A stretch of DNA of 64,000 bases from assembly GCA_963752255.1 (NCBI GenBank), contig CAVVXT010000012.1:32001-96000 (forward strand), in the 5' to 3' direction. The notes below the pieces were generated by a model. The model searched no databases, was not told the DNA's origin, and worked only from the letters and a program-made list of their open reading frames with translations. Source of the DNA: Nitrososphaeria archaeon (GTDB taxonomy: Archaea; Thermoproteota; Nitrososphaeria; JACIWG01). The stretch's first letter is position 1. Every line of letters begins with the position of its first letter. This document shows, piece after piece, positions 1-64,000 of the stretch. The position numbers were made by a program, and so were the translations under genes.

Positions 1-393
1 TAATATTGATGCGACTTCCGAATAGCTGGTGTCGTGGATAGTTGTAATCTTATTCTGGGCCTTGATCAGCCCACCGACATAGGGCTCCTGGATGTGGACG
101 ACATCGTAATTATTTCCTTCGATGATTCCTATTATTTTTCTGGTGAATGAAGCAATGTCATAAGGAATTAGAAGGTCGCGTGATATTGGTTGACCCTCCC
201 GGCTTATCATGGAACTTTTTGGGTCAATAAAGGTTACTTTCCCATTAGATTTTCTTGAGTCCCCAAAGGAAACGACGTCGACGTTTACCCCAAGTTGTTC
301 CAGTGAATTGACCAGGTTATACGTATGCGTGGCGACTCCACCAACGATAAATGGCGGATACTCTCTTCCGACGATTAGAACTCTAAGGCCCAT
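1..393 (-). CDS. GT4 glycosyltransferase, N-terminal part (runs off window)
   Basis: Not in the ORF track. My translation from ATG at 393 gives MGLRVLIVGREYPPFIVGGVATHTYNLVNSL...DVVHIQEP, a typical GT4 N-terminal EYPP..GG motif. Confidence 0.85.
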   Translation of the reverse strand, partial: MGLRVLIVGREYPPFIVGGVATHTYNLVNSLEQLGVNVDVVSFGDSRKSNGKVTFIDPKSSMISREGQPISRDLLIPYDIASFTRKIIGIIEGNNYDVVHIQEPYVGGLIKAQNKITTIHDTSYSEVASIL

Positions 394-417
394 CTGACGT
401 TCAATTGAAGTTGTTAG

Positions 418-1355
418 TTAATACAAGACTTGGTTGATGAGCGTATTTATGTTATTTTCGGGTTTAACCAAGAAAATTTGTGAAAGTTTCTGAAAGTTAC
501 TGAAGGCTCTATTAGGTTTTGACGAAGCTGTAGTTATGGCGTATATGTTGTCTTCATATCTTTTCAGATCTTCTATTGCCTGGTCTAAACTTACAATGCC
601 TGAAGCGAGAATGTTGATGGCTATGATTTTGCTTTTCCTACTTACCTCTTTAATCGCATTTTCAACCCCATCCTTACTTTCTGCCATTTGATAACCCACT
701 CTGTTGATCGGTGTCACTGATATATTCTGGAAAGTGACCACTTTTTTTGAGAGAATTGGACAAAGAACTAAAATTCCTTGTCTCCAAACCGAATCCGACC
801 TTGAATCTAGGTATTCATGTAACGTTCTAAGGGCTTTATTGAATCCATAAGGTCAAATGCTATAAAAAGTTCAGTTAACACTTCATGTAATAGAATACCC
901 TTGATGTTTTTTCTAGGCAAGATTTCAAAGTAGGGGATAAGCTCCGATTCAAGAAAAAGGCCCGCTAACCTATCTAACTTTAGGGTTAAAAGTGATACGA
1001 GAGCGTCTGAAATAGACATTTTGCCGCTGAAGAATTCCCTTAACTTAGATTTGATAAGCGCTGGCGTGCCGTCAACGTTGCTTTTTCTAACGTATGATTG
1101 TGAATAAGGCACAAGGATATAGTAGTTCATCTTTCCCAGAAGTGCTTTATCAGAATCATGGAAGTATGTTAGAAGCTCCAGATTGCTTTCGTGGCTCGAA
1201 AAAGTGAACCCTGTCGCACCTCCTTTTAAGGCCGCTCTAACTACGTTAGCTTTATTCTCTAATTGACATTCTTTATCCTCCTCCTTAGCCTTTTCCTGAC
1301 ATAGATGACTGACTCCGATGAAAGCGTTATCCCCCAGTAAGAGTTCCCTGACCAT
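418..1355 (-). CDS. Conserved hypothetical protein (AKR/TIM-barrel-like), split by two frameshifts
   Basis: ORFs 807..1355 and 418..741 are bridged by a third frame reading RFKVGFGLETRNFSSL...HFPEYI. Motifs are LLGDNAFIGVSH, TPINRVGYQM and AINILASG. Confidence 0.65.
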
Positions 1356-2401
1356 TACATTTGAGCCTTCCGATACAGTTGGTCAACTAAATACATTGTT
1401 TCACGCACATTCTCCAAACTGGTCAGAGGCTCTTCTGATGAACAAATACTTTGTAGAAAATGCATGTTTTCTAGGGTAAACTCGGGATCGCCGAGGTTAA
1501 CTGGAGGCGTACTCTGATAGTAATTGGGCTTGTACAGCTCTAACTTATTTCTTTTTTCGGGATAGTTCGGTGTATATTCTACCCTAAGGTAATCTTCAGT
1601 AACCTCCAAAGTTCCCTTAGAACCCCTGATCATGATATAAGTTAAAGGCACCCTATGTTCAGGGCTTGACCATGTTGTCTCAACAAAAACATCGGCTCCT
1701 TTAGCAGTCTTCATGGTAAATTCAAAATAGTCATCTACATTTGTAAAAATCTTTCTGAAGCTAGATGATTTTACCGCGTCTATTTTTAATATCCAATTAA
1801 GGAGGTCTACTAGATGTATCCCTAAATCAAGCAACACACCCCTACCAATATTGTCGAATCTATCCGTAGGTGTTAATATGTCACTTGACTTTATGTAAGA
1901 AGATACATTTTCTATCTTGCCAATTTCACCTTCTGAAATTATATTTTTTGCGTGCCTAAATGGTAGCGCAAACCTCTTCTGGAACCCTACCATAACCCTT
2001 TTGCTTGATCCTTTCTTGTTAATCAGAATCCCAAGTTGTCGTGAGTCTACTGTTGGCGGCTTTTCTACAAATATGTTTTCAACTTGAGACTCAAGCAGTC
2101 TAGAAACAATGTTATAATGTGAACCAGCTGGTGTAGTCACGTAAACCGTATCAGGATTAATTTTTCGCAGCATTTCATCCAAATCTCTATAAAATTTGGT
2201 ACACTTGATGATCTTTGACGCGCCAAAGGTAAGTAGACGCCCTTTGTCAACGACGGCTTTGACACTTCCGGGCTTGAGCAGGTTAAGAATTCCACTGTGT
2301 AATGCACCCATCTTTCCAAAACCTACAATGGAGATGTTGAAATCCTGATTCATGTAACTTTTCCAATTCTCAACTTCTTTGAGAATTTTTTCTGTAGACA
2401 T
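1355..2401 (-). CDS. Gfo/Idh/MocA family oxidoreductase
   Basis: IVGFGKMG Rossmann motif, EKP, GFQKRF, DLGIHLVD. Confidence 0.92.
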   Translation of the reverse strand: MSTEKILKEVENWKSYMNQDFNISIVGFGKMGALHSGILNLLKPGSVKAVVDKGRLLTFGASKIIKCTKFYRDLDEMLRKINPDTVYVTTPAGSHYNIVSRLLESQVENIFVEKPPTVDSRQLGILINKKGSSKRVMVGFQKRFALPFRHAKNIISEGEIGKIENVSSYIKSSDILTPTDRFDNIGRGVLLDLGIHLVDLLNWILKIDAVKSSSFRKIFTNVDDYFEFTMKTAKGADVFVETTWSSPEHRVPLTYIMIRGSKGTLEVTEDYLRVEYTPNYPEKRNKLELYKPNYYQSTPPVNLGDPEFTLENMHFLQSICSSEEPLTSLENVRETMYLVDQLYRKAQM

Positions 2402-2420
2402 AAAGTAACACGATATGGAT

Positions 2421-3353
2421 TTACTGAACGTTATGATTGTTGTTATTCGTAACCTTGTTCAGTCTTTCGATCATCCTGTATTCCATCCTTTTTATGTATA
2501 GTGCCATAATAGATAGTAGTAGTGATATCATTCCTACGCCACCTATCGTAACCCCCATTATTGCCCAGACGAAGTGATTCACTCCCATAAATAGTAAAGA
2601 AATAGTAACATATGAAAGTATTATTGCCGCGGGAAAGAGGAAAAATGAACCTGCGGCTAGTATTACGAACGTCGGATTATATCTTAAGGCAAGCCTTATT
2701 ATATCCCTAAGTATAGTCAGTCCTTGAGTTTTACGTAGCTTTGCTTTTCCAAGTCTGGATCTATAGTTGGCGTTTACATCTTTAATCTTTCTAGATGTAG
2801 TCGCCACAAGAGCGGCCATTTCTACTTCCAGACTAAAGCCTCTGAGCTCAAACCAGAGATCTTTCCCGACATCGGTTTTAAGCAGGTACATACCTGATAA
2901 AACGTCTTTCAATCCGGTTCCGAAAAGTAAGTTAAAGAAACCAGTTATCAACCTATTACCTAGCCTGTTTAACAAGGGCATATTCTTTTTGCCTTCAGTT
3001 CTCGCTGCTATGACTTCATCATTATTCTCTGCAATTTTGATCATATTTTCTACGTCATTAGGATCATATGTATTGTCTCCGTCCATAACCAAAACGTACT
3101 TGGTATCTATGAGTTGAAGAACCGATTTTATCGCATCCGCTTTACCCTTTCCGTCTTGAACTACGACTTCAACACCTTTCAAGCGCGTTATCTCAAGTGT
3201 TCCGTCTGTGGAATGGCCATCTACGACTAACATCTTTGTAAAGCCGCATTGTTTAAGTTCGTCAATCACATTGCCTATCGCTAAAGCCTCATTTAGAGTG
3301 GGTATGACGACCGTTATTTCATCCTTTGACGGCGTTCGATGGTTTTGGATCAT
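2421..3353 (-). CDS. GT2 glycosyltransferase (dolichol-phosphate glycosyltransferase-like) with C-terminal TM helices
   Basis: VVIPTLNE, VDGHSTDGT, DGDNTYDP, DVLSGM, and two C-terminal hydrophobic segments. Confidence 0.9.
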   Translation of the reverse strand: MIQNHRTPSKDEITVVIPTLNEALAIGNVIDELKQCGFTKMLVVDGHSTDGTLEITRLKGVEVVVQDGKGKADAIKSVLQLIDTKYVLVMDGDNTYDPNDVENMIKIAENNDEVIAARTEGKKNMPLLNRLGNRLITGFFNLLFGTGLKDVLSGMYLLKTDVGKDLWFELRGFSLEVEMAALVATTSRKIKDVNANYRSRLGKAKLRKTQGLTILRDIIRLALRYNPTFVILAAGSFFLFPAAIILSYVTISLLFMGVNHFVWAIMGVTIGGVGMISLLLSIMALYIKRMEYRMIERLNKVTNNNNHNVQ

Positions 3354-3381
3354 GATTTATGACTTTACAAACATTTTTTCT

Positions 3382-3984
3382 TTAGGACCGCAGGGAAGCG
3401 AATTTTCTCTTTAATGCTCCTAAACCTAAGCATATACTCAAAAAGGAGAGTGAAAGTAAGACAGAATATAGTCTTACGCCGAAGGGGGTATAGCTCAGTA
3501 CGAGCGCTATTAGCGGTATAATTGTCAGCGATATTCCCATAGATAACGCTACTCTCTCAATTTGCGATAGCTCTTCTTTTTTATGATATAGGATTTCAAT
3601 CAACGTCGAACCTGGAATGTATAGTACGAAGATGGAGCCGAGTAAATATCGTATGTAGACGAATGGTCCAAGAGGCACATAAACTGACATGATTGTAGAT
3701 GCGACCAATACCGACAGAGCCCAAAACCAAGCAGAATATGAGCTGAACAGGTAGGATCTCAAGGTTGACGGAGGGCTAGGGTCATAAAGATGAATTAGCC
3801 CTTCTTGATTTAACGTATAGATCTTCTTAACTATCTCGTGCCTTTTGATTTTCGTTGAATCGGAGAGAACCTTTATAGCTTCGCTTAACTTTGATCCTTC
3901 ATTTTTTCTGAAGAACTCTAAAACCTCGTTTGAACTTTCTGATTCTAAGCTGAAGCCGTTATGTTCAACCAAAGTTGGTTCCAT
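3382..3984 (-). CDS. DUF1616-type membrane protein (TM half) with N-terminal wHTH-like region
   Basis: YIPG...ERVALSMGISL...YTPFGVRL is the DUF1616 TM signature. The N-terminal ~65 aa have a helix-turn-helix/wing-like pattern. Confidence 0.7.
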   Translation of the reverse strand: MEPTLVEHNGFSLESESSNEVLEFFRKNEGSKLSEAIKVLSDSTKIKRHEIVKKIYTLNQEGLIHLYDPSPPSTLRSYLFSSYSAWFWALSVLVASTIMSVYVPLGPFVYIRYLLGSIFVLYIPGSTLIEILYHKKEELSQIERVALSMGISLTIIPLIALVLSYTPFGVRLYSVLLSLSFLSICLGLGALKRKFASLRS

Positions 3985-4424
3985 TTTCCGCTATATTGTA
4001 CTCCTTCTTTTTCCAAAGTCCACATCTCAAAAATTATTTTTGCATCAGTCACGGGTTTAGAAAAGGTTAATTTTATTGTTAAAGTAGTGTTTTGCTCTCT
4101 TGGAAGGATAATTTCGTAAGAAGAAATTATGGGGGCATTCGCAGGCTGAGTAGCATTGACGATCGTATTAGAGCTTCCGAGTTTGACGTATACGATATAG
4201 TAGGTGGTCTGTGCTTCATAGTTGGCGACGTAAAGGTAGAGGTTGAGGGTTTCGTTGACCTGCAAACTGTTTGGGTAGTAACCTATCTTCATCTCAGGCC
4301 CAAGAATTGCAATTTCTGAAAATGGTTCACTGACCCTTTCACCTAATATTGGAGAAGAGACTGCAAATATGCCTCCTACAACTATGAGAGCTAGCACTAG
4401 GGCTGTCACCTCATCGTCAATCAA
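3945..4424 (-). CDS. DUF1616-type protein (extracellular half) with N-terminal TM
   Basis: EPFSEIAILG...YYP...VANYE...Y motif and a C-terminal LWLNI. Confidence 0.7.
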   Translation of the reverse strand: MIDDEVTALVLALIVVGGIFAVSSPILGERVSEPFSEIAILGPEMKIGYYPNSLQVNETLNLYLYVANYEAQTTYYIVYVKLGSSNTIVNATQPANAPIISSYEIILPREQNTTLTIKLTFSKPVTDAKIIFEMWTLEKEGVQYSGKWNQLWLNITASA

Positions 4425-4891
4425 CTAGGTCTCACCCTCCAATTTGCTCGGTATTTCGCCCAACTACTCCACAATATTCTTGGCAGGTAGAGGTAAACGA
4501 ACGCACATGCAACCGCAATAAATGCTATCGTCGAAACAAGCCAAACGTCTGTCGAGAGCGTCCTGCTCTCACCTTCCTTTATCAGGGAGGGTATCGAACT
4601 GTTTACGTTGTCAATTATTGATGAAGCCTGGGGTAGGAGAGGGCTGTCCGAGCTGTTTCCTTCCGCTTGATCGATAAGCTGCAAAGCCATGTTAAGTTCC
4701 TGAGCTGGAAGGGTCACGTTTGCGCCCATTCTTTCCGCATCCTGGAGCCTAAAAAATGTGGACTTTACGTAATCCTTTAGTTTTAAAGCTTCTGTTGAAT
4801 CATCCGTTTGGGCCTCCGTTCTAAATGACGAGAAAAAGGTATTTGAAAATAGAACTATGATCAATAAGAATACAAACAGCCTGCTTCTCAT
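4421..4891 (-). CDS. Hypothetical membrane protein (signal peptide, helical domain, C-terminal TM)
   Basis: N-terminal hydrophobic stretch, AERMGANV motif, C-terminal TM with basic tail. Overlaps the next gene by 4 nt. Confidence 0.7.
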   Translation of the reverse strand: MRSRLFVFLLIIVLFSNTFFSSFRTEAQTDDSTEALKLKDYVKSTFFRLQDAERMGANVTLPAQELNMALQLIDQAEGNSSDSPLLPQASSIIDNVNSSIPSLIKEGESRTLSTDVWLVSTIAFIAVACAFVYLYLPRILWSSWAKYRANWRVRPS

Positions 4892-4931
4892 TTAAGTCAT
4901 TAACTAAATTTTTTTGCTTTGATTATCTGTT

Positions 4932-5885
4932 CTAGAACCGTAGGGCCAGCAGGTATAATGTCACGTTACTTAGACCGTGAGCTAGCACTGGGGATATGAG
5001 ACTGTTCGTCTTTATCATCAGATAACCAAATACGGAGGAAACGAGGAAAACGGATAGGATTTCAAACGGATTAGACCACCCAATCTGGAACAAGGAAAAA
5101 ATTATTGACGTAAGGTAGATCGACTGACCTTGTGTAAGAAATCCTGTCATATGAGTCTGAATTATACCCCTGAACAATAATTCTTCAGTAAGGCCGACAA
5201 AGATGATCATGAAGATTGCGACGTAAACTATGTTCTGAAGAAGGTTTGGTCCTATGCTGTTAGTCTTCGGATTTAAAACCAAATACTGGAAGAGCCCTAA
5301 CAATAACCCTGAGGCGATTCCTGCAAGCACCTGCCAGCTTAACTTGGTTGTACCCCTCCATAGTCCAACCTTATCTAATGATATCCTCCTGAACCATAAA
5401 TACAGTATTATGTCAGTAACCAGTATAGTATATGCTATGGGGAGAATTAGAGCCGACTCCAGTACTTGGACTGGAAATGGAAAAAGGACTATCTTGACGG
5501 CAAAGAGAATGCCGCTCGCTTCGAGGACGATTCTGACATCTTCCCCTTTATTTCTCAATAATGCGCCGAAGAGTGGAAGAACAAGAAAGCCGCCGAAGGC
5601 TAACATGATACCATATAGGGCGTAGGCACCGCTCAAAAGGAATCCGTCGACGAAAGCGAGAACCATTACGATGTATGCGACCGATAAAATCCTGATCCTT
5701 CTAAACTCGATGATGTATGATACAAACAGTCCGGTTGACACAAAAATAAGGTTAAAGAAAAAAAGGCTGTAAGGATATTTAAAGTAGAAGAACAGTCCTA
5801 AATAGGATAATAAAGCCGCTATGGTAGACAGTGAGGCTGCTGTAATTATATCGTATGGAAATTCCAATGTGCTGCTAAACTTCAA
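4932..5885 (-). CDS. CPBP (CAAX/Abi) family intramembrane glutamic endopeptidase
   Basis: EELLFRG, FSLFQ (family FxxxH position) and LAHGLSN motifs; polytopic. Confidence 0.85.
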   Translation of the reverse strand: MKFSSTLEFPYDIITAASLSTIAALLSYLGLFFYFKYPYSLFFFNLIFVSTGLFVSYIIEFRRIRILSVAYIVMVLAFVDGFLLSGAYALYGIMLAFGGFLVLPLFGALLRNKGEDVRIVLEASGILFAVKIVLFPFPVQVLESALILPIAYTILVTDIILYLWFRRISLDKVGLWRGTTKLSWQVLAGIASGLLLGLFQYLVLNPKTNSIGPNLLQNIVYVAIFMIIFVGLTEELLFRGIIQTHMTGFLTQGQSIYLTSIIFSLFQIGWSNPFEILSVFLVSSVFGYLMIKTNSLISPVLAHGLSNVTLYLLALRF

Positions 5886-5911
5886 TTTTCTTACTTATCC
5901 ATTTTACATTG

Positions 5912-6295
5912 TTAGGCCATAAGGTTTAGAATTCCAAATAGGACTATAAAAGTAAAAAGAATTACAAGTATTGAAGCAGGCGTCATCCAACTTTTTCTAA
6001 ATTCCTCTATAATTTTCCTACTTGGACCATACGACGGATCAGCTAATTCAACGTAAATAACCGTAGCTAGCGTGAGAATGGTTATGACTAGACTGCTCTG
6101 GAAAAATGTATTTCCAAATATTGCTGTCAACTGGGACTGATCTAATGTCGTTGTATTAAAAACCATCGTGCCAAGAAAGTTTGTGCTAATCACCGTGGAT
6201 AAGCCGTAAAGGTTGGAGTTTACCCTAAGTAATCCTATTAAAGCCACTAGAAGGATGTAAATGCCTATGATGATCTGTGGCCGGCGGTCTCTCAT
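5912..6295 (-). CDS. Hypothetical 3-TM membrane protein
   Basis: 127-aa ORF with three hydrophobic segments, co-oriented with the operon. Confidence 0.65.
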   Translation of the reverse strand: MRDRRPQIIIGIYILLVALIGLLRVNSNLYGLSTVISTNFLGTMVFNTTTLDQSQLTAIFGNTFFQSSLVITILTLATVIYVELADPSYGPSRKIIEEFRKSWMTPASILVILFTFIVLFGILNLMA

Positions 6296-6390
6296 TAAAA
6301 ACGCAATTTGATGTTCATGTTTTTAACATTACTCTAGAACTGTGTTCTTAACTTTTACCGTTTATTATCCAGAGAATGTTTCTATTTGCT

Positions 6391-6660
6391 CTATGGTGTT
6401 GCAGATCCTGCTTCTTCATCTTTTACAGTTTTCATCTCTTTTTCTATTTCCTTTTCTATTTCCTCGATCGGCTTAGGTGGAGGTGTTGTCGCAAGCGTGT
6501 ACCCTATCCATCCGACTACGACTAGACCTGCCGCAATGATTAGGAAGACGGTAATCTGAAGCACTATTGTTGAAAATGAGTACATCAGGAATCCGTAAAC
6601 AATTATCCCAATAATGCTTACTATAAGAAGAAGTGCCCCGATCAACTGATCTTTATTCAT
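6391..6660 (-). CDS. Conserved small 2-TM archaeal protein (TPPPKPIEEIEKE), copy A
   Basis: Two TM helices and a charged tail; clear paralog at 35162..35425. Confidence 0.85.
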   Translation of the reverse strand: MNKDQLIGALLLIVSIIGIIVYGFLMYSFSTIVLQITVFLIIAAGLVVVGWIGYTLATTPPPKPIEEIEKEIEKEMKTVKDEEAGSATP

Positions 6661-6670
6661 CTTCTATCAC

Positions 6671-7081
6671 CTATTTTGTATACGTGTAAGGGTTTATAAC
6701 AGTACCCCAATATATAGCAAAGCTCCTGTCGCTTGACCATAAAGCAGCCTCCATGTAGCCGCAACTAACGGCGTATTTTGCTAATCTATACGCTGATTTT
6801 ATGCCAAGTAGGTAATTTCTGTACGCAAAGGAAGTAAGTTCGGTTATTTCCTTGACTATTCTTGTTATGGCACGAAGTAGCTCCATGCTCCTGAACCTTA
6901 TCTCTAGCTTGGAGCTGAGTAGGAGCAGACTCCTGTCCATCTTTTCTAACTTTCTCCACGCACCAGACCTTCTCGCCTTGATTATTATTTTAGCGAGGTC
7001 AGCCCTTATCCTTCCGCTGGTGTTGAGGAGAATTCCATTATTTTCTCTCATGATTTCATATTTACTTTTGAACCCTTGCAT
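6671..7081 (-). CDS. Basic hypothetical protein heading a glycosylation/membrane operon (paralog of 28445..28867)
   Basis: Shares KARRxGxWxKxExMDR...FRSxELLRAIxRI...RNYLLGxKxAYRxAxYA with 28445..28867. Confidence 0.8.
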   Translation of the reverse strand: MQGFKSKYEIMRENNGILLNTSGRIRADLAKIIIKARRSGAWRKLEKMDRSLLLLSSKLEIRFRSMELLRAITRIVKEITELTSFAYRNYLLGIKSAYRLAKYAVSCGYMEAALWSSDRSFAIYWGTVINPYTYTK

Positions 7082-7278
7082 ACAATCTTAATGGCTGTCC
7101 CAAAATGGTAAATAAGTTCTTGCTTGTATCTCAATGGGATATTTGGTCTATTTTGATGTGAATATCATATTTTTAGTTTACATTAAGAGATAAAACACAT
7201 AGAAAAAAGACAGTTATGGGACACATTTCCAGCGGTTCCAGGCACTTTTTAGAGCGTTTAACCTATAAATTGTATACC

Positions 7279-7455
7279 TGGGTTGTCAACATTCCAAGGG
7301 AGTTCTATGACTTTGAAGACTTCGATAGCGGGAAGTGGGACAACTGCCACCTTATCCTCCCAAAAAACGGCGAAGTGCTATCAGGTGCAAGAAGGGAGTG
7401 GCAGTACGACAAGATTGTAAAGAAGATCGAAAGGGATGAAGTGAAGAAAGAAAAT
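7279..7455 (+). pseudogene. Internal fragment of asnA (duplicate of 37813..37989)
   Basis: 177 bp colinear with the intact asnA, 9 mismatches by my count; flanks are unrelated. Confidence 0.9.
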
Positions 7456-7879
7456 GTTAAAATTATATAATCTTAACTGCTAACCCAAAATGTTCAGATG
7501 GGTGTGTTTGGCCTTCTATGTCGGGGACGTTTCGGGCATGAAATTAGGAAACCATACTAACCTCTATGACTTATTTCAAACAGGTTTTTATCAATTTGTT
7601 TGACGGCACCATCTCTTTTCTTAACATCAGAGCCGAACAGGAGTCCTTCGATAAATGGCAGGCTGAAGGCCACATATAGAGCCGTCCCTTACCTAGAGCC
7701 AATATATTTGGATGCGCATAGGAAACTTTTGGGTTATATCTTGTTACTGAACCTATAGTGCTGATAGGTATGCGACCATATAATAGGGGATAATGATGGT
7801 GCCCTTTGATTTGCTATAACCGACGCCACAATAAAGAAGCTAGTTTCTGTGCTTTGTGGGGCTGCGTATGTGCTTCGTG

Positions 7880-9462
7880 TCAAGTCTTATGGATTTTCAA
7901 CATCAGTTTTTCGATAAGGCTTAATGGTAGGCTGAGCAACTTTGATAGTGGCCCAAGTCCTTTTATCATCTCTTTTATGTTTTCTATGTCCGCTCTTTTA
8001 ACTGCTCCTATGAGTGAGGCTAATATTATGTATGTTGCTAAAAAGGCTGTGGCTCCGATGATAAGTTCTATCCAGCTTGGAAGAGACAGCTGAGATAGGA
8101 TGAGGTATGCGGCTAGAGCGGAGAGTGTAGAGGCTGAAAGTATTTTGGTTGAAGACACCCAGTCTATCGATGCTGCATAATGCCTTCTAACGTACCAGAG
8201 CGCCGCTATCAGGCTTGGTATTCCGGCAATGAGCGTTGTTACGATTAAGCCGATTATTCCAAGCCTAGGAATCAATACTAAGCTTAGGGGAAGACCTATT
8301 GCCACAGTTACAAGAGTTAGTTTCATGTTGACTTCTGTCCTTCCTTGGCTGCTTATGAGATTCCCCACGCTTAAGCTTCCGAATGCCGTGTAAAGGTAGC
8401 TTATGGCCAAGAGTGTTAGGTAGAATGGTGCATAAGAGTATTTCTCGCCGAATATTGTAGCGACGCCTGGTTGTGATAGAGCCATGATAGCAGCCGCTAC
8501 TGGCACTACGAGGAGTGATGCGTACTTTACCGAGAGCTGGAAGATGCTCCTTAGCGTCCCATCTTCATGTTTTGGGTTCAGTTTTGAGAAAGCTGGAAAA
8601 AGCACGGTGGAGATCGGCGTGGAGAAGAAGGCGATTAGGACGACAAAGTTTGTTGCCACAGAATAGTTTCCAATCAATGCATCGGTGCAATATATCACGG
8701 ACTAGAAAGTTGTAGAACTGCGAAAGAAAACCGCCTAAGATAGATGATATTGAGAGGGGTAGCCCAAACCTGAGCATGGTTTTCACGGTTTCCACAATCT
8801 TCAGCCCATCCTCGTTTGGGCTGTGAATTTTCCTGTAAACCATGACGTACAACAGTAGAACGCCGATCAATCCCGCGGCCAAGACCGCTATTGTGCTTCC
8901 CAGTATTGCTCCGAAGGCTCCGAGTCCTAAGATTACCTAGGAGTGGCGCCAGAACTGTTTTGAGGACTGATTGGCACACCATCGTGATGCTGGTTAGCTC
9001 CATTTTCTCGTAGCCCGTAAAAAAAGATTGAGATGCTGTAAGGAGGGCTCCAGCGAAGACTGTGAAGGATGCCACCTGAATCAGGGGCGTTGTTTCCGGG
9101 CGGTTAAAGATGTTCGTTGCTATGAAGCCTGCAAGAAAAAATAGGATAAGGGAAAGGAAGAAGCCTGAAATCAGCTCAAAGAATAACCCAGCGGCAAGAA
9201 GGCTCTTCACCTCAGACGCTTTGTTTTCTGACCTATATTGAGCCGTATACTTTATCAGTGCTGAGTCCACGCCCCAGTCTCTGAACATCGTTACAAGGCC
9301 TGGAGCCGTCAAAGCGACCATGACTAAGCCGTATTCAGATGGAGACAGAAGCCTGGCAACAACTATGATACCTACCGCTGATATGACCGTTGAAACCGCT
9401 AAGCCCCACAAGAGGTTGAAACCTCCCCTGGCAGAAACCTTAGCCATCTCCGCCGCTTTCAC
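7880..9462 (-). CDS. Oligosaccharide flippase (Wzx/MOP family), two frameshifts (~8937 and ~8702)
   Basis: VARLLSPSEYG, FGLPL, LFPAFS and polytopic character, spread across ORFs 8695..9462, 8565..8882 and 7880..8698. Confidence 0.88.
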
Positions 9463-9519
9463 AGTAAAAACTCCTCCCTCTCCACCTCCTGCATCAATAT
9501 TAAAGCGTTAACACTTAAC

Positions 9520-9795
9520 GTACTCTTTCGCTGAGCAGGTTCGATGAGTCTTTCTCCTTTAGAATTTCCACAATTTTCTTCGCTGCGTTTCCGTCTCCAA
9601 ATGGTTTTCCCTTAAACCTTACTTTTATTCCATCATATTTTTCTTCAACGGCCCTTATGGCTTGAGCTATCTTTTCTGCGTCTGCGCCTACAACTCGGTT
9701 CGCGCCGGCTCCAACTGTTTCCGTCTATTCCGTCGAGTCTCTGAGTGTTATGCATGGGGTTTAAGACCAGAAGGCTTCTTTCTGCAGCCCTCCCG
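9520..9795 (-). pseudogene. C-terminal remnant of UDP-GlcNAc 2-epimerase (wecB)
   Basis: My translation: GGLQKEAFWS*TPCITLRDSTE*TETVGAGANRVVG...KPFGDGNAAKKIVEIL, with in-frame stops. Confidence 0.85.
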
Positions 9796-9833
9796 TTTAC
9801 ATCTATCCAATTATTCTAATCTTTTTTATTCTT

Positions 9834-10577
9834 TTATTTTTTACCTTTAGGTTTTAAGAGCCAGCATTGTTGCCATGCAAAGAAATTGGGGAATTTTTTA
9901 GAAAGAAGATCACTACTCGAAGGAAGAAAAATTGAATCCAAGATCTCGATTCCAAATCGTTGACAATATAACTTGAAATCTTTAACCGTCCAAAAGTGTA
10001 GATGAGTCTGTGATTGTTTAGGAAAATATCCTTTCAATAGTTGAATTCGCCATAGCCAATATCCCGAGTTCGGCATAGTCACAATGACTCCTTTTTTTGC
10101 ATGATCCAGCATTTCCATTAATACTACATGAGGCCTAATTAGATGTTCAAGAACCTCTATAGCATTAATATAGTCATAGATATCGTCGTCTCGAAGCCCT
10201 ATGCCTTGGTTTAAATCTTTAATTCTTACCTCCAATCCCAGTATATTACATTTTTTCTGTGCTTCTTCTGATATGTCAATCCCTTTAACTTTGCATTCCT
10301 TATTTTGAACGAGGTAATTTGCTAAAAGGCCATCTCCAATGCCTAAATCCAATATTTCAGAATTTGGGTATATCCATTTCGATATTGCTATTGCCCGTTC
10401 AACCATAAATGTTGTCAAATGCCTATGATACTCTTCATAATCGGTGAACAAATCTGGAAAATTTTTCATATTTACGTCGTCTCGCAATAAATATAATAAA
10501 ATAGGATAGGAGTATCTTAGTCCGATTAAGTCCACTTTTCTTATGAATTGGATTATTTTTGCTTTCGATTTAGACAT
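9834..10577 (-). CDS. Class I SAM-dependent methyltransferase (MetW-like)
   Basis: ILDLGIGDG, GIDIS, EVLEHL, TMPN motifs. Confidence 0.88.
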   Translation of the reverse strand: MSKSKAKIIQFIRKVDLIGLRYSYPILLYLLRDDVNMKNFPDLFTDYEEYHRHLTTFMVERAIAISKWIYPNSEILDLGIGDGLLANYLVQNKECKVKGIDISEEAQKKCNILGLEVRIKDLNQGIGLRDDDIYDYINAIEVLEHLIRPHVVLMEMLDHAKKGVIVTMPNSGYWLWRIQLLKGYFPKQSQTHLHFWTVKDFKLYCQRFGIEILDSIFLPSSSDLLSKKFPNFFAWQQCWLLKPKGKK

Positions 10578-10589
10578 GTAAACTGACCC

Positions 10590-10900
10590 TTAAAATATTC
10601 TGTCATATATATCCATTATTTTGTAGATTCGCTTATTAATATCAAAAATTATCCTCTGCTTTTCTTCTTGCGTTGACGCCAAATTTCCTTATAATATCTG
10701 GGTTCTTAAGCATATGAATAATCTTAGAAGTTAACATCCTGTAGTCCTTAAGAGGAACCAAGAACCCGTTAACATAATCATCGATTATATCTCTAGCTCA
10801 TCCAGCATTGAAACTCATTACAGGTATCTCAGAATCGCAAGCCTGGAGCATGCTTGGGGTCATACCATCGCTTAAAGAAGTGTTAACATAAAGATAACTA
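10590..10900 (-). pseudogene. C-terminal remnant of a GT4 glycosyltransferase
   Basis: My translation: LYVNTSLSDG...MLQACDSEIPVMSFNAG*ARDIIDDYVNGFLVP...FGVNARRKAEDNF, with a stop and indels. Confidence 0.8.
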
Positions 10901-11076
10901 GTGCATTGTACTTATTTAATCGAACCCCCATAAACTACTTCATGTGTAAATGTGCTTATGAAAAAATTCACGCATTGGGCTTGGACAGGAACGGGATAAT
11001 CTAATTGAAACCGCCACGCTTGAAATAGGACGGAACTTGGAATTGGCCATATTTTCTTCCAACGACTTCGTAGGAA

Positions 11077-12072
11077 TCAGCGGGTCATTAGTTGGCTGTA
11101 CAGCTTCGTAAAGGATGAGGAAATGCCTGACCAATCGTATTTGTTGGCTATGTCTCTTCCCATCTTTCCCATTCTGACGGCGGCCTTTGTATTGTTTGAT
11201 AGGTAGGCTAAAGCCGAAAAGTAACCTTCAATACCAGTGGTGCTCAAGAAACCGTTTCTACCATCAGTCACAAGTTCTGGAATCCCACCGATTTGGGCCG
11301 AGACTACGGGAATAGAAGATGCCATAGCTTCCAAGACGGCATATGGGAGGTTGTCAGATAATGTGGTATGTAGGAGGGCATTTGCCGTTTTGTAAACTCT
11401 GTTCATGTCAAGCCGCTGACCAAGAAAAGTAATCGGTTCTGACGACTTTACCAAGCTTGCCAGCCAAGATAAGTATTTTCCCCCACCCGCAATTAGCAAG
11501 TGCGAGCGCGGATTGTAGTTGACAAATCTCCGGAATACCTCTATTGTCTGCGTAACTGCGTTGAGTCTCCAAGGGCTGTCCAAATTGTAGACAGATAAAA
11601 CGATATAATCCCCTTGCTTGCAACCCAGTGTTGTAGGGTCCAAAGAGGCTGAGTTATCGAACGTCTCCAAGTCCACACCATTAGGGATCATGACATCGAT
11701 GCCATACATGTCTTGTAGGAATCTCGATGGTGAAGTAGTGATATCTGATAATGCGAGCATTGCATTCCAAGCGTGTGTATATTTGAATTTATTCATCATG
11801 CTCATTGACATCCTAAATTCTGATTTATAGTCTCCATGAAGGGTGAATACAATTCTGGTTCCCGCTAGTCTTCGAGCTAGGGCAAGAATAGAAATGCTTG
11901 GGGCGGTAGTGGCTAAATGGAGAACGTCGAATTTTTGTCTGACGAGAAAAAGAGAATGGACGTCCATTAGCTGAACCTGCACCCCCTTTTTCGACAATGA
12001 CCTTAGCAAGCCCCTTGACCAAGTCGCCGTCCCGCCCACGCCCTTGGTGAGGAATAGTGCTCCGATTTTCAA
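11077..12072 (-). CDS. GT4 glycosyltransferase
   Basis: IPNGVD, DNLPYAVLEAMASSIPVV, GGIPE. Confidence 0.92.
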   Translation of the reverse strand: MKIGALFLTKGVGGTATWSRGLLRSLSKKGVQVQLMDVHSLFLVRQKFDVLHLATTAPSISILALARRLAGTRIVFTLHGDYKSEFRMSMSMMNKFKYTHAWNAMLALSDITTSPSRFLQDMYGIDVMIPNGVDLETFDNSASLDPTTLGCKQGDYIVLSVYNLDSPWRLNAVTQTIEVFRRFVNYNPRSHLLIAGGGKYLSWLASLVKSSEPITFLGQRLDMNRVYKTANALLHTTLSDNLPYAVLEAMASSIPVVSAQIGGIPELVTDGRNGFLSTTGIEGYFSALAYLSNNTKAAVRMGKMGRDIANKYDWSGISSSFTKLYSQLMTR

Positions 12073-14987
12073 GGTGCTGTCAGGTTTTGAATAGGAGATG
12101 AAGTTAGCAACGCCATGCTGGAAATGTCAAAATCGTATAGAGTCTGCCCATATCCAGCCAAAGCTACGTAGACATAGGAATAGTTCCCCGACCTTTGCAC
12201 CTTTAGGCTTGATGATAGATTTATCAAGTAGAATTGTGGATATCCACTAAGGGGTCTATCACCTATATACGTCAGGAGCTGGTTCGCATTGCCAAACCCG
12301 ACGTTCACCCAAGTTCCACTGCTTCCTCGAGCCACAAAGAAAAGTATAGGATATTGGGACAACGAAACATTTTGAGCTAGATTTATTCTGAGCCAAATAG
12401 CCATGCTGTTATTGTTATACGCTAAAGCGCTTGCATTAATGCTTCCGTTGGACGGAGAGATAGTCAAGGTCCTAGTGTTATTACTTATTTCCTGCCCCGG
12501 AAGAGGAATGGCAAATACCGAAGGTAAAATAGAATGGCTTACTTTGGTTATAATAATCAAGTAAATCGAATGTGGTGAACTATCAACTAGCATTACGGGA
12601 TTCCCCACATAATAAATCCGAATATTGTATAGATTGCCAAGTAGGCTGTAATTCCCCAAGATTGAGTTCATTACTCCGTCCAGAAAGTATCCGCCATTTG
12701 AAACGACCAGTAAGGCCAAACGGTTTGAAACGCAATAATTCATTAGATCAATCAAAACGGTTAGGTTGTCTGGAGCGCTCAGGAAATCGTGCAGCAATCC
12801 TCCTGTTGTGGATGTGGCACTCGTAAAGACCGGTCTCGGAGCAAGCAATCCCGTGGCTTTGTCCACTATTGGAGGGTCCGCGACAATTTGCGTGTTGTTA
12901 GGCAGAAACGTGTTAACCGCACTGAGAACACTAACAACTCCAGCTTCGTTAGAACGGTCGATTGTTTCTGAATGAAGAGTAACGTATGCTGTCTGGGACA
13001 AGACCAGTATGGCCACTGCAGCAAATCCTATGGTGCTCTTAAGACGTTTGCCTAATAGGGCTGACCATCTGAATCTGGTTTGCAGTTTCTTGAAGACTGC
13101 ATAAGCGTAAAGGATACCAAGTCCGCTCGAAACTGAAATCATAAGGCTTAGGTAGAACGCGTTGCGGAAGACGAAGCCCGCAGGAATCAGAAAAGGTAGA
13201 GGTATTAGCAACAGCATTAAGGTTGAGAAAAGTCCGATGGGGAGTACCTCTGGTCGTGTTTCTATGCCGAACGAAATCAAATATGCACTTCCTAGAACAC
13301 CTAGAATGAAACACAAGAGCCCTCCTACACTGATAACATCATAAGAAAACATATAAGATACGCTCGGCCCTGGAGCAAAAAAAGTTCCGAAGGAAGGAAA
13401 GGACCCTTGGAAATGAATGTATATCTCTAGCCAAGCTATTGCAGGTGTCAACAACACGAAGAGCCCGAGGAACGCCTCTTTCAGTCGGCCCTTTACGAAG
13501 AGTAGACCAAGCAAGATTATCACGTAGATTGACGCATATAATGCAGTATAGGGGCTGACTATGAAAATTAAGACTGTGACGCCCATCGTCAAAACCACTA
13601 GTAGAGTACTACTCTTAGCAATCAAGAAAACTGAAAAAATTAGGACTGTTATGAAGAGTATTACTCCAATCAGTTCTCGGACGAATTCCACAGTGTAAAA
13701 GAGCGACCAAGAGCCTCCTATGAAAACTAATGCCGGGAAACCAAGAATGAATCCTCTTAACCAAGAAGGGCGAATGTCGATCCACGTTGTGATAAGATCT
13801 TCCACACCGTTATCGAAATACCACCGATAATTATTAGAGTCAAAGACAGCATCTTCATGAAGTAAAGCGAAGATATTACATCTGGAGATATAACAAAGAT
13901 CGAAGCTAAGAGTGTCGAAACCGGAGGTGAGCTAGTGCCTCCTCTTAGGAAAAGATAGCTGGGGTTGAGTGTACCTGTCTTCGCGGCATAAAACCCTCTG
14001 CTCCAGAAGAGCCATGCATCAGACCATGGAATTTGGTTCCATCCTACTAAAAACCACCCACTTACGAACGCTAGGGCTACAGGTATCGACAGCAAAAGCA
14101 GATACATGTAATTTGTCTTTCCAATTGGAGTGATGAATGAGGATAGACTCAACTTTATCTTGGACTTCTTTACGATAACGAGCAGGATAGAAAGAAGTAA
14201 GACTTGGCAACCCACCAAGTTCACTAAAGTCATTACGCCCAGTTCGACAAGCATCCATGATAGCAGCGCAATAACCGTCAAACCTGAGACAAAAACCATC
14301 AGTGGTGACAGTAAGGTTCCACCATTCAATCCCAATCTGGTCTTCAGCAGAGTCCATAACAGAAATCCGCTTAATCCTATCTGCAAGGCGAACCATACAA
14401 AATAGATGGACGCAAGCAGTGGAACTGAATATGCGATTAAGAAGAGAAAGCATAATATGAATATCACGCAGAACAGTTTTGTAACAGATTCAATTCCTCT
14501 CTTCCTAGCCAACAGAAAAGTGAGATTAATGCTGACCTCACAGGCGACAACTACTGCTACCAATTCTGCGAGTTCAAACACATCGACTGACCCTTTAAAC
14601 AAGCCGGCTGTTAATCCCAACAGAGCTGCGAAAGTGAGTGTTGCATACAAGCCTATTCTGGATGCTCCAAGAACATGCACAAAAATCAGAGATATTACGA
14701 ACCAGAAGAGCAAGAAGTTCAGCAGGTTAAGACCGACGTTGGCGGAGCTTGGCACCTTCGTAACCTGCATCAAGTAAGACAGAGCGTTCGGACGCGCTCC
14801 CGATATCTCATTAAAGGACACTAGATATGGCGCCAAGCTGCCTGTACTGTTGATAAGTCCAAGCAACCTGAACGTCAAAACCTTCAAAGGATGTAAATAA
14901 GGTCAGAAGCACTACAACTATTGAGGAAATACCCATGGCCTTGAGCACTTCTGCAGATTTCGACTTCAGAACTTTAGAATAGCTCAT
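12069..14987 (-). CDS. Large polytopic membrane protein (~970 aa, GT-C-like), probably one gene with two frameshifts
   Basis: ATG at 14987 sits right after the upstream stop and reads MSYSKVLK... into a TM. It shifts near 14821 into 13757..14887, then near 13780 into 12069..13805. Contains a loop motif PWSDAW and an N-x-S/T-rich C-terminal soluble domain. Confidence 0.55.
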
Positions 14988-14990
14988 GAG

Positions 14991-16124
14991 TCACTGACCC
15001 TCAGAAGTGTCTATAATACGCTTAGCTAATTCCCTGTATCGCAGTGTGAAACTCTCTAGGGAGTAGTATTGCGCGGCATAACGTCTAGGAGTAAAAGACC
15101 CTGTTCCATCGAGGACTTGGCGTAGAGCCGAACTGTATTCTTCACAGGATGACTCTATTGGCAATACGTATCCGAATGAGCGAGGTCCCAGCTGACCATA
15201 GAAAGACCCGGTTGACGACGCCAATATCGGCACATTGCACGCCATGGCCTCGATAGCGGTCATGCTGCATCCTTCAAACCGTGATGGGGTGATAAATAAG
15301 TCACTTGCAGAATAGATCTCTGGCATAGCAGCTTGTGTGACTCTCTCGATCACAGCAACATTCGAGGGGGAATCTTTGACTGACCTTCCAGAGGAAAGTA
15401 TCAGAAATATCAGCTTGGGATTCCTCCGTGCCAAACCCAATACTACATCAATTCCCTTGCTGTATGAAGGGGGGCCAACGAACATTATAACCTTGCGGTC
15501 TGCCGGTAAGCCCCACTTGGCACGGGATTCACGAGAGCTCAATGGTCTGAATCTCTCCAAGTCTACACAATTCGGAATGACGGTGCTTTTTATTCTGTAG
15601 TACTTGTACAGCAATGAGCTAACGAAATCAGAGACGCACACAATGTGCTTTTTTCCCCTTCCACTGAGGTATTCCAAGAAGCCACGCCAATATCTGTAAT
15701 GAGCTGCCGCCAGTGAGTTAGTACTGCTGAGAACGTAGTCCGCAACACCGCGATATAACCCGTGGAAGATGTTCACGGAAGGGATATCTATCTTGCAGAG
15801 ACTCAGATACCATCCATAGATTCCGTTCGCAAAAACAAGGTCGATTTTTCCCTGTCTGATAAGGTTTCGAGCCAGTCTTCCTGTGATAAGAGAGTTGTAC
15901 AACTCAGGCGTCCATTGTCTCCCACCCAACGCCTTGAACAAACCATGTCTTTCAACCGCGTCGCTTATCGTGAGTGTCCGGAGGTCTGTAAACACCCTCC
16001 CAAGGTACTCGGAGAAAACTTCGACTCCCCCGGATAACTCTTGGTAAGTATATGGCGTGACCAATAGTTTCGATCTACAGCTTTTGCTTATCAGCGTTTT
16101 CAATTCAATTTGCCTTATACACAT
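14991..16124 (-). CDS. GT4 glycosyltransferase
   Basis: IPNCVD, KGID, PSRFEGCSMTAIEAMAC. Confidence 0.92.
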   Translation of the reverse strand: MCIRQIELKTLISKSCRSKLLVTPYTYQELSGGVEVFSEYLGRVFTDLRTLTISDAVERHGLFKALGGRQWTPELYNSLITGRLARNLIRQGKIDLVFANGIYGWYLSLCKIDIPSVNIFHGLYRGVADYVLSSTNSLAAAHYRYWRGFLEYLSGRGKKHIVCVSDFVSSLLYKYYRIKSTVIPNCVDLERFRPLSSRESRAKWGLPADRKVIMFVGPPSYSKGIDVVLGLARRNPKLIFLILSSGRSVKDSPSNVAVIERVTQAAMPEIYSASDLFITPSRFEGCSMTAIEAMACNVPILASSTGSFYGQLGPRSFGYVLPIESSCEEYSSALRQVLDGTGSFTPRRYAAQYYSLESFTLRYRELAKRIIDTSEGQ

Positions 16125-16216
16125 GGTATATATAGGACATACGCATTTTTTTCAAGAGACGGCTGTAGCCACAAAGCCTACAGTCACTTTGAGGAACTTA
16201 ACGATCTTTTTATTCA

Positions 16217-17077
16217 TTAATAACCTCTCCATTTCCTAATCGAAAACGCACCAATGAATGCAGGAAACGTAAGAAGGGTGGAGATTCCATAGAATCTGAC
16301 CGAAAACATCAGATGGTTCCTTATATTGTAATACTCCCCTAAAAGTTTACTTGACAAAATACAACCACCGAGTCCTCCAAAGTAGTGGTACGCTATTGCG
16401 TGTGGTTCAAAGAACAGACAGTAGCCTTTCTTGCGAAGTCTGAAGTAGAAGTCTGTTTCCTCCCGCGAGTAGCTACCTTTGTAGAGCCTGCTTTCGAATC
16501 CGCCAACACTAAGCAAGGCTTTCCGACGTATCATGGAACATGAATGAAGAAGCTCCACTTCGATAGACTTATTGGTATTCAATTCAAAATTACATTTAAT
16601 GTCTCTTGTAATTGAACTGATTGAAACAACATGTCTCTGCCCGTTAGGACGACACCTAGGAAAACTTATTAGACGTGGGCCTACCGCGCCAACAGGTCGA
16701 TTTGCTTTATCAAGGCTACTTAAGAATTTGACTAAGGTCAAGATACAATTATCATCTAATACAAGATCATCTTCGGAAAAAAATATAAGTGAACCTTCGG
16801 AAAGCAAAACTCCTTTATTTCTTGAAGCAGGTAGCCCAAGTCGTTTTTGATTATGATATATTTTAATTCGATCGTCTGACTCTAAATAACTTTGCAGTTT
16901 TTCATACGTGCCATCAGACGAACAGTCATTAATTATGATAAGTTCAAGCTGATCATAACTTTGCTTTAGTATTGATTCTATGCTTGCGCCAATTATTGGG
17001 GCCCTGTTATAAGTTGGTAGTACGACTGAAACTAATGGATTTTTCACGCGATTATCCACCTTTAATAATCCTATCAA
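16217..17077 (-). CDS. GT2 glycosyltransferase
   Basis: SVVLPTYNR, INDCSSDGT, SRNKG, EETDFYFR. Confidence 0.92.
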   Translation of the reverse strand: MIGLLKVDNRVKNPLVSVVLPTYNRAPIIGASIESILKQSYDQLELIIINDCSSDGTYEKLQSYLESDDRIKIYHNQKRLGLPASRNKGVLLSEGSLIFFSEDDLVLDDNCILTLVKFLSSLDKANRPVGAVGPRLISFPRCRPNGQRHVVSISSITRDIKCNFELNTNKSIEVELLHSCSMIRRKALLSVGGFESRLYKGSYSREETDFYFRLRKKGYCLFFEPHAIAYHYFGGLGGCILSSKLLGEYYNIRNHLMFSVRFYGISTLLTFPAFIGAFSIRKWRGY

Positions 17078-18318
17078 TGTACGGAAACAACATTCTTCGA
17101 TATTCTACATTTATCAAACTTCTTAATTGCATTTTCATACATTTCTTCGTATTTTGGAATGATTTTCTCCCATGTGTATTTTGACTCGATTAATTGCCGT
17201 GCATTTGCACCAATACTTTTTCTCTCATTTTCGTTTTCTAATAAGTATACTATTTTTGAAGCAAAGTCTTTTTCGTCTTTAGCCGCGACGACATTCTTCC
17301 AAGGTTTGGCCCCTTTAATTGCTAAGAAGCTAAACAATGTCCCAACAACAGCTTTCCCCATGGACATAGCCTCTAGTACATGATTCGGAATGCCCCCTCT
17401 TTTAAATGTCGGATCAATAAACACATGTGCTCTATTAAGGAACGGTCTAATATCGTTTACATGCCCGGTTACCAAAACATTACTCTTCTTTTTTGCCTCA
17501 TACAACAAATCAAGAGGAAGGCCTTTTCCAACTAGATATAATGTAACATTTGGCATCGCTTTTGTTATCTTTGGCAAAACCTTTCCTAATAACCAAGCGA
17601 CCTCATGGTGATGAGCGTTCAAATCCGCCATGTAAATAATCGAATGGCCGTTTAGGAACAATGTTTCAGAGGGACGGAAAAAGTCAGTATCAACTCCATT
17701 TGGGATTACCTCAACATCTATTCTAGGGTTCAAAGAGCACAAGTACCCTTTATCAATGGGAGATACCACATGAATCTTCTGAAATTTTTCATAATTACTC
17801 CTTTCATAGAGGGTTTCAATCGGGTATCGTGTCATGAAATATATTTTTTCTATGAACGGTACCTCCTTCTTAATGAATACCATATCTCTTGAAGCGAGTG
17901 ATAAACTGTCATTGATTGACAAAATCGATGGGTAGTGATTTTTGGTGAGTTTTAAATATTGAGCTAAAAGTATCGTGTCAAAATGCACCAAATCGATATT
18001 TTTATTTTTGGTTAAATTATCTAATTTTCTTATGAATGTAGTCGAACTTGAACTGAATACAGAGTATAATAAGTGTTTACTTAAAAGGCTCGATAACATA
18101 CTAAGATTCCACTTAGTTTCTTTATGCACGCTTATCGTTTCACAATATTCAGCGAATTTGTAATTATATGGACAGATTAAATCTGCGTTTTTCACAAAAG
18201 ATAACAGTTGAATATTATGTCCCCTAGCAGCTAAACCCTTTATCAGATGGTATGTCTTTATCCGAATTCCATCTAATGGCGGATACGGGAAACTTGATGT
18301 CAAGATAAGGATTCTCAT
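17074..18318 (-). CDS. GT4 glycosyltransferase
   Basis: FPYPPLDG, IPNGVD, GGIPNHVLEAMSMG. Confidence 0.92.
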   Translation of the reverse strand: MRILILTSSFPYPPLDGIRIKTYHLIKGLAARGHNIQLLSFVKNADLICPYNYKFAEYCETISVHKETKWNLSMLSSLLSKHLLYSVFSSSSTTFIRKLDNLTKNKNIDLVHFDTILLAQYLKLTKNHYPSILSINDSLSLASRDMVFIKKEVPFIEKIYFMTRYPIETLYERSNYEKFQKIHVVSPIDKGYLCSLNPRIDVEVIPNGVDTDFFRPSETLFLNGHSIIYMADLNAHHHEVAWLLGKVLPKITKAMPNVTLYLVGKGLPLDLLYEAKKKSNVLVTGHVNDIRPFLNRAHVFIDPTFKRGGIPNHVLEAMSMGKAVVGTLFSFLAIKGAKPWKNVVAAKDEKDFASKIVYLLENENERKSIGANARQLIESKYTWEKIIPKYEEMYENAIKKFDKCRISKNVVSVH

Positions 18319-18385
18319 TGTTCACATCATTTCGAAGGATTATACTGATATAGACAAACTTTATCCATTTTTTATGCTTGCTTAT

Positions 18386-18958
18386 TTAGTCCGTAAAAAA
18401 CAAGAACTTACTTTTCTCACACACCACGTAGCCTAGATCATGTAACAATTCAATGATAGGGATTTTCATATCAGAGCTATGTATTTCAACGATAACCAGC
18501 CTAACACCTTTGGCAATTGTTTTTAGAGCCCCTTTAATTACATTTAACTCAGCTCCTTCAACATCGATTTTAATCACACTTGGCTTATCCATGTGCTCAA
18601 AAAAGGTGTCCAGCGTGACAACGGGAACTTCAACTGAACCTTTACCTTTATGTATCAAAGTGCCCTGATCGGTTAAGTTTCTACCCCCTCGTGTGGGAAT
18701 ATATAACTCCGCATGCCCATTAAAATCGGAAACTGCTGCTTTAACCACTATTACATTTTTAAGTTTATTGATAATTATGTTGAAGCGCAAAAACTTACAG
18801 TTGGATGGATTGGGCTCAAAGGCGAGTACTTTCTTCGCTAATTTTGCACATATAAATGTGTAGTAGCCAGCATGAGCCCCAACATCGACAAACACATCAT
18901 CAGGTTTCAGTGTAGATTTTATAACGCGGAGAGCCAAGCACTCGTAAGTACCCAGCAT
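18386..18958 (-). CDS. FkbM family methyltransferase (start may lie up to ~110 nt upstream)
   Basis: VDVGAHAGYY, AFEPNP, KIDVEGAE. Confidence 0.9.
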   Translation of the reverse strand: MLGTYECLALRVIKSTLKPDDVFVDVGAHAGYYTFICAKLAKKVLAFEPNPSNCKFLRFNIIINKLKNVIVVKAAVSDFNGHAELYIPTRGGRNLTDQGTLIHKGKGSVEVPVVTLDTFFEHMDKPSVIKIDVEGAELNVIKGALKTIAKGVRLVIVEIHSSDMKIPIIELLHDLGYVVCEKSKFLFFTD

Positions 18959-19080
18959 CTGTGCCTTGGGGCTGACAGGAGGAGACGTAAATATTCCATA
19001 TCTCGTGGGAATAATGACTAATGGAAGTTTTACGATGAATTTAGCGAGAATATTGTTCAGAGCCTTTCTACCATGTTAAT

Positions 19081-20259
19081 TTAAACTGAGAGTGCATAAC
19101 TAATGGCATCAACAAACATTTCTTTCATCAGGCTTGGGTCGAACTTCGTGGTGACGATTTCAACGGAATTTTTTCCCATAGATTCAAGTTTCCCCGAATC
19201 GAGCAACTTTTCCATGGCTAAGTACAGTTCTTCACTGTCAGCCCCGTTAAGTACGAAGCCATTTTCGCTGTGACGTATCATTTCGATTGCTGCTTGAGAA
19301 TTTTTCGTGGAAATAACGGGTAACCCGCATGCCATCGCCTCGTTTATTACAAAACCCCAAAGATCTTCTAGTGTAGGTAATACGAAAACGTCGGCGACAG
19401 AATAAATCTTTACTAATTCTTCTAGGCTCAGACCAGAATGAATGATCTTAAAATTTTTAAGATGGAGAGAGTTAGCGAGATCTTTTAGGTACAATTCTAA
19501 GGAGCCACTTCCCACCAGTACCAATGCGATATCATTGCGTTCATGCTCAAGTTTTCCATAAGCACGTAGTAAATATTCAATGCCTTTTCTTCTAATGAAT
19601 TGACCTACATAGAGGATAACAACTTTACCTTTCAATCCAATTTGACCTTTTAACTCCTCCTTGGATAACCGGTACTTATGCGATATTTCAATGAACAATT
19701 TATTGTCTATGGCATTTGGAGCGATAAAGATCTTTTCCGCATTCGCTCCCAGATCAATAACGTAATTTCTCGACAGTCCCCCAGGAACTACAATTGCATT
19801 TGAAGCTTTTATGAACAATATTCTTAGCGGCCTAGTTAAAGCTCCAAGTATCGATTGAGGCTCCTTGATTCCTTCCGTCCAATAAATTATGGAGATCCTA
19901 AATAGTTTAGTAATAACAAAAGCGAACCACATGGTAGGGTCAACGTAACCGCCGATTATTACAACATGCGGTTTATTTTTGATAATTTCCTTTAGGATAG
20001 ATGGATTTAGACTAAGCTTTCCGATTGGTGTCTTAATGTTGATTACTGGAAGAATCTTATACTTGTAGTCATAGTTTCTAGGCCATAAATCCCAATTACG
20101 TGAACCATCTTTTATTGTGCAGTAATAAACCACTAAGTCTACATCTTTAGAAAGCTCTTCGAATAATGGATGCCTATAAGGCGCAATTGTATTATGTATT
20201 ATTGCAACTTTGCACTTTCTCATAGACTTCGAGCTGAGAAACAACCTTTGAAATACCAA
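19081..20259 (-). CDS. GT4 glycosyltransferase
   Basis: APYR, YVGQFIRRKG, EDLWGFVINEAMACGLP. The true start may be MRKCK (ATG at 20223). Confidence 0.92.
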   Translation of the reverse strand: MVFQRLFLSSKSMRKCKVAIIHNTIAPYRHPLFEELSKDVDLVVYYCTIKDGSRNWDLWPRNYDYKYKILPVINIKTPIGKLSLNPSILKEIIKNKPHVVIIGGYVDPTMWFAFVITKLFRISIIYWTEGIKEPQSILGALTRPLRILFIKASNAIVVPGGLSRNYVIDLGANAEKIFIAPNAIDNKLFIEISHKYRLSKEELKGQIGLKGKVVILYVGQFIRRKGIEYLLRAYGKLEHERNDIALVLVGSGSLELYLKDLANSLHLKNFKIIHSGLSLEELVKIYSVADVFVLPTLEDLWGFVINEAMACGLPVISTKNSQAAIEMIRHSENGFVLNGADSEELYLAMEKLLDSGKLESMGKNSVEIVTTKFDPSLMKEMFVDAISYALSV

Positions 20260-20287
20260 ATGACCTTACTACCCTTTTTAGTTTTTT

Positions 20288-20374
20288 CTAAAGGCATTTG
20301 GCCAAACGAGCAAGGCGGAAAGTAAGACCTATTCCTAAACTTGAACATATTAGAAGTATCTTTGGGTTTTCCAA
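20288..20374 (-). pseudogene. Possible N-terminal stub of a deleted GT4 gene
   Basis: TTG start gives ENPKILLICSSLGIGLTFRLARLAKCL*, which resembles the first beta-strand and helix of GT4. Confidence 0.35.
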
Positions 20375-20392
20375 TCGATTTTCGCTTGTTCT

Positions 20393-21583
20393 TTATTGTC
20401 TTTTTTGAAACTTATTTGAATCAATGGCATTTTTATACAATTGTTCGAGTCTATTTACTATCTTTACTATGTCAAAGTTCTTTTTGACGAAGTCTCTACC
20501 ACTGGAACCCATTTTCTTGCTTTTGTTTTCATCCTTTAATAGTGATAATATTCTTATTGACAACATTTCGATGTTTCCAAGTTCCACTAAGTAACCAGTT
20601 ATGCCATCAACTACGAAATCTTTTACTCCCCCGATTCCAGAAGTAACTACCGGTTTACCGCAAGCACATGCTTCGAGCAGACTAATTCCAAATGCTTCAT
20701 ACCTAGATGGTGATGCATAGATATCTGCATCCACATAGGCTTCAAGTTTTTCTTTATCGTAAAGTGGGCCAGTTAACAGAACTCTATTTTCTAATCCCAG
20801 TTTGTTAATTAAGTGTTTTATCTCATTCAAATAGCTGTCATCTGGTCCAACTAGGACAAGTAATGCATTATCAACTTTCATTCCATTTATTAAGTTCGCA
20901 TAAGCTTTTATTAAATAATCTATTCCTTTGATCTGATGTAGCCTTCCGAGATAGAGTATTATTTTGCTGTTTTCAGATAATCCATATTTTTCTCTAAAAA
21001 ACCCTCTTTGCGGAAGATTTGCATATTCTTCTAAATTTATGCCGTTAGGAACGATTTCTATTTTCTCTTTAGGCACACCAAACCTTAGATACTGTTTTAA
21101 CTCCATTTGACTAAGTGCTATAACCTTTGAGGCATCTTTCAGTATGTTATATCCAAATAGCAAGTCGTAGATCCACTTGAACTTTGTTTTTGCTGCGATT
21201 CTTGGGAGAGATCCATGAACCTGTAAGATGTATGGAACATGACACTTTTTGGCGTAATGGTGGACAATAATATCTTGAAATTGACGCCATGAGTGGAGAT
21301 GTATAATATCAAAGTCTCGAATATTTTCAATTAGAGCTCTTTCCATGGTGGGCGATATGTTTAAGTAACTAGCTGTAAAGACTCTTGGAAAATATACAGT
21401 TTGATAGCCGTCTGACTTAACTTCAAATGGTAAATTTCGAGAATCGTGTTCCTTATCTTTGGCGCTTGTTGTGTAAATTGTAACTTCATGCCTCTTTGAG
21501 AGCTCTTTAGAAATTGCGCGCACGCTTGAAACAGGACCACCTGATGCAGCGTAGAAAACTGGTATCACCTGGAGTATTTTCAT
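20393..21583 (-). CDS. GT4 glycosyltransferase
   Basis: SGGP, LGRLHQIKG, SPSRYEAFGISLLEA. Confidence 0.93.
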   Translation of the reverse strand: MKILQVIPVFYAASGGPVSSVRAISKELSKRHEVTIYTTSAKDKEHDSRNLPFEVKSDGYQTVYFPRVFTASYLNISPTMERALIENIRDFDIIHLHSWRQFQDIIVHHYAKKCHVPYILQVHGSLPRIAAKTKFKWIYDLLFGYNILKDASKVIALSQMELKQYLRFGVPKEKIEIVPNGINLEEYANLPQRGFFREKYGLSENSKIILYLGRLHQIKGIDYLIKAYANLINGMKVDNALLVLVGPDDSYLNEIKHLINKLGLENRVLLTGPLYDKEKLEAYVDADIYASPSRYEAFGISLLEACACGKPVVTSGIGGVKDFVVDGITGYLVELGNIEMLSIRILSLLKDENKSKKMGSSGRDFVKKNFDIVKIVNRLEQLYKNAIDSNKFQKRQ

Positions 21584-21587
21584 GATC

Positions 21588-22080
21588 CTACCTTTTAATT
21601 CCTCTTACGTGGAGACAATCAGGAATAAATGGGATACCTTTGTAACCTTTGATTAGCCTTCTCACATTCTTTATTCCACAAGATTCTAGCAGACTCTTTA
21701 GGAGACCGTAAGAAAAACCACACCTGTGATAATCATCTAAACGGGTCTGCCCTCCATAGATATTTTTCACATTCATCCATGTTGGGCTTAAAAAGAAAAG
21801 AAACGCCCTCGCACGGAGGTCAGGGCAACGTATTTCAAATGTTCCACCATTCTTTAGCACACGAATCCATTCAACCAACAAATCATTGACTTCGGTATGA
21901 CTGAAATGCTCAATAATGTGACTTGAAAAAACGTATTCAAATGATTCGTTCCTAAATGGAAGCATTCGAGCATCAGCTATGACATCCACAGAGTCAGTTC
22001 TTCTAATGTCAAGGCCTACTGTACCTTGCTCTTTATTCTCCCCGCATCCAATGTCTAGTCCGAGTGTGTTCGTATGTAAT
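21588..22080 (-). CDS. Class I SAM methyltransferase (type 11), frameshift near 22040
   Basis: ORF 21588..21989 has SSHIIEH and RVLKNGG. Motif I (LGLDIGCG) lies upstream in an adjacent frame; the start is uncertain. Confidence 0.8.
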
Positions 22081-22137
22081 CCCTACGAAAAAATTATGCT
22101 GGAAACTCTGTTAATCAGAATTCGGAACCTATTCGTT

Positions 22138-23238
22138 CTATGAGCATTCATCAAGTAATACACCAAGGTATTCTTTCCAATTTTCGCCAGAAAAATTCAT
22201 AATAAAGTACTTTCTGCAGTTCTCTGAAAGTTCTCGTATATTCTTTTGGACTTTTCCTATTGCGTTGATCCATTCCTCTGCACTTGCGTTTGAGTTCAGT
22301 AGATAGCCTGTTTTCATTGGGGTGACAAACTCTGGTAGCCCTCCAACGGCACTCGATATTACAGGCGTTCCGTACATATATGATACAAGTATAACTGAAC
22401 TCTGGGTTTCCCTCTTATATGGCACCAAAACTGCATAGCTTCTATTAATTAGGTTACCATATTCCTCGTCACTTATTCTTTCTCCATCGACGATCTTCAA
22501 GTCGACTTCTTTCAAGAACCGCTCATCCCTTACCTTATGACGTGAAATCAGAAGAAACTTAAGGTTCAGCTTCCTGTCCTTTGAATAATTCATTATCTCC
22601 AAAAACTTTTCAGGATTCTTAGCCGGAAGCAGAGGGCCGACAAAAGTAAAGTATTCTCTTTCTTGGGAGGCTGATGACATCCCTCCCAAATCCTCGTACA
22701 TTAGAGGGACCAGCATCTTTTTTCCTGACAGTTTAGGATATTTTAGGTCAAGAAGACGTGATGCTTCATTAGAAGATACTACAGCTACGTCTGCATCTTT
22801 AAGCAGTTTTCCTTGAAAATACTCGAATAAATATAACCAGTACTGGCTGAAGCCTCCGTGAGCATTCTTGTCTTCAACGTAGGGTTCATGAACATGATAG
22901 ATGAATTTACAGCCATGCTTTTTGCATAAGCTCTCGATGTAATGGTTTAGGAAATGGTAGTTTTGCATGTAAAAGCATATTGGTTTATCTTCTACAAAGA
23001 TTTGGGCAATTTTTTTCCTATTCTTCAAACTGGATGCGTCCTTCAACATTGAGAAGATGCCAATAGAATGTCCGATGAAAATTGTCTTATCCTGTATTTC
23101 CTTCGGCAGCAACCATTCATAGGCACCGCTGAAAATATATTTCACGGAATAACCTTCTTTTTCACACGCCTTACCGAAGGCTACAGAATGTGATTTGAAC
23201 ACAGGACTATACTGTAAGCTTCCTACGTAGACTGTCAT
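22138..23238 (-). CDS. GT4 glycosyltransferase
   Basis: PYKRETQSSV, GTPVISSAVGGLPE. Confidence 0.85.
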   Translation of the reverse strand: MTVYVGSLQYSPVFKSHSVAFGKACEKEGYSVKYIFSGAYEWLLPKEIQDKTIFIGHSIGIFSMLKDASSLKNRKKIAQIFVEDKPICFYMQNYHFLNHYIESLCKKHGCKFIYHVHEPYVEDKNAHGGFSQYWLYLFEYFQGKLLKDADVAVVSSNEASRLLDLKYPKLSGKKMLVPLMYEDLGGMSSASQEREYFTFVGPLLPAKNPEKFLEIMNYSKDRKLNLKFLLISRHKVRDERFLKEVDLKIVDGERISDEEYGNLINRSYAVLVPYKRETQSSVILVSYMYGTPVISSAVGGLPEFVTPMKTGYLLNSNASAEEWINAIGKVQKNIRELSENCRKYFIMNFSGENWKEYLGVLLDECS

Positions 23239-23247
23239 AGAATCCTG

Positions 23248-24471
23248 TCACTTCCTTTCTAAAATGTCCTTTACGTTTGAACCTATATTGCTCAACGTTA
23301 ACCCTTGTTCAACTGCTTTTCTCCCATTCCTTCCCAACGAATCCCCCCTTTCCCTATTCTTGTATATGTAAAGGACGGCTTTAGCTAGCGCCCTATGGTC
23401 ACCGGGTCTGATGACTATGCCCGATTTTGTACGCTGCACGTATCGTCCGGATTCTCCACTTGAGCAACATATTATAGGTCTCCCTGACGCTTGATACTCG
23501 TATAACTTTGAAGATAATCCCTTTTCCACGTTCTCTAATCCACTTAGGGGTAATAGGAGTGCATCTGCGCCAGCCATCAGTTTTGCGACTTCCTCTCTCG
23601 GGACAATCTTTTCTGTGAGCATAACGTTACTGAGCCCCATTTCTCCGATTTCCTTCGCAAGGTTTGAGGCCATTTCTCCGCCTCCCTGCAGAAATATCCT
23701 TATCTTCACTTCCCCTTCTAACAACTTCGCCGCCTTGAGTATTTGCTCGAAATTGTAGGCTGGTGAAAAGGCTCCAACATAGAGAACCTTGAACATACCA
23801 TCGGGAACGGGTTGGGGGGTGAAAGAAAAAGTATCTAGGTCAACTCCAGCTGGAACAACCGTCACTTTGTTCCTCCTAATGTGATATTTGCCTGTTATCG
23901 TGTCAGTGTAAGATGAGCTTATCAGAGTTATGTTATCCGCTGACAAGTATGCGATCTTAGCTATGAAACCGGCAAGTCTCCGAAAGAAGCCGGATTCCAG
24001 CACGCCTACGTCTTCAATCGCCTCCGGCCACAGGTCGTTGACGTCGAGTATGATGGGACACCAATTAAGACACTTGTATACAAGGGCTGGAAAGATGGAC
24101 AGAATATTGGGATATGAAGCAAAGACTCCATTCAACTTTCCCGTAAAGAATAGGCCAAAAGTCGAAGAAACAGCGAATGAAATAGAAAGGATGAACCTAT
24201 TTGCGAATCCCTTTGAAGCCAAAGGCGGCACAAAAGTCCTTATGACCCTGATCTTTCCAATGTTCTCGATGACAAGGGGCTTTCCCCTGTAATTCTTCGG
24301 TATGTTTCCCGTCGGATAATGCGGCAAACCTGCGACGACCGTTACCTTGACATCATTCGCCACCAAGCCTTTTGCAACATTGTAAACTCGTGTGGCGCTT
24401 CCACCCATGTCCGGTGGAAAGATCTGGGAAATTAATAGGACGTGCAATCTAGAAGGTGGCACACGATTCAA
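23248..24471 (-). CDS. GT4 glycosyltransferase (WbuB-like)
   Basis: FPPDMGG, PHYPTG, DLWPE, SKLYEYQASGRP. Confidence 0.92.
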   Translation of the reverse strand: MNRVPPSRLHVLLISQIFPPDMGGSATRVYNVAKGLVANDVKVTVVAGLPHYPTGNIPKNYRGKPLVIENIGKIRVIRTFVPPLASKGFANRFILSISFAVSSTFGLFFTGKLNGVFASYPNILSIFPALVYKCLNWCPIILDVNDLWPEAIEDVGVLESGFFRRLAGFIAKIAYLSADNITLISSSYTDTITGKYHIRRNKVTVVPAGVDLDTFSFTPQPVPDGMFKVLYVGAFSPAYNFEQILKAAKLLEGEVKIRIFLQGGGEMASNLAKEIGEMGLSNVMLTEKIVPREEVAKLMAGADALLLPLSGLENVEKGLSSKLYEYQASGRPIICCSSGESGRYVQRTKSGIVIRPGDHRALAKAVLYIYKNRERGDSLGRNGRKAVEQGLTLSNIGSNVKDILERK

Positions 24472-25459
24472 TATTCTTCCAGTTTTCAGCGAACCATCGT
24501 TGCACTGACTTTAGTCCTTCTTTGAATTGTGTCTTAGGCTCGTATTCAAGAACTCTTTTAGCCTTTCCAATAGAGGCGAGCAATCTTTTCTTCTTGTCCC
24601 AATCCCTTCTCTCCTTGTAAACGATGCCCGAAGTGTTTCCGGTCAATTCGTTGACCTTTTCTGCAAGGTCTATTATCCTTATCTCCCTCCCTGTTGCAAG
24701 GTTAAACGCCTCTCCAACCGCCTTATCATTATAGGCCATTGAGAGAAGACCTGAAACGATGTCTCCAACGTACGTGAAATCCCTTGTCTCCTCACCTGTT
24801 CCTGTAATAGGAAGGGGCAACCCTTTCATAGCCCAGAAGAAGAAGTTCGGTATCACGTTTCTATATTTTCCCGGAACCTCTCCAGGTCCATAAGAATTGA
24901 AGAATCTTGCGTTTACGATCGGAAGGCCGTAGAGGTTGTAAAAGTAATTAGTGTAAAGTTCCCCAAGCATCTTTGTAACCTGATACGGCGTATACAGGCT
25001 AAGCGAAACATCGTCCTCTTCAAATGGCATCTGCGAATCTAAACCGTAAATGCCACAGCCCGATGAAGCGTAGATGAACCTCTCCATTCCAAAACGGTGC
25101 GCGCGTTCGAGGACCTTGAGCGTCCCCATCCCGTTCACCATCAGGTCAACTTCTGGGTTGTCGACTGAATTTTGGTTTGCAAAGTGCGCTGCCAAGTGAT
25201 AGACCAGTTGTGGCCTTCCCTTGAAAGCTAGCTCCAGTTTATCGTCATCGAGGACACTCCCTTTAATGAGCTTTATCTTCGGTCCCATAGGAACATTCCA
25301 TTCAAATGAGGAGGAAAGGTCATCTAAAATGATTATTTCTTTTGTTTCAAGTTCATTCAACTTCCTTACCAAATTTGTTCCAATGGACCCTGCACCGCCT
25401 GTTACAAGAACCTTTTTCCCCTCCAACGCACTGAAAACTTCTTCCTTCAATTTAATCAC
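24449..25459 (-). CDS. NAD-dependent epimerase/dehydratase (extended SDR)
   Basis: TGGAGSIG, YQVTK, RFFNSYGP, TRDFTYV. Confidence 0.93.
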   Translation of the reverse strand: MIKLKEEVFSALEGKKVLVTGGAGSIGTNLVRKLNELETKEIIILDDLSSSFEWNVPMGPKIKLIKGSVLDDDKLELAFKGRPQLVYHLAAHFANQNSVDNPEVDLMVNGMGTLKVLERAHRFGMERFIYASSGCGIYGLDSQMPFEEDDVSLSLYTPYQVTKMLGELYTNYFYNLYGLPIVNARFFNSYGPGEVPGKYRNVIPNFFFWAMKGLPLPITGTGEETRDFTYVGDIVSGLLSMAYNDKAVGEAFNLATGREIRIIDLAEKVNELTGNTSGIVYKERRDWDKKKRLLASIGKAKRVLEYEPKTQFKEGLKSVQRWFAENWKNIESCATF

Positions 25460-26405
25460 TTATCCTATAGTACCATTTCATCCATTTGACGGTCCTTTTG
25501 ATGCCTTCCTCTGGGGAAACCTTTGGATCGTGCTTAAGGTCACGCACTGCTTTTGAGCAGTCTATCTTCTTGACGTTAGTCGTAAATGGCTCAGACTTCT
25601 TATAGGTGACCAGAGAGTCATCCCTTCCGACAGTCCTGAGGATTATGTCCGAATATTCCTTGATTTCCTTTTCCCATTCAGGTCTTCCGCCTACGTTGTA
25701 GACTTCTCCTGGAATGAAGTTGTCCACAATGTTGGCGAATGTTCTACAGGAGTCTTCAACATAATCGATTATCCTCCTGTGGCCCTTATAGACAAAGTAG
25801 GGCTTGTTGTAAAGTGCGTGATAAATGAACTTGGGAATGAAGCCGCGGTAAGGTGTATAGTGCTCCCCAGGCCCATAACAGTTGACAGGCCTTACCCTTA
25901 CGGTTTCTGTTTCAAACATCCTTGCCGAGTTAGCGCACATCAGCTCACCTGCCCATTTTGTTATGGCGTAGTCGTTCATCTGATAGGTGTCCTTTATCGG
26001 GTTCTTCACCATGACATCTTCTGACATGATCCCACTGTAGTCTCCATAGACTTCTGCTGAAGAAAAGAAGACCATCTTAAACTTCAACTTCTCCTGCAAC
26101 CGTATCATATGCTTTGTGCCTACAGCATTTGTCGCCCACAGGTTTTCGTAGTAATCTTCGCCATTCCATCTGCCGTACTCTGCGGCGAGGTGATAGACGA
26201 ATTCGAACTTCCATTTTTCAAAAACCCTCTCAATCTGTCTGTAACTTCTAACGTCGGCCCTTACATAACCGTCAACATCTGTGTGATATTGGTCAAGTGC
26301 GACTACATCATGACCCCTCCTTCTAAGTTCATCTACGAGATGTGATCCTATGAAACCTGTTCCGCCTGTCACAAGTATTTTGGCCAAGGTCATATCAGAC
26401 CCCAT
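25452..26405 (-). CDS. NAD-dependent epimerase/dehydratase (extended SDR)
   Basis: TGGTGFIG, SSAEVYG, YAITK, NCYGPGE. Confidence 0.93.
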   Translation of the reverse strand: MGSDMTLAKILVTGGTGFIGSHLVDELRRRGHDVVALDQYHTDVDGYVRADVRSYRQIERVFEKWKFEFVYHLAAEYGRWNGEDYYENLWATNAVGTKHMIRLQEKLKFKMVFFSSAEVYGDYSGIMSEDVMVKNPIKDTYQMNDYAITKWAGELMCANSARMFETETVRVRPVNCYGPGEHYTPYRGFIPKFIYHALYNKPYFVYKGHRRIIDYVEDSCRTFANIVDNFIPGEVYNVGGRPEWEKEIKEYSDIILRTVGRDDSLVTYKKSEPFTTNVKKIDCSKAVRDLKHDPKVSPEEGIKRTVKWMKWYYRISD

Positions 26406-27478
26406 CAGCTGGATGAAGTTATAATTCTTACTATCCTTTCAGCCGCCTTTCCGTCGCCGAAGGGGTTAATCCAATCCCTATTCCTATTCAGCATTATTTC
26501 CGCTCTTTCGAGCATGTTTTTGGGTTCAGTTCCTGCCAAAACATTCGCTCCTACATCTATCGTCTCCGGCCTTTCAGTGTTGTATCTTAACGTTACACAG
26601 GGTACTCTCAGAATACATGCCTCTTCTTGCACGCCTCCGGAATCGGTGAACACAAGCCTTGCGTTGCTCAAAGTGTTGAGAAAAGTTAGGTAGTCCAATG
26701 GTTCTGTGAACTTTAAACTGTCGTTCACCTTTAGGTCGAACTGTATTATCATCTTCTTTGTCCTTGGATGAAGAGGACATATAATTGGAACCTTAAAGCG
26801 CTCCGCAGTTTCCTCCAAACCGATCATTATCTTTCCCAGGTGCTCTTTTACGTCAACGTTCTCTTGTCTGTGAAGTGTAGCGAGAAAATACTCTTCTCTT
26901 TCATTGGCGATTAAAGGGATGCGAAAGTTCTTGGCCATCTCGATGTTCTGCATCATAGCGTCGACTATCGTGTTTCCTGTTAGGAATATATTGTCCTCTT
27001 CAATTCCTTCCTTGAGCAGGTTTTTCTTGGCCTGTTCTGTCGGAGCAAAGAGATAGTCGGAGACGTGATCTGTTAGGACCCGGTTTACTTCTTCCGGCAT
27101 GCTTCTATCGTAGCTACGTAGTCCAGCTTCGACGTGGCCTATCTTAATGTGCAATTTAGAAGCCACCAGTGCTCCAGAAAGTACGCTGTTCGTGTCACCT
27201 TCGACGAGGACTATGTCCGGCTTTTCTTGAACCAAGAGCCCTTCTATTCCGATCAACATTTTTCCAGTTTCTTCCGCATGACTGCCTGAGCCTACCTTCA
27301 AGCTATACCTTGGTTTAGGAATTTTCAGTTGTTCGAAGAACATCCTGTCCATGTTGTGGGAATAGTGTTGGCCCGTATGAATAATAAAATAATCTGAGCT
27401 CAACCGTTCAAATTCTCTGATGATTGGCGACATCTTCACTATTTCTGGTCTGGTGCCAAGGATTATTGCTGCTTTCAC
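26405..27478 (-). CDS. wecB: UDP-N-acetylglucosamine 2-epimerase (non-hydrolysing)
   Basis: GTRPEIVK, HTGQH, HVEAGLRS, DSGGVQEEA, NPFGDG. Confidence 0.96.
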   Translation of the reverse strand: MKAAIILGTRPEIVKMSPIIREFERLSSDYFIIHTGQHYSHNMDRMFFEQLKIPKPRYSLKVGSGSHAEETGKMLIGIEGLLVQEKPDIVLVEGDTNSVLSGALVASKLHIKIGHVEAGLRSYDRSMPEEVNRVLTDHVSDYLFAPTEQAKKNLLKEGIEEDNIFLTGNTIVDAMMQNIEMAKNFRIPLIANEREEYFLATLHRQENVDVKEHLGKIMIGLEETAERFKVPIICPLHPRTKKMIIQFDLKVNDSLKFTEPLDYLTFLNTLSNARLVFTDSGGVQEEACILRVPCVTLRYNTERPETIDVGANVLAGTEPKNMLERAEIMLNRNRDWINPFGDGKAAERIVRIITSSS

Positions 27479-27528
27479 TTTCAGAAATCCTCTGAAGGTT
27501 ACCTGCTATGACCCCTGTTCGTATGCAG

Positions 27529-28443
27529 TTACTGCCTTTCCCTTATGACGCTTATTATGACCCACAGCATTATTGCACAAGTTATCAAGATCAACCCAAA
27601 AACTGTTGTTGCAACTGCCACCAGCGCTACATTGGTCAGAATCGCCCTTGTACTGACATATAGATCGACTGTCCAAAGCCAGAAGTAAACAGAGATCACA
27701 AGAGACGTTAGGCCTGGTACGCCGTAGAAGAGCAGGGGATGCCTTATGGACAGATGTTTTATCGTAGACAGGACTACATCAACCCCATGGTATACCGGAT
27801 TCTGTGCGAGGGGCTTCGAGGGCTCCTTAAAATAGGATGCGATTATCGGGACTTCCTGAACCTTCAATCCATGTTCGCGAGCTTTCATAATTATTTCGGT
27901 ACTAGCTCCCATTCCCATTTCGCCAATATATATCAGTTCCAAAGCCCTCCCGCTATATGCCCTAAAACCTGACTGGGCGTCTGTTAAAGTACAATCTGAA
28001 AGAGTGTTTGAAATCTTCGTTATGGCCTTTATCCCAGACTTCCTGTAGCCTGGAACTTTCTCTTCCCCTCCTTCCATGAACCTTGATCCAACTACGATAT
28101 CCGCTTCCCCACCCACAATCGGAGACACAACCTTAGGTATCTCCTCCGGATCGTGCTGGCCATCGCCGTCCAACGTGACCATCACATCTACTTTGGCTTC
28201 CTTGATATCCCTGAACAGGGTTGCCAACGCTGCCCCATATCCCATGTTCCTTTCATGTCTGATCACCCTAGCTCCAAGCTTCTCCGCTATCTCCGACGTC
28301 ATATCGTTGGAGCCATCGTCACAGACTACGACCCTGTCGACGTGCTTCTGAGCTCCTACAATAACTCTTGCAATGTTCTTTTCTTCATTATATGCCGGGA
28401 TACATGCTACGATAATTGGCTTAGCCTTTTCCATATTTCCCAC
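27529..28443 (-). CDS. GT2 glycosyltransferase (dolichol-phosphate glycosyltransferase-like) with two C-terminal TMs
   Basis: IPAYNEE, DDGSND, DGDGQHDP, DAQSGFRAY. Confidence 0.92.
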   Translation of the reverse strand: MGNMEKAKPIIVACIPAYNEEKNIARVIVGAQKHVDRVVVCDDGSNDMTSEIAEKLGARVIRHERNMGYGAALATLFRDIKEAKVDVMVTLDGDGQHDPEEIPKVVSPIVGGEADIVVGSRFMEGGEEKVPGYRKSGIKAITKISNTLSDCTLTDAQSGFRAYSGRALELIYIGEMGMGASTEIIMKAREHGLKVQEVPIIASYFKEPSKPLAQNPVYHGVDVVLSTIKHLSIRHPLLFYGVPGLTSLVISVYFWLWTVDLYVSTRAILTNVALVAVATTVFGLILITCAIMLWVIISVIRERQ

Positions 28444-28444
28444 T

Positions 28445-28867
28445 TCACATTGTATATGTTTTTGAGCTGCAGAAGACCCCCCACCAGACTACATACGTTT
28501 TCTCCTTAACCCAATTCATGGCTTCAGGATAGCCTAAACTGATGGCGTATTCAGCTATCCTGTAGGCTGGCTTCACTCCCAGGAGATAATTTCTTCGCAT
28601 AAAGGACGTCACTGAAGCTATCCCTTTCGCTATCCTAGCAATTGCCCTCAACAGCTCCAGACTCCTGAAGCTGATCTTTAGGCTTGAACTCAATTCAAGG
28701 ATACCCCGGTCCATGGCTTCCATCTTCTTCCAGATGCCGGCCCTTTTTGCTTTCTTCATCATTTTAATAATTGAAGACCGTATCCTCTGGCTGGTGCTTT
28801 GCTCTTTTGCAGATATTTCTGAAACGCCATACCCGTGTTGGGGTGAAAGTCGATAGGTATTCATCAA
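28445..28867 (-). CDS. Basic hypothetical protein heading the main glycosylation run (paralog of 6671..7081)
   Basis: Clear homology to 6671..7081. Its stop is 1 nt from the GT2 start, with a TATA-like TTCTTATA upstream. Confidence 0.8.
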   Translation of the reverse strand: MMNTYRLSPQHGYGVSEISAKEQSTSQRIRSSIIKMMKKAKRAGIWKKMEAMDRGILELSSSLKISFRSLELLRAIARIAKGIASVTSFMRRNYLLGVKPAYRIAEYAISLGYPEAMNWVKEKTYVVWWGVFCSSKTYTM

Positions 28868-28942
28868 ATTCTAGCCTTGATTACAAGGTTTTCCGTATAA
28901 GAACCTTTTGTTTAAGAAAGAGCATCCAATTCAATTAATTCT

Positions 28943-28990
28943 GAAAAAGAAAAGGTTTAGAGTATTACACATAGCCTAATGTAACACTCT
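28943..28990 (-). terminator. Hairpin plus T-tract downstream of 29001..30047
   Basis: Minus strand AGAGTGTTACAT...GTGTAATACTCT followed by CCTTTTCTTTTT. Confidence 0.6.
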
Positions 28991-29000
28991 TTATTGTATT

Positions 29001-30047
29001 TTAGTACTTGAGCGGCATCATCTTCGGACTAAGTTTCTTGAATGCAAACACTACCGCAACTGCGGCTGAGGACACCGCCAGAACCGCAATCAAAGGCCCT
29101 AGGGCAAGCCAGCCCTCCGGAAGCAGCTCTCCACCAATAGACCTCAACTTGTCGACGAATATACCCGAAAGAACCACATTCACCGTATTGGCAGGATGCC
29201 CAGCGTCATTGTAGACCTGCAGGATAATCGTCAGACCTCCAATCGGAGCTGTGACATTGAATGTCTCAAAGACCCCTTCGTCGAAGGTTGTTCCGCTGAT
29301 CTGCTTCGAGGCGAGAAGCTGAGTTCCGGTTGAATCGTAGATCAGATACTCTTCTGATTGCCTAGATGTGCGCTCGTAATCGTAGGCGTACAGTGACAGA
29401 AGGTATGTCCCTCCAGGAAAGAACAGTGTGAAGTTCATGTAGCCATGCGTTGGGAAAGAGCGTTCGCCACCATCATCCCATGCAGCCAACCTCCACATGT
29501 TCGCCAGTGGGTAGAAGACTGTTCTAGCGTCTGAACCTTGAGATGTTTGAGGACTATTCCAAGCCCATTCGAACGTTGGGTACTGTATCATTACTTTAAT
29601 AGGATCAAAGAAGGTGCCGTTGGTAAAATAGGTTACCTGAGGTGATTGGCTTTGGTATTCATCCCAGTATGATGGGTCTGGCTTCCAGTATGGTAGACCA
29701 GCGATCTGACTTGTTGTCCAATTGTAAGGCGGATTCGGCAAGTTGCTGTAACCTCCTATAGGAACTGAAAAGTTCCCTATAGGTACTTGAGTAAGGTTTA
29801 CGGGCGGGTTCGGCAATATATGTGCGTACGATCCGTACACCCCTATAGGGCTGCCTACGGCACTGGGGTACCAGTTTCCCTTCGTGATGGTATCCTCATG
29901 GACCCATGATACAGGATCATAGGCAGCATGCGCCACACCTAAGATAGAAACAGTGGATAAAGTAAAGAGCAGCAACGTTATCGCTAAACTTGTATACGTT
30001 TTTAAGTTGCTATTCAATTTTATCTGACCCTTAATATAAAATTTCAT
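29001..30047 (-). CDS. Secreted/surface protein with C-terminal GGEL-TM-basic anchor
   Basis: Signal peptide (..VAHA-A), WDDGGER-containing beta-rich domain, tail IGGELLPE + hydrophobic helix + KK. Confidence 0.8.
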   Translation of the reverse strand: MKFYIKGQIKLNSNLKTYTSLAITLLLFTLSTVSILGVAHAAYDPVSWVHEDTITKGNWYPSAVGSPIGVYGSYAHILPNPPVNLTQVPIGNFSVPIGGYSNLPNPPYNWTTSQIAGLPYWKPDPSYWDEYQSQSPQVTYFTNGTFFDPIKVMIQYPTFEWAWNSPQTSQGSDARTVFYPLANMWRLAAWDDGGERSFPTHGYMNFTLFFPGGTYLLSLYAYDYERTSRQSEEYLIYDSTGTQLLASKQISGTTFDEGVFETFNVTAPIGGLTIILQVYNDAGHPANTVNVVLSGIFVDKLRSIGGELLPEGWLALGPLIAVLAVSSAAVAVVFAFKKLSPKMMPLKY

Positions 30048-30172
30048 ATATAAATATTATATGCGTGCCCAGTGAATTTGTCAATAAATGACACTTTTTT
30101 ATGGCATTTTTTCATCTAGTTGAGAATATGAATAATAACAGCCTATTAAGTAATATGCCTTTGATATTATTT

Positions 30173-30198
30173 AAAAAAAGAAAAAAGGGGGTGCCCTT
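30173..30198 (-). terminator. Short hairpin plus long T-tract
   Basis: AAGGG/CCCTT stem followed by T-rich runs, immediately after the stop of the 30205 gene. Confidence 0.6.
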
Positions 30199-30204
30199 AA
30201 GGAT

Positions 30205-31117
30205 TTACATCTTGTTGACGAATATTCCCGAAAGTACCACGTTGTTATTTGAAGGAGCTACAGTATTATGTCCAAGGTCATTGTAGACCTGCAGTATGAT
30301 CGAACCACTATAACCTGAGACAGTAACCTTGAATGTTTCGTAGACACCGTTAGCAAATGTGTTAGAACCTGTTACTGGTAGGTTGTTACTTATCTGCTGG
30401 CTTGCAAGAAGATGTGTTCCAGTCACATCGTATATGTTGAATGTTTCTGAAGTCCTGGATGCTTCTAAATCGTAGGCGTATATGGTAAGCGAGTATGTTC
30501 CCTTGGGGAAGGTCAGTGTGAAGTCAATGTAGCCGTGTATAGGCTGACCGCGTTCGCCGCCATCATCCCAGCACGCTAACCTCCATTCGTTTTGGGTTGG
30601 ATAGTACACCTCTCTATGATCTGTTTGAGTGGACGTAAAACCTGCCCAAGCCCAATCAAAAACCGGGTACTGGATGGTTGGACCAGAAGGAGGAACTTTC
30701 ATCAATGTTCCTTGCATGGAATAGGTCACAGCTGGAGATTTCGAATAATATTCGTTCCCAAAGTTTGAATAAGTTTTCCAATAAGCCAGACCAGCTATCT
30801 GAGTTGGCGTCCAGTCGTACGGTGGGTTAGCAAGAGCTGATGAGCCTCCGGAGCCGCAGGGTTTAGAGAAGCAGCTTACTGGTATTTCCAGTAGGGTCGG
30901 GCAGGGATCAGGCAATAAGTACGCGTATTTACCGTATCCAACACTCTGCCAGTTACCTCCCGTAGTAGTGTCTTCGCTGATCCAACTGACAGTTGGTTTA
31001 CTAGGGCAGAGTATAAGCGTTCGCCAATATCGCTGGAGATACCATGCTTAAAATGAATATCGCTGATAGTAGTGCAACTACTATTCTTGTCTTTTGGGCA
31101 CCGTTGATATTTTTCAT
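30205..31117 (-). CDS. Secreted paralog of 29001..30047 without membrane anchor; +1 frameshift at ~31003
   Basis: ATG at 31117 gives a signal peptide (MKNINGAQKTRIVVALLSAIFILSMVSPAILANA). After the shift it reads VSWISEDTTTGGNW...YAYLLPDP into ORF 30205..30915, and it ends at VLSGIFVNKM. Confidence 0.8.
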
Positions 31118-31694
31118 TTCCTTTAAAGAATTCACATGTATCGACTATGCTTGAAGTAGTACCAAATTTAACGGTTTCCTTGAATTCTAACGGTAACGGA
31201 TGATAGAAGCTGCGTGAATATAACAATTTATTTTTCATACAGACTCTATGTGAAGTTTCCACTTCAAGTGAAAAATCTGCCTGTCAAAAGGTGGCGTAAA
31301 CATTCCTTCTGTCGCGGATGCGTCAAAAAGACCCAAAATGGTTTAATTAGACAGGTAGCCTGAAACCAAAAAAGATTGAAGAATATTTATTATGTGCTCA
31401 TATTTAATGTAAAAATCCTGTTCAGTTCGTTTGATGGGATATCATCCTGCATGAGAGCGTAGGTGAAGTGAAAGAATACTGGGCATCGGCTCGAGCCGTT
31501 CAGTACGGGATCAATTGTTCTTGCTCACATATATTAATCGCAACTCTTTATCCCAAGCATTCTTTATGAATGTTTTCAATCTTTCCACTTGATAGCTGTT
31601 CAAGGAGTCCTTAAAGAGCACTGCGACAACTGGTTTTCTTTTTGGCGAAAGTTTCTTTGTTATAACATTCAGTTTGATGGCATCGCCAAACCAA

Positions 31695-32544
31695 CTAGGT
31701 TTGCGACGCCAATCTCTTGTCGGATGTTTTTGGTTTGTTTACAATCTGGGAAATATATATGCCTATGAACATTATTGCAATGCCAATTATGGACAGTGCA
31801 GATGGTGATCGTCAGTGTCTCCAAGAATTGCACAATTACAGTGAGAGCTGGAACTGCGAAAACCGAAGTCGTCACTATGTTTATTTTTTCTTCTCTTATC
31901 ATCAGGTTCCATAGGAGGAACTGTAAAGCTCCTCCTAGGATTGAAAGGTAAAGTAGGTCGATGACGAATTCGTTTGTAAAACTGAGCTTGAAATTAATTG
32001 GAGAAAGGACAAGCATGAAGAGCGAACCCAGCATGAACTGGGAGCCTACGACTGAGATTGGGTCGTCTTCCTTCATTTTTTTGAAATACACTGAAAATAG
32101 TGACCATAAGACTGCGTTGACGAGGGTTAGTATAGAACCTAATAGAAGGAAACCTGTCAGTAGAGGTATTGAGAAGATTACGACACCTGAAAAACCTATC
32201 ACGGCACCTATTACTTCTGTGAGTGTCCCCTTTTCCTTTAACAGTGCCCATGAGGTGAAGATCGTTATTAGGGGCATTGTGTAACTTAGTACGGCTGAAT
32301 CTGAAGGAGATAAATATTCGAGTCCGTACGCCCACAGGACAGTACTTGATGTCGTAAGCAACGACAGAATTATTAAATCCCTATTAAACAGAAAACGTCT
32401 CGAAATTAATAGCAACAATGAGCCCGCTATCAAGTATCTCAATCCCATCACGAAAAATGGCGATGAGTAGTTGAGCGAATCCTTAGTGAATTGATACAGG
32501 AATACGGCAACTACGATGTAAGGAACCAAATACTTAAACTTCAT
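31695..32544 (-). CDS. EamA/DMT family transporter (frameshift near 31810 alters the C-terminus)
   Basis: LRYLIAG, LSYTMP, LKEK and about 10 TMs. The last TM (SIIGIAIMFIGIYIS) is in the adjacent frame. Confidence 0.88.
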
Positions 32545-32776
32545 AAGGTTAAGTGCGTAGTTATCAAGTTCTTAATTAATTTTTTTATACATAACTATTG
32601 TAACGCCATCTTTTTCCGACCTTGTTTATAAGATCTAAAGTGGAGCCGATCTGGCGTCTATCTTACCTTTTTCTTAAATTATTCATTAAAATGGAAAAGC
32701 TTTGCAGATGTTTGAGGAGTGGTCACTTAAATGGTTATAAAGAAGTGTTCTTGTCGAATGTGACAATGGAAGTAAA

Positions 32777-33982
32777 ATGGCTGCGCCAGTTAAATCGGAT
32801 AATGGGATGTTTGTAAGTCCTTATAATTTTGAGGATGATGTGGTAAAGCAGTTTAGGTTTAAGGGTGTAAAGATTAATGATACAACTTTGAGGGATGGTG
32901 AGCAGACGCCAGGTGTTGTCTTCACCATCGAGGAAAAGCTGGAGATTGCCAAGCTTCTTGACGACATCGGCGTGATCAGATAGAGGCCGGTACACCCGCT
33001 ATGTCCCCGCATGAAACCAAAGCGGTCAATTTGATCGCCAAACAGGGACTTAAGGCAAGCGTGATGGGCTGGGCTAGGGCTGTCAAGGAGGATATAGAAT
33101 CGGTGATCAAGACCGACGCCGATGCGGTAGCCATATCCATCGCCACATCGGATATTCACTTAAAACACAAGTTGAAGATGGATCGGGAACAGGTGGTCAG
33201 CGTGCTGTCAGCATGGTGGAGTATGCCAAAGCCCACGGCCTCTATGTCTCCCTCAACGCAGAGGATGCGACTCTAACAGATTTCAACTTTCTAAAAGAGT
33301 TCGCCCTAAAGGGAAAGGAGGCAGGGGCAGACAGGTTGAGGATCTGTGACACAGTAGGTGTGCTCATACCAGCCGCATCATTCTATCTGACAGCGAGGTT
33401 ACTGAAGAAGTGAATATGCCTTTGGAGATTCATGCTCATGACGACTATGGGCTGGCTGTAGCCAACGCGCTGGCTTCCTGTGAAGCTGGATCAGAGTATG
33501 TCTCAACAACCGTCAACGGCCTAGGTGAGAGGGGTGGGAACTCATCCCTGGAATCGGTCATCATGAACCTAATCAAGCTATACCGTCGACCCAACACATT
33601 CAAGACCAGCAGGATCATTGAAATTTCACAATTCGTGGAGAAGGCGTCAGGGATAGCTGTGCCCGTGAACAGGAGCATCGTGGGAGGCCACATGTTCACC
33701 CATGAATCCGGAATCCACGTTGACGGCGTCCTAAAGTTCTCCTACACCTATGAATCCTTTCCCCCAGATGAGATTGGGGCAAGCAGGAGAATTGTTGTCG
33801 GGAAACATTCTGGGAAACATGCCATATGGGATAAGCTAAGGGAGATGAAGATAGAAGTGGATAAGACACAGTTGATGCAGATACTTGACATCGTCAAGGC
33901 AACGGGAGAGGAGAAGAAAAGGTCCCTCACCGATGAAGAATTAAAAACAATAGCCCTTGAGATACTTAATATCAGAGAATAA
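32777..33982 (+). CDS. Homocitrate synthase / 2-isopropylmalate synthase family (AksA/NifV-like), three -1 frameshifts
   Basis: [51 protein letters not shown] across four ORFs. No LeuA regulatory domain. Confidence 0.9.
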
Positions 33983-34167
33983 TACGGTAAAAATAAGGAA
34001 GTAAAATTAAGAAAGCGTTTAAATAAAAAAACAGCAACTTTCGATTAAGTTAAACAATCGTTGGAGTTTATTCGAAAATCAGCTGATGTTATAGGAGCTA
34101 AAGTATCAGCAAGATAGCAAATTTTCTTAAATAACAAAGGTTGGCTTTCGATAGCTATTTTTCATCT

Positions 34168-34930
34168 CTATTCGAGCCATCGCCAGACAAGTGCGGCTAG
34201 GATCCCTCCGATGATGGGAGCAGCCAAAAATAGCCATAGCTGGGTCAAAGCAGTTCCTCTAACGATGACAGCTGGGCCAAGGCTTCGTGCAGGATTGACT
34301 GAGGTACCTGTGATAGGTATTCCTACAAGATTGATTACTACTAGACTTAATCCGATTGATAGCCCAGCGAAACCCTTAGGAGCCTTCTCACCAGTTGATC
34401 CGAAGAAAACCAGCAGTCAAGATAAAGGTCAGGACCATTTCAGCGATAAAACAGGATACCATAGAAATCCCCGCAATTGAAGCTTCGGCGTACCCGTTCT
34501 GCCCTAAGCCTACAGTTGCAAGGTCATATTGCGGACTTCCTGAAGCTATGTCATAGAGCATTGCGGATGCGAATATCGCTCCAATACACTGCACTGCCAC
34601 ATAGGATACCGTACGTCTAACCTTCATCTTCCCAGCAACCAACATCGATATCGAAACTGCTGGGTTTAAGTGGCATCCGGAGATACTTCCTATGGTGTAT
34701 GCCATAGCAAGGTAGGAGAGGCCGAAGGCAAAGGCTACTCCGATATAGTTTCCTGCCAGCACAGAGACACTGCACCCTATGAAGACATACACGAAAGTGC
34801 CCAAGAACTCAGCCAAATACATCTTTGCATGACTTGGTTCGCTCGTAACAGGACTTGGTTCGCTCGTAACAGGACTTGGTTCGCTCGTAACAGGACTTGG
34901 TTCGCTCATTGCATGATCTGTCTCGCTCAT
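34168..34930 (-). CDS. aqpZ: Aquaporin (MIP family, AqpZ-like), frameshift near 34415
   Basis: AEFLGTF, ISGCHLNPAVS, LGQNGY. The second NPA (TSVNPARSLGPA) and QLWLFLAAPIIGG are in the shifted frame. Confidence 0.9.
34831..34907. repeat. 21-bp tandem repeat (about 3.7 perfect copies) encoding SEPSPVT
   Basis: Unit GACTTGGTTCGCTCGTAACAG x3 plus 14 bp. Confidence 0.97.
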
Positions 34931-35030
34931 AACAAAACCTTCAAGAAAACATCACAAGACATAATTGCTCCCTATTCGGCTAAAGTTCTCCTCCTATATA
35001 TGAATATAGAATGGAGCGAATGCAAGTTCC

Positions 35031-35070
35031 TAAAAAATGGTAAAAAATGGTAAAAAATGGTAAAAAATGG
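35031..35070. repeat. 10-bp tandem repeat TAAAAAATGG x4
   Basis: Four perfect copies, directly visible. Confidence 0.97.
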
Positions 35071-35071
35071 A

Positions 35072-35487
35072 TATCCATATTATATTGTTAGACAATAAGG
35101 TTTAGAATTCTAAATAAGACCATAAAAGTAGCTTTTGCCAGATATTACCTAGAGGATGTTCCTACTTGCTCTCTGGTGTAGCGGATCCTGCTTCATCCTT
35201 TACGGCTGGCATCTCTTTTTCTATTTCTTCGATCGGCTTAGGTGGAGGTGTTGTCATAAGCGTGTACCCTATCCAGCAGACTACGGCTAGAGCCCCCGCA
35301 ATGATTACAAAGCCTGTAATCTGGAGCACTATTATAGGAAATGAATACAAAAGGAAGCCGTAAACAATTATCCCAACAATGCTTACTAAAAGGAGCAGCG
35401 CCCCAATCAACTGATCTCTATGCATATCCTATCACCTATTTCGTATACATGTAAGGGTTTATAACAATACCTCAATATATAGCAAAA
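35072..35487. repeat. Degenerate direct repeat, copy B (homologous to 5896..6722 with a ~400 bp internal deletion)
   Basis: Contains the 3' end of the 5912 gene, the full small TM gene and the 3' end of the 6671 gene. Confidence 0.85.
35162..35425 (-). CDS. Conserved small 2-TM archaeal protein, copy B
   Basis: Paralog of 6391..6660. Confidence 0.85.
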   Translation of the reverse strand: MHRDQLIGALLLLVSIVGIIVYGFLLYSFPIIVLQITGFVIIAGALAVVCWIGYTLMTTPPPKPIEEIEKEMPAVKDEAGSATPESK

Positions 35488-35549
35488 ACTTTATTTGGAA
35501 GACTTAAACCACTATTAATTAGTATCGTTATAGTTAAAGGGTTTCAGAT

Positions 35550-36528
35550 TTGATGAAAAAAGCTCTCGTCACAGGTGGAGCAGGCTTCATAGGTAGCCAT
35601 ATTGTTGATGCCTTAATGTCTGATGGTCTCCGTGTTACTGTATATGATAATCTCAGTAGTGGTAAGCTTGATAATATCCAAAGAAACTTAGGGAAAGATT
35701 CTTGCACGTTCTTCAAAGGGGATATGTTAGAAGGGAGCGCAGTCTCATATGTTCTAAAAGGCTGTGATGTAGTATGGCATCTGGCAGCTAATCCTGAAGT
35801 TAAGCTTAGCTCCACAAATCCTGACATTCATTATAAGCAGAACATTCTGGCTACATACAACCTACTCGAAGCCATAAGGAAGGGTGGGAACGTCAAGATT
35901 CTTTGCTTTGCTTCTACCTCTACTGTTTATGGGGACGCACTTCAGATTCCTACTATTGAAGATTATTCACCCTTGGAGCCTATTTCAGTTTATGGCGCCA
36001 GCAAGCTTGCCTGTGAAGCCCTAATATCTGCTTATGCCCACACTTACGGGTTTAAGGCCGTCATCTACCGTTTAGCTAACGTTGTCGGCCCGAGGAGTGG
36101 GCATGGAGTTCTCTACGACTTCGTCAGGAAGCTTCAGGAGAACCCTAAGGAATTGGAGATCTTGGGTGATGGCGCTCAGACAAAATCATATCTTCATGTT
36201 AGAGATTGTGTCGAAGCAATGCAATATGGTCTAGATAATTCGAAAAAGCAGGTTGAAGTCTTCAACATTGGTTCAGAGGACCAGATCAACGTTATGGTCT
36301 ATAGCTGAGATAGTTATAGAAGAAATGGGCCTAAAAGACGTCGAACTCAAGTTCACCGGCGGCGTTGACGGAGGCAGAGGCTGGATAGGTGATGTCAAGA
36401 ATATGCTCCTAGATGTCGGTAAACTTAAAGCTTTAGGCTGGAAACCTGAACTCAATAGTGAAAACGCTGTAAGATCCGCTGCGAAAGACCTAATCAAGAA
36501 AATGGTGGCGAAGAAGAAGTCTTCTTAG
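35550..36528 (+). CDS. NAD-dependent epimerase (UDP-glucose 4-epimerase-like), frameshift near 36297
   Basis: TGGAGFIGSH, YGASK, ANVVGP. The C-terminal GGRGWIGDV is in ORF 36253..36528. Confidence 0.9.
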
Positions 36529-36591
36529 TACTCTAATTTCATTACCTTATTTTTTACCACATTTATTATAATATCAGTAAAAAATAATTAT

Positions 36592-37057
36592 TTAACCCAT
36601 AAAATCTGCAAGCAAGTTATAGGGGTCCTTGATCGTCTGGAAGGAAACGCATGTCTGCGTCTTCTGTATACCCCTCATCATTCTAAGCTTATCTATGACA
36701 AGTGTCCCTATTTCGCTCACTGATCCTGCACGCACCTTAATTATTATATCCCATTCTCCTGAAATCAGGGAGACCTCGTAGACTTCAGGTATCTTCGCGA
36801 TTTCTTCTGCGACATTCCTCTGTGAAACGTTACTATCTCCGCTGAAGCCGACTAGAATGAAAGCCGTCACTTCCTTTCCGATCTTATCGTAATCTCGTAG
36901 GGCTGTAAACTTTTTTATTACACCAACCCACAAGCCTCCTCATCCTCTCCTGAACCGTCGCGCGAGGCATTCCCAGCTCGTTCGCTATTTCCACGACAGG
37001 TTTCCTACCATCATCAAGCAACTGAAGTAATATTTTTCTGTCCTTATCGTCCATCAT
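36592..37057 (-). CDS. Lrp/AsnC family transcriptional regulator, frameshift near 36932
   Basis: The upstream frame gives the HTH MDDKDRKILLQLLDDGRKPVVEIANELGMPRATVQERMRRL. The ORF track gives the effector domain with ISGEWD. Confidence 0.9.
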
Positions 37058-37058
37058 A

Positions 37059-37073
37059 TTAGCATAATGCTAA
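37059..37073. promoter_or_regulatory. 15-bp palindrome, candidate Lrp operator
   Basis: TTAGCAT-A-ATGCTAA between the divergent lrp and asnA genes. Confidence 0.5.
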
Positions 37074-37161
37074 AAAAAAGAGATATATATATTTTTTATC
37101 CGTTATATTGCTAAAGAATATGGTATAATGTTTTTAAGGGATGTAAAGTGTCGCTCTGTTC

Positions 37162-38148
37162 GTGCAGACTCAAAAAGGCGAAGCAGGAGAAAAAGGTTCA
37201 ATTAAAATACCGAAATCACTTGAGCAGATGACTACTGAAGAGTTGACGGAGAAATTCTTTTTGAGCAAGATATTCACTCAGACCCTGAAATCGCTCACGG
37301 AAGGTTTCACTGAAGAGGGTTTTGAATGGTTTCTACCCGTAATATTCTCGAAGTCAACCGATCCCCTCTGGCCCGACCCAGGGGCGTCGATTGAGAAAAG
37401 AATTGAAACCGAGATATACGGTGTCACCGTCAGGACGACCCTGAGCATGATCATACACAAGCTCGTCGCCTGCTCTCTAGCCTATCCGAAGTTCTTCGCC
37501 CTTTCACCAAACATAAGAATAGAGAAGAGGGAGAGGCGATCAACGGGATGGCACATATACGAATTCACACAGCTCGACTTTGAGACGAGAAACGCTTCCT
37601 CAAATGACATAAGAAGCTTGGTGGAGAGAATATTCTGCAGGGTGATCAGCGACCTGAAAAGCAAACGCAAGGAGGAGCTAATACACCTTGGAAGATATAA
37701 TAGTATAACCATTCCAGAGATTCCGTTCAAAGTTTACGATAGGGAAGAGTTAGAGGGTAAGTGGGGGAATGACTGGGAATCGATGCTACCTAAAGAAATA
37801 CAGGTCCCAACATGGGTTATCAACATTCCAAGGGAGTTCTATGACTTTGAAGACTTCGATAGCGGTAAGTGGGACAACTGCGATCTTATCCTGCCAAAAA
37901 ACGGCGAAGTGCTATCAGGTGCAAGGAGGGAGTGGCAGTACGATAAGATTGTAAAGAAGATCGAAAGGGATAAGGTGAAGAAAGAAAATTATAAAATCCT
38001 TTTGGCGCTCGCAAAAGAAGATAGGCTCAGACCTTCAGCCGGAGCAGGGATAGGCATCGAAAGGCTTGTCAGCTGGATAGTTGGTGCAAAACACGTAGGT
38101 GAAGTGCAGCCGTTTCCCAAGATACCTGGCGTAGTCTATGAACTATAG
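37162..38148 (+). CDS. asnA: Archaeal asparagine synthetase A (AsnRS/AspRS catalytic-core paralog without anticodon domain)
   Basis: STDPLWPDP, SPNIRIE, EFTQLDFE, GEVLSGARRE, SAGAGIGIERL. Confidence 0.9.
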   Translation: MQTQKGEAGEKGSIKIPKSLEQMTTEELTEKFFLSKIFTQTLKSLTEGFTEEGFEWFLPVIFSKSTDPLWPDPGASIEKRIETEIYGVTVRTTLSMIIHKLVACSLAYPKFFALSPNIRIEKRERRSTGWHIYEFTQLDFETRNASSNDIRSLVERIFCRVISDLKSKRKEELIHLGRYNSITIPEIPFKVYDREELEGKWGNDWESMLPKEIQVPTWVINIPREFYDFEDFDSGKWDNCDLILPKNGEVLSGARREWQYDKIVKKIERDKVKKENYKILLALAKEDRLRPSAGAGIGIERLVSWIVGAKHVGEVQPFPKIPGVVYEL

Positions 38149-38345
38149 CTCTTTTATTAGATCATAGCCTAAGGATATTGGACCACAAGTTTACGCCAAC
38201 ATAGGGGCTAACGTGTCATTCGTAACTTTAAGGGATATTAGGATAGATGGAAAATACTCCCTACTCCTTAAAGATGAAATTTCTGCTTTATTATATTAAA
38301 GGCTGAAGGAAAGGCTAAATAACAGTATAGCAAATACTTCATCAC

Positions 38346-39656
38346 ATGCAAAAACCTTCATTGATATTAACATTCTCTCTTATTTTGATGCTGATGACAG
38401 TAGCAGTACCTCAAACACACGCCCAGAGGAATGTGTTCGAGCTCTGGAGCAGCGCCATGCAGACCAGCGACGCGGCCGTTTCAAAGGATGGAAACTACCT
38501 CGTAGCTGTAAACAACACGGGATTATACTACTATTTATCGAGCAACAGTAACCCGATATGGTGGTGCACACCACTGTACTGGTCAGTGCCATCCACGTTC
38601 GCGTCAGTTAAAATATCCGCTGACGGGGTAGACGTGGTAGTTGGAAGCACAAACGGTCACATCTTCTACTTCGGCCAATCTAGGGGCAGAAGCGGCTTAC
38701 AAAGCGCTTTTACATGGGAAAGCGTGAGTCTAGGAGGGGTTATCGAACCGCGGGCGCTCGACATATCAGATAATGGGGTATATGTTGTAGTAGGCGGCAC
38801 AGGCGAAGGCGTATACTACTTTGGAGGGTCAACTCTGAGAACCACAAGCAGCGAAGCTCCGGACTGGAAAGTCTACATGTTGGACCACGTTAGCGCTGTA
38901 GACATATCCTCTGACGGACATTACGTGGTTGTAGGTGGAACTCTAGGCACAGGAGGCGAAGTAGTCTTCTTCAAGGACGCATGGAACGGGCCAACTCCCC
39001 AATGGATTTCCAGCTATCAATATGTTGGCGCAATAGGCGATGTCGCAGTTTCCGACGACGGATACGCAGTATCAGCTGTAGACCAGAATGGTGGTGCCTC
39101 ACTCTACTATTGGGCAAACGCGCTTACACTTATAGGCAATGTTCCCCCGACATGGGACAACCTTAGCCTACCCTTCAGGTCCGTTGACATGAACTCAAAC
39201 GGAGACATGGTCGTAGCTTCATCTGGAACGGTACCCTTTAGTCTCCACTTCTGGAACAATTCGAGAACCAGGACTTCAGGTGAATTCACTTGGACGAGGC
39301 TTAGTGATTATTTTGTGACAGAATCAGCCATAAGCGCCGATGGAAGCATAATAGTAGCGACAATTGAACAAACCCAAAACCCCGAATTTGGCGTATACTT
39401 CTACGATCCTAAGGGTAACCTTCTAGGACAGTTTAACTTGGACCAGATGAGCCCCATAATATCAGTCTCAGGAGACGGCCAAATAGTAGTGGTGGCAGGC
39501 CAAAGTGTTGATAGCTTGCACGTCTACAAGCTGCCTCTACCGTATACTGTAGGAGGAGAGCTCACAGAACCCACGATACCAAATATAGTAGTGGCCATTG
39601 TAGCCATAGCATTAGCGTCGACGATAATATTGGGCTATAAACTTCGGAGAAGTTAG
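38346..39656 (+). CDS. Secreted beta-propeller (WD40-like) surface protein with C-terminal GGEL-TM-basic anchor
   Basis: Signal peptide, repeated (V/I)SxDGxY(V/I)VV blades, tail VGGELTEP + TM + KLRRS. Confidence 0.85.
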   Translation: MQKPSLILTFSLILMLMTVAVPQTHAQRNVFELWSSAMQTSDAAVSKDGNYLVAVNNTGLYYYLSSNSNPIWWCTPLYWSVPSTFASVKISADGVDVVVGSTNGHIFYFGQSRGRSGLQSAFTWESVSLGGVIEPRALDISDNGVYVVVGGTGEGVYYFGGSTLRTTSSEAPDWKVYMLDHVSAVDISSDGHYVVVGGTLGTGGEVVFFKDAWNGPTPQWISSYQYVGAIGDVAVSDDGYAVSAVDQNGGASLYYWANALTLIGNVPPTWDNLSLPFRSVDMNSNGDMVVASSGTVPFSLHFWNNSRTRTSGEFTWTRLSDYFVTESAISADGSIIVATIEQTQNPEFGVYFYDPKGNLLGQFNLDQMSPIISVSGDGQIVVVAGQSVDSLHVYKLPLPYTVGGELTEPTIPNIVVAIVAIALASTIILGYKLRRS

Positions 39657-39918
39657 CCCACCATATATTTTTTTCTTTCAAATTATCCTAGATTAGTTCT
39701 TTCATGGCCCACAGGAATTCTCAGACTAGATGGGTCAAATATGAGCGTAGGTGAGACCAATAAAATGCCTCCAAGGGGCTTTATTACTCTTCCTCCTAAC
39801 AGTCTGTACACGATATAGGTTTCGATCTTAGGATCCCTTATCCTTCCATTTAGAACCAGCAAATCTTAAGAATTCTGTACCATAAAAGCTTATATTAGGA
39901 GAAAAGGACTTAACATAG

Positions 39919-40626
39919 ATGAATATGGATATAATAGAAAACTTTAATGAAGCAGGAAGGTTCACAGCAAAATTATTGAATAACATTGGCAACCTTATTA
40001 TATTGTTAGTACTGGCCATTATCCCGATCGTTGACTTTATCTTTCTTGGCTACTTAGTAAAGGTTATCAGGGAAGGAAAGGGTCTGGCTGAACCGCCTAA
40101 AATATCCGATTACGGGAAACTTTTTGTCGACGGATTAAAAATAATCATCGCAGTAATTGTTTACGCGATTATACCAGCGATCATCTTAGGAGTACTGGCG
40201 TTGCCCTTTATACCTACTTTCACTCTCGGCTTCTTAGTCTCCCCCCTGGCTTTTATAGGATCGATCTTTGCTTACGTAGTGATAGCGCTTGTAATATTCT
40301 TCGTCTTCTCGATATTTGGAGTAGCGGCGATAGGTAACATGATTCGCAACAACAGATTCATGAAAATATTTGCTTTCGGAGAAGCCTGGAAGATAATATC
40401 TAAGACAGGGTTCGGAAAATACCTCGCATGGCTGGTTCTTGTCTTTGTCTTAGGACTAATAGGTTCAGGTTTCGGAGCCGTGAATTGGATTTTAGGAGCT
40501 ATAGTCTCAGTCTTCATAGGAATCCTTGTAGCAAGGTCGTTTTCGACATTGCTCGATGAGGCGCTTGGACAACCCACACAGCCTCCAGCTGTTACGGTTA
40601 TTCCTCCAGCTCCTTCGTCTCCTTGA
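39919..40626 (+). CDS. DUF4013-type membrane protein
   Basis: IIPIVDFIFLGY...P...YGKLFVDGLK signature and a Pro-rich tail. Confidence 0.8.
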   Translation: MNMDIIENFNEAGRFTAKLLNNIGNLIILLVLAIIPIVDFIFLGYLVKVIREGKGLAEPPKISDYGKLFVDGLKIIIAVIVYAIIPAIILGVLALPFIPTFTLGFLVSPLAFIGSIFAYVVIALVIFFVFSIFGVAAIGNMIRNNRFMKIFAFGEAWKIISKTGFGKYLAWLVLVFVLGLIGSGFGAVNWILGAIVSVFIGILVARSFSTLLDEALGQPTQPPAVTVIPPAPSSP

Positions 40627-40797
40627 GTAGAAGAACTATAACAATTGGAAACCATCTCATAATTTACCGCTTACGTTCAACGATATCAAAATTAATTGCA
40701 ATGATATGCCCTTTAATGAAATTAATTAAGTGTTCCTACCGCACTTCGTAACACTTAATTACGTCGCTGACGGCAATTTTTTGAATGTGATATCGCC

Positions 40798-41661
40798 GTG
40801 AAATTAATCGACGTCCTATCCCTTTCCTCTGTAGTCCTCCTCTGGGGCTCGACCTTCACGATAATCAAGCTCGGGGTGTTGGAGGTTCCTCCAATCACTT
40901 TAGCCTTTATACGGTTCCTGATAGCACTCCCCTTCCTCTTTGCTTTAACATTCCTACAGAATAGGAATGCATTTGGAAAATATGTCCTCGAAAATTGGAG
41001 AGCCTTTGTCCTCCTCGGTTTGACCGGCGTAACGTTACAGAACCTGCTCCAGAATGTTGGGATACAGTATACAACGGCCTCAAATGCTAGCCTGATAATC
41101 GCGATAAATCCGGTTTTCATTTCATTGCTTAGCCATTTCTACTTAAAGGAAAAAGCGAGCTCAAAGCTAATTCTGGGTGCCGCACTCGCCTTTTTTGGCG
41201 TACTCTTTGTCATCGAACCCCAGGAATGGTCACTTTACCCGACGAAGGTGTTCGGAGACCTTTTATGTCTAGGCTCCGCAATCTCCTGGGCCCTCTACTC
41301 GGTGCTCGGTAGAAAAACGCTATCAAAATGTGGAGCGAACGAGATGACTACATATTCTATGGCGTTCGGTACACTGTTCCTGCTTCCTGCTGCTATTTTC
41401 TTAGAAAAACCTGCTGTTCAGACATCAATACCAGTTGTGTCTATGATACTCTATCTTGGTCTGCTCTGTTCAGCTTTGGCCTTCCTTCTCTGGAACCGTG
41501 CTCTAAAAGATGTTCCAGCGACTAAAGCAGGTGCTTTCCTGTTCTTTATACCTGTAGTTTCAGTTGTAATCGCACATTTTGTCCTATTTGAACCTTCTGA
41601 TATCTTTTTCATCATAGGCACCCTTCTTGTGATGGCTGGTGTTGCAGTAACAGAATTATAG
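40798..41661 (+). CDS. EamA/DMT family transporter
   Basis: LWGSTF, RFLIA, ASNAS, LKEK, WALYSV; about 10 TMs. Confidence 0.92.
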   Translation: MKLIDVLSLSSVVLLWGSTFTIIKLGVLEVPPITLAFIRFLIALPFLFALTFLQNRNAFGKYVLENWRAFVLLGLTGVTLQNLLQNVGIQYTTASNASLIIAINPVFISLLSHFYLKEKASSKLILGAALAFFGVLFVIEPQEWSLYPTKVFGDLLCLGSAISWALYSVLGRKTLSKCGANEMTTYSMAFGTLFLLPAAIFLEKPAVQTSIPVVSMILYLGLLCSALAFLLWNRALKDVPATKAGAFLFFIPVVSVVIAHFVLFEPSDIFFIIGTLLVMAGVAVTEL

Positions 41662-41808
41662 AAAAATGATCACTACGATAATAAGACCACCTTTTTCTCA
41701 GAACCTTTAACGTTTATTTTAAAATAAACTGGAATATTTTCCTATAATTTTTAAGGTTATTGTCAAAAAATAGGGGAGGCTAAGTGGTTTTTTAAACCGT
41801 TTGCCTTT

Positions 41809-41904
41809 TTAGGCAAGGAAGAACATTCTCCTTTTTTTCTTAGCCTTATCTAAAGGCATTAAGCCTTGTTCTTCCTCTATCTTGTCTATGTCTTTCCATG
41901 GCAT
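41809..41904 (-). CDS. Candidate 31-aa small protein MPWKDIDKIEEEQGLMPLDKAKKKRRMFFLA
   Basis: Below the ORF-track cutoff. TTTATATA box lies about 22-30 nt upstream of the ATG (leaderless geometry), with a T-tract about 40 nt downstream. Confidence 0.45.
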   Translation of the reverse strand: MPWKDIDKIEEEQGLMPLDKAKKKRRMFFLA

Positions 41905-42544
41905 GACTAGGGCCACTTTACAATGCTATATAAATCTTTAATAATATAACAAAAATTTAATGGATAGCAGAAAATATTATATTTTAGACGCTAAAAGGAG
42001 TGGCTATGCTAGTTTATATATAGTCCGCTCTAATCTTGGTCACTAATTAATTAGTTTATTTTATTATAGTTCTCTTTTTCATAGATTACAATGTAGTGTT
42101 ACAAAGCGCTCATTTTAGTCTGAACGTGCAAATAGAATTGTAAGTCTTCTAAAAAGTCAGACTGACACTGGAATAACAGCGATGTCAGGTTGATTAGGAT
42201 ATGCATCTGTCTAAGCTTTCTATCTTAAAGGTAAAACGTATATACTACAAAAAAGCCCTTCCCTAAAAATGGTCTGTGTGCATATTAATGGGTGCCCCTT
42301 TTTAAAGAGCACCTTATTATTTCGGTCGATGCACACGGACCTATATTATTACATATAATATATTAAGAATATCTGTTCCAATGTTTAAAGTTTTTAACTA
42401 ACTATGGACTGAAGTTATTCTGCTTGAACAGTTCAACTTATGCAAGAACGACATCATCAAAAATGGTGTATCTGTAGATGAACGTTCTCGTAATTCGTGC
42501 TAACAAGCATCAAAGATTATAACCTACTAAGGGTGTCATTTATC

Positions 42545-43220
42545 ATGGAATCTAAACTGTTGCGGAAACTTGTAAGCAAAACAATGACAAAAGAAGAACT
42601 TCTTCAAAAGGTTGAACAAGATTCCAGTATACTTCCAGAAGTGCTCAAAGGACTCTCCTCATCAAAAGCCGCGATTAGGTACGGTTGTGCCAAGGCACTA
42701 ATGGACTTGAGTGAAGAGAATCCAGAAAAAATGTATCCGTACATGGATTCCTTCATAAATCTTTTGGAAAGCAAGTACAGGATCCTTACCTGGAACGCCA
42801 TGGCCATAATAGCAAACCTAGTCTAGGGTTGATAAGGACAAGAAGTTTGATGCCGTATTCGACAAATACTTTAATTTTTTGAACAATGAATATATGGTTA
42901 CAGTAGCAAATGTCGTCAGCTGCTCCAGCAAGATCGCATTAGCAAAACCATACCTTATACAAAAGATTACAGACAAGCTTCTGGAAGTCGAAAGCGTACC
43001 TACATCTCCTCACCTGACAGAGGAATGTAAGAGAGTCATAGTCGAAAAAACCGTCGAATTCCTTGATCTTTTCTTTGACCAAATCAAAGATAGAGATAAA
43101 GTAATTTCGTTCACAATAAGATATCTCGACAGCCCCAGGAGAACACTGAGAAAAAAGGTGGAGGATTTTATTAGGAGAAGGGGGTCAGTAGAAGATTTTT
43201 CCAAATTGTCTAATAAATAG
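42545..43220 (+). CDS. HEAT/ARM-like helical repeat protein, frameshift near 42822
   Basis: IRYGCAKAL and ILTWNAMAIIANL, then a shift into RVDKDKKFD...YMVTVANVV. Confidence 0.75.
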
Positions 43221-43384
43221 ACTTAAGTTACGAAACTCCCCATTTTCTTGTAGGCTATAAAGGAAACTACTAGGGCCACTGTGCCCACCATTCTGGAAGT
43301 CTGGAATAACAGATGCGGGAGCCCATGTACTTTATACCCTTCAAAGCCATCGTAGTAGCGGCCATGCAATACTACATATGAAAT

Positions 43385-43843
43385 TCAGAAATGAATGAGG
43401 AACTTCTTGAGTTCGGCATGTCCTTCTATCAATTGAACTGTCCTTTTAGTGGCCACATTGATTTCGTGCTCTAATACTCTAGATATCAATAGCGCGGCTA
43501 TAAAGGATATAATGGAAACAAACACGCCCTGGACGACATTTATGGTACCTAGATACCATATCAAGCTCAGCGTAACTAAAGCGCCAACAACGCTCATAAT
43601 CGAAGCCCTCACTATAAAATATAGTCTTTGGGTCCAGCTTAAAGACAAGAAAATCCTCATCAACTCTTTCTTCCCTTCTTCCGTCATCTGTTCCGAATCA
43701 CTTATGTTCGGTACCATTTTGGTTTGTACACAGGAAACAACTTCTGCTGAAAAAACTTTTTGTATCTCATCCAGTACACCGTTAGCAAATTCAACATCGA
43801 AACTAGTTTGGGGCTCAGATTCCATTTTTTTTCTCCGATGCAA
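43385..43843 (-). CDS. Hypothetical 2-TM membrane protein
   Basis: 152-aa ORF with two hydrophobic segments. Confidence 0.6.
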   Translation of the reverse strand: MHRRKKMESEPQTSFDVEFANGVLDEIQKVFSAEVVSCVQTKMVPNISDSEQMTEEGKKELMRIFLSLSWTQRLYFIVRASIMSVVGALVTLSLIWYLGTINVVQGVFVSIISFIAALLISRVLEHEINVATKRTVQLIEGHAELKKFLIHF

Positions 43844-44133
43844 ATATCCCCATATGTCCTCTTTTATAAATTTCTCTTGTCATCCTAGCATTCGATCGGA
43901 AATATAGAATGTCTTTAGACGCCATTGTCAAATTAACTTTCACAATTTTCCTTTTAACAACATTCCTATCCAATATATTATTTGGGAACTATCCCAATGC
44001 GTTAAAGCTAAGTATTAACGCTAGAAAATCTGAGCTAGTTTTCCCATAAAAAATGATTTCAGTTGAAATTTTTAGAAGCATATTATAAAAGCTGAGACCT
44101 CATTGAGAAAAAGAAATCTTGGAAATTAAATTT

Positions 44134-44591
44134 CTATTTAAGTACAAGAACCGAGCAGGGCGCGTTCTTCGTAACCTTTTCGGCAACATTGCCCAATGAC
44201 AACATTGTAGAATGTGTGCCGCGGTAGCCTATGACTATAAGATCGTATCCCTTTTCGGCTTCTTTCACGATTTCGCTCGCGGGGTCTCCGAAGACTATGG
44301 CGTAGTCGATCTTTTTAGCTAATTTTTCGACATCTTCCCTTGTCTGCGATAGAACGTCCAGGGCTTCCTTTGTCATAAGGTCGCGCATGCTTTCTGGGAT
44401 AGGTAGAATCGTGCCTTGAAGTTCACTGCTGTGTGTGGCGGCTGATGAAGAAATCATCGGCCCTACTACGGACTGACCGGCGACGTAGAATACGGTAATG
44501 TAGCTTTCGAAGAGGCCTGCAAGCTTTATGGCTGAGATAAACACTTTTTGCTCTCCTCTGAACCGTCGAATGCGACAAGTATCTTTTCCAT
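44134..44591 (-). CDS. Universal stress protein, homopolymer frameshift near 44548
   Basis: Upstream frame MEKILVAFDGSEES, then GDPASEIV, DLIVIGYRG, LGNVAEKV, PCSVLV. Confidence 0.92.
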
Positions 44592-44636
44592 ATACTTCAA
44601 CCTGAGTTGTTTACCTCTGCTAAATAAGAACTTTAC

Positions 44637-45917
44637 CTATTCCGTGCTTTGATCCCTCGCCCTTCTTGGCAGGCTCGAACGCAATTCTTCGATCAGCGCC
44701 TTTCTTAGCGTTGTTTCAGATTTCTTTGTTTCTATAAGCTTCTGATGCATTACAGCTATTGCGAGTCTCCCAAACACCGATATCATGTAAACATACTGCA
44801 GCGCTAGAACTAGACCAAAGTATGGTTCACCCAAAGCGATGAGCACACCTCCTGCGATTGAACCGACAAAGTATGACATACCAGTTGCTAAATTATACAA
44901 AGAAATGCAGACACCCCTCTGGCCCCCCGGCGTTGAATCGAACAGGTACGCTAGAACACCTGTATCGTTCAAAGCCGAAAAGACTCCTCCGATAAGGTTT
45001 GCGATATATAGTAACATCATATTGGGAGAAAACGCGTACATAAGAGGTAAGACAAGAAGCCCAGCTCTCGCAAAGACGAGAACAGGCACCCTACCTGCTC
45101 GATCGAACAGATGCCTGAAGACGTTCTGGGCTACGATATACGATACCATGGCTGATATCTGTATTAAGCCGAATTCGAGAACACCCGCATTATGGACTTC
45201 AGCAAGAGTCAGCCCGACCAGAGGCCACATCAAGGACATGAAGAAACCGTAAAGAGAGCTCATGAGAACAAATTGGGTGAAAAGAGGATTTGTTTTAGTA
45301 ATCTTGATAAGGTCGCTGAAGAGCTGCGTTGACTCCTTTAAGGGTTTTGTCTTAGGCTCCTTTATAAAATGGATTGAAATAGTCTGGAAGACTCCGAAGG
45401 CGATCGAAGCCAGGAACATGAACTGGAATCCAGACCTGCTTATCCCAAAGATAAAATATACGGCGACAGAAGTGAATAGTGTGGCAATGAGGCTGCCGAA
45501 ACCGTTTAGCAGGTTCAACTTCGCCATGATTCCAGCCCTGTTCTCCATCGTCGTCGCGTCCCCGATAAGCGAGAGGAAAGCCGGGGTCATCATCGCACTC
45601 GCAGCGGACTGTATCGATAACAGTAACACAAATTCCTTGGGTGTCTGCGCTAATAGAATAGGGACGAAGATTACGAAGTAGACCATACTAGCAATGTAAA
45701 GGATCAGCTTCTTTTTCCCAAGCCTGTCCGTTAACCTGCCGAAAGGCAGTTGGAACACGTTTGGAACAACGTTCACTGCAGCCTGTAGGAGACCTAAATC
45801 AATAGAATTAGCACCCAAGTCTATCGCAAAAAGCGTCAGGAAAGGCCCTGAAAGTCCCACTGCTAGAGCCAAAAGTGTTGCTCTTACAAACAGTGGACGA
45901 TAGAATGAGGTGCTCAT
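44637..45917 (-). CDS. MFS transporter
   Basis: GRLTDRLGKK and DRAGRV motif A; 12 TMs. Confidence 0.92.
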   Translation of the reverse strand: MSTSFYRPLFVRATLLALAVGLSGPFLTLFAIDLGANSIDLGLLQAAVNVVPNVFQLPFGRLTDRLGKKKLILYIASMVYFVIFVPILLAQTPKEFVLLLSIQSAASAMMTPAFLSLIGDATTMENRAGIMAKLNLLNGFGSLIATLFTSVAVYFIFGISRSGFQFMFLASIAFGVFQTISIHFIKEPKTKPLKESTQLFSDLIKITKTNPLFTQFVLMSSLYGFFMSLMWPLVGLTLAEVHNAGVLEFGLIQISAMVSYIVAQNVFRHLFDRAGRVPVLVFARAGLLVLPLMYAFSPNMMLLYIANLIGGVFSALNDTGVLAYLFDSTPGGQRGVCISLYNLATGMSYFVGSIAGGVLIALGEPYFGLVLALQYVYMISVFGRLAIAVMHQKLIETKKSETTLRKALIEELRSSLPRRARDQSTE

Positions 45918-45952
45918 TAAGAATCAAAGCTCAATTTTGCTTCCTTTTTAAC

Positions 45953-46363
45953 TTATTTTCTAATATCTAAGACGTGAGATTTGAGCACAAGACACACGAA
46001 TTTTCCTTCTAAAACCTTTTTTTCTTCAACAAATACTTCAACCCTGATATAGTACCTGTTATTCTGATGTTTATATAAGCGGGCTTTCGCTATCAGAGTG
46101 TCGCCGACTTTCACAGGAGAAGTAAATTTAACTAACGCTTTTAAGAGGACAACGTTCGGATGGTTTACCGCGGTCATAGCCGCGTAATCGGCGACCGAAA
46201 ATGTGAAGCCACCATGGACCAACCCTTTTTCATCCACCTTCATAAAATCCTCTGTCTTGAGGGAAACAATAGAACGCTTCCCAGGAATCAGGTCAAGACA
46301 CCTGCCAGAAAAGCGTTCATCGATATTTTTATGCGTTCTCAGCATAAATGTGTCACTCAACAC
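45953..46363 (-). CDS. PaaI/hotdog-fold thioesterase
   Basis: GLVHGGFTFSVADYA, KFTSPVKVGD. Confidence 0.88.
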   Translation of the reverse strand: MLSDTFMLRTHKNIDERFSGRCLDLIPGKRSIVSLKTEDFMKVDEKGLVHGGFTFSVADYAAMTAVNHPNVVLLKALVKFTSPVKVGDTLIAKARLYKHQNNRYYIRVEVFVEEKKVLEGKFVCLVLKSHVLDIRK

Positions 46364-46475
46364 TTTCTCTTAACTGGTTATAAAAAAGTTTATGACCATT
46401 TACATTCAAAAGGGAAAAAAAGAAAGGGAGAGGAATAAATCCAAAGTTTTAATATATTGGGATCAGGAATATGCT

Positions 46476-47378
46476 TTAGTCTATTCCTAGAAGCTTTGCA
46501 GGTTTGTCCTTAACCATCTTTTCAACTTCTGACAGGGTAAAACCATTATCCAACATCATGTGAATATATTGACGCATCCCTTCTATGGGATGAGGATTTC
46601 TTATCTGACCAAAATCGGTTGCCATTACACACTTGTCTGTCCCAACCTTCCTTATTGATTCCACTAGGTGCTGTACGGTGAACGACCTTTCCGGCTTATC
46701 CAAGCAACCAAAGACGTCATGTTCCATGATAGCGCCCATTTCTGCCATCCTAACCTGATCAGATATCTGCCAGGGTGTGATGTAAAAGCCGGGATGTGTG
46801 ACGAGTATCTTCTTGACCCCACATTTCCTTGCCGATTTTATTAGAGCGAAGACTTCTTCCTTTGAAATGTGGCCTGATCCGAGAATCAAGTCGTTTGCCG
46901 CAACAAGATCAAGTATCTCGTAGACTTCCTGTTTGACTTCACCGTCTTCTTGCAGGATATTTATTCCCTCTATAGGTCCCAGGTCGGAATTGGGGACAAA
47001 CCTTGAAGCATCGTACGAGGTTGGTCCTGCAACTTTGATATGATTCTGTGAATGGAAGGTGGGCATCCAAACTTCCCTTGCACCAAACCCTATCGCGGCC
47101 CTTACAGCCTTAGGGTTCAGTCCACCCACTGTATGATTTAGTACGATACCGCCGAAGAACTTGACGCATGAAACTTCAGCTCCTACGATCTGCGCTCTAT
47201 CCGCGTTGATCACAAAATGATTTTTCGACAATACAGCCCTGTACCCTACATCCACGGCACTTTTGGCGAATTCGATTTCGTTTAAGGATCTCAGAAATAG
47301 GTCGGGTGCAAGGTGGACATGCATTTCGCAGACGTTTTCAAGGAGAAGTCTGTCTTCCCTTGACACTTCAATGGTCAT
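46476..47378 (-). CDS. Amidohydrolase-fold metalloprotein (DUF6282-like)
   Basis: MHVHLAPD, KNH, VWMPT, SGH, THP, TDFGQ. Confidence 0.8.
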   Translation of the reverse strand: MTIEVSREDRLLLENVCEMHVHLAPDLFLRSLNEIEFAKSAVDVGYRAVLSKNHFVINADRAQIVGAEVSCVKFFGGIVLNHTVGGLNPKAVRAAIGFGAREVWMPTFHSQNHIKVAGPTSYDASRFVPNSDLGPIEGINILQEDGEVKQEVYEILDLVAANDLILGSGHISKEEVFALIKSARKCGVKKILVTHPGFYITPWQISDQVRMAEMGAIMEHDVFGCLDKPERSFTVQHLVESIRKVGTDKCVMATDFGQIRNPHPIEGMRQYIHMMLDNGFTLSEVEKMVKDKPAKLLGID

Positions 47379-47435
47379 AGTAATACGAACGTCTTGCTCT
47401 CTGTCAATTATTTATACTTTATAAACAAAAAAAGC

Positions 47436-48821
47436 TTACTTGACTTTTTCGATGAATTCGTTGTGCAATGCCCTAACAGCTTTTGTACCATCTTCTTCTT
47501 TAACAACAAAGCTTATGTTAAGCTCACTCGACCCCTGAGCTATCATCCTAACGTTCACCCCCGCGTCGGCTACGGCTCTGAACATTCTAGCCGCAACACC
47601 TGGGGTGCCTTTCATGCCCTCCCCGACGGTTGCTACAACCGAAATGTCGGGTTCAACTTCCATTCTTTTAGCATTTTTACCAATTTCCGAATCGAGTACT
47701 TCGCGCGCACGTTCCAGGTACTGCTTCTTCATGACGACGCTGATGTTGGATTCAGAAACGCTCTGCGAAATCATCATAATGTTTATTTTGGCATCTGCAA
47801 GTAGATCAAAGAATTTTGCAGCTGTCCCCGCTTCTCCCACCATTGAGGCGCCTCTAACTGTCACCATTCCCGTATCTTTTATCAGAGAAATAACTTTGAC
47901 GACAGAAAAGTTCGGTTTCGAAACCCTAGCCACAATCAATGTTCCATTATGGGTCGGATTGAATGTATTCTTCAGCCTGACAGGTATCTTCTTTTCTATT
48001 GCAGGTTCTAACGCTCTAGGATGCAGTGACCTTGCACCTATTACGGCCATCTCTAGAGCTTCATCATAGGTTATTTCTGGAAGCGTTTTGGCTTCGGGTA
48101 CGATCTTTGGATCCGCTGTCATTATGCCGTTGACATCACTCCATATCAAAACTTCATCAGCTCCTATCGCACTGGCTATAATCGTCGCAGTATAGTCACT
48201 GCCACCTCTGCCGAATGTTGTAACTATCCCTTCCTTTGTAGCGCCCGCAAATCCGCCGACAACGGGAATAGATCCCTCATTTAGAAGAGGTTCCAGATTA
48301 GCCCTAATATTCTCGCTTGTTGCTTCCATTATTGGTGTCGCCTCCCCAAAACGATTGTTTGTAACAATACCTGCTTCCCCACCTGTAAAGGATTTAGATT
48401 TGTAACCTGTACTTAGTAGCGTCCCAGAAGCTATATCAGACGAATACCGTTCACCAAAACTTATAACGTAATCAACGCTCCTTGGTGTTGCCTCCTTCAG
48501 GTATAGGATTCCGTATAGAACATGCTCAAGTTCATAGTCCGCCTGGGACAAGCGTTCCTCAAGCCTATGAGGTATTTGGCCGACAGAATTCTTTGCAACC
48601 GTTCTTTGGGTTTCTTTCAGATTGTTTAAAAATGCGTTCACCCATTTTTGGTCACCCGACTCAGCTCTCCTCGTTGCTTCAAGCAGGTCATCGGTTACGC
48701 CTTTTAGCGCGGAGACAACTATGATAACGCTGTCATTCTTAAAGTTTGATAGCAGCTCGGATATTTTTTTATATCCTACATTCTTAACCGATGTACCGCC
48801 AAACTTCATTACATATTTCAT
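47436..48821 (-). CDS. lysC: Aspartate kinase
   Basis: KFGGTSV, GRGGSDYTA, SDVNGIMTADP and two ACT domains. Confidence 0.96.
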   Translation of the reverse strand: MKYVMKFGGTSVKNVGYKKISELLSNFKNDSVIIVVSALKGVTDDLLEATRRAESGDQKWVNAFLNNLKETQRTVAKNSVGQIPHRLEERLSQADYELEHVLYGILYLKEATPRSVDYVISFGERYSSDIASGTLLSTGYKSKSFTGGEAGIVTNNRFGEATPIMEATSENIRANLEPLLNEGSIPVVGGFAGATKEGIVTTFGRGGSDYTATIIASAIGADEVLIWSDVNGIMTADPKIVPEAKTLPEITYDEALEMAVIGARSLHPRALEPAIEKKIPVRLKNTFNPTHNGTLIVARVSKPNFSVVKVISLIKDTGMVTVRGASMVGEAGTAAKFFDLLADAKINIMMISQSVSESNISVVMKKQYLERAREVLDSEIGKNAKRMEVEPDISVVATVGEGMKGTPGVAARMFRAVADAGVNVRMIAQGSSELNISFVVKEEDGTKAVRALHNEFIEKVK

Positions 48822-48825
48822 TAAA

Positions 48826-49881
48826 CTATCTCTCCAAGTAGCCCAATCTATTGAGAAGCTCGGCTGTCAGTATCGCGTTACCCGCCGCCCCTCTTATTGT
48901 GTTGTGACTCAAAAGAGTATATTGTAGTGATCTTGAATCAAGGCCCTTCCTTACCCTTCCGATCACTACACTCATTCCTGGAACGGTTCCAGCATACCTA
49001 TCGCGCCTAACCTGAGGCCTATCTTTTCCCTCCTTAACGATTAGAGGATGCTCAGGAGCCGAAGGCAGCTTAAAATCCTGTGGCAAGCCTTTGAAAGAGG
49101 ACATCATATTTTTCGCTTCCTCGACATCGATTTCTCCTTCTGTCTCTATGTACACGGATTCCGTGTGACCGTCGATCACGGAAACTCTATTGCAGGAGGC
49201 GGCGAGCAGCATAGGATTCTCAATTACAAAATTATCTCGAATGCTTCCAAGTATCTTCTTTGTTTCGTTGACAAGTTTTTCCTCTTCATCCTTGATGTAA
49301 GGTATGATATTGTCGATTATCTGGAGGCTGGAAACACCTGGAAATCCTGCACCGCTGACAGCCTGCATCGTAGTAACTATCACCCTCTTAACCTTAAACC
49401 TGTCATCTAAAGGTTTCAGAGACATTACAAGGCCGGTTGTAGTGCAGTTCGGTTTTGTTACAATGAAACCCTTCCAACCTCTTTCCATCCTTTGCCTTTT
49501 GATAAGCTCTAGATGGCCGCTGTTGATTTCGGGCACTAACACCGGCACATCTTTTTCCATTCTATAGGCGCTAGTGTTGCTGACGATTGGATACGTCTTC
49601 GCATAGGCTCCTTCCTGCTCTTTAGCCGCATCTGAAGGAAGACAGCTGAAAATGAGCCCTACGAAATTCTGGGGAACTGATTCCTCGACCTGCATCCTTT
49701 GAATACGCTCTGGTGGATCATTTTCACCAATCCATTCAGCTGCTGCACCATAGAGTTTTCCAGCAGACTTCTTCCCTACCAGAAGTGAAACTTCAAACCA
49801 TGGATGTGACTCTAGCAGGCGTATGTACTGTTGACCGACCATACCGGTCGCGCCCAATACAGCAACACTGATCTTTGCCAC
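48826..49881 (-). CDS. asd: Aspartate-semialdehyde dehydrogenase
   Basis: GATGMVGQ, PNCTT, QAVSGAG, HNTIRGAAG. Confidence 0.96.
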   Translation of the reverse strand: MAKISVAVLGATGMVGQQYIRLLESHPWFEVSLLVGKKSAGKLYGAAAEWIGENDPPERIQRMQVEESVPQNFVGLIFSCLPSDAAKEQEGAYAKTYPIVSNTSAYRMEKDVPVLVPEINSGHLELIKRQRMERGWKGFIVTKPNCTTTGLVMSLKPLDDRFKVKRVIVTTMQAVSGAGFPGVSSLQIIDNIIPYIKDEEEKLVNETKKILGSIRDNFVIENPMLLAASCNRVSVIDGHTESVYIETEGEIDVEEAKNMMSSFKGLPQDFKLPSAPEHPLIVKEGKDRPQVRRDRYAGTVPGMSVVIGRVRKGLDSRSLQYTLLSHNTIRGAAGNAILTAELLNRLGYLER

Positions 49882-49996
49882 TTTCTTTACACTTATTTAC
49901 CTAAGATTAAATTCGACAACCTTTAATATACTTTACTTCAAAAATCAAGTATTCAACTTTTTCCTATGTCTAATATGTGATGAGATGAGCATTAGA

Positions 49997-50441
49997 CTAT
50001 GGTGGTATTGTTGTATTGTTGGCCGCTTTCCAGGCCGTGAGACCTCCGAGCATGTTATATACGTGACGGAAAACGTTGTTAGCTAGTATAGTTGAAGCTT
50101 GGGCACTCCTCAGTTCCCGTACCACAGTAGACCAAGATATATGATTGAGGATCTAATTTACTAATATTCCCTTGTAGAGTGTTAACGGGGATACATATGG
50201 CTCCTTCGATGTGTCCGCTGTTAAACTCATCAAGGGTTCTAACGTCTAGAATAACTAAACCTGTTGTATTTCTTATCAATTCTTTAGCCTGTTCAACTGT
50301 AACATCCTGATAAACAATTTTGCTTGACTGGACACTTGGCAGCCATACATATAAGTAATAGGTTGCCAACGCAAAAACTAAGGCTACGATAACTATGATA
50401 GCTACAATACGCTTTTGATTTATTGAGAGCCCTCCCTTCAC
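49997..50441 (-). CDS. Membrane-anchored rhodanese-domain protein, frameshift near 50112
   Basis: N-terminal TM, LDVRT..EF..GHIEGA and YCGTG. The shifted frame continues RSAQAS...VYNMLGGLTAW. Confidence 0.88.
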
Positions 50442-50803
50442 GCTCTATATCCTCTTAGTCCTGTTAAAAGTTCTTTGCTATAAACATTAGTTTATATCCA
50501 AACTTTCTAGCGAGAAATGCTTTTTATAAGACAACTGGAGCCGAAGTCTAGAAAGACTCCTATACTTTTTAATTCGAAGTATATCTTGTTTCCACCGATC
50601 GTGTTCGAGCCACCGTAGACAGTAATTGAAGTCAAAAGCACACACCTAATATTATGTGATGATGATGGAATAGGTTAAAGGGAAAATAAATGATTCTTCA
50701 TAATTAAAACAATGTATCTGATTGCACGATTTGGTAACTATATCAATGGCGTGTTAGGTTCTCGACATGTTTAAATATCTATCAACTGTTCCCTAAATCG
50801 GAT

Positions 50804-52147
50804 TTGATGAAGACTGAAGCTTACCTTCAGTGCATAATACCAAGCTGTGGAAAAAAATACGACACCAAAGGAATAAGAACGACCTGCGATTGTGGCAACC
50901 TTCTTGACGTAAAATATAAGGGTAGGTTTTCAAGAAGGTTGAAAGGTAAATTTTTTCAGAGAAGGAACCCGTTAGGTAACATTTTCAATGAAAGCGGCGT
51001 GTGGAGGTTCAGGGAACTCATCAACTTTACAGGATTTGATTCTGAAGATCACGAAAATTACAGTAAGGTCTTCGTGTCGTTCGATGGCGCAGAAGGGAGG
51101 ACAAGACCTTATCAGATGACGAAGGTCGCAGAATACGTTGGAATGCCTAAAGAAAACGTCCTCTTTCAGCCTGAGGGACTTAATCCCAGCGGCTCCTTCA
51201 AAGATAACGGCATATCCACAGGTTTGACTCATGCGAAAATGATAGGGGTTAAGGAAGTAATATGTGCTTCAACAGGAAATACTTCAGCCTCTCTTGCGAT
51301 GTACGCGGCGAACGAGGGTATTAGAGCTGGAATATACATTCCGAAGGAAGAGGTTGCACCGGGGAAGCTTGGTCAGGCTTTTCAGTTTAATGCAGACGTA
51401 TATGAAGTAATAGGTAACTTCGATGACGCTCTCCAAGTTGTTCTGGAGAAGGGAAGAAGGGGAGCGTATGTTATGAACTCTGTTAACCCGTTCAGGCTAG
51501 AAGGCCAGAAGACGATGGTCTACAGGGTGCTGGAGTACCTTAACTGGGAGCCACCTGATTGGCTTGTGTTCCCCCGCGGAAACATGGGGAACTGTTCGGC
51601 GTTTGGAAAAGCGGTTATTGAACTTTATGAATGGGGATGGATAAAGAAGAAGCCGAGATTTGTTTCCGTAGACGCCGAAGGTTCTAAAACCTTCTTCACT
51701 CTCTTTAATGGTCTGCACAATGGAGAAAAATTGAGGTGGAACAATGGAGAGGTTGATGAAGAACTGATAGAAGATTACTATAATTATTTGGATAGAAGAG
51801 GGGTGAAGCCTAGGACAAACGCTACGGCGATACAGATAGGAAGACCTGTAAACATCAAGAAAGGTCTAAGAAGCCTAGATTTCACAGATGGAATCTCGGT
51901 GGAAGTTAGTGATAAAGAAATGGAAGACGGTGTAGCTGTCGTCGGTAGCAACGGATTCGATTGTGAACAGGCTTCAGCCGCATGTATTGCAGCGATAAAA
52001 AAACTTGTTAGAGAAGAGACTATAAAGAAGGATGATATGGTTGTCGGCATCCTAACTGGCAGGCTGAAGGACCCGCAGATGATTGTGAACTATCACGCAG
52101 ACAAAGATAACCGATTCGCTAACCCTCCTAAAACAGTAAAGACCTGA
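50804..52147 (+). CDS. thrC: Threonine synthase
   Basis: NPSGSFKD (PLP lysine), CASTGNTSAS, NSVNPFRLEGQKT and an N-terminal Cys cluster. Confidence 0.94.
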   Translation: MMKTEAYLQCIIPSCGKKYDTKGIRTTCDCGNLLDVKYKGRFSRRLKGKFFQRRNPLGNIFNESGVWRFRELINFTGFDSEDHENYSKVFVSFDGAEGRTRPYQMTKVAEYVGMPKENVLFQPEGLNPSGSFKDNGISTGLTHAKMIGVKEVICASTGNTSASLAMYAANEGIRAGIYIPKEEVAPGKLGQAFQFNADVYEVIGNFDDALQVVLEKGRRGAYVMNSVNPFRLEGQKTMVYRVLEYLNWEPPDWLVFPRGNMGNCSAFGKAVIELYEWGWIKKKPRFVSVDAEGSKTFFTLFNGLHNGEKLRWNNGEVDEELIEDYYNYLDRRGVKPRTNATAIQIGRPVNIKKGLRSLDFTDGISVEVSDKEMEDGVAVVGSNGFDCEQASAACIAAIKKLVREETIKKDDMVVGILTGRLKDPQMIVNYHADKDNRFANPPKTVKT

Positions 52148-52189
52148 AGACAACATTGTTGATTTGCTTCTTGGAATCTACTGTTGCAG

Positions 52190-53149
52190 TTACTTGTTGA
52201 CCATCCTAGCACCTACGCCAGCTTTTGTGATGTAATAAGACGCTTCAACGTCAGCCCTGTTAAAGGCTTCGCACATTGACTTGCCTATCTCCGAACCATC
52301 GCAAACACTGTTGTCAAAGAATGCAGCCATGCTTGGACCAGCACCGCTGATTGTCACACCGAGGGCGCCAGAACCTGATGCAGCCTCCTTGACATAGGAG
52401 TACCCTGGTATCAGCTTTGATCTTGCAGGTTCAACTACCGCATCGCTGAGTGCGCAGCCGAAGAGCTTTAGATCTTTTAGAAATAAAGCAGCCACTAAGG
52501 CGGAAGCGTTACCTACGTTGTGAACAAGCTGTGTCAGTCCGATTGATTTTGGTATGACAGCTCTAAACTGCTCCGTCTTCTTTGCACCATAGGACACTTT
52601 GGGTGAGGAGATGCATATGCCAAGATGTTTAGGGGGATCAACTTTAATGACATCCATGGGTGTGTAGGACCTGACTATAGTGAAACCCCCTAACAGAGAT
52701 GCTGAAACATTGTCAGCATGGGGTTTACCAGCAGACACTACTTCCCCTAATGAAGCGTACCTGACAAGAGCGTTCTGGTCCAAGTTTAAAGAAAAAAGCA
52801 AATTCAAGCCAAAAGCTACCGCAGAAGCTGATGCAGCACTACTTCCCATCCCCATGCCCACCGGTATCCCCTTGACGACTTTAACGTCTAAACCCCTTGT
52901 CAAATGAAAATCCCTCGCCATCGTAGACGCGACAATTCCAGCAGTGTTACCTTCCAATTGAATAGGTATCCTGTCGGAGTCTATTCCTTCTACAGAAACC
53001 GTCAGCCACTCCCCTCCGACAGATATGGTAACCTTATCTTTTGGCGAGACTAATGCTAACGCAAAAACATCGAAGCCCGGGCCGACGTTGGCTGAAGATG
53101 CCGGTGCTTCGACAATTATCTTGTCTTGCTCAAACTGTAACGCGGGCAT
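52190..53149 (-). CDS. thrB: Homoserine kinase
   Basis: PASSANVGPGFD, GMGSSAAS, HADNV, ISGAGPS. Confidence 0.95.
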   Translation of the reverse strand: MPALQFEQDKIIVEAPASSANVGPGFDVFALALVSPKDKVTISVGGEWLTVSVEGIDSDRIPIQLEGNTAGIVASTMARDFHLTRGLDVKVVKGIPVGMGMGSSAASASAVAFGLNLLFSLNLDQNALVRYASLGEVVSAGKPHADNVSASLLGGFTIVRSYTPMDVIKVDPPKHLGICISSPKVSYGAKKTEQFRAVIPKSIGLTQLVHNVGNASALVAALFLKDLKLFGCALSDAVVEPARSKLIPGYSYVKEAASGSGALGVTISGAGPSMAAFFDNSVCDGSEIGKSMCEAFNRADVEASYYITKAGVGARMVNK

Positions 53150-53222
53150 TTATTTCTCCCAATTTAAAATAGGCATCATATTTAAACTTGCACGTGCTTA
53201 TATTTGTAATCGACGATAGATA

Positions 53223-53816
53223 CTATTTCTTATCTTTAAGTATAAGAGATGAAAGATTTGGGTATTCCGAGACAAATCTTATTCTATACGTGAAGTCAGG
53301 TTTTATCTGGTTAGACTGCTGTATAGCCCTTTGAATTTCCGTCTCATCTAGGCTTGTGTCAGCGATAAGGTTTTCAATAGAAGACTTAATCTGCAAGGAG
53401 ACCTGTTCGCTAAGCCTTTCCTTAGAAAAATATTTTAGAACATCTTCGATTACGGCGATCTTTCCTAAAATTTCAACCTTTTCCATCGGTTCTTTGAACG
53501 CTTCCTCGGCTAAAACCTGCAACCTTATCTTTATCTGAGCCAGTTCTCTGAGTATGACGATTATTTCGTCTTCTAGCCTTATCAATTCGTAAGAAGAAGA
53601 AGCCCTCTGAAGGTCGTTTAATGTAGATACATCATGTATCTTGTTCAGGGAATCAAACAGTCTATCTACGCACTTTGTGGCATTCTGGAGATGTGCGATT
53701 ATATCTTCCTGTAGCTGTGAATATTTTTCAGGTAACTTCTTTTCTAGGACGAATTTCCTATTTCCGGCTACAAATATCGATAAGGTTTTGAGAACTTCAA
53801 TTGTGTCCTCTATCAT
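53223..53816 (-). CDS. Hypothetical helical protein
   Basis: 197-aa ORF with coiled-coil-like composition; no motif recognised. Confidence 0.6.
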   Translation of the reverse strand: MIEDTIEVLKTLSIFVAGNRKFVLEKKLPEKYSQLQEDIIAHLQNATKCVDRLFDSLNKIHDVSTLNDLQRASSSYELIRLEDEIIVILRELAQIKIRLQVLAEEAFKEPMEKVEILGKIAVIEDVLKYFSKERLSEQVSLQIKSSIENLIADTSLDETEIQRAIQQSNQIKPDFTYRIRFVSEYPNLSSLILKDKK

Positions 53817-53910
53817 CGATTATATCGCGCGGATATGCTTTAATAATCTTTATAGCCAAAGTTGATGAAAAAAATCTCTCCACTAACAGATATTGAGAGC
53901 GAACTGTGGC

Positions 53911-54819
53911 TCAAACTCCAACGCCTAATCTTTCAGCCACCGTTAGGTAAAAGCCAGCTAACCCCTTCCATTTACCCCACTTGCTGGCTGTTACACGTGC
54001 TTCCTTGCTTGAAATCTCTGCATCACTAAAGTAATAGTGTGAAATGGACCTCCTTAACCCAAGGTCATCTGCAGGAATAGCATCGAATCTATGCATTCCT
54101 CGTAGTACTGTTAGCTCAGCAGTCCACAATCCGATACCCCTTATCTTATCTAGCTCATCAATGATTTTTTCTGTACTTTCAAAGTCATTGAACTTTTCTA
54201 GATCTAACTCATTACTTGCTATGGACTTTGATATGCTGTTAATGTATTCTGCCTTCCTCATGCTCAAACCGCATTTACGTAGCTGTCCAAGACTGGCATA
54301 AGCCAGTCTTTGTGGTCTTGGATAAGAATAAAAGACTTCGCCGTCGACCTCCAAGGGATCGCCAAATTTAATTATCAAGTCTCTCTGTAGGCCATGAGCT
54401 ACTTCTAGGGAGATTTGTTGTTCAATTATCGAATCTATTAGCGCTTCGAAGACAGTGGGGGTGGCTGGGCTCTTTAGACCCTTAAGTCTTTCGATTATTC
54501 CACTCATCGTTTTATCCCCTTTCACGTCCTTATAGAACAGTTTAAGGTCCAGATCCAAGTTAAAAATAGAACGTACATTCTCCCGAGCTGTGTCGATTTT
54601 TATATCATCTGTATATCCAGATTTTAGTTCGATTGACAACTTCGGCTTATCAACAGAACCTAATGATCTGACGATAATGAGCACTAAATGATCTTCAAAT
54701 CGCAAGGCCTGCCAAAATCTTTCACCTTCATATTTACGTATACGTCTATCACCGTATGAAAAGATCTTTGAACTGAGGTCGAAGTCAAAAGGGGGAACCG
54801 AGTCTATAATAATCTCCAT
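53911..54819 (-). CDS. alkA: DNA-3-methyladenine glycosylase II (HhH-GPD)
   Basis: FEALIDSIIEQQIS, IRGIGLWTAE (HhH), PADDLG. Confidence 0.9.
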   Translation of the reverse strand: MEIIIDSVPPFDFDLSSKIFSYGDRRIRKYEGERFWQALRFEDHLVLIIVRSLGSVDKPKLSIELKSGYTDDIKIDTARENVRSIFNLDLDLKLFYKDVKGDKTMSGIIERLKGLKSPATPTVFEALIDSIIEQQISLEVAHGLQRDLIIKFGDPLEVDGEVFYSYPRPQRLAYASLGQLRKCGLSMRKAEYINSISKSIASNELDLEKFNDFESTEKIIDELDKIRGIGLWTAELTVLRGMHRFDAIPADDLGLRRSISHYYFSDAEISSKEARVTASKWGKWKGLAGFYLTVAERLGVGV

Positions 54820-54939
54820 AGCTTACTTCCTATTCAACCATTAACCTTAGTTAAGTATAAAAAATTTAAAAAAAAACCCATCATTGACATAGGAATAAAG
54901 CAAAAACTTGGAGAGTCCCTAATGGCTGCTGAACCGAAA

Positions 54940-55368
54940 TTACAGGAAGTTCAGCCTCGATGCATATCTTTCAGCCTGCTGACAAATTCGGCCAGATTCT
55001 AGGTCCTTTTCTTCTGGTATATCAATACCGAACTTATTCATCAAACAACTTCGGATATACTTTTCAAGAGTGTAAGAGCCGATGCCAAACAGCATATGTA
55101 AGGCTTCATGAAATTTGTTAATGTTGGATGGAATCTCCTCCCTAGTCAACCCATAGTCAGCTTCTGCAAAATAGTACACCGACTTCTTTACATTAACTCC
55201 TAAGATGGAGAGGGCTTCATCGATAGCCTCTAGAACCATGTTGTCTGTCGCAGACAGCCCCCCTTCCTTCAAGTCAGCATCCTCCAAACAAGTATAAGAT
55301 AACCCCCTTTCTTTCTTCATATTGATTTTCTCGAAAAGAGGCAAATGTGGAAACTTGTTCGGTTCCAT
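54940..55368 (-). CDS. Small archaeal signalling-associated domain protein (DUF3227/NitrOD-like)
   Basis: VLEAIDEALSILG...YY...EIP...FHEALHMLFGIGS..LEK pattern. A likely +1 indel near 55000 alters the tail. Confidence 0.6.
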   Translation of the reverse strand: MEPNKFPHLPLFEKINMKKERGLSYTCLEDADLKEGGLSATDNMVLEAIDEALSILGVNVKKSVYYFAEADYGLTREEIPSNINKFHEALHMLFGIGSYTLEKYIRSCLMNKFGIDIPEEKDLESGRICQQAERYASRLNFL

Positions 55369-55428
55369 TGTGATGCATCAGTGTTGCTTTAGTTGACCAT
55401 GGGATTCCATCGCAAAATTTATCTAAGC

Positions 55429-56389
55429 TTAAAGTTTCACCATCCTTAATTTACCTAAAACGAAATCAGGGGCCAATAGGTTACCTGAGACAACTTCAAC
55501 GCCATATGATCTAAATACTTTATCGCCGGCACAAAAATCGATCCTGACCTTATCATATACCATAGATGTGTCCGAAATAAAAGCAAAGAGCTGAGCTTGT
55601 TCGCTGAAACTGATTATTCCATTCTCTTCCGACGTTGTCCCGAAGTAGCACGTTCCAAGCTCTTCAGCTTCTGCGACAAATGAACTTATCGGATCACATG
55701 TAAGGAGGACTATAGTGTTATTTCTGAACTCTATCGCGCTCTTCTTAAACTTTCCCATAGCATCTGCTATCTCTTTACGTATCCAGACACCAGAATGTCC
55801 TCCTTCATCTCTACTGGCGAAGCTCGTCATCAGTGACACATCTAAGGGTGGAAGAAGGGTGAACTCAGTATTATCTTTCAGGAAGTTGATTTCATTCATC
55901 GCATAGAAGGCCTTACTGCTATCAATTGAAGAACGCTGAACTCCAGTTTTGGTATTATATCCCATCTTCTCTATCTCCAACATAGCGAGCCTTGGCACCG
56001 CAAATATGAGATTTTTCAGAGTTGGACCGAGAAAGTATGACAGAAGCTTTGAACAATATCGGCTACTGATGAATCCAATATCAGGAACCAAGTATTTGTA
56101 GCTCATCTTCGAAAGAAAGAATTCTTTCCAGTCTGGGGCTGTTATAAGCTTTCCCCACCTTTTCTCCTGGAAGAAAGGTGGTTATCCTAGAAGGATCATA
56201 TACGTTGAAGAATTGGGTGTTAAGGCCCAGTTCCTTCTGAAACTTGACACTCCTGGAAGCATCATCGTATTCCCAAACCTTATCTTGGTCCCTGTAGGCG
56301 CGTATGACAAGAGACGCGTTTTGGAGCTTTGCATTGAAATCTAATGCTTCTAAAAGCTCTGAGAACTGCTTCCCCTCTACTACGCTCAA
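55429..56389 (-). CDS. PIN-like domain protein (ORFs 56081..56389 and 55429..56106, possibly one frameshifted gene)
   Basis: LVPDIGFI...VPRLAMLEIE...IRKEI...LLTCD spacing resembles PIN acidic motifs. The two ORFs overlap by 26 nt. Confidence 0.45.
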
Positions 56390-56887
56390 ATTCCATCAGA
56401 AAGATGTAAAAGTGCCATAATATAATCTTTGACCAACACTTCGACCCTACCTTATTAGGACCATCTTCTTGAATTCTTCGACAGCCCTCAGGAAGGATAC
56501 ATCCACCGGAACATAGTCCTTGTCGATCTGCTTAAACATCTACCTCCATATGGCCTCTACGACAAAAATAAACTTGGAGCATAGGCAAAAAAAGAGCCAC
56601 AAGGAAGTCTTCAAACTCCTCCGAATGCTCGCAGACCTTAAAGAATTGCAGGGTATGCTTTCGAGTGAACTGTATTATTATTGTTGCGTCAAATATGACA
56701 ATTTATCAAGTGATGGCTGATGATGAACGCTGATGATATTTATTTGATGATAGCCGATGATTATGACTACGGAAGGTGTTGACCCTGACGGCAATCTGAC
56801 AAAACAACATATTGACAAAGCCCCAGAAAAAGACCTCAGAATATGATTGTTTAACGCCTTTCCAACATATTAAAGATATATTTGAAT

Positions 56888-58139
56888 TCAAACCCTTTTC
56901 CGTAAAGGAAGTGTTATTATGAACTTTGAACCCTTTCCAACACTACTTCCCACGGTTATACTTCCACCATGCGCCTCTACCAGTCTTTTACATATTGCAA
57001 GCCCTAATCTTGTACCCTTTGATTTAGTAGTAAAGAATGGCTTGAAGAGTTTTTGTAAATTCTCCTCAGATATACCCACACCTGTATCTTCAACGCTAAC
57101 TATTCCTTCTTTTTCAGTGTTCGACATTTTTATTTGTAGATTACCTCCCTCAGGCATAACTTTGATAGCGTTCGTGATCAAGTTAGTAAACACCCTTGCC
57201 ATAAAGGCTGAATCAATAAATACTTCAGGGAAACCGTCTTGAACGTCAATTCTAAACGTGATATTATTAGGGATTTCAATTGTTAAAATAAGTGAGTCTA
57301 GAAGCTTCGGCAAGTTTGTTGAGGCAAAAGCTGGTTTAAGAGATCTTGCATAATGGAAATTTAAGGACAGCTTGGACACTTTCAAATAAAGTTAAGAATT
57401 CCTTCGATCTTTGTTGTGCCTCTTTTAAAGCAACTTCAAGGTTTTTTTCAGCAACTTTTCTTATTGTTATATCTCTTGCATAAAAGTTAACGTATCCCTT
57501 TTAAAGCACCAACTTCACATAAAATAGATACGTTCTTGAATTGTGTTCGATCCCAACACTCTTAACTTCTTCACTTTTACTAACTTCCAAGATCAAGTTC
57601 TTCCAGAAATCTGATGCATAGTATCCTACCTCCCCTACCATGCCCTTAAGCAGTTCTTTGGTGGCTCTGTTCTCATATAGTACTGCGTCATCAATTCCTA
57701 GGCGAAAAACTGGATTTGGGTTTTCTTCCGGAAAACTTGCATGGTCCTCAATTTGTTCTTCTGCTACCTTTTCCTTTGTTATATCATATAAAGTGATTAC
57801 CGATTTGCCATCCCTAAGCATTTTCATTTCTGTTTTCACATATCTCAATTCACCATCCTGACTAGATATACGATAAATTGATGGACCACCTCCTTCAGCT
57901 AAATGCCTTCTAAAAGCTGTATACACATTCTTTTGGTCTCCCTCAACTGGAAAAACCTTGGCTATCGTATCCTTTACGTTCTTGATTTCATCCAGATTGC
58001 AGCCAAGGATTCGACCGGATTTAGGGTTAGCATATATAATATCCTCATCCTTTCCGACTAAAATGATACCATAAGGTACAGTATTCAAGATGGATAGAAG
58101 GGTTCTTCCTATTCCAACCTTCTTTGCGATTTCAGCCAA
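56888..58139 (-). pseudogene. PAS-PAS sensor histidine kinase, inactivated (nonsense codon plus loss of the HisKA region)
   Basis: PAS motifs (YANP, ENPNPV, DITK). After an in-frame TAA at 57501 it continues KGYVNFYARDIT. HATPase_c boxes are NLITNA, DTGVG, FFTTK, LGLAIC; no H-box is seen. Confidence 0.8.
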
Positions 58140-58271
58140 CTACAAACGGCTTTCGCAAATGTAGTGTTTCCTTATATACTTTGACTTACGTTTGTAATCA
58201 GCAAGGTTTATTTAAGCAATAAACTTCTCATCACTAGATTGACTTTCCAATGTGAGTCACAGTGAAAAGTA

Positions 58272-60143
58272 ATGGCCAATTACACTCTGTTGGATGCAAA
58301 ATATGATGGTAATGTAGTCAGACTATTTTATCTCTCTGATAAAGGTAAAATTGAGGAGTGGAATGAAGGAATAGAATATCACCCCTACTTCTACTCCCTT
58401 GAAGATTCTGATACACTAAGCGAAGTAAAAGATCTGGGCTGTAAGATAACCCCGGACAGGAAGAAGGAGCTTTTCTCAGATAAAGAGCTGGGATATTATA
58501 GAATCGTTGGAAAAGAAGCAGCACTCGAAGAAGCGAGACGGGTTTTAAATAAGGTCTGGGAAGACGATCTCCAAGTTGAGGAAAAATATGCCTTTGATAA
58601 AGGTATAAGGTTCGGCGTTACATACGGCGATTTCGGTGAAAGTTTTCGACCAATCGGCGTTGATGCTAAAGTTTTCGAAGAAACTTTCGGTGATCTTATG
58701 GATTCAGACTCGATAAAATACGATCTTGCCAAGAAATTCTTCAATATTATTGAGCAGCCACTTCCTGATATACCAGAGGAAGTCTCAAAACGTTACAAAT
58801 ATGATAAGGATAGAATGCTTCAAGCTTTATATCTTTCACGGATTACCAATAGCCCAATAACTTTTAGAAACGCTCCTCCAAGTAACTTCATTAAAGCATT
58901 GTACTACCTATACCTGAAGAGCGAAGGGTATGTAATTCCTAAACCAGAAGAGTTCGCACGCGGTGAGAGTCCTAGAGGTATCTACGGGAAAGCAGCGTTG
59001 GTGATGACACCTGAGAAAGGTATATTCTTGAATACCTATGCTCTTGACTTCGAGTCACTCTACCCGAGTTGTATTGATGTCTATAATCTATCACATGAAA
59101 CAGTAAATTGCGAACATCATGAATGCCTGACAAATAAAGTACCTGAAGAGCAACATCATATCTGTACAAAAAGAAGAGGGAAATATTCCACTTTGATTGG
59201 GACGCTCAAAGACCTCAGAATAAGATATTACAAAAAGAAAGGAAGAGAAGGAGAGCCGAACGCAAAGGTCATTTCTGAAGTCCTAAAGATGATACTGGTC
59301 ATCTGCTATGGTGTGACGATAAGGATAAAAGGTCTCGCGAACCCCGCGCTTGCTGAATCTATAACAGCATACTCCAGAAATGCACTGAAAACCGCATGGA
59401 AGTTTGCTCTCGAACAAAACCTAAGACCTATCTATGGAGATACGGATTCCCTTTTTGTTGTAAACCCTTATGGTAAACAGCTGCAAACGTTGATTAACAG
59501 GGTAAGGAATGAGCTCAGGCTCGACCTTGCTATAGACAAGAATTATAAGGTCTGTGTCTTCTCATCCGCTAAGAAGGCGTACCTTGGGATATACGAGAGT
59601 GGTAAGATCGATCCTAAGGGCCTTGTAGCCTTCAAGTCGAACACACCAAGATTTGTCAGAAACGTGCTTGAGGAAACAGCGATGGAGCTTGCCAAGATAA
59701 ACTCTCAGGATGATATAGTAGATGTCCGGAATAGAGTATACAGGATATTGGAAAGCAGGGATAAAGATCTTCTTGAGAAGAGGTTTGAGGTCAAAGATAT
59801 GGAATTTAATGTTATACTACATAAGAAGCCTTCAGAAATAGCTAGTTCAAACGTATTCGCCCAAACCTATCAGTGTGCGATTCAGATGATCGATTCCGGA
59901 ATCGATTTGAGAAGAGGCCAAGTTATAACCTTTGCAAAGGTAAAGGCCTTTAACTATCGAGGGAAAAAATTTACTGTTAAGCCAATAGACTTCGTTAAGA
60001 AGGAAGAAATCAACATAGCAGATTATGTATCTAACTTGTACAGCATGATGGGCCAGATATTGGAGCCCTTGGGGATAAGTAAACGTGACACAGAGAAAGG
60101 ATACGATACCCTTACGAAATGGTTTAAGAATGTAACGAATTAA
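58272..60143 (+). CDS. polB: Family B DNA polymerase, PolB1-like, lacking the 3'-5' exonuclease domain
   Basis: DFESLYPS, KMILVICYG, YGDTDS, KKAY. N-terminus is PolB1-type, length is only 623 aa, and there is no ExoI DxE. Confidence 0.9.
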   Translation: MANYTLLDAKYDGNVVRLFYLSDKGKIEEWNEGIEYHPYFYSLEDSDTLSEVKDLGCKITPDRKKELFSDKELGYYRIVGKEAALEEARRVLNKVWEDDLQVEEKYAFDKGIRFGVTYGDFGESFRPIGVDAKVFEETFGDLMDSDSIKYDLAKKFFNIIEQPLPDIPEEVSKRYKYDKDRMLQALYLSRITNSPITFRNAPPSNFIKALYYLYLKSEGYVIPKPEEFARGESPRGIYGKAALVMTPEKGIFLNTYALDFESLYPSCIDVYNLSHETVNCEHHECLTNKVPEEQHHICTKRRGKYSTLIGTLKDLRIRYYKKKGREGEPNAKVISEVLKMILVICYGVTIRIKGLANPALAESITAYSRNALKTAWKFALEQNLRPIYGDTDSLFVVNPYGKQLQTLINRVRNELRLDLAIDKNYKVCVFSSAKKAYLGIYESGKIDPKGLVAFKSNTPRFVRNVLEETAMELAKINSQDDIVDVRNRVYRILESRDKDLLEKRFEVKDMEFNVILHKKPSEIASSNVFAQTYQCAIQMIDSGIDLRRGQVITFAKVKAFNYRGKKFTVKPIDFVKKEEINIADYVSNLYSMMGQILEPLGISKRDTEKGYDTLTKWFKNVTN

Positions 60144-60455
60144 ACCTTATTCACTTTTTTAAAAGAATATGACTTTTTATACGATTCTACACTTAAAGGG
60201 GATATAGAAATTCATGATTAATTGATTTCGGATGATGGAGAAGCAACTAAGAAAAAGAATTCTAACTCTTACCACGTTATATGGTCTTTAAAAGAAAGGT
60301 AACGATAGATGGGTAAACAAAAATAAATGACAATATTTAGTACTTACATACTGAAACACGGTTTCATTTTCAATTAATTAACTATCGTCGGGAAATAAGA
60401 TAGTTGAAATAAAGATTCGACATGGTTTTTAATAGCATTGTTTAGAGCTTGGAAT

Positions 60456-61526
60456 CTATGCGAACCTGCTGCGTGCATTAATCGGCCAGATAGCTTCTAT
60501 TTCAGAGTCTCTAATCGCATAGAATTTATCGTGAAGGTTCACAGTAGTGCATATATGGCTAGGATATAGTTCTATAATATCCCCGACTCTAAATCTGTTT
60601 TTGGTTCCAAGATTTAAAACTCCATGTTCATCACTTGAAACCCGGCATTCTACCTCTCCCATACCCTTTACCTGAGGCATTCCGGAATCGGTTGAGCAAG
60701 CTTTCGTACCGCAATCAACGACAACTCTATCTGAAGAGGAAATACTAATTACTCTTGATAATACTGTTACGGCCATATCAAACTCTGGGGCAGCGACCTT
60801 GTATCTCCAATCCATTAGAGCATAGGAACCGGCTTGAACTTCGTCTAGGACGTTAAATTCGTACTTGTATGTTCCAGTTCCCGCACCGCTTACAACTTCA
60901 AGGTAGATACCGGCGTGTTCAAAGTCTTCTCTAAGAACTTTTATTTGGTCTATAACTTTTTTTACTTCTTCCATTTTCTTATCTTTCCCTATCGTATGTT
61001 CGGCCATTTGCAGGTGACCATCATACGCTTGAATGCCTTTTAGTTTCACACCCTTTAGCGAAGAGATCGCCTTAGCAAGATTCAATGTTTCCGAAGGTTC
61101 GACGCCACACCTGTTCATTCCAACGTTCACTTCTATTAAAAGACCCATCTGTTTATTCTTCCTTTCAGCCGATCGAGAAATAAGTCTGATGTTTTCTATA
61201 TCATCGACTAAACACTTGATTTCAGAAAAGTTCAGAAGGTTGACCATCTTTTGAATCTTGGACTCTTGAACTATCTGATTTGTAAGAAGGATTTCACGGA
61301 CACCTGCGTTTACTAAGACTTCCGCCTCACTTAGCGTTTGACAGCAAACACCGGAAGCTCCATATTGTAATTCTCTCCAAGCTACCGCAGTGGACTTTGG
61401 TGTCTTGAAATGAGCCCTTAACTTCGTTTTCTTTCCTGACAGCCATTCTTTCATAACCGTCAAATTCTTTTCCATAAGGTCCAAGTCTATCATAATAGCG
61501 GGTGTTTCGATATCTGCTATCTTCAA
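60456..61526 (-). CDS. DSD1-family PLP-dependent enzyme (D-threonine aldolase/D-serine dehydratase-like)
   Basis: ETPA, RAHFKT, RCGV, AYDGH, GAGTGT, EVQAGSY, DEHG, PSHICTTVN. Confidence 0.9.
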   Translation of the reverse strand: MKIADIETPAIMIDLDLMEKNLTVMKEWLSGKKTKLRAHFKTPKSTAVAWRELQYGASGVCCQTLSEAEVLVNAGVREILLTNQIVQESKIQKMVNLLNFSEIKCLVDDIENIRLISRSAERKNKQMGLLIEVNVGMNRCGVEPSETLNLAKAISSLKGVKLKGIQAYDGHLQMAEHTIGKDKKMEEVKKVIDQIKVLREDFEHAGIYLEVVSGAGTGTYKYEFNVLDEVQAGSYALMDWRYKVAAPEFDMAVTVLSRVISISSSDRVVVDCGTKACSTDSGMPQVKGMGEVECRVSSDEHGVLNLGTKNRFRVGDIIELYPSHICTTVNLHDKFYAIRDSEIEAIWPINARSRFA

Positions 61527-61801
61527 ATTTGTTCTTATGCTTTATATATTTTTGACTTATTAAATATTCTGTAAGAAAATTGGAGCTCTTATTTTTCATT
61601 TTCATTCGTATAACACGACTTGCACAGGTGTTTTTCTATTGTCAGATCTTCTTTAAAAGCTCCTTAAGAGAACTTAACACTAGGTTGCTGAAGTCTTTTT
61701 TTCCTGAACCTTATATTTAATTTCACCTCGAAGCATCATAGCTGAAGACAAGCCCAGTTCGTTCGATAAGCACCAGCCAAATTAAACAAAGAGTATTGAG
61801 A

Positions 61802-61984
61802 TTAGAGACAGGAATGAAAGATAGTCTCAGAACCTGTTATGTATATTTCCCTTTGTACTTTTTTTAAAATATCTTCAGCTATTGCCTTCACTTTCTCACT
61901 ATTCTCGTCATAAGTTTTGTTTTGTGCTTCCGGCTCTTCAAGTATCTCAATTAACAGACTATGGCCAAATGCGTTTCCTATCAT
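61802..61984 (-). pseudogene. Truncated SIS-domain (GlmS-like) gene
   Basis: HSLLIEILEEPEA...IYITGSETIFHSCL resembles GlmS HxMLKEIxEQP...GxGTSYHA. It overlaps the glmU stop and terminates early. Confidence 0.55.
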
Positions 61985-63276
61985 CTTTTTTCCATCCTCT
62001 CTTTTTCTTTATCCACCTTTCCTTCGTTGAATTCCTGTTTTAGATAGACCTTTGAATTAGGCGCCGTATCATTGTATAGAATAACCCCTGGACCGACGAT
62101 ACTGCTTGAGCCTATCTTAACCCCGGGCATTAACATGGCTCCAACTCCAATATATGACCCCTCACCCATCATTGCCCCTAGCTTCATTCTTCCAGTATCC
62201 TGTAGGATGCTGTTAACGGAGACCTTTATCGTTTTTTTATCAAACCTAAGGTTTGCGGTTAACGTTCTGTCACCAAGAAGACAACTATCAGCTATTACGC
62301 TGTCTCCGATGTAGTTTGAGTGGAAAAAACATTCGTTCCCGATGTATGATCTGGTTATCTCTGTTGAAAATCCGATTGTACAGCCACTTCCTATGTGTAC
62401 GTGATCTCTTACAAGTGAACAGTTTCCTATAGTCGTTTTTGGCCCTATATAACACGGTCCCTTGATTATTGCACCTTCTAAGATTTGAACCCCATCTGAA
62501 ATGAAGACGTTTCCATTCACGGTAGCCTTTTTCGATATGTGAGCTGAACCGGATATCTTGGAAACCTTTAAACTATTTAGAAAATATTCCGCAGCCTCAA
62601 GAATATGCCATGGATACTTGATGGCGATCCATGGGCCGTCATATTCTAAAACCTTCACTTTATAGCCCTTTTTTATAAGGCTGGTAAACGCACTTTCGTA
62701 AATATCGTCATCTGCGCTCTTCGTCTTTTCAATTTGATTAAGAAGTTTTTTTGGATCCCTGTGAAAGTGAACCACTATGTTGACGAGATTACTTGGCTCG
62801 TTGCCCGGTCCTGGTTTTTCTGAGATACTTAGAAGTTCGTGCTTGGAGTTGACAACCAAATATCCGCCTGGAAAATATGAGTCGACTCTATGAGCTACAA
62901 TAGATGAATCATATCCATTGCTCTCAGCTTCTATGATATTGTGGTATAAAGAAGAAGAAAAAATATCGTTGGGATTAACCACTAAAATTTCGTCGTTCAA
63001 GATAGCGTCTTTAGCTTTCATAAGCGCGTCAGCCATTCCAAAAGGGCCGTCTTGGACGAAGAAAACGGCTTTAACTTTGATTCTTGAGAATATGGACTTA
63101 ATCTTTTTAATGTTAGAAGAATTGCCTACGATCACGAAATCATTTAAACCGATCTTTCTAGCCTGTTCTATATGATGTTCAAGCAAAGGCTTACCCAAGA
63201 AGTCAAGTAAACACTTGTCCTTCTTTATCGGAAACATCCTTTTACCTACTCCACCACATAAGAATATAATCTTCAT
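61981..63276 (-). CDS. glmU: Bifunctional sugar-1-phosphate nucleotidylyltransferase/acetyltransferase (archaeal GlmU-like)
   Basis: LCGGVGKRMFP..K, EKP, YPWHIL, hexapeptide repeats, ANLRFD, KLGA. Confidence 0.88.
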   Translation of the reverse strand: MKIIFLCGGVGKRMFPIKKDKCLLDFLGKPLLEHHIEQARKIGLNDFVIVGNSSNIKKIKSIFSRIKVKAVFFVQDGPFGMADALMKAKDAILNDEILVVNPNDIFSSSLYHNIIEAESNGYDSSIVAHRVDSYFPGGYLVVNSKHELLSISEKPGPGNEPSNLVNIVVHFHRDPKKLLNQIEKTKSADDDIYESAFTSLIKKGYKVKVLEYDGPWIAIKYPWHILEAAEYFLNSLKVSKISGSAHISKKATVNGNVFISDGVQILEGAIIKGPCYIGPKTTIGNCSLVRDHVHIGSGCTIGFSTEITRSYIGNECFFHSNYIGDSVIADSCLLGDRTLTANLRFDKKTIKVSVNSILQDTGRMKLGAMMGEGSYIGVGAMLMPGVKIGSSSIVGPGVILYNDTAPNSKVYLKQEFNEGKVDKEKERMEKR

Positions 63277-63434
63277 TCCACCATTCTTCCTTCTAACAAT
63301 TACGTCATCTCTGGCTATTTAGTGTTTTCCAGCTGATATGATTTATGAAAAAATGGTATTCTACAATAGACAATAAGTGCGTCCATAACATACTTTAAAT
63401 ATAGCCAACTAGCGTAATTAAATTAGTGTTGGAT

Positions 63435-64000
63435 TTGAAAGCTGTTGGAAAAACTAGGCAAGAACGCTGGAATAGAAATTTTTGAAATAGAAGAGCCTAA
63501 ACTAGCTTCGGGTGACGTTTTAGTTGAAGTTAAAGCGACCGCAATCTGTGGCACAGACCTTCATTATTATCATTGGGACGGCTATGCTGAGAGGCACAAC
63601 CCAGGTTTCCCGAGGGTTCTTGGACATGAATTCTGCGGTGACGTCGTCAAAGTTGGAGAAGATGTTAAGTCTCTGAAGGTTGGGGATAGAGTCGCTGCCG
63701 AGACACATATACCCTGTGGTACTTGTTACTTCTGTAGAACAGGCAAGATGCACATATGTAAAAACATGAAGATATTTGGTGTAGACACTTTATATGGATC
63801 TTTCGCATTACACACAGTCTTACCTGAAATAATAGCTGTCAAGGTCCCGGACGGTATCAGTTACGAGGAAGGAGCTGTCTTAGAGCCTTTGGGGGTCGCT
63901 CTTCATGCAATCACAAAGGCTAATATCAAACCCGGAGACTCGGTTGTTATCACAGGATGTGGCCCAATAGGCTTATTTGCGCAACAGCTCGCCAAGGTTG
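63435..64000 (+). CDS. tdh: Zn-dependent dehydrogenase, L-threonine 3-dehydrogenase-like (partial; +1 frameshift near 63457)
   Basis: My translation: ICGTDLH, LGHEFCG, ETHIPCGTCYFCRTGKMHIC, KIFGVD, EPLGVA, ITGCGPIG. Confidence 0.8.

Follow-up and report, generated by a model that had tools for sequence, protein, structure and literature searches.

The window, i.e., the whole 64,000-nucleotide stretch of DNA that was analysed, carries an open reading frame with an ATG start, 623 aa and no internal stops, flanked by genes on the opposite strand (Table 1). PF00136 was its only Pfam match (residues 215-599, E 2.2e-25; score 89.8 bits, cut-off 23), which together with the polymerase motifs makes the encoded protein a family B DNA polymerase; a Pfam search gave no match to the exonuclease domain PF03104 at E up to 1. 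A preliminary description of this DNA had reported an intact 623-aa frame, motifs A and C, and a motif B with Val, and all of these read as it stated. The protein is hereafter referred to as the short polymerase, and it and its relatives as the short family.

Table 1. Position of the short polymerase gene and its features within the window.
Feature	Position	Strand	Basis or remarks
Whole gene, exonuclease-less PolB1-type DNA polymerase, 623 aa	58272..60143 (incl. stop codon)	+	ORF; PF00136 only; nearest solved relative Dpo1 (1s5j)
N-terminal domain, aa 1-167 (YDG, HPYFY, WEDD, EKYAFD, QPLPDI)	58272..58772	+	Aligns to own-genome PolB1 6-185 and Dpo1 19-197
Junction, aa 168-203	58773..58880	+	About 36 residues vs about 225 in PolB1 (exonuclease domain and linkers)
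Palm, fingers and thumb, aa 204-605	58881..60086	+	36% identity to own-genome PolB1 411-813
Motif A, DFESLYPS, aa 259-266	59046..59069	+	Metal-ligand Asp and steric-gate Tyr
CxHxxC...HxxC cluster, palm insert, aa 280-298	59109..59165	+	PolB1 signature
Motif B, KMILVICYG, aa 339-347	59286..59312	+	Val343 where the family has Asn
Motif C, YGDTDS, aa 388-393	59433..59450	+	Two catalytic Asp kept
PIP-box-like LTKWF (putative), aa 614-618, in low-confidence C-terminal tail	60111..60125	+	Sequence pattern, profile alignment, model

Comparison with the full-length PolB1 of the same genome (831 aa) indicates which part of the protein is missing. The N-terminal domains pair up to a common QPLP(D/N)I motif (within EQPLPDIP, aa 161-168 of the short polymerase), and pairing resumes between residues 204-601 and PolB1 residues 411-813 (E 3e-70). 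PolB1 residues 188-382 (about 195 residues), which hold ExoI (LDIEV, 190), ExoII (NGDDFD, 273) and ExoIII (YCFKDA, 368), have no partner in any of the 12 short-family sequences of a 60-row alignment (197-199 residues lacking), where their absence forms one clean gap with identical boundaries in all 12. These boundaries were taken from the multiple alignment; a pairwise global alignment fragmented the gap and was discarded. The stretch corresponding to query residues 150 to 215 is 65-69 residues long in 120 of the 120 best homologs, and the junction is therefore one that homologs share.

The solved structure of Sulfolobus Dpo1 (1s5j) and a predicted structure of the short polymerase agree with this picture. 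Dpo1 residues 388-826 pair with query residues 177-604 (E 1.7e-62), while a profile of the short family matches Dpo1 at E 1.2e-115, aligning the N-terminal domain to residues 19-197 (E 2.2e-13) and the remainder to 393-839. The AlphaFold model (pLDDT 86.7, pTM 0.81) superimposes on 1s5j by VIA-align with a Z of 35.1 and an rmsd of 2.7, with 503 residues aligned over model residues 1-603. Its N-terminal residues 1-170 adopt a mixed strand and helix fold (block pLDDT 86-95), residues 120-250 form helices only, without beta-sheet, the junction (aa 168-203) is likewise predicted as helices only, and no exonuclease fold was found in this confident model. On both alignment and predicted structure, the whole 3'-5' exonuclease domain is gone from what would otherwise be a Dpo1-type fold, and the single gap and the all-helical region bear out the earlier proposal that the domain was removed in frame rather than decayed.

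The loss of the exonuclease domain is not an assembly artefact, because the same junction occurs in at least 120 sequence clusters and in multiple carrier genomes. Two contigs (from two runs of one study) span the junction, over 58160-59199 and 58160-59111, with substitutions only and with neither indels nor joints, and parts of the junction region are also covered by two further studies. Among 21 sequencing runs, no RNA run is listed as containing the gene. The deletion is thus not peculiar to this assembly.

The alignments to Dpo1 and to the genome's own PolB1, a Cys/His signature and the phylogeny together place the origin of the short family in the PolB1 (Dpo1-type) lineage, which upholds its first designation as PolB1-like. 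C280, H282 and C298 are present in 12/12 short-family and 41/41 PolB1 sequences and in 0/3 PolB3-like ones, CxHxxC...HxxC being a PolB1 signature that was derived in this analysis and is not a published criterion. The PolB1 equivalog models (NF004417, NF004419 and NF004415) are not passed, the best score being 339.1 bits with NF004417 against a cut-off of 780, which the true PolB1 of the same genome exceeds at 1032.5 bits; the PolB2-type models NF004416 and NF004418 give the short polymerase only 82 and 54 bits. In a tree built from 606 columns without the exonuclease region (LG+G4, no mixture model, bootstrap unsettled at a correlation of 0.975), the short clade has a support of 100/100, as does the grouping of PolB1 and the short family apart from PolB2 and PolB3. 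The two subclades of the short family track two host classes. Since the family groups with PolB1 but is placed outside the PolB1 clades of its own hosts, it is an old paralog. Its position relative to crown PolB1 (sister or nested) has a support of only 61/24, and its nearest neighbour in the tree is a long-branch, aberrant protein which, along with nine rows of deviant amino-acid make-up, means that long-branch effects are possible. Archaeal PolB1 (Dpo1) is the nearest known system by sequence, fold and tree, and the short family resembles it in its N-terminal domain, its order of palm, fingers and thumb, its Cys/His signature and its PIP-like C-terminus. It departs from PolB1 in lacking some 195 residues with ExoI-III, in having Val for the motif-B Asn and in falling short of the PolB1 model cut-off.

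The residues needed for synthesis have been retained. Motifs A and C follow the canonical family B patterns (DxxSLYPS and YxDTDS), and motif B departs from its pattern (KxxxNSxYG) in having Val for Asn. All 120 best homologs share the D, S, Y, P and S of motif A, the whole of YGDTDS in motif C and, in motif B, the residues K, V, Y and G without variation, and the KKxY motif and the Arg/Lys of the fingers LRDLR/K region are kept in the short family. With its active site intact, the short polymerase appears to be catalytically competent. Alignment pairs V343 of the short polymerase with the motif-B Asn of Pfu and KOD (N491). This substitution is family-wide, as Val is found in all 120 close homologs and in 11/12 diverse short-family representatives; it is also found in 4/4 PolB2-like rows, and Asn occupies the position in 40/41 PolB1 and 3/3 PolB3-like rows. 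A divergent member of the short family (P0125) retains the Asn, so Val is not needed for the exonuclease-less form. The side chain of KOD N491 is reported to hydrogen-bond the beta-phosphate and 3'-OH of the incoming dNTP and to pack on the nascent base pair (PMC5718519), contacts that a change to Val would remove. From this role and from the same Val in PolB2, we infer that the check on the nascent pair is relaxed or altered, and that the change may have arisen in parallel in two exonuclease-deficient lineages.

The short family comprises at least 120 sequence clusters, which measure 617-688 aa and match PF00136 alone, or about seven clusters at 50% identity; beyond these the bit score falls from 360 to 268, where the full-length PolB1 sequences begin. 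It spans two classes at approximately 40% identity. In the window's own family, 9/10 genomes carry the short polymerase and all nine frames are intact, with no carriers among 31 genomes from other families of the same class. In a sample of the phylum there were 14 carriers among 401 genomes, 13 of them additional to those counted in the window's family, and these included Bathyarchaeia-type genomes. Overall dN/dS is 0.156, with values of 0.143 in the N-terminal domain and 0.132 in the polymerase domain, in agreement with the purifying selection proposed earlier. The preliminary description had left to be established whether the genome has a separate full-length PolB1 or PolD; it encodes both, as well as a PolB2 operon. 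Among the Bathyarchaeia-type carriers examined, bona fide PolB1 is present in 5/5 and PolD in 4/5, with PolD DP2 not found in the remaining genome (G058, 98% complete). A canonical PolB1 thus stands beside the short polymerase in every carrier examined, which argues that the latter is not the replicase. Complementarity with a Y-family polymerase was rejected, since the absence of that enzyme does not follow the distribution of the gene: it is missing from the window's family (0/10) and from two non-carrier families (0/10 and 0/6), and is present in 2/5 Bathyarchaeia-type carriers.

An AlkA-like HhH-GPD reading frame (53914-54819, reverse strand) does lie approximately 3.45 kb upstream of the short polymerase, as the preliminary description had pointed out; as a hint of a functional link, the observation does not hold. 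The frame is found in only one of 14 loci compared and is missing at the other 13 orthologous loci, including that of a genome of the same genus, so the linkage was rejected and the proximity regarded as incidental. A conserved operon partner was also rejected, the polymerase being the sole gene shared by the 14 loci. Neighbours that recur within subclades (UPF0047, an AAA ATPase, an amidohydrolase, acetyl-CoA synthetase, lipoate ligase, a P-type ATPase and Trm112) are metabolic, housekeeping or otherwise unrelated to DNA repair. Across these loci no conserved neighbour points to repair, which counts against a repair reading.

The C-terminal tail may be of the PCNA-binding type. A pattern like [LI]-x-x-[WFY]-[FILM] is present in 10/12 short-family sequences and is similar in PolB1 rows, and the family profile aligns the LTKWF tail to the Dpo1 C-terminus. 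Residues 605-623 of the model have a pLDDT below 50, with a short helix at 614-619. A predicted complex with the genome's own PCNA scored 0.59 against 0.14 for the best control, weak support that could stem from the predictor having learned solved PIP-PCNA complexes; contact agreement across the runs was at least 53% and partner pLDDT at least 46. The mark used for such complexes was attained by 58/80 solved complexes and 2/110 mismatched pairs, with seven of the 80 solved complexes and both passing mismatches attaining it at 0.60 or below. The tail is tentatively considered a putative PIP box.

With its exonuclease lost and its synthesis site intact, the short polymerase is probably a repair or damage-tolerance enzyme, and because it presumably cannot proofread in cis it would be an accessory polymerase rather than a replicase. 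The reading that we find moderately probable is that of a stand-alone, probably PCNA-tethered, non-proofreading polymerase for repair or for lesion and mismatch extension. One ancient in-frame deletion in the PolB1 lineage would have removed the entire exonuclease domain, sparing the N-terminal domain and, beyond the junction, the palm, fingers and thumb together with a putative PCNA-binding tail. Tethered to PCNA, the enzyme would act in repair gap-filling or extend mismatched or lesion-paired primer ends, in a role analogous to that of PolB2/Dpo2 and eukaryotic Pol zeta. The preliminary description put forward an error-prone, translesion or primer-extending function as no more than a possibility. 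Counting against this reading, PolB2 is already present in the carriers and would make another extender superfluous in part.

Dpo2 (PolB2) is reported to be an exonuclease-deficient and efficient extender of mismatches and lesions (PMC8764526) and is likely, by analogy, the functional counterpart of the short family. Both are non-proofreading B-family polymerases that coexist with replicative PolBs (PMC8764526; PMC7544198) and share the motif-B Val. PolB2 is described as keeping a structurally decayed exonuclease domain, as sharing its operon with iRadA and PPB2 and, in most members, as lacking the first Asp of motif C (PMC11791011), whereas the short polymerase retains the full DTD, shows no exonuclease fold and is not accompanied by any conserved neighbour. 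The short polymerase is only 22% identical to the PolB2 of its own genome, and the PolB2 clade is separate (100/100). The genome's RadA-like, 120-aa and PolB2 genes sit on another contig (C19), away from the short polymerase, and no iRadA/PPB2 operon was found at the 14 short-polymerase loci. Pol zeta is likewise reported to extend mismatches and lesions (PMC8764526), and the catalytic subunits of Pol zeta and Pol alpha resemble the short polymerase in being B-family enzymes without proofreading. These are described as keeping an inactivated exonuclease domain and as having Zn-binding C-terminal domains and accessory subunits (PMC7544198, and in part general knowledge), whereas in the short polymerase the exonuclease domain is deleted altogether and a Zn-binding C-terminal domain is absent.

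We consider it unlikely that the short polymerase is instead a Pol alpha-like replication helper, which would extend primase products or fill Okazaki gaps and then hand over to PolD or PolB1. Eukaryotic Pol alpha is an active polymerase without proofreading, and the short polymerase matches it in combining an intact active site with the absence of proofreading. Pol alpha catalytic subunits are also among the significant profile matches (E ~1e-22 to 1e-27), a putative PCNA-type tail is present, and both PolD and PolB1 coexist with the short polymerase. However, the patchy spread of the gene speaks against a general part in replication, as the 31 genomes of the class's other families replicate without it; no primase or replisome gene is among the conserved neighbours of the 14 loci, and the Zn-binding C-terminal domain is absent because the protein ends at its PIP-like tail.

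Proofreading could in principle come in trans from another subunit (PolD DP1 or a free-standing DEDD nuclease), in the way that epsilon serves bacterial Pol III, yet we regard this as decidedly improbable. The genome does encode a 193-aa DEDDh-like nuclease (G000:C10:145964-146542; PF13482, 49 bits) with the motifs DFETTG, YNTRFEKD and HCLSD, and there is a weaker 157-aa nuclease frame (26 bits) on contig C8, where no ORF of at least 100 aa is listed on the matching strand. PolD is present, so DP1 presumably is too. With the 193-aa nuclease as the query, however, a counterpart was found in 0/9 other genomes of the window's family, in one non-carrier and in 0/5 Bathyarchaeia-type carriers, and it was rejected as a trans-acting exonuclease because it does not co-occur with the short polymerase. 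Moreover, PF03104 matches in the genome are confined to PolB1 and PolB2, no nuclease gene is among the conserved neighbours of the 14 loci, and one of the five carriers (G058) shows no PolD DP2.

There is very little chance that the protein is a non-catalytic or decaying remnant, i.e., a truncated PolB1 copy that is being lost or whose sole remaining use is to bind DNA or PCNA in a regulatory capacity. Decay does often start with the disappearance of an entire domain. Against this stand the low dN/dS, in the polymerase domain above all, the invariant catalytic residues, the intact frames of all nine carriers in the window's family, the persistence of the family across two classes and the confident fold. 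PolB2 itself, long predicted to be inactive (PMC4104785), is reported to have turned out active (PMC8764526). That the gene is a virus or other mobile-element polymerase lodged in the chromosome is barely credible: compact B-family polymerases are reported from mobile elements (PMC4104785) and the distribution across lineages is patchy, but the flanks in the window's family are syntenic and housekeeping (clusters 2, 6 and 3 to one side of the gene, clusters 1, 4 and 7 to its other side), signs of an integrase are absent among the neighbours scanned, the two subclades track two host classes, and a viral origin was rejected because the 114 IMG/VR stretches with a relative include no short-family member, the best reaching 33% identity over residues 177-617 only and none matching over the full length.

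Alongside the preferred reading of a stand-alone repair or extension polymerase, we tentatively entertain the broader view that the archaeal B-family extender evolved twice, through decay of the exonuclease in PolB2 and through its excision from PolB1 in the short family, with the same Asn-to-Val change. PolB2 would then work with iRadA and PPB2, and the short family alone on PCNA. If this were true, Asn-to-Val would be a general switch that loosens the nascent-pair or 3'-OH check in B-family polymerases, and the short family would offer a compact exo-minus scaffold of natural origin (~620 aa) that selects nucleotides differently.

Archaeal B-family polymerases are classed B1 to B10, and to our knowledge PolB2, recently shown to be a translesion extender, is the only archaeal group without proofreading. 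The short family would be a second, independent lineage of this kind, made by clean domain excision from a replicative PolB1; selection maintains it, alongside PolB1, PolB2 and PolD, in one Nitrososphaeria family and in genomes of the Bathyarchaeia type. It is probably an undescribed enzyme type: no description or catalogue entry of an exonuclease-less PolB1-type group was found in the literature searched, and members may be listed under B1 in the supplementary tables of one survey (PMC7544198). If active, it would extend the set of repair polymerases known from archaea that abound in soil, peat and sediment, and would show by a natural experiment how the exonuclease domain matters for the PolB fold and for handling of the template. 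The motif-B Asn-to-Val change, common to PolB2, would then be a candidate for what determines mismatch extension.

Natural exo-minus archaeal PolBs are of practical interest, since the incorporation of modified nucleotides commonly relies on engineered exo-minus variants. Like the engineered archaeal enzymes (9°N and KOD variants, e.g., A485L), the short polymerase has an archaeal B-family core without exonuclease; the engineered enzymes, however, still contain the domain and differ by point mutations, whereas the short polymerase (623 aa) lacks it by nature and has a different fingers substitution, namely at N491. Changes in the fingers helix near motif B are reported to alter nucleotide selection (PMC5718519). 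The N-terminal uracil/hypoxanthine pocket, described as 17 residues in KOD (PMC8596578), would be represented in the short polymerase by conserved equivalents of P36, Y37 and E111 alone, as judged from a weak N-terminal profile alignment (E 0.25).

The 623-aa polymerase belongs to a conserved PolB1-derived family that lost its exonuclease domain once, long ago. The family is apparently undescribed so far, as no account of an exonuclease-less PolB1-derived family was found by full-text literature searches or in the consulted sections of the main surveys. The intact open reading frame and the four motifs named in the preliminary description were all found at the residues listed in the table. A Pfam search of the protein detected a family-B polymerase domain (PF00136, residues 215–599, E 2.2e-25) and no exonuclease domain. 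Among NCBIfam models, NF004417, an equivalog for PolB1 ('DNA polymerase I'), scored best, but its 339 bits fall far short of the cut-off of 780; the closest solved structure was the Sulfolobus PolB1, Dpo1 (1s5j; E 1.7e-62, query 177–604 against Dpo1 388–826).

Coordinates of the features discussed (aa, residues of the 623-aa protein)
Feature	Position	Strand	Basis or remark
Whole gene, 623-aa intact ORF	58272-60143	+	ORF call
EQPLPDIP	aa 161-168	+	sequence
Motif A, DFESLYPS	aa 259-266	+	sequence
Motif B, KMILVICYG	aa 339-347	+	sequence
Motif C, YGDTDS	aa 388-393	+	sequence
CxHxxC...HxxC cluster, palm insert	window 59109-59165	+	alignment of tree rows
PIP-like C-terminal motif, LTKWF	tail of the polymerase	+	sequence; Dpo1 profile alignment
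AlkA-like HhH-GPD glycosylase ORF, 302 aa	53914-54819	-	3.45 kb upstream of the polymerase
Stand-alone DEDDh-like exonuclease, 193 aa	G000:C10:145964-146542	-	PF13482, 49 bits
PolB2 operon: RadA 330 aa, weak Rad51-like ORF 383 aa, 120-aa ORF, PolB2-type polymerase 742 aa	G000:C19:59923-64641 (outside window)		

Comparison with the genome's own full-length PolB1 (831 aa) gave two collinear matches. Residues 1–167 correspond to PolB1 6–185, this match stopping at a common QPLP(D/N)I directly before ExoI, and residues 204–601 correspond to PolB1 411–813 (36% identity, E 3e-70). The difference is a single clean block in a seven-sequence L-INS-i alignment. In the 60-row alignment, PolB1 residues 188–382 (197–199 residues), including ExoI LDIEV (190), ExoII NGDDFD (273) and ExoIII YCFKDA (368), are unpartnered in all 12 short-family rows. 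A profile of 60 short-family members matched its N-terminal domain to Dpo1 19–197 (E 2.2e-13) and the remainder to Dpo1 393–839. The alignments with the genome's PolB1 and with Dpo1 bear out a PolB1-like architecture in which the exonuclease domain is gone at QPLP. The alignment-based AlphaFold2 model of the protein was confident (mean pLDDT 86.7, pTM 0.81) and, in VIA-align, superposed on Dpo1 with Z 35.1 and rmsd 2.7 Å (503 residues aligned over model 1–603), against a Z of about 30 for Thermococcus-type enzymes; Foldseek was concordant. Because model residues 120–250 consist of helices alone, with no beta-sheet for an RNase H-like fold, the refuting outcome named in the preliminary description, an exonuclease fold in the model, did not occur. 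The earlier structural interpretation of a PolB1 core with the domain excised is judged correct.

A maximum-likelihood tree (LG+G4, 60 rows, 606 columns, the exonuclease region excluded by column choice) was built from 12 short-family, 41 PolB1-type, four PolB2-like and three PolB3-like rows. The PolB1-type rows comprised 32 representatives (50% clusters, 780–960 aa) and nine from genomes, and the PolB2-like and PolB3-like rows were taken from carrier genomes. Within the limits of a tree whose bootstrap had not settled (correlation 0.975), that used no mixture model and included nine rows of deviant amino-acid composition, the short family formed one clade (100/100), and PolB1 plus the short family split from PolB2 and PolB3 (100/100), which upholds the proposed PolB1-like origin. 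The hosts' own PolB1s fell into well-supported clades without the short family, which itself divides into two branches, one Nitrososphaeria-type and one Bathyarchaeia-type. Support for the family's placement relative to crown PolB1 was low (61/24). The nearest full-length neighbour (99/93) was P0174, an aberrant 835-aa PolB1-like protein in which the exonuclease domain is present but motifs C (YTHTDS) and B (KICLLSHYG) are altered; it could represent a further derived offshoot of PolB1. A palm Cys/His cluster, which may be a metal site, occurs in 41/41 PolB1 and 12/12 short rows and is absent from PolB3-like rows; it supports PolB1 ancestry independently of the tree. In the PolB1 of the window's genome, the third position of this cluster is an Asp (1 of 41 PolB1 rows).

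Across the best 120 homolog clusters, motif A residues D259, S262, Y264, P265 and S266, the whole of motif C, K, Y and G in motif B and the KKxY residues K435 and Y437 are invariant. In the 12-row table conservation extends to the fingers region LRDLR/K, and L315 and R316 do not vary in the 60-row alignment A1. The junction and the motif B Asn-to-Val change, both pointed out in the preliminary description, are family-wide, Val being found in 120/120 close homologs (best clusters) and in 11 of 12 diverse short representatives. The exception, the divergent member P0125, lacks the exonuclease domain yet keeps Asn (KLLLNASYG), and the deletion and the substitution are therefore separable. Asn is present in 40/41 PolB1 and 3/3 PolB3-like rows, and Val is held in common with PolB2 (4/4 PolB2-like rows). 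In the KOD ternary complex the corresponding Asn (N491) forms a hydrogen bond with the beta-phosphate, can form one with the incoming dNTP's 3'-OH, and packs against the nascent base pair (PMC5718519).

Three further polymerase genes are present in the window's genome, which is 94.7% complete: those for a bona fide, exonuclease-containing PolB1 (1032 bits, cut-off 780), for PolD DP2 and for a PolB2-type polymerase. The gene for the last lies immediately downstream of RadA, a weak Rad51-like ORF and a 120-aa ORF, an order matching the published PolB2 operon layout (PMC11791011, section 11). This polymerase has a canonical motif C (YADTDS) and motif B KMVLVCIYG. A second, long PolB1-type frame was present in 9/9 carriers of the window's taxonomic family, and the five Bathyarchaeia-type carriers encode bona fide PolB1 (5/5), PolD (4/5), PolB3-like (3/5) and PolB2-like (3/5) enzymes. 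The carriers examined also encode full-length PolB1; therefore the short enzyme is always an additional polymerase. A Y-family polymerase (PF00817) was found in 0/10 f1 (the window's family), 0/10 f3 and 0/6 f6 genomes and is present in f2, f4, f5 and f7, four of the other families of the class; its absence does not follow carrier status, and no pattern of complementarity with the short polymerase was seen.

That a separate proofreader supplies the exonuclease in trans is not supported, since PF03104 is confined to PolB1 and PolB2 in the window's genome and its stand-alone DEDDh-like nuclease does not co-occur with the short family; used as a query, this nuclease was found in one other genome of 45 searched, a non-carrier. 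The distribution of the family is also patchy, which makes a Pol alpha-like role in replication hard to square with it. Full-length orthologs occur in 9/10 genomes of the window's family, the sole exception being 68% complete, and in 0/31 genomes from the six remaining families of the class, whose only matches were PolB1s of about 850 aa. An even sample of the phylum (401 genomes) held 14 carriers, namely the window's genome and 13 in four other families, with proteins about 40% identical to the short polymerase.

Of 7998 candidates scored in a word-indexed protein search, 626 proteins matched at E <= 0.001. The 120 best clusters (617–688 aa, PF00136 only) are named by their sources as Nitrososphaeria or Bathyarchaeia MAG proteins, and in all 120 the junction stretch (query 150–215) is 65–69 residues long. 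An exhaustive search with 50% clustering gave about seven family representatives, from 884 down to 360 bits; scores then drop to 268 bits, at which point the full-length PolB1s start. Contigs from two runs of one study span the junction with substitutions only relative to the window, those of two further studies cover portions of it, and no indel or joint was reported. The recurrent junction and the bridging contigs show that the deletion is not an assembly artefact. Purifying selection, also proposed at the outset, is borne out by a dN/dS of 0.156 against the same-genus ortholog (N-terminal domain 0.143, polymerase domain 0.132), and together with the invariant catalytic residues it contradicts a degenerating copy.

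We infer that the protein is an accessory enzyme without proofreading in cis, and by analogy with PolB2 its role would most likely be PCNA-tethered repair synthesis or mismatch or lesion extension. PolB2 (Dpo2) is described in PMC8764526 as exonuclease-deficient by experiment, accurate in insertion and very efficient in extending mismatches and lesion-paired termini. Variants of the PIP-like tail occur in 10/12 short rows and also in PolB1 rows, and the family profile pairs the tail with the Dpo1 C-terminus. Residues 575–623 modelled with the genome's PCNA gave a complex score of 0.59 against 0.14 for the best control, a result that the tool rates as weak and in which textbook PIP-PCNA complexes are possibly remembered. 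Conserved equivalents were found for 3 of the 17 residues of the KOD uracil pocket (PMC8596578, section 7), by weak alignment.

Among the 14 loci compared, the polymerase alone is common to all, no neighbour gene is conserved, and the flanking genes are metabolic or housekeeping. The AlkA-like gene does lie close upstream, as had been pointed out, but its position is not conserved: it occurs at the window's locus alone (1/14), and is missing even from the same-genus genome. No short-family member was found in IMG/VR; of 114 relatives there, the best reached 33% identity, confined to the polymerase domain. Upstream, a sensor-kinase region (55432–58139, minus strand) is in pieces (ORFs of 212 aa with PAS, 165 aa with HATPase_c, 225 aa and 102 aa) where its counterpart in the same-genus genome consists of single ORFs (795 and 319 aa), and left of 58160 contigs from three runs depart from the window sequence; the region appears to be decaying or to vary between strains. 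A TATA-like A/T-rich stretch (tttatttaa, 58207–58215) lies about 57–65 bases 5' of the ATG, within a 132-base divergent intergenic region.
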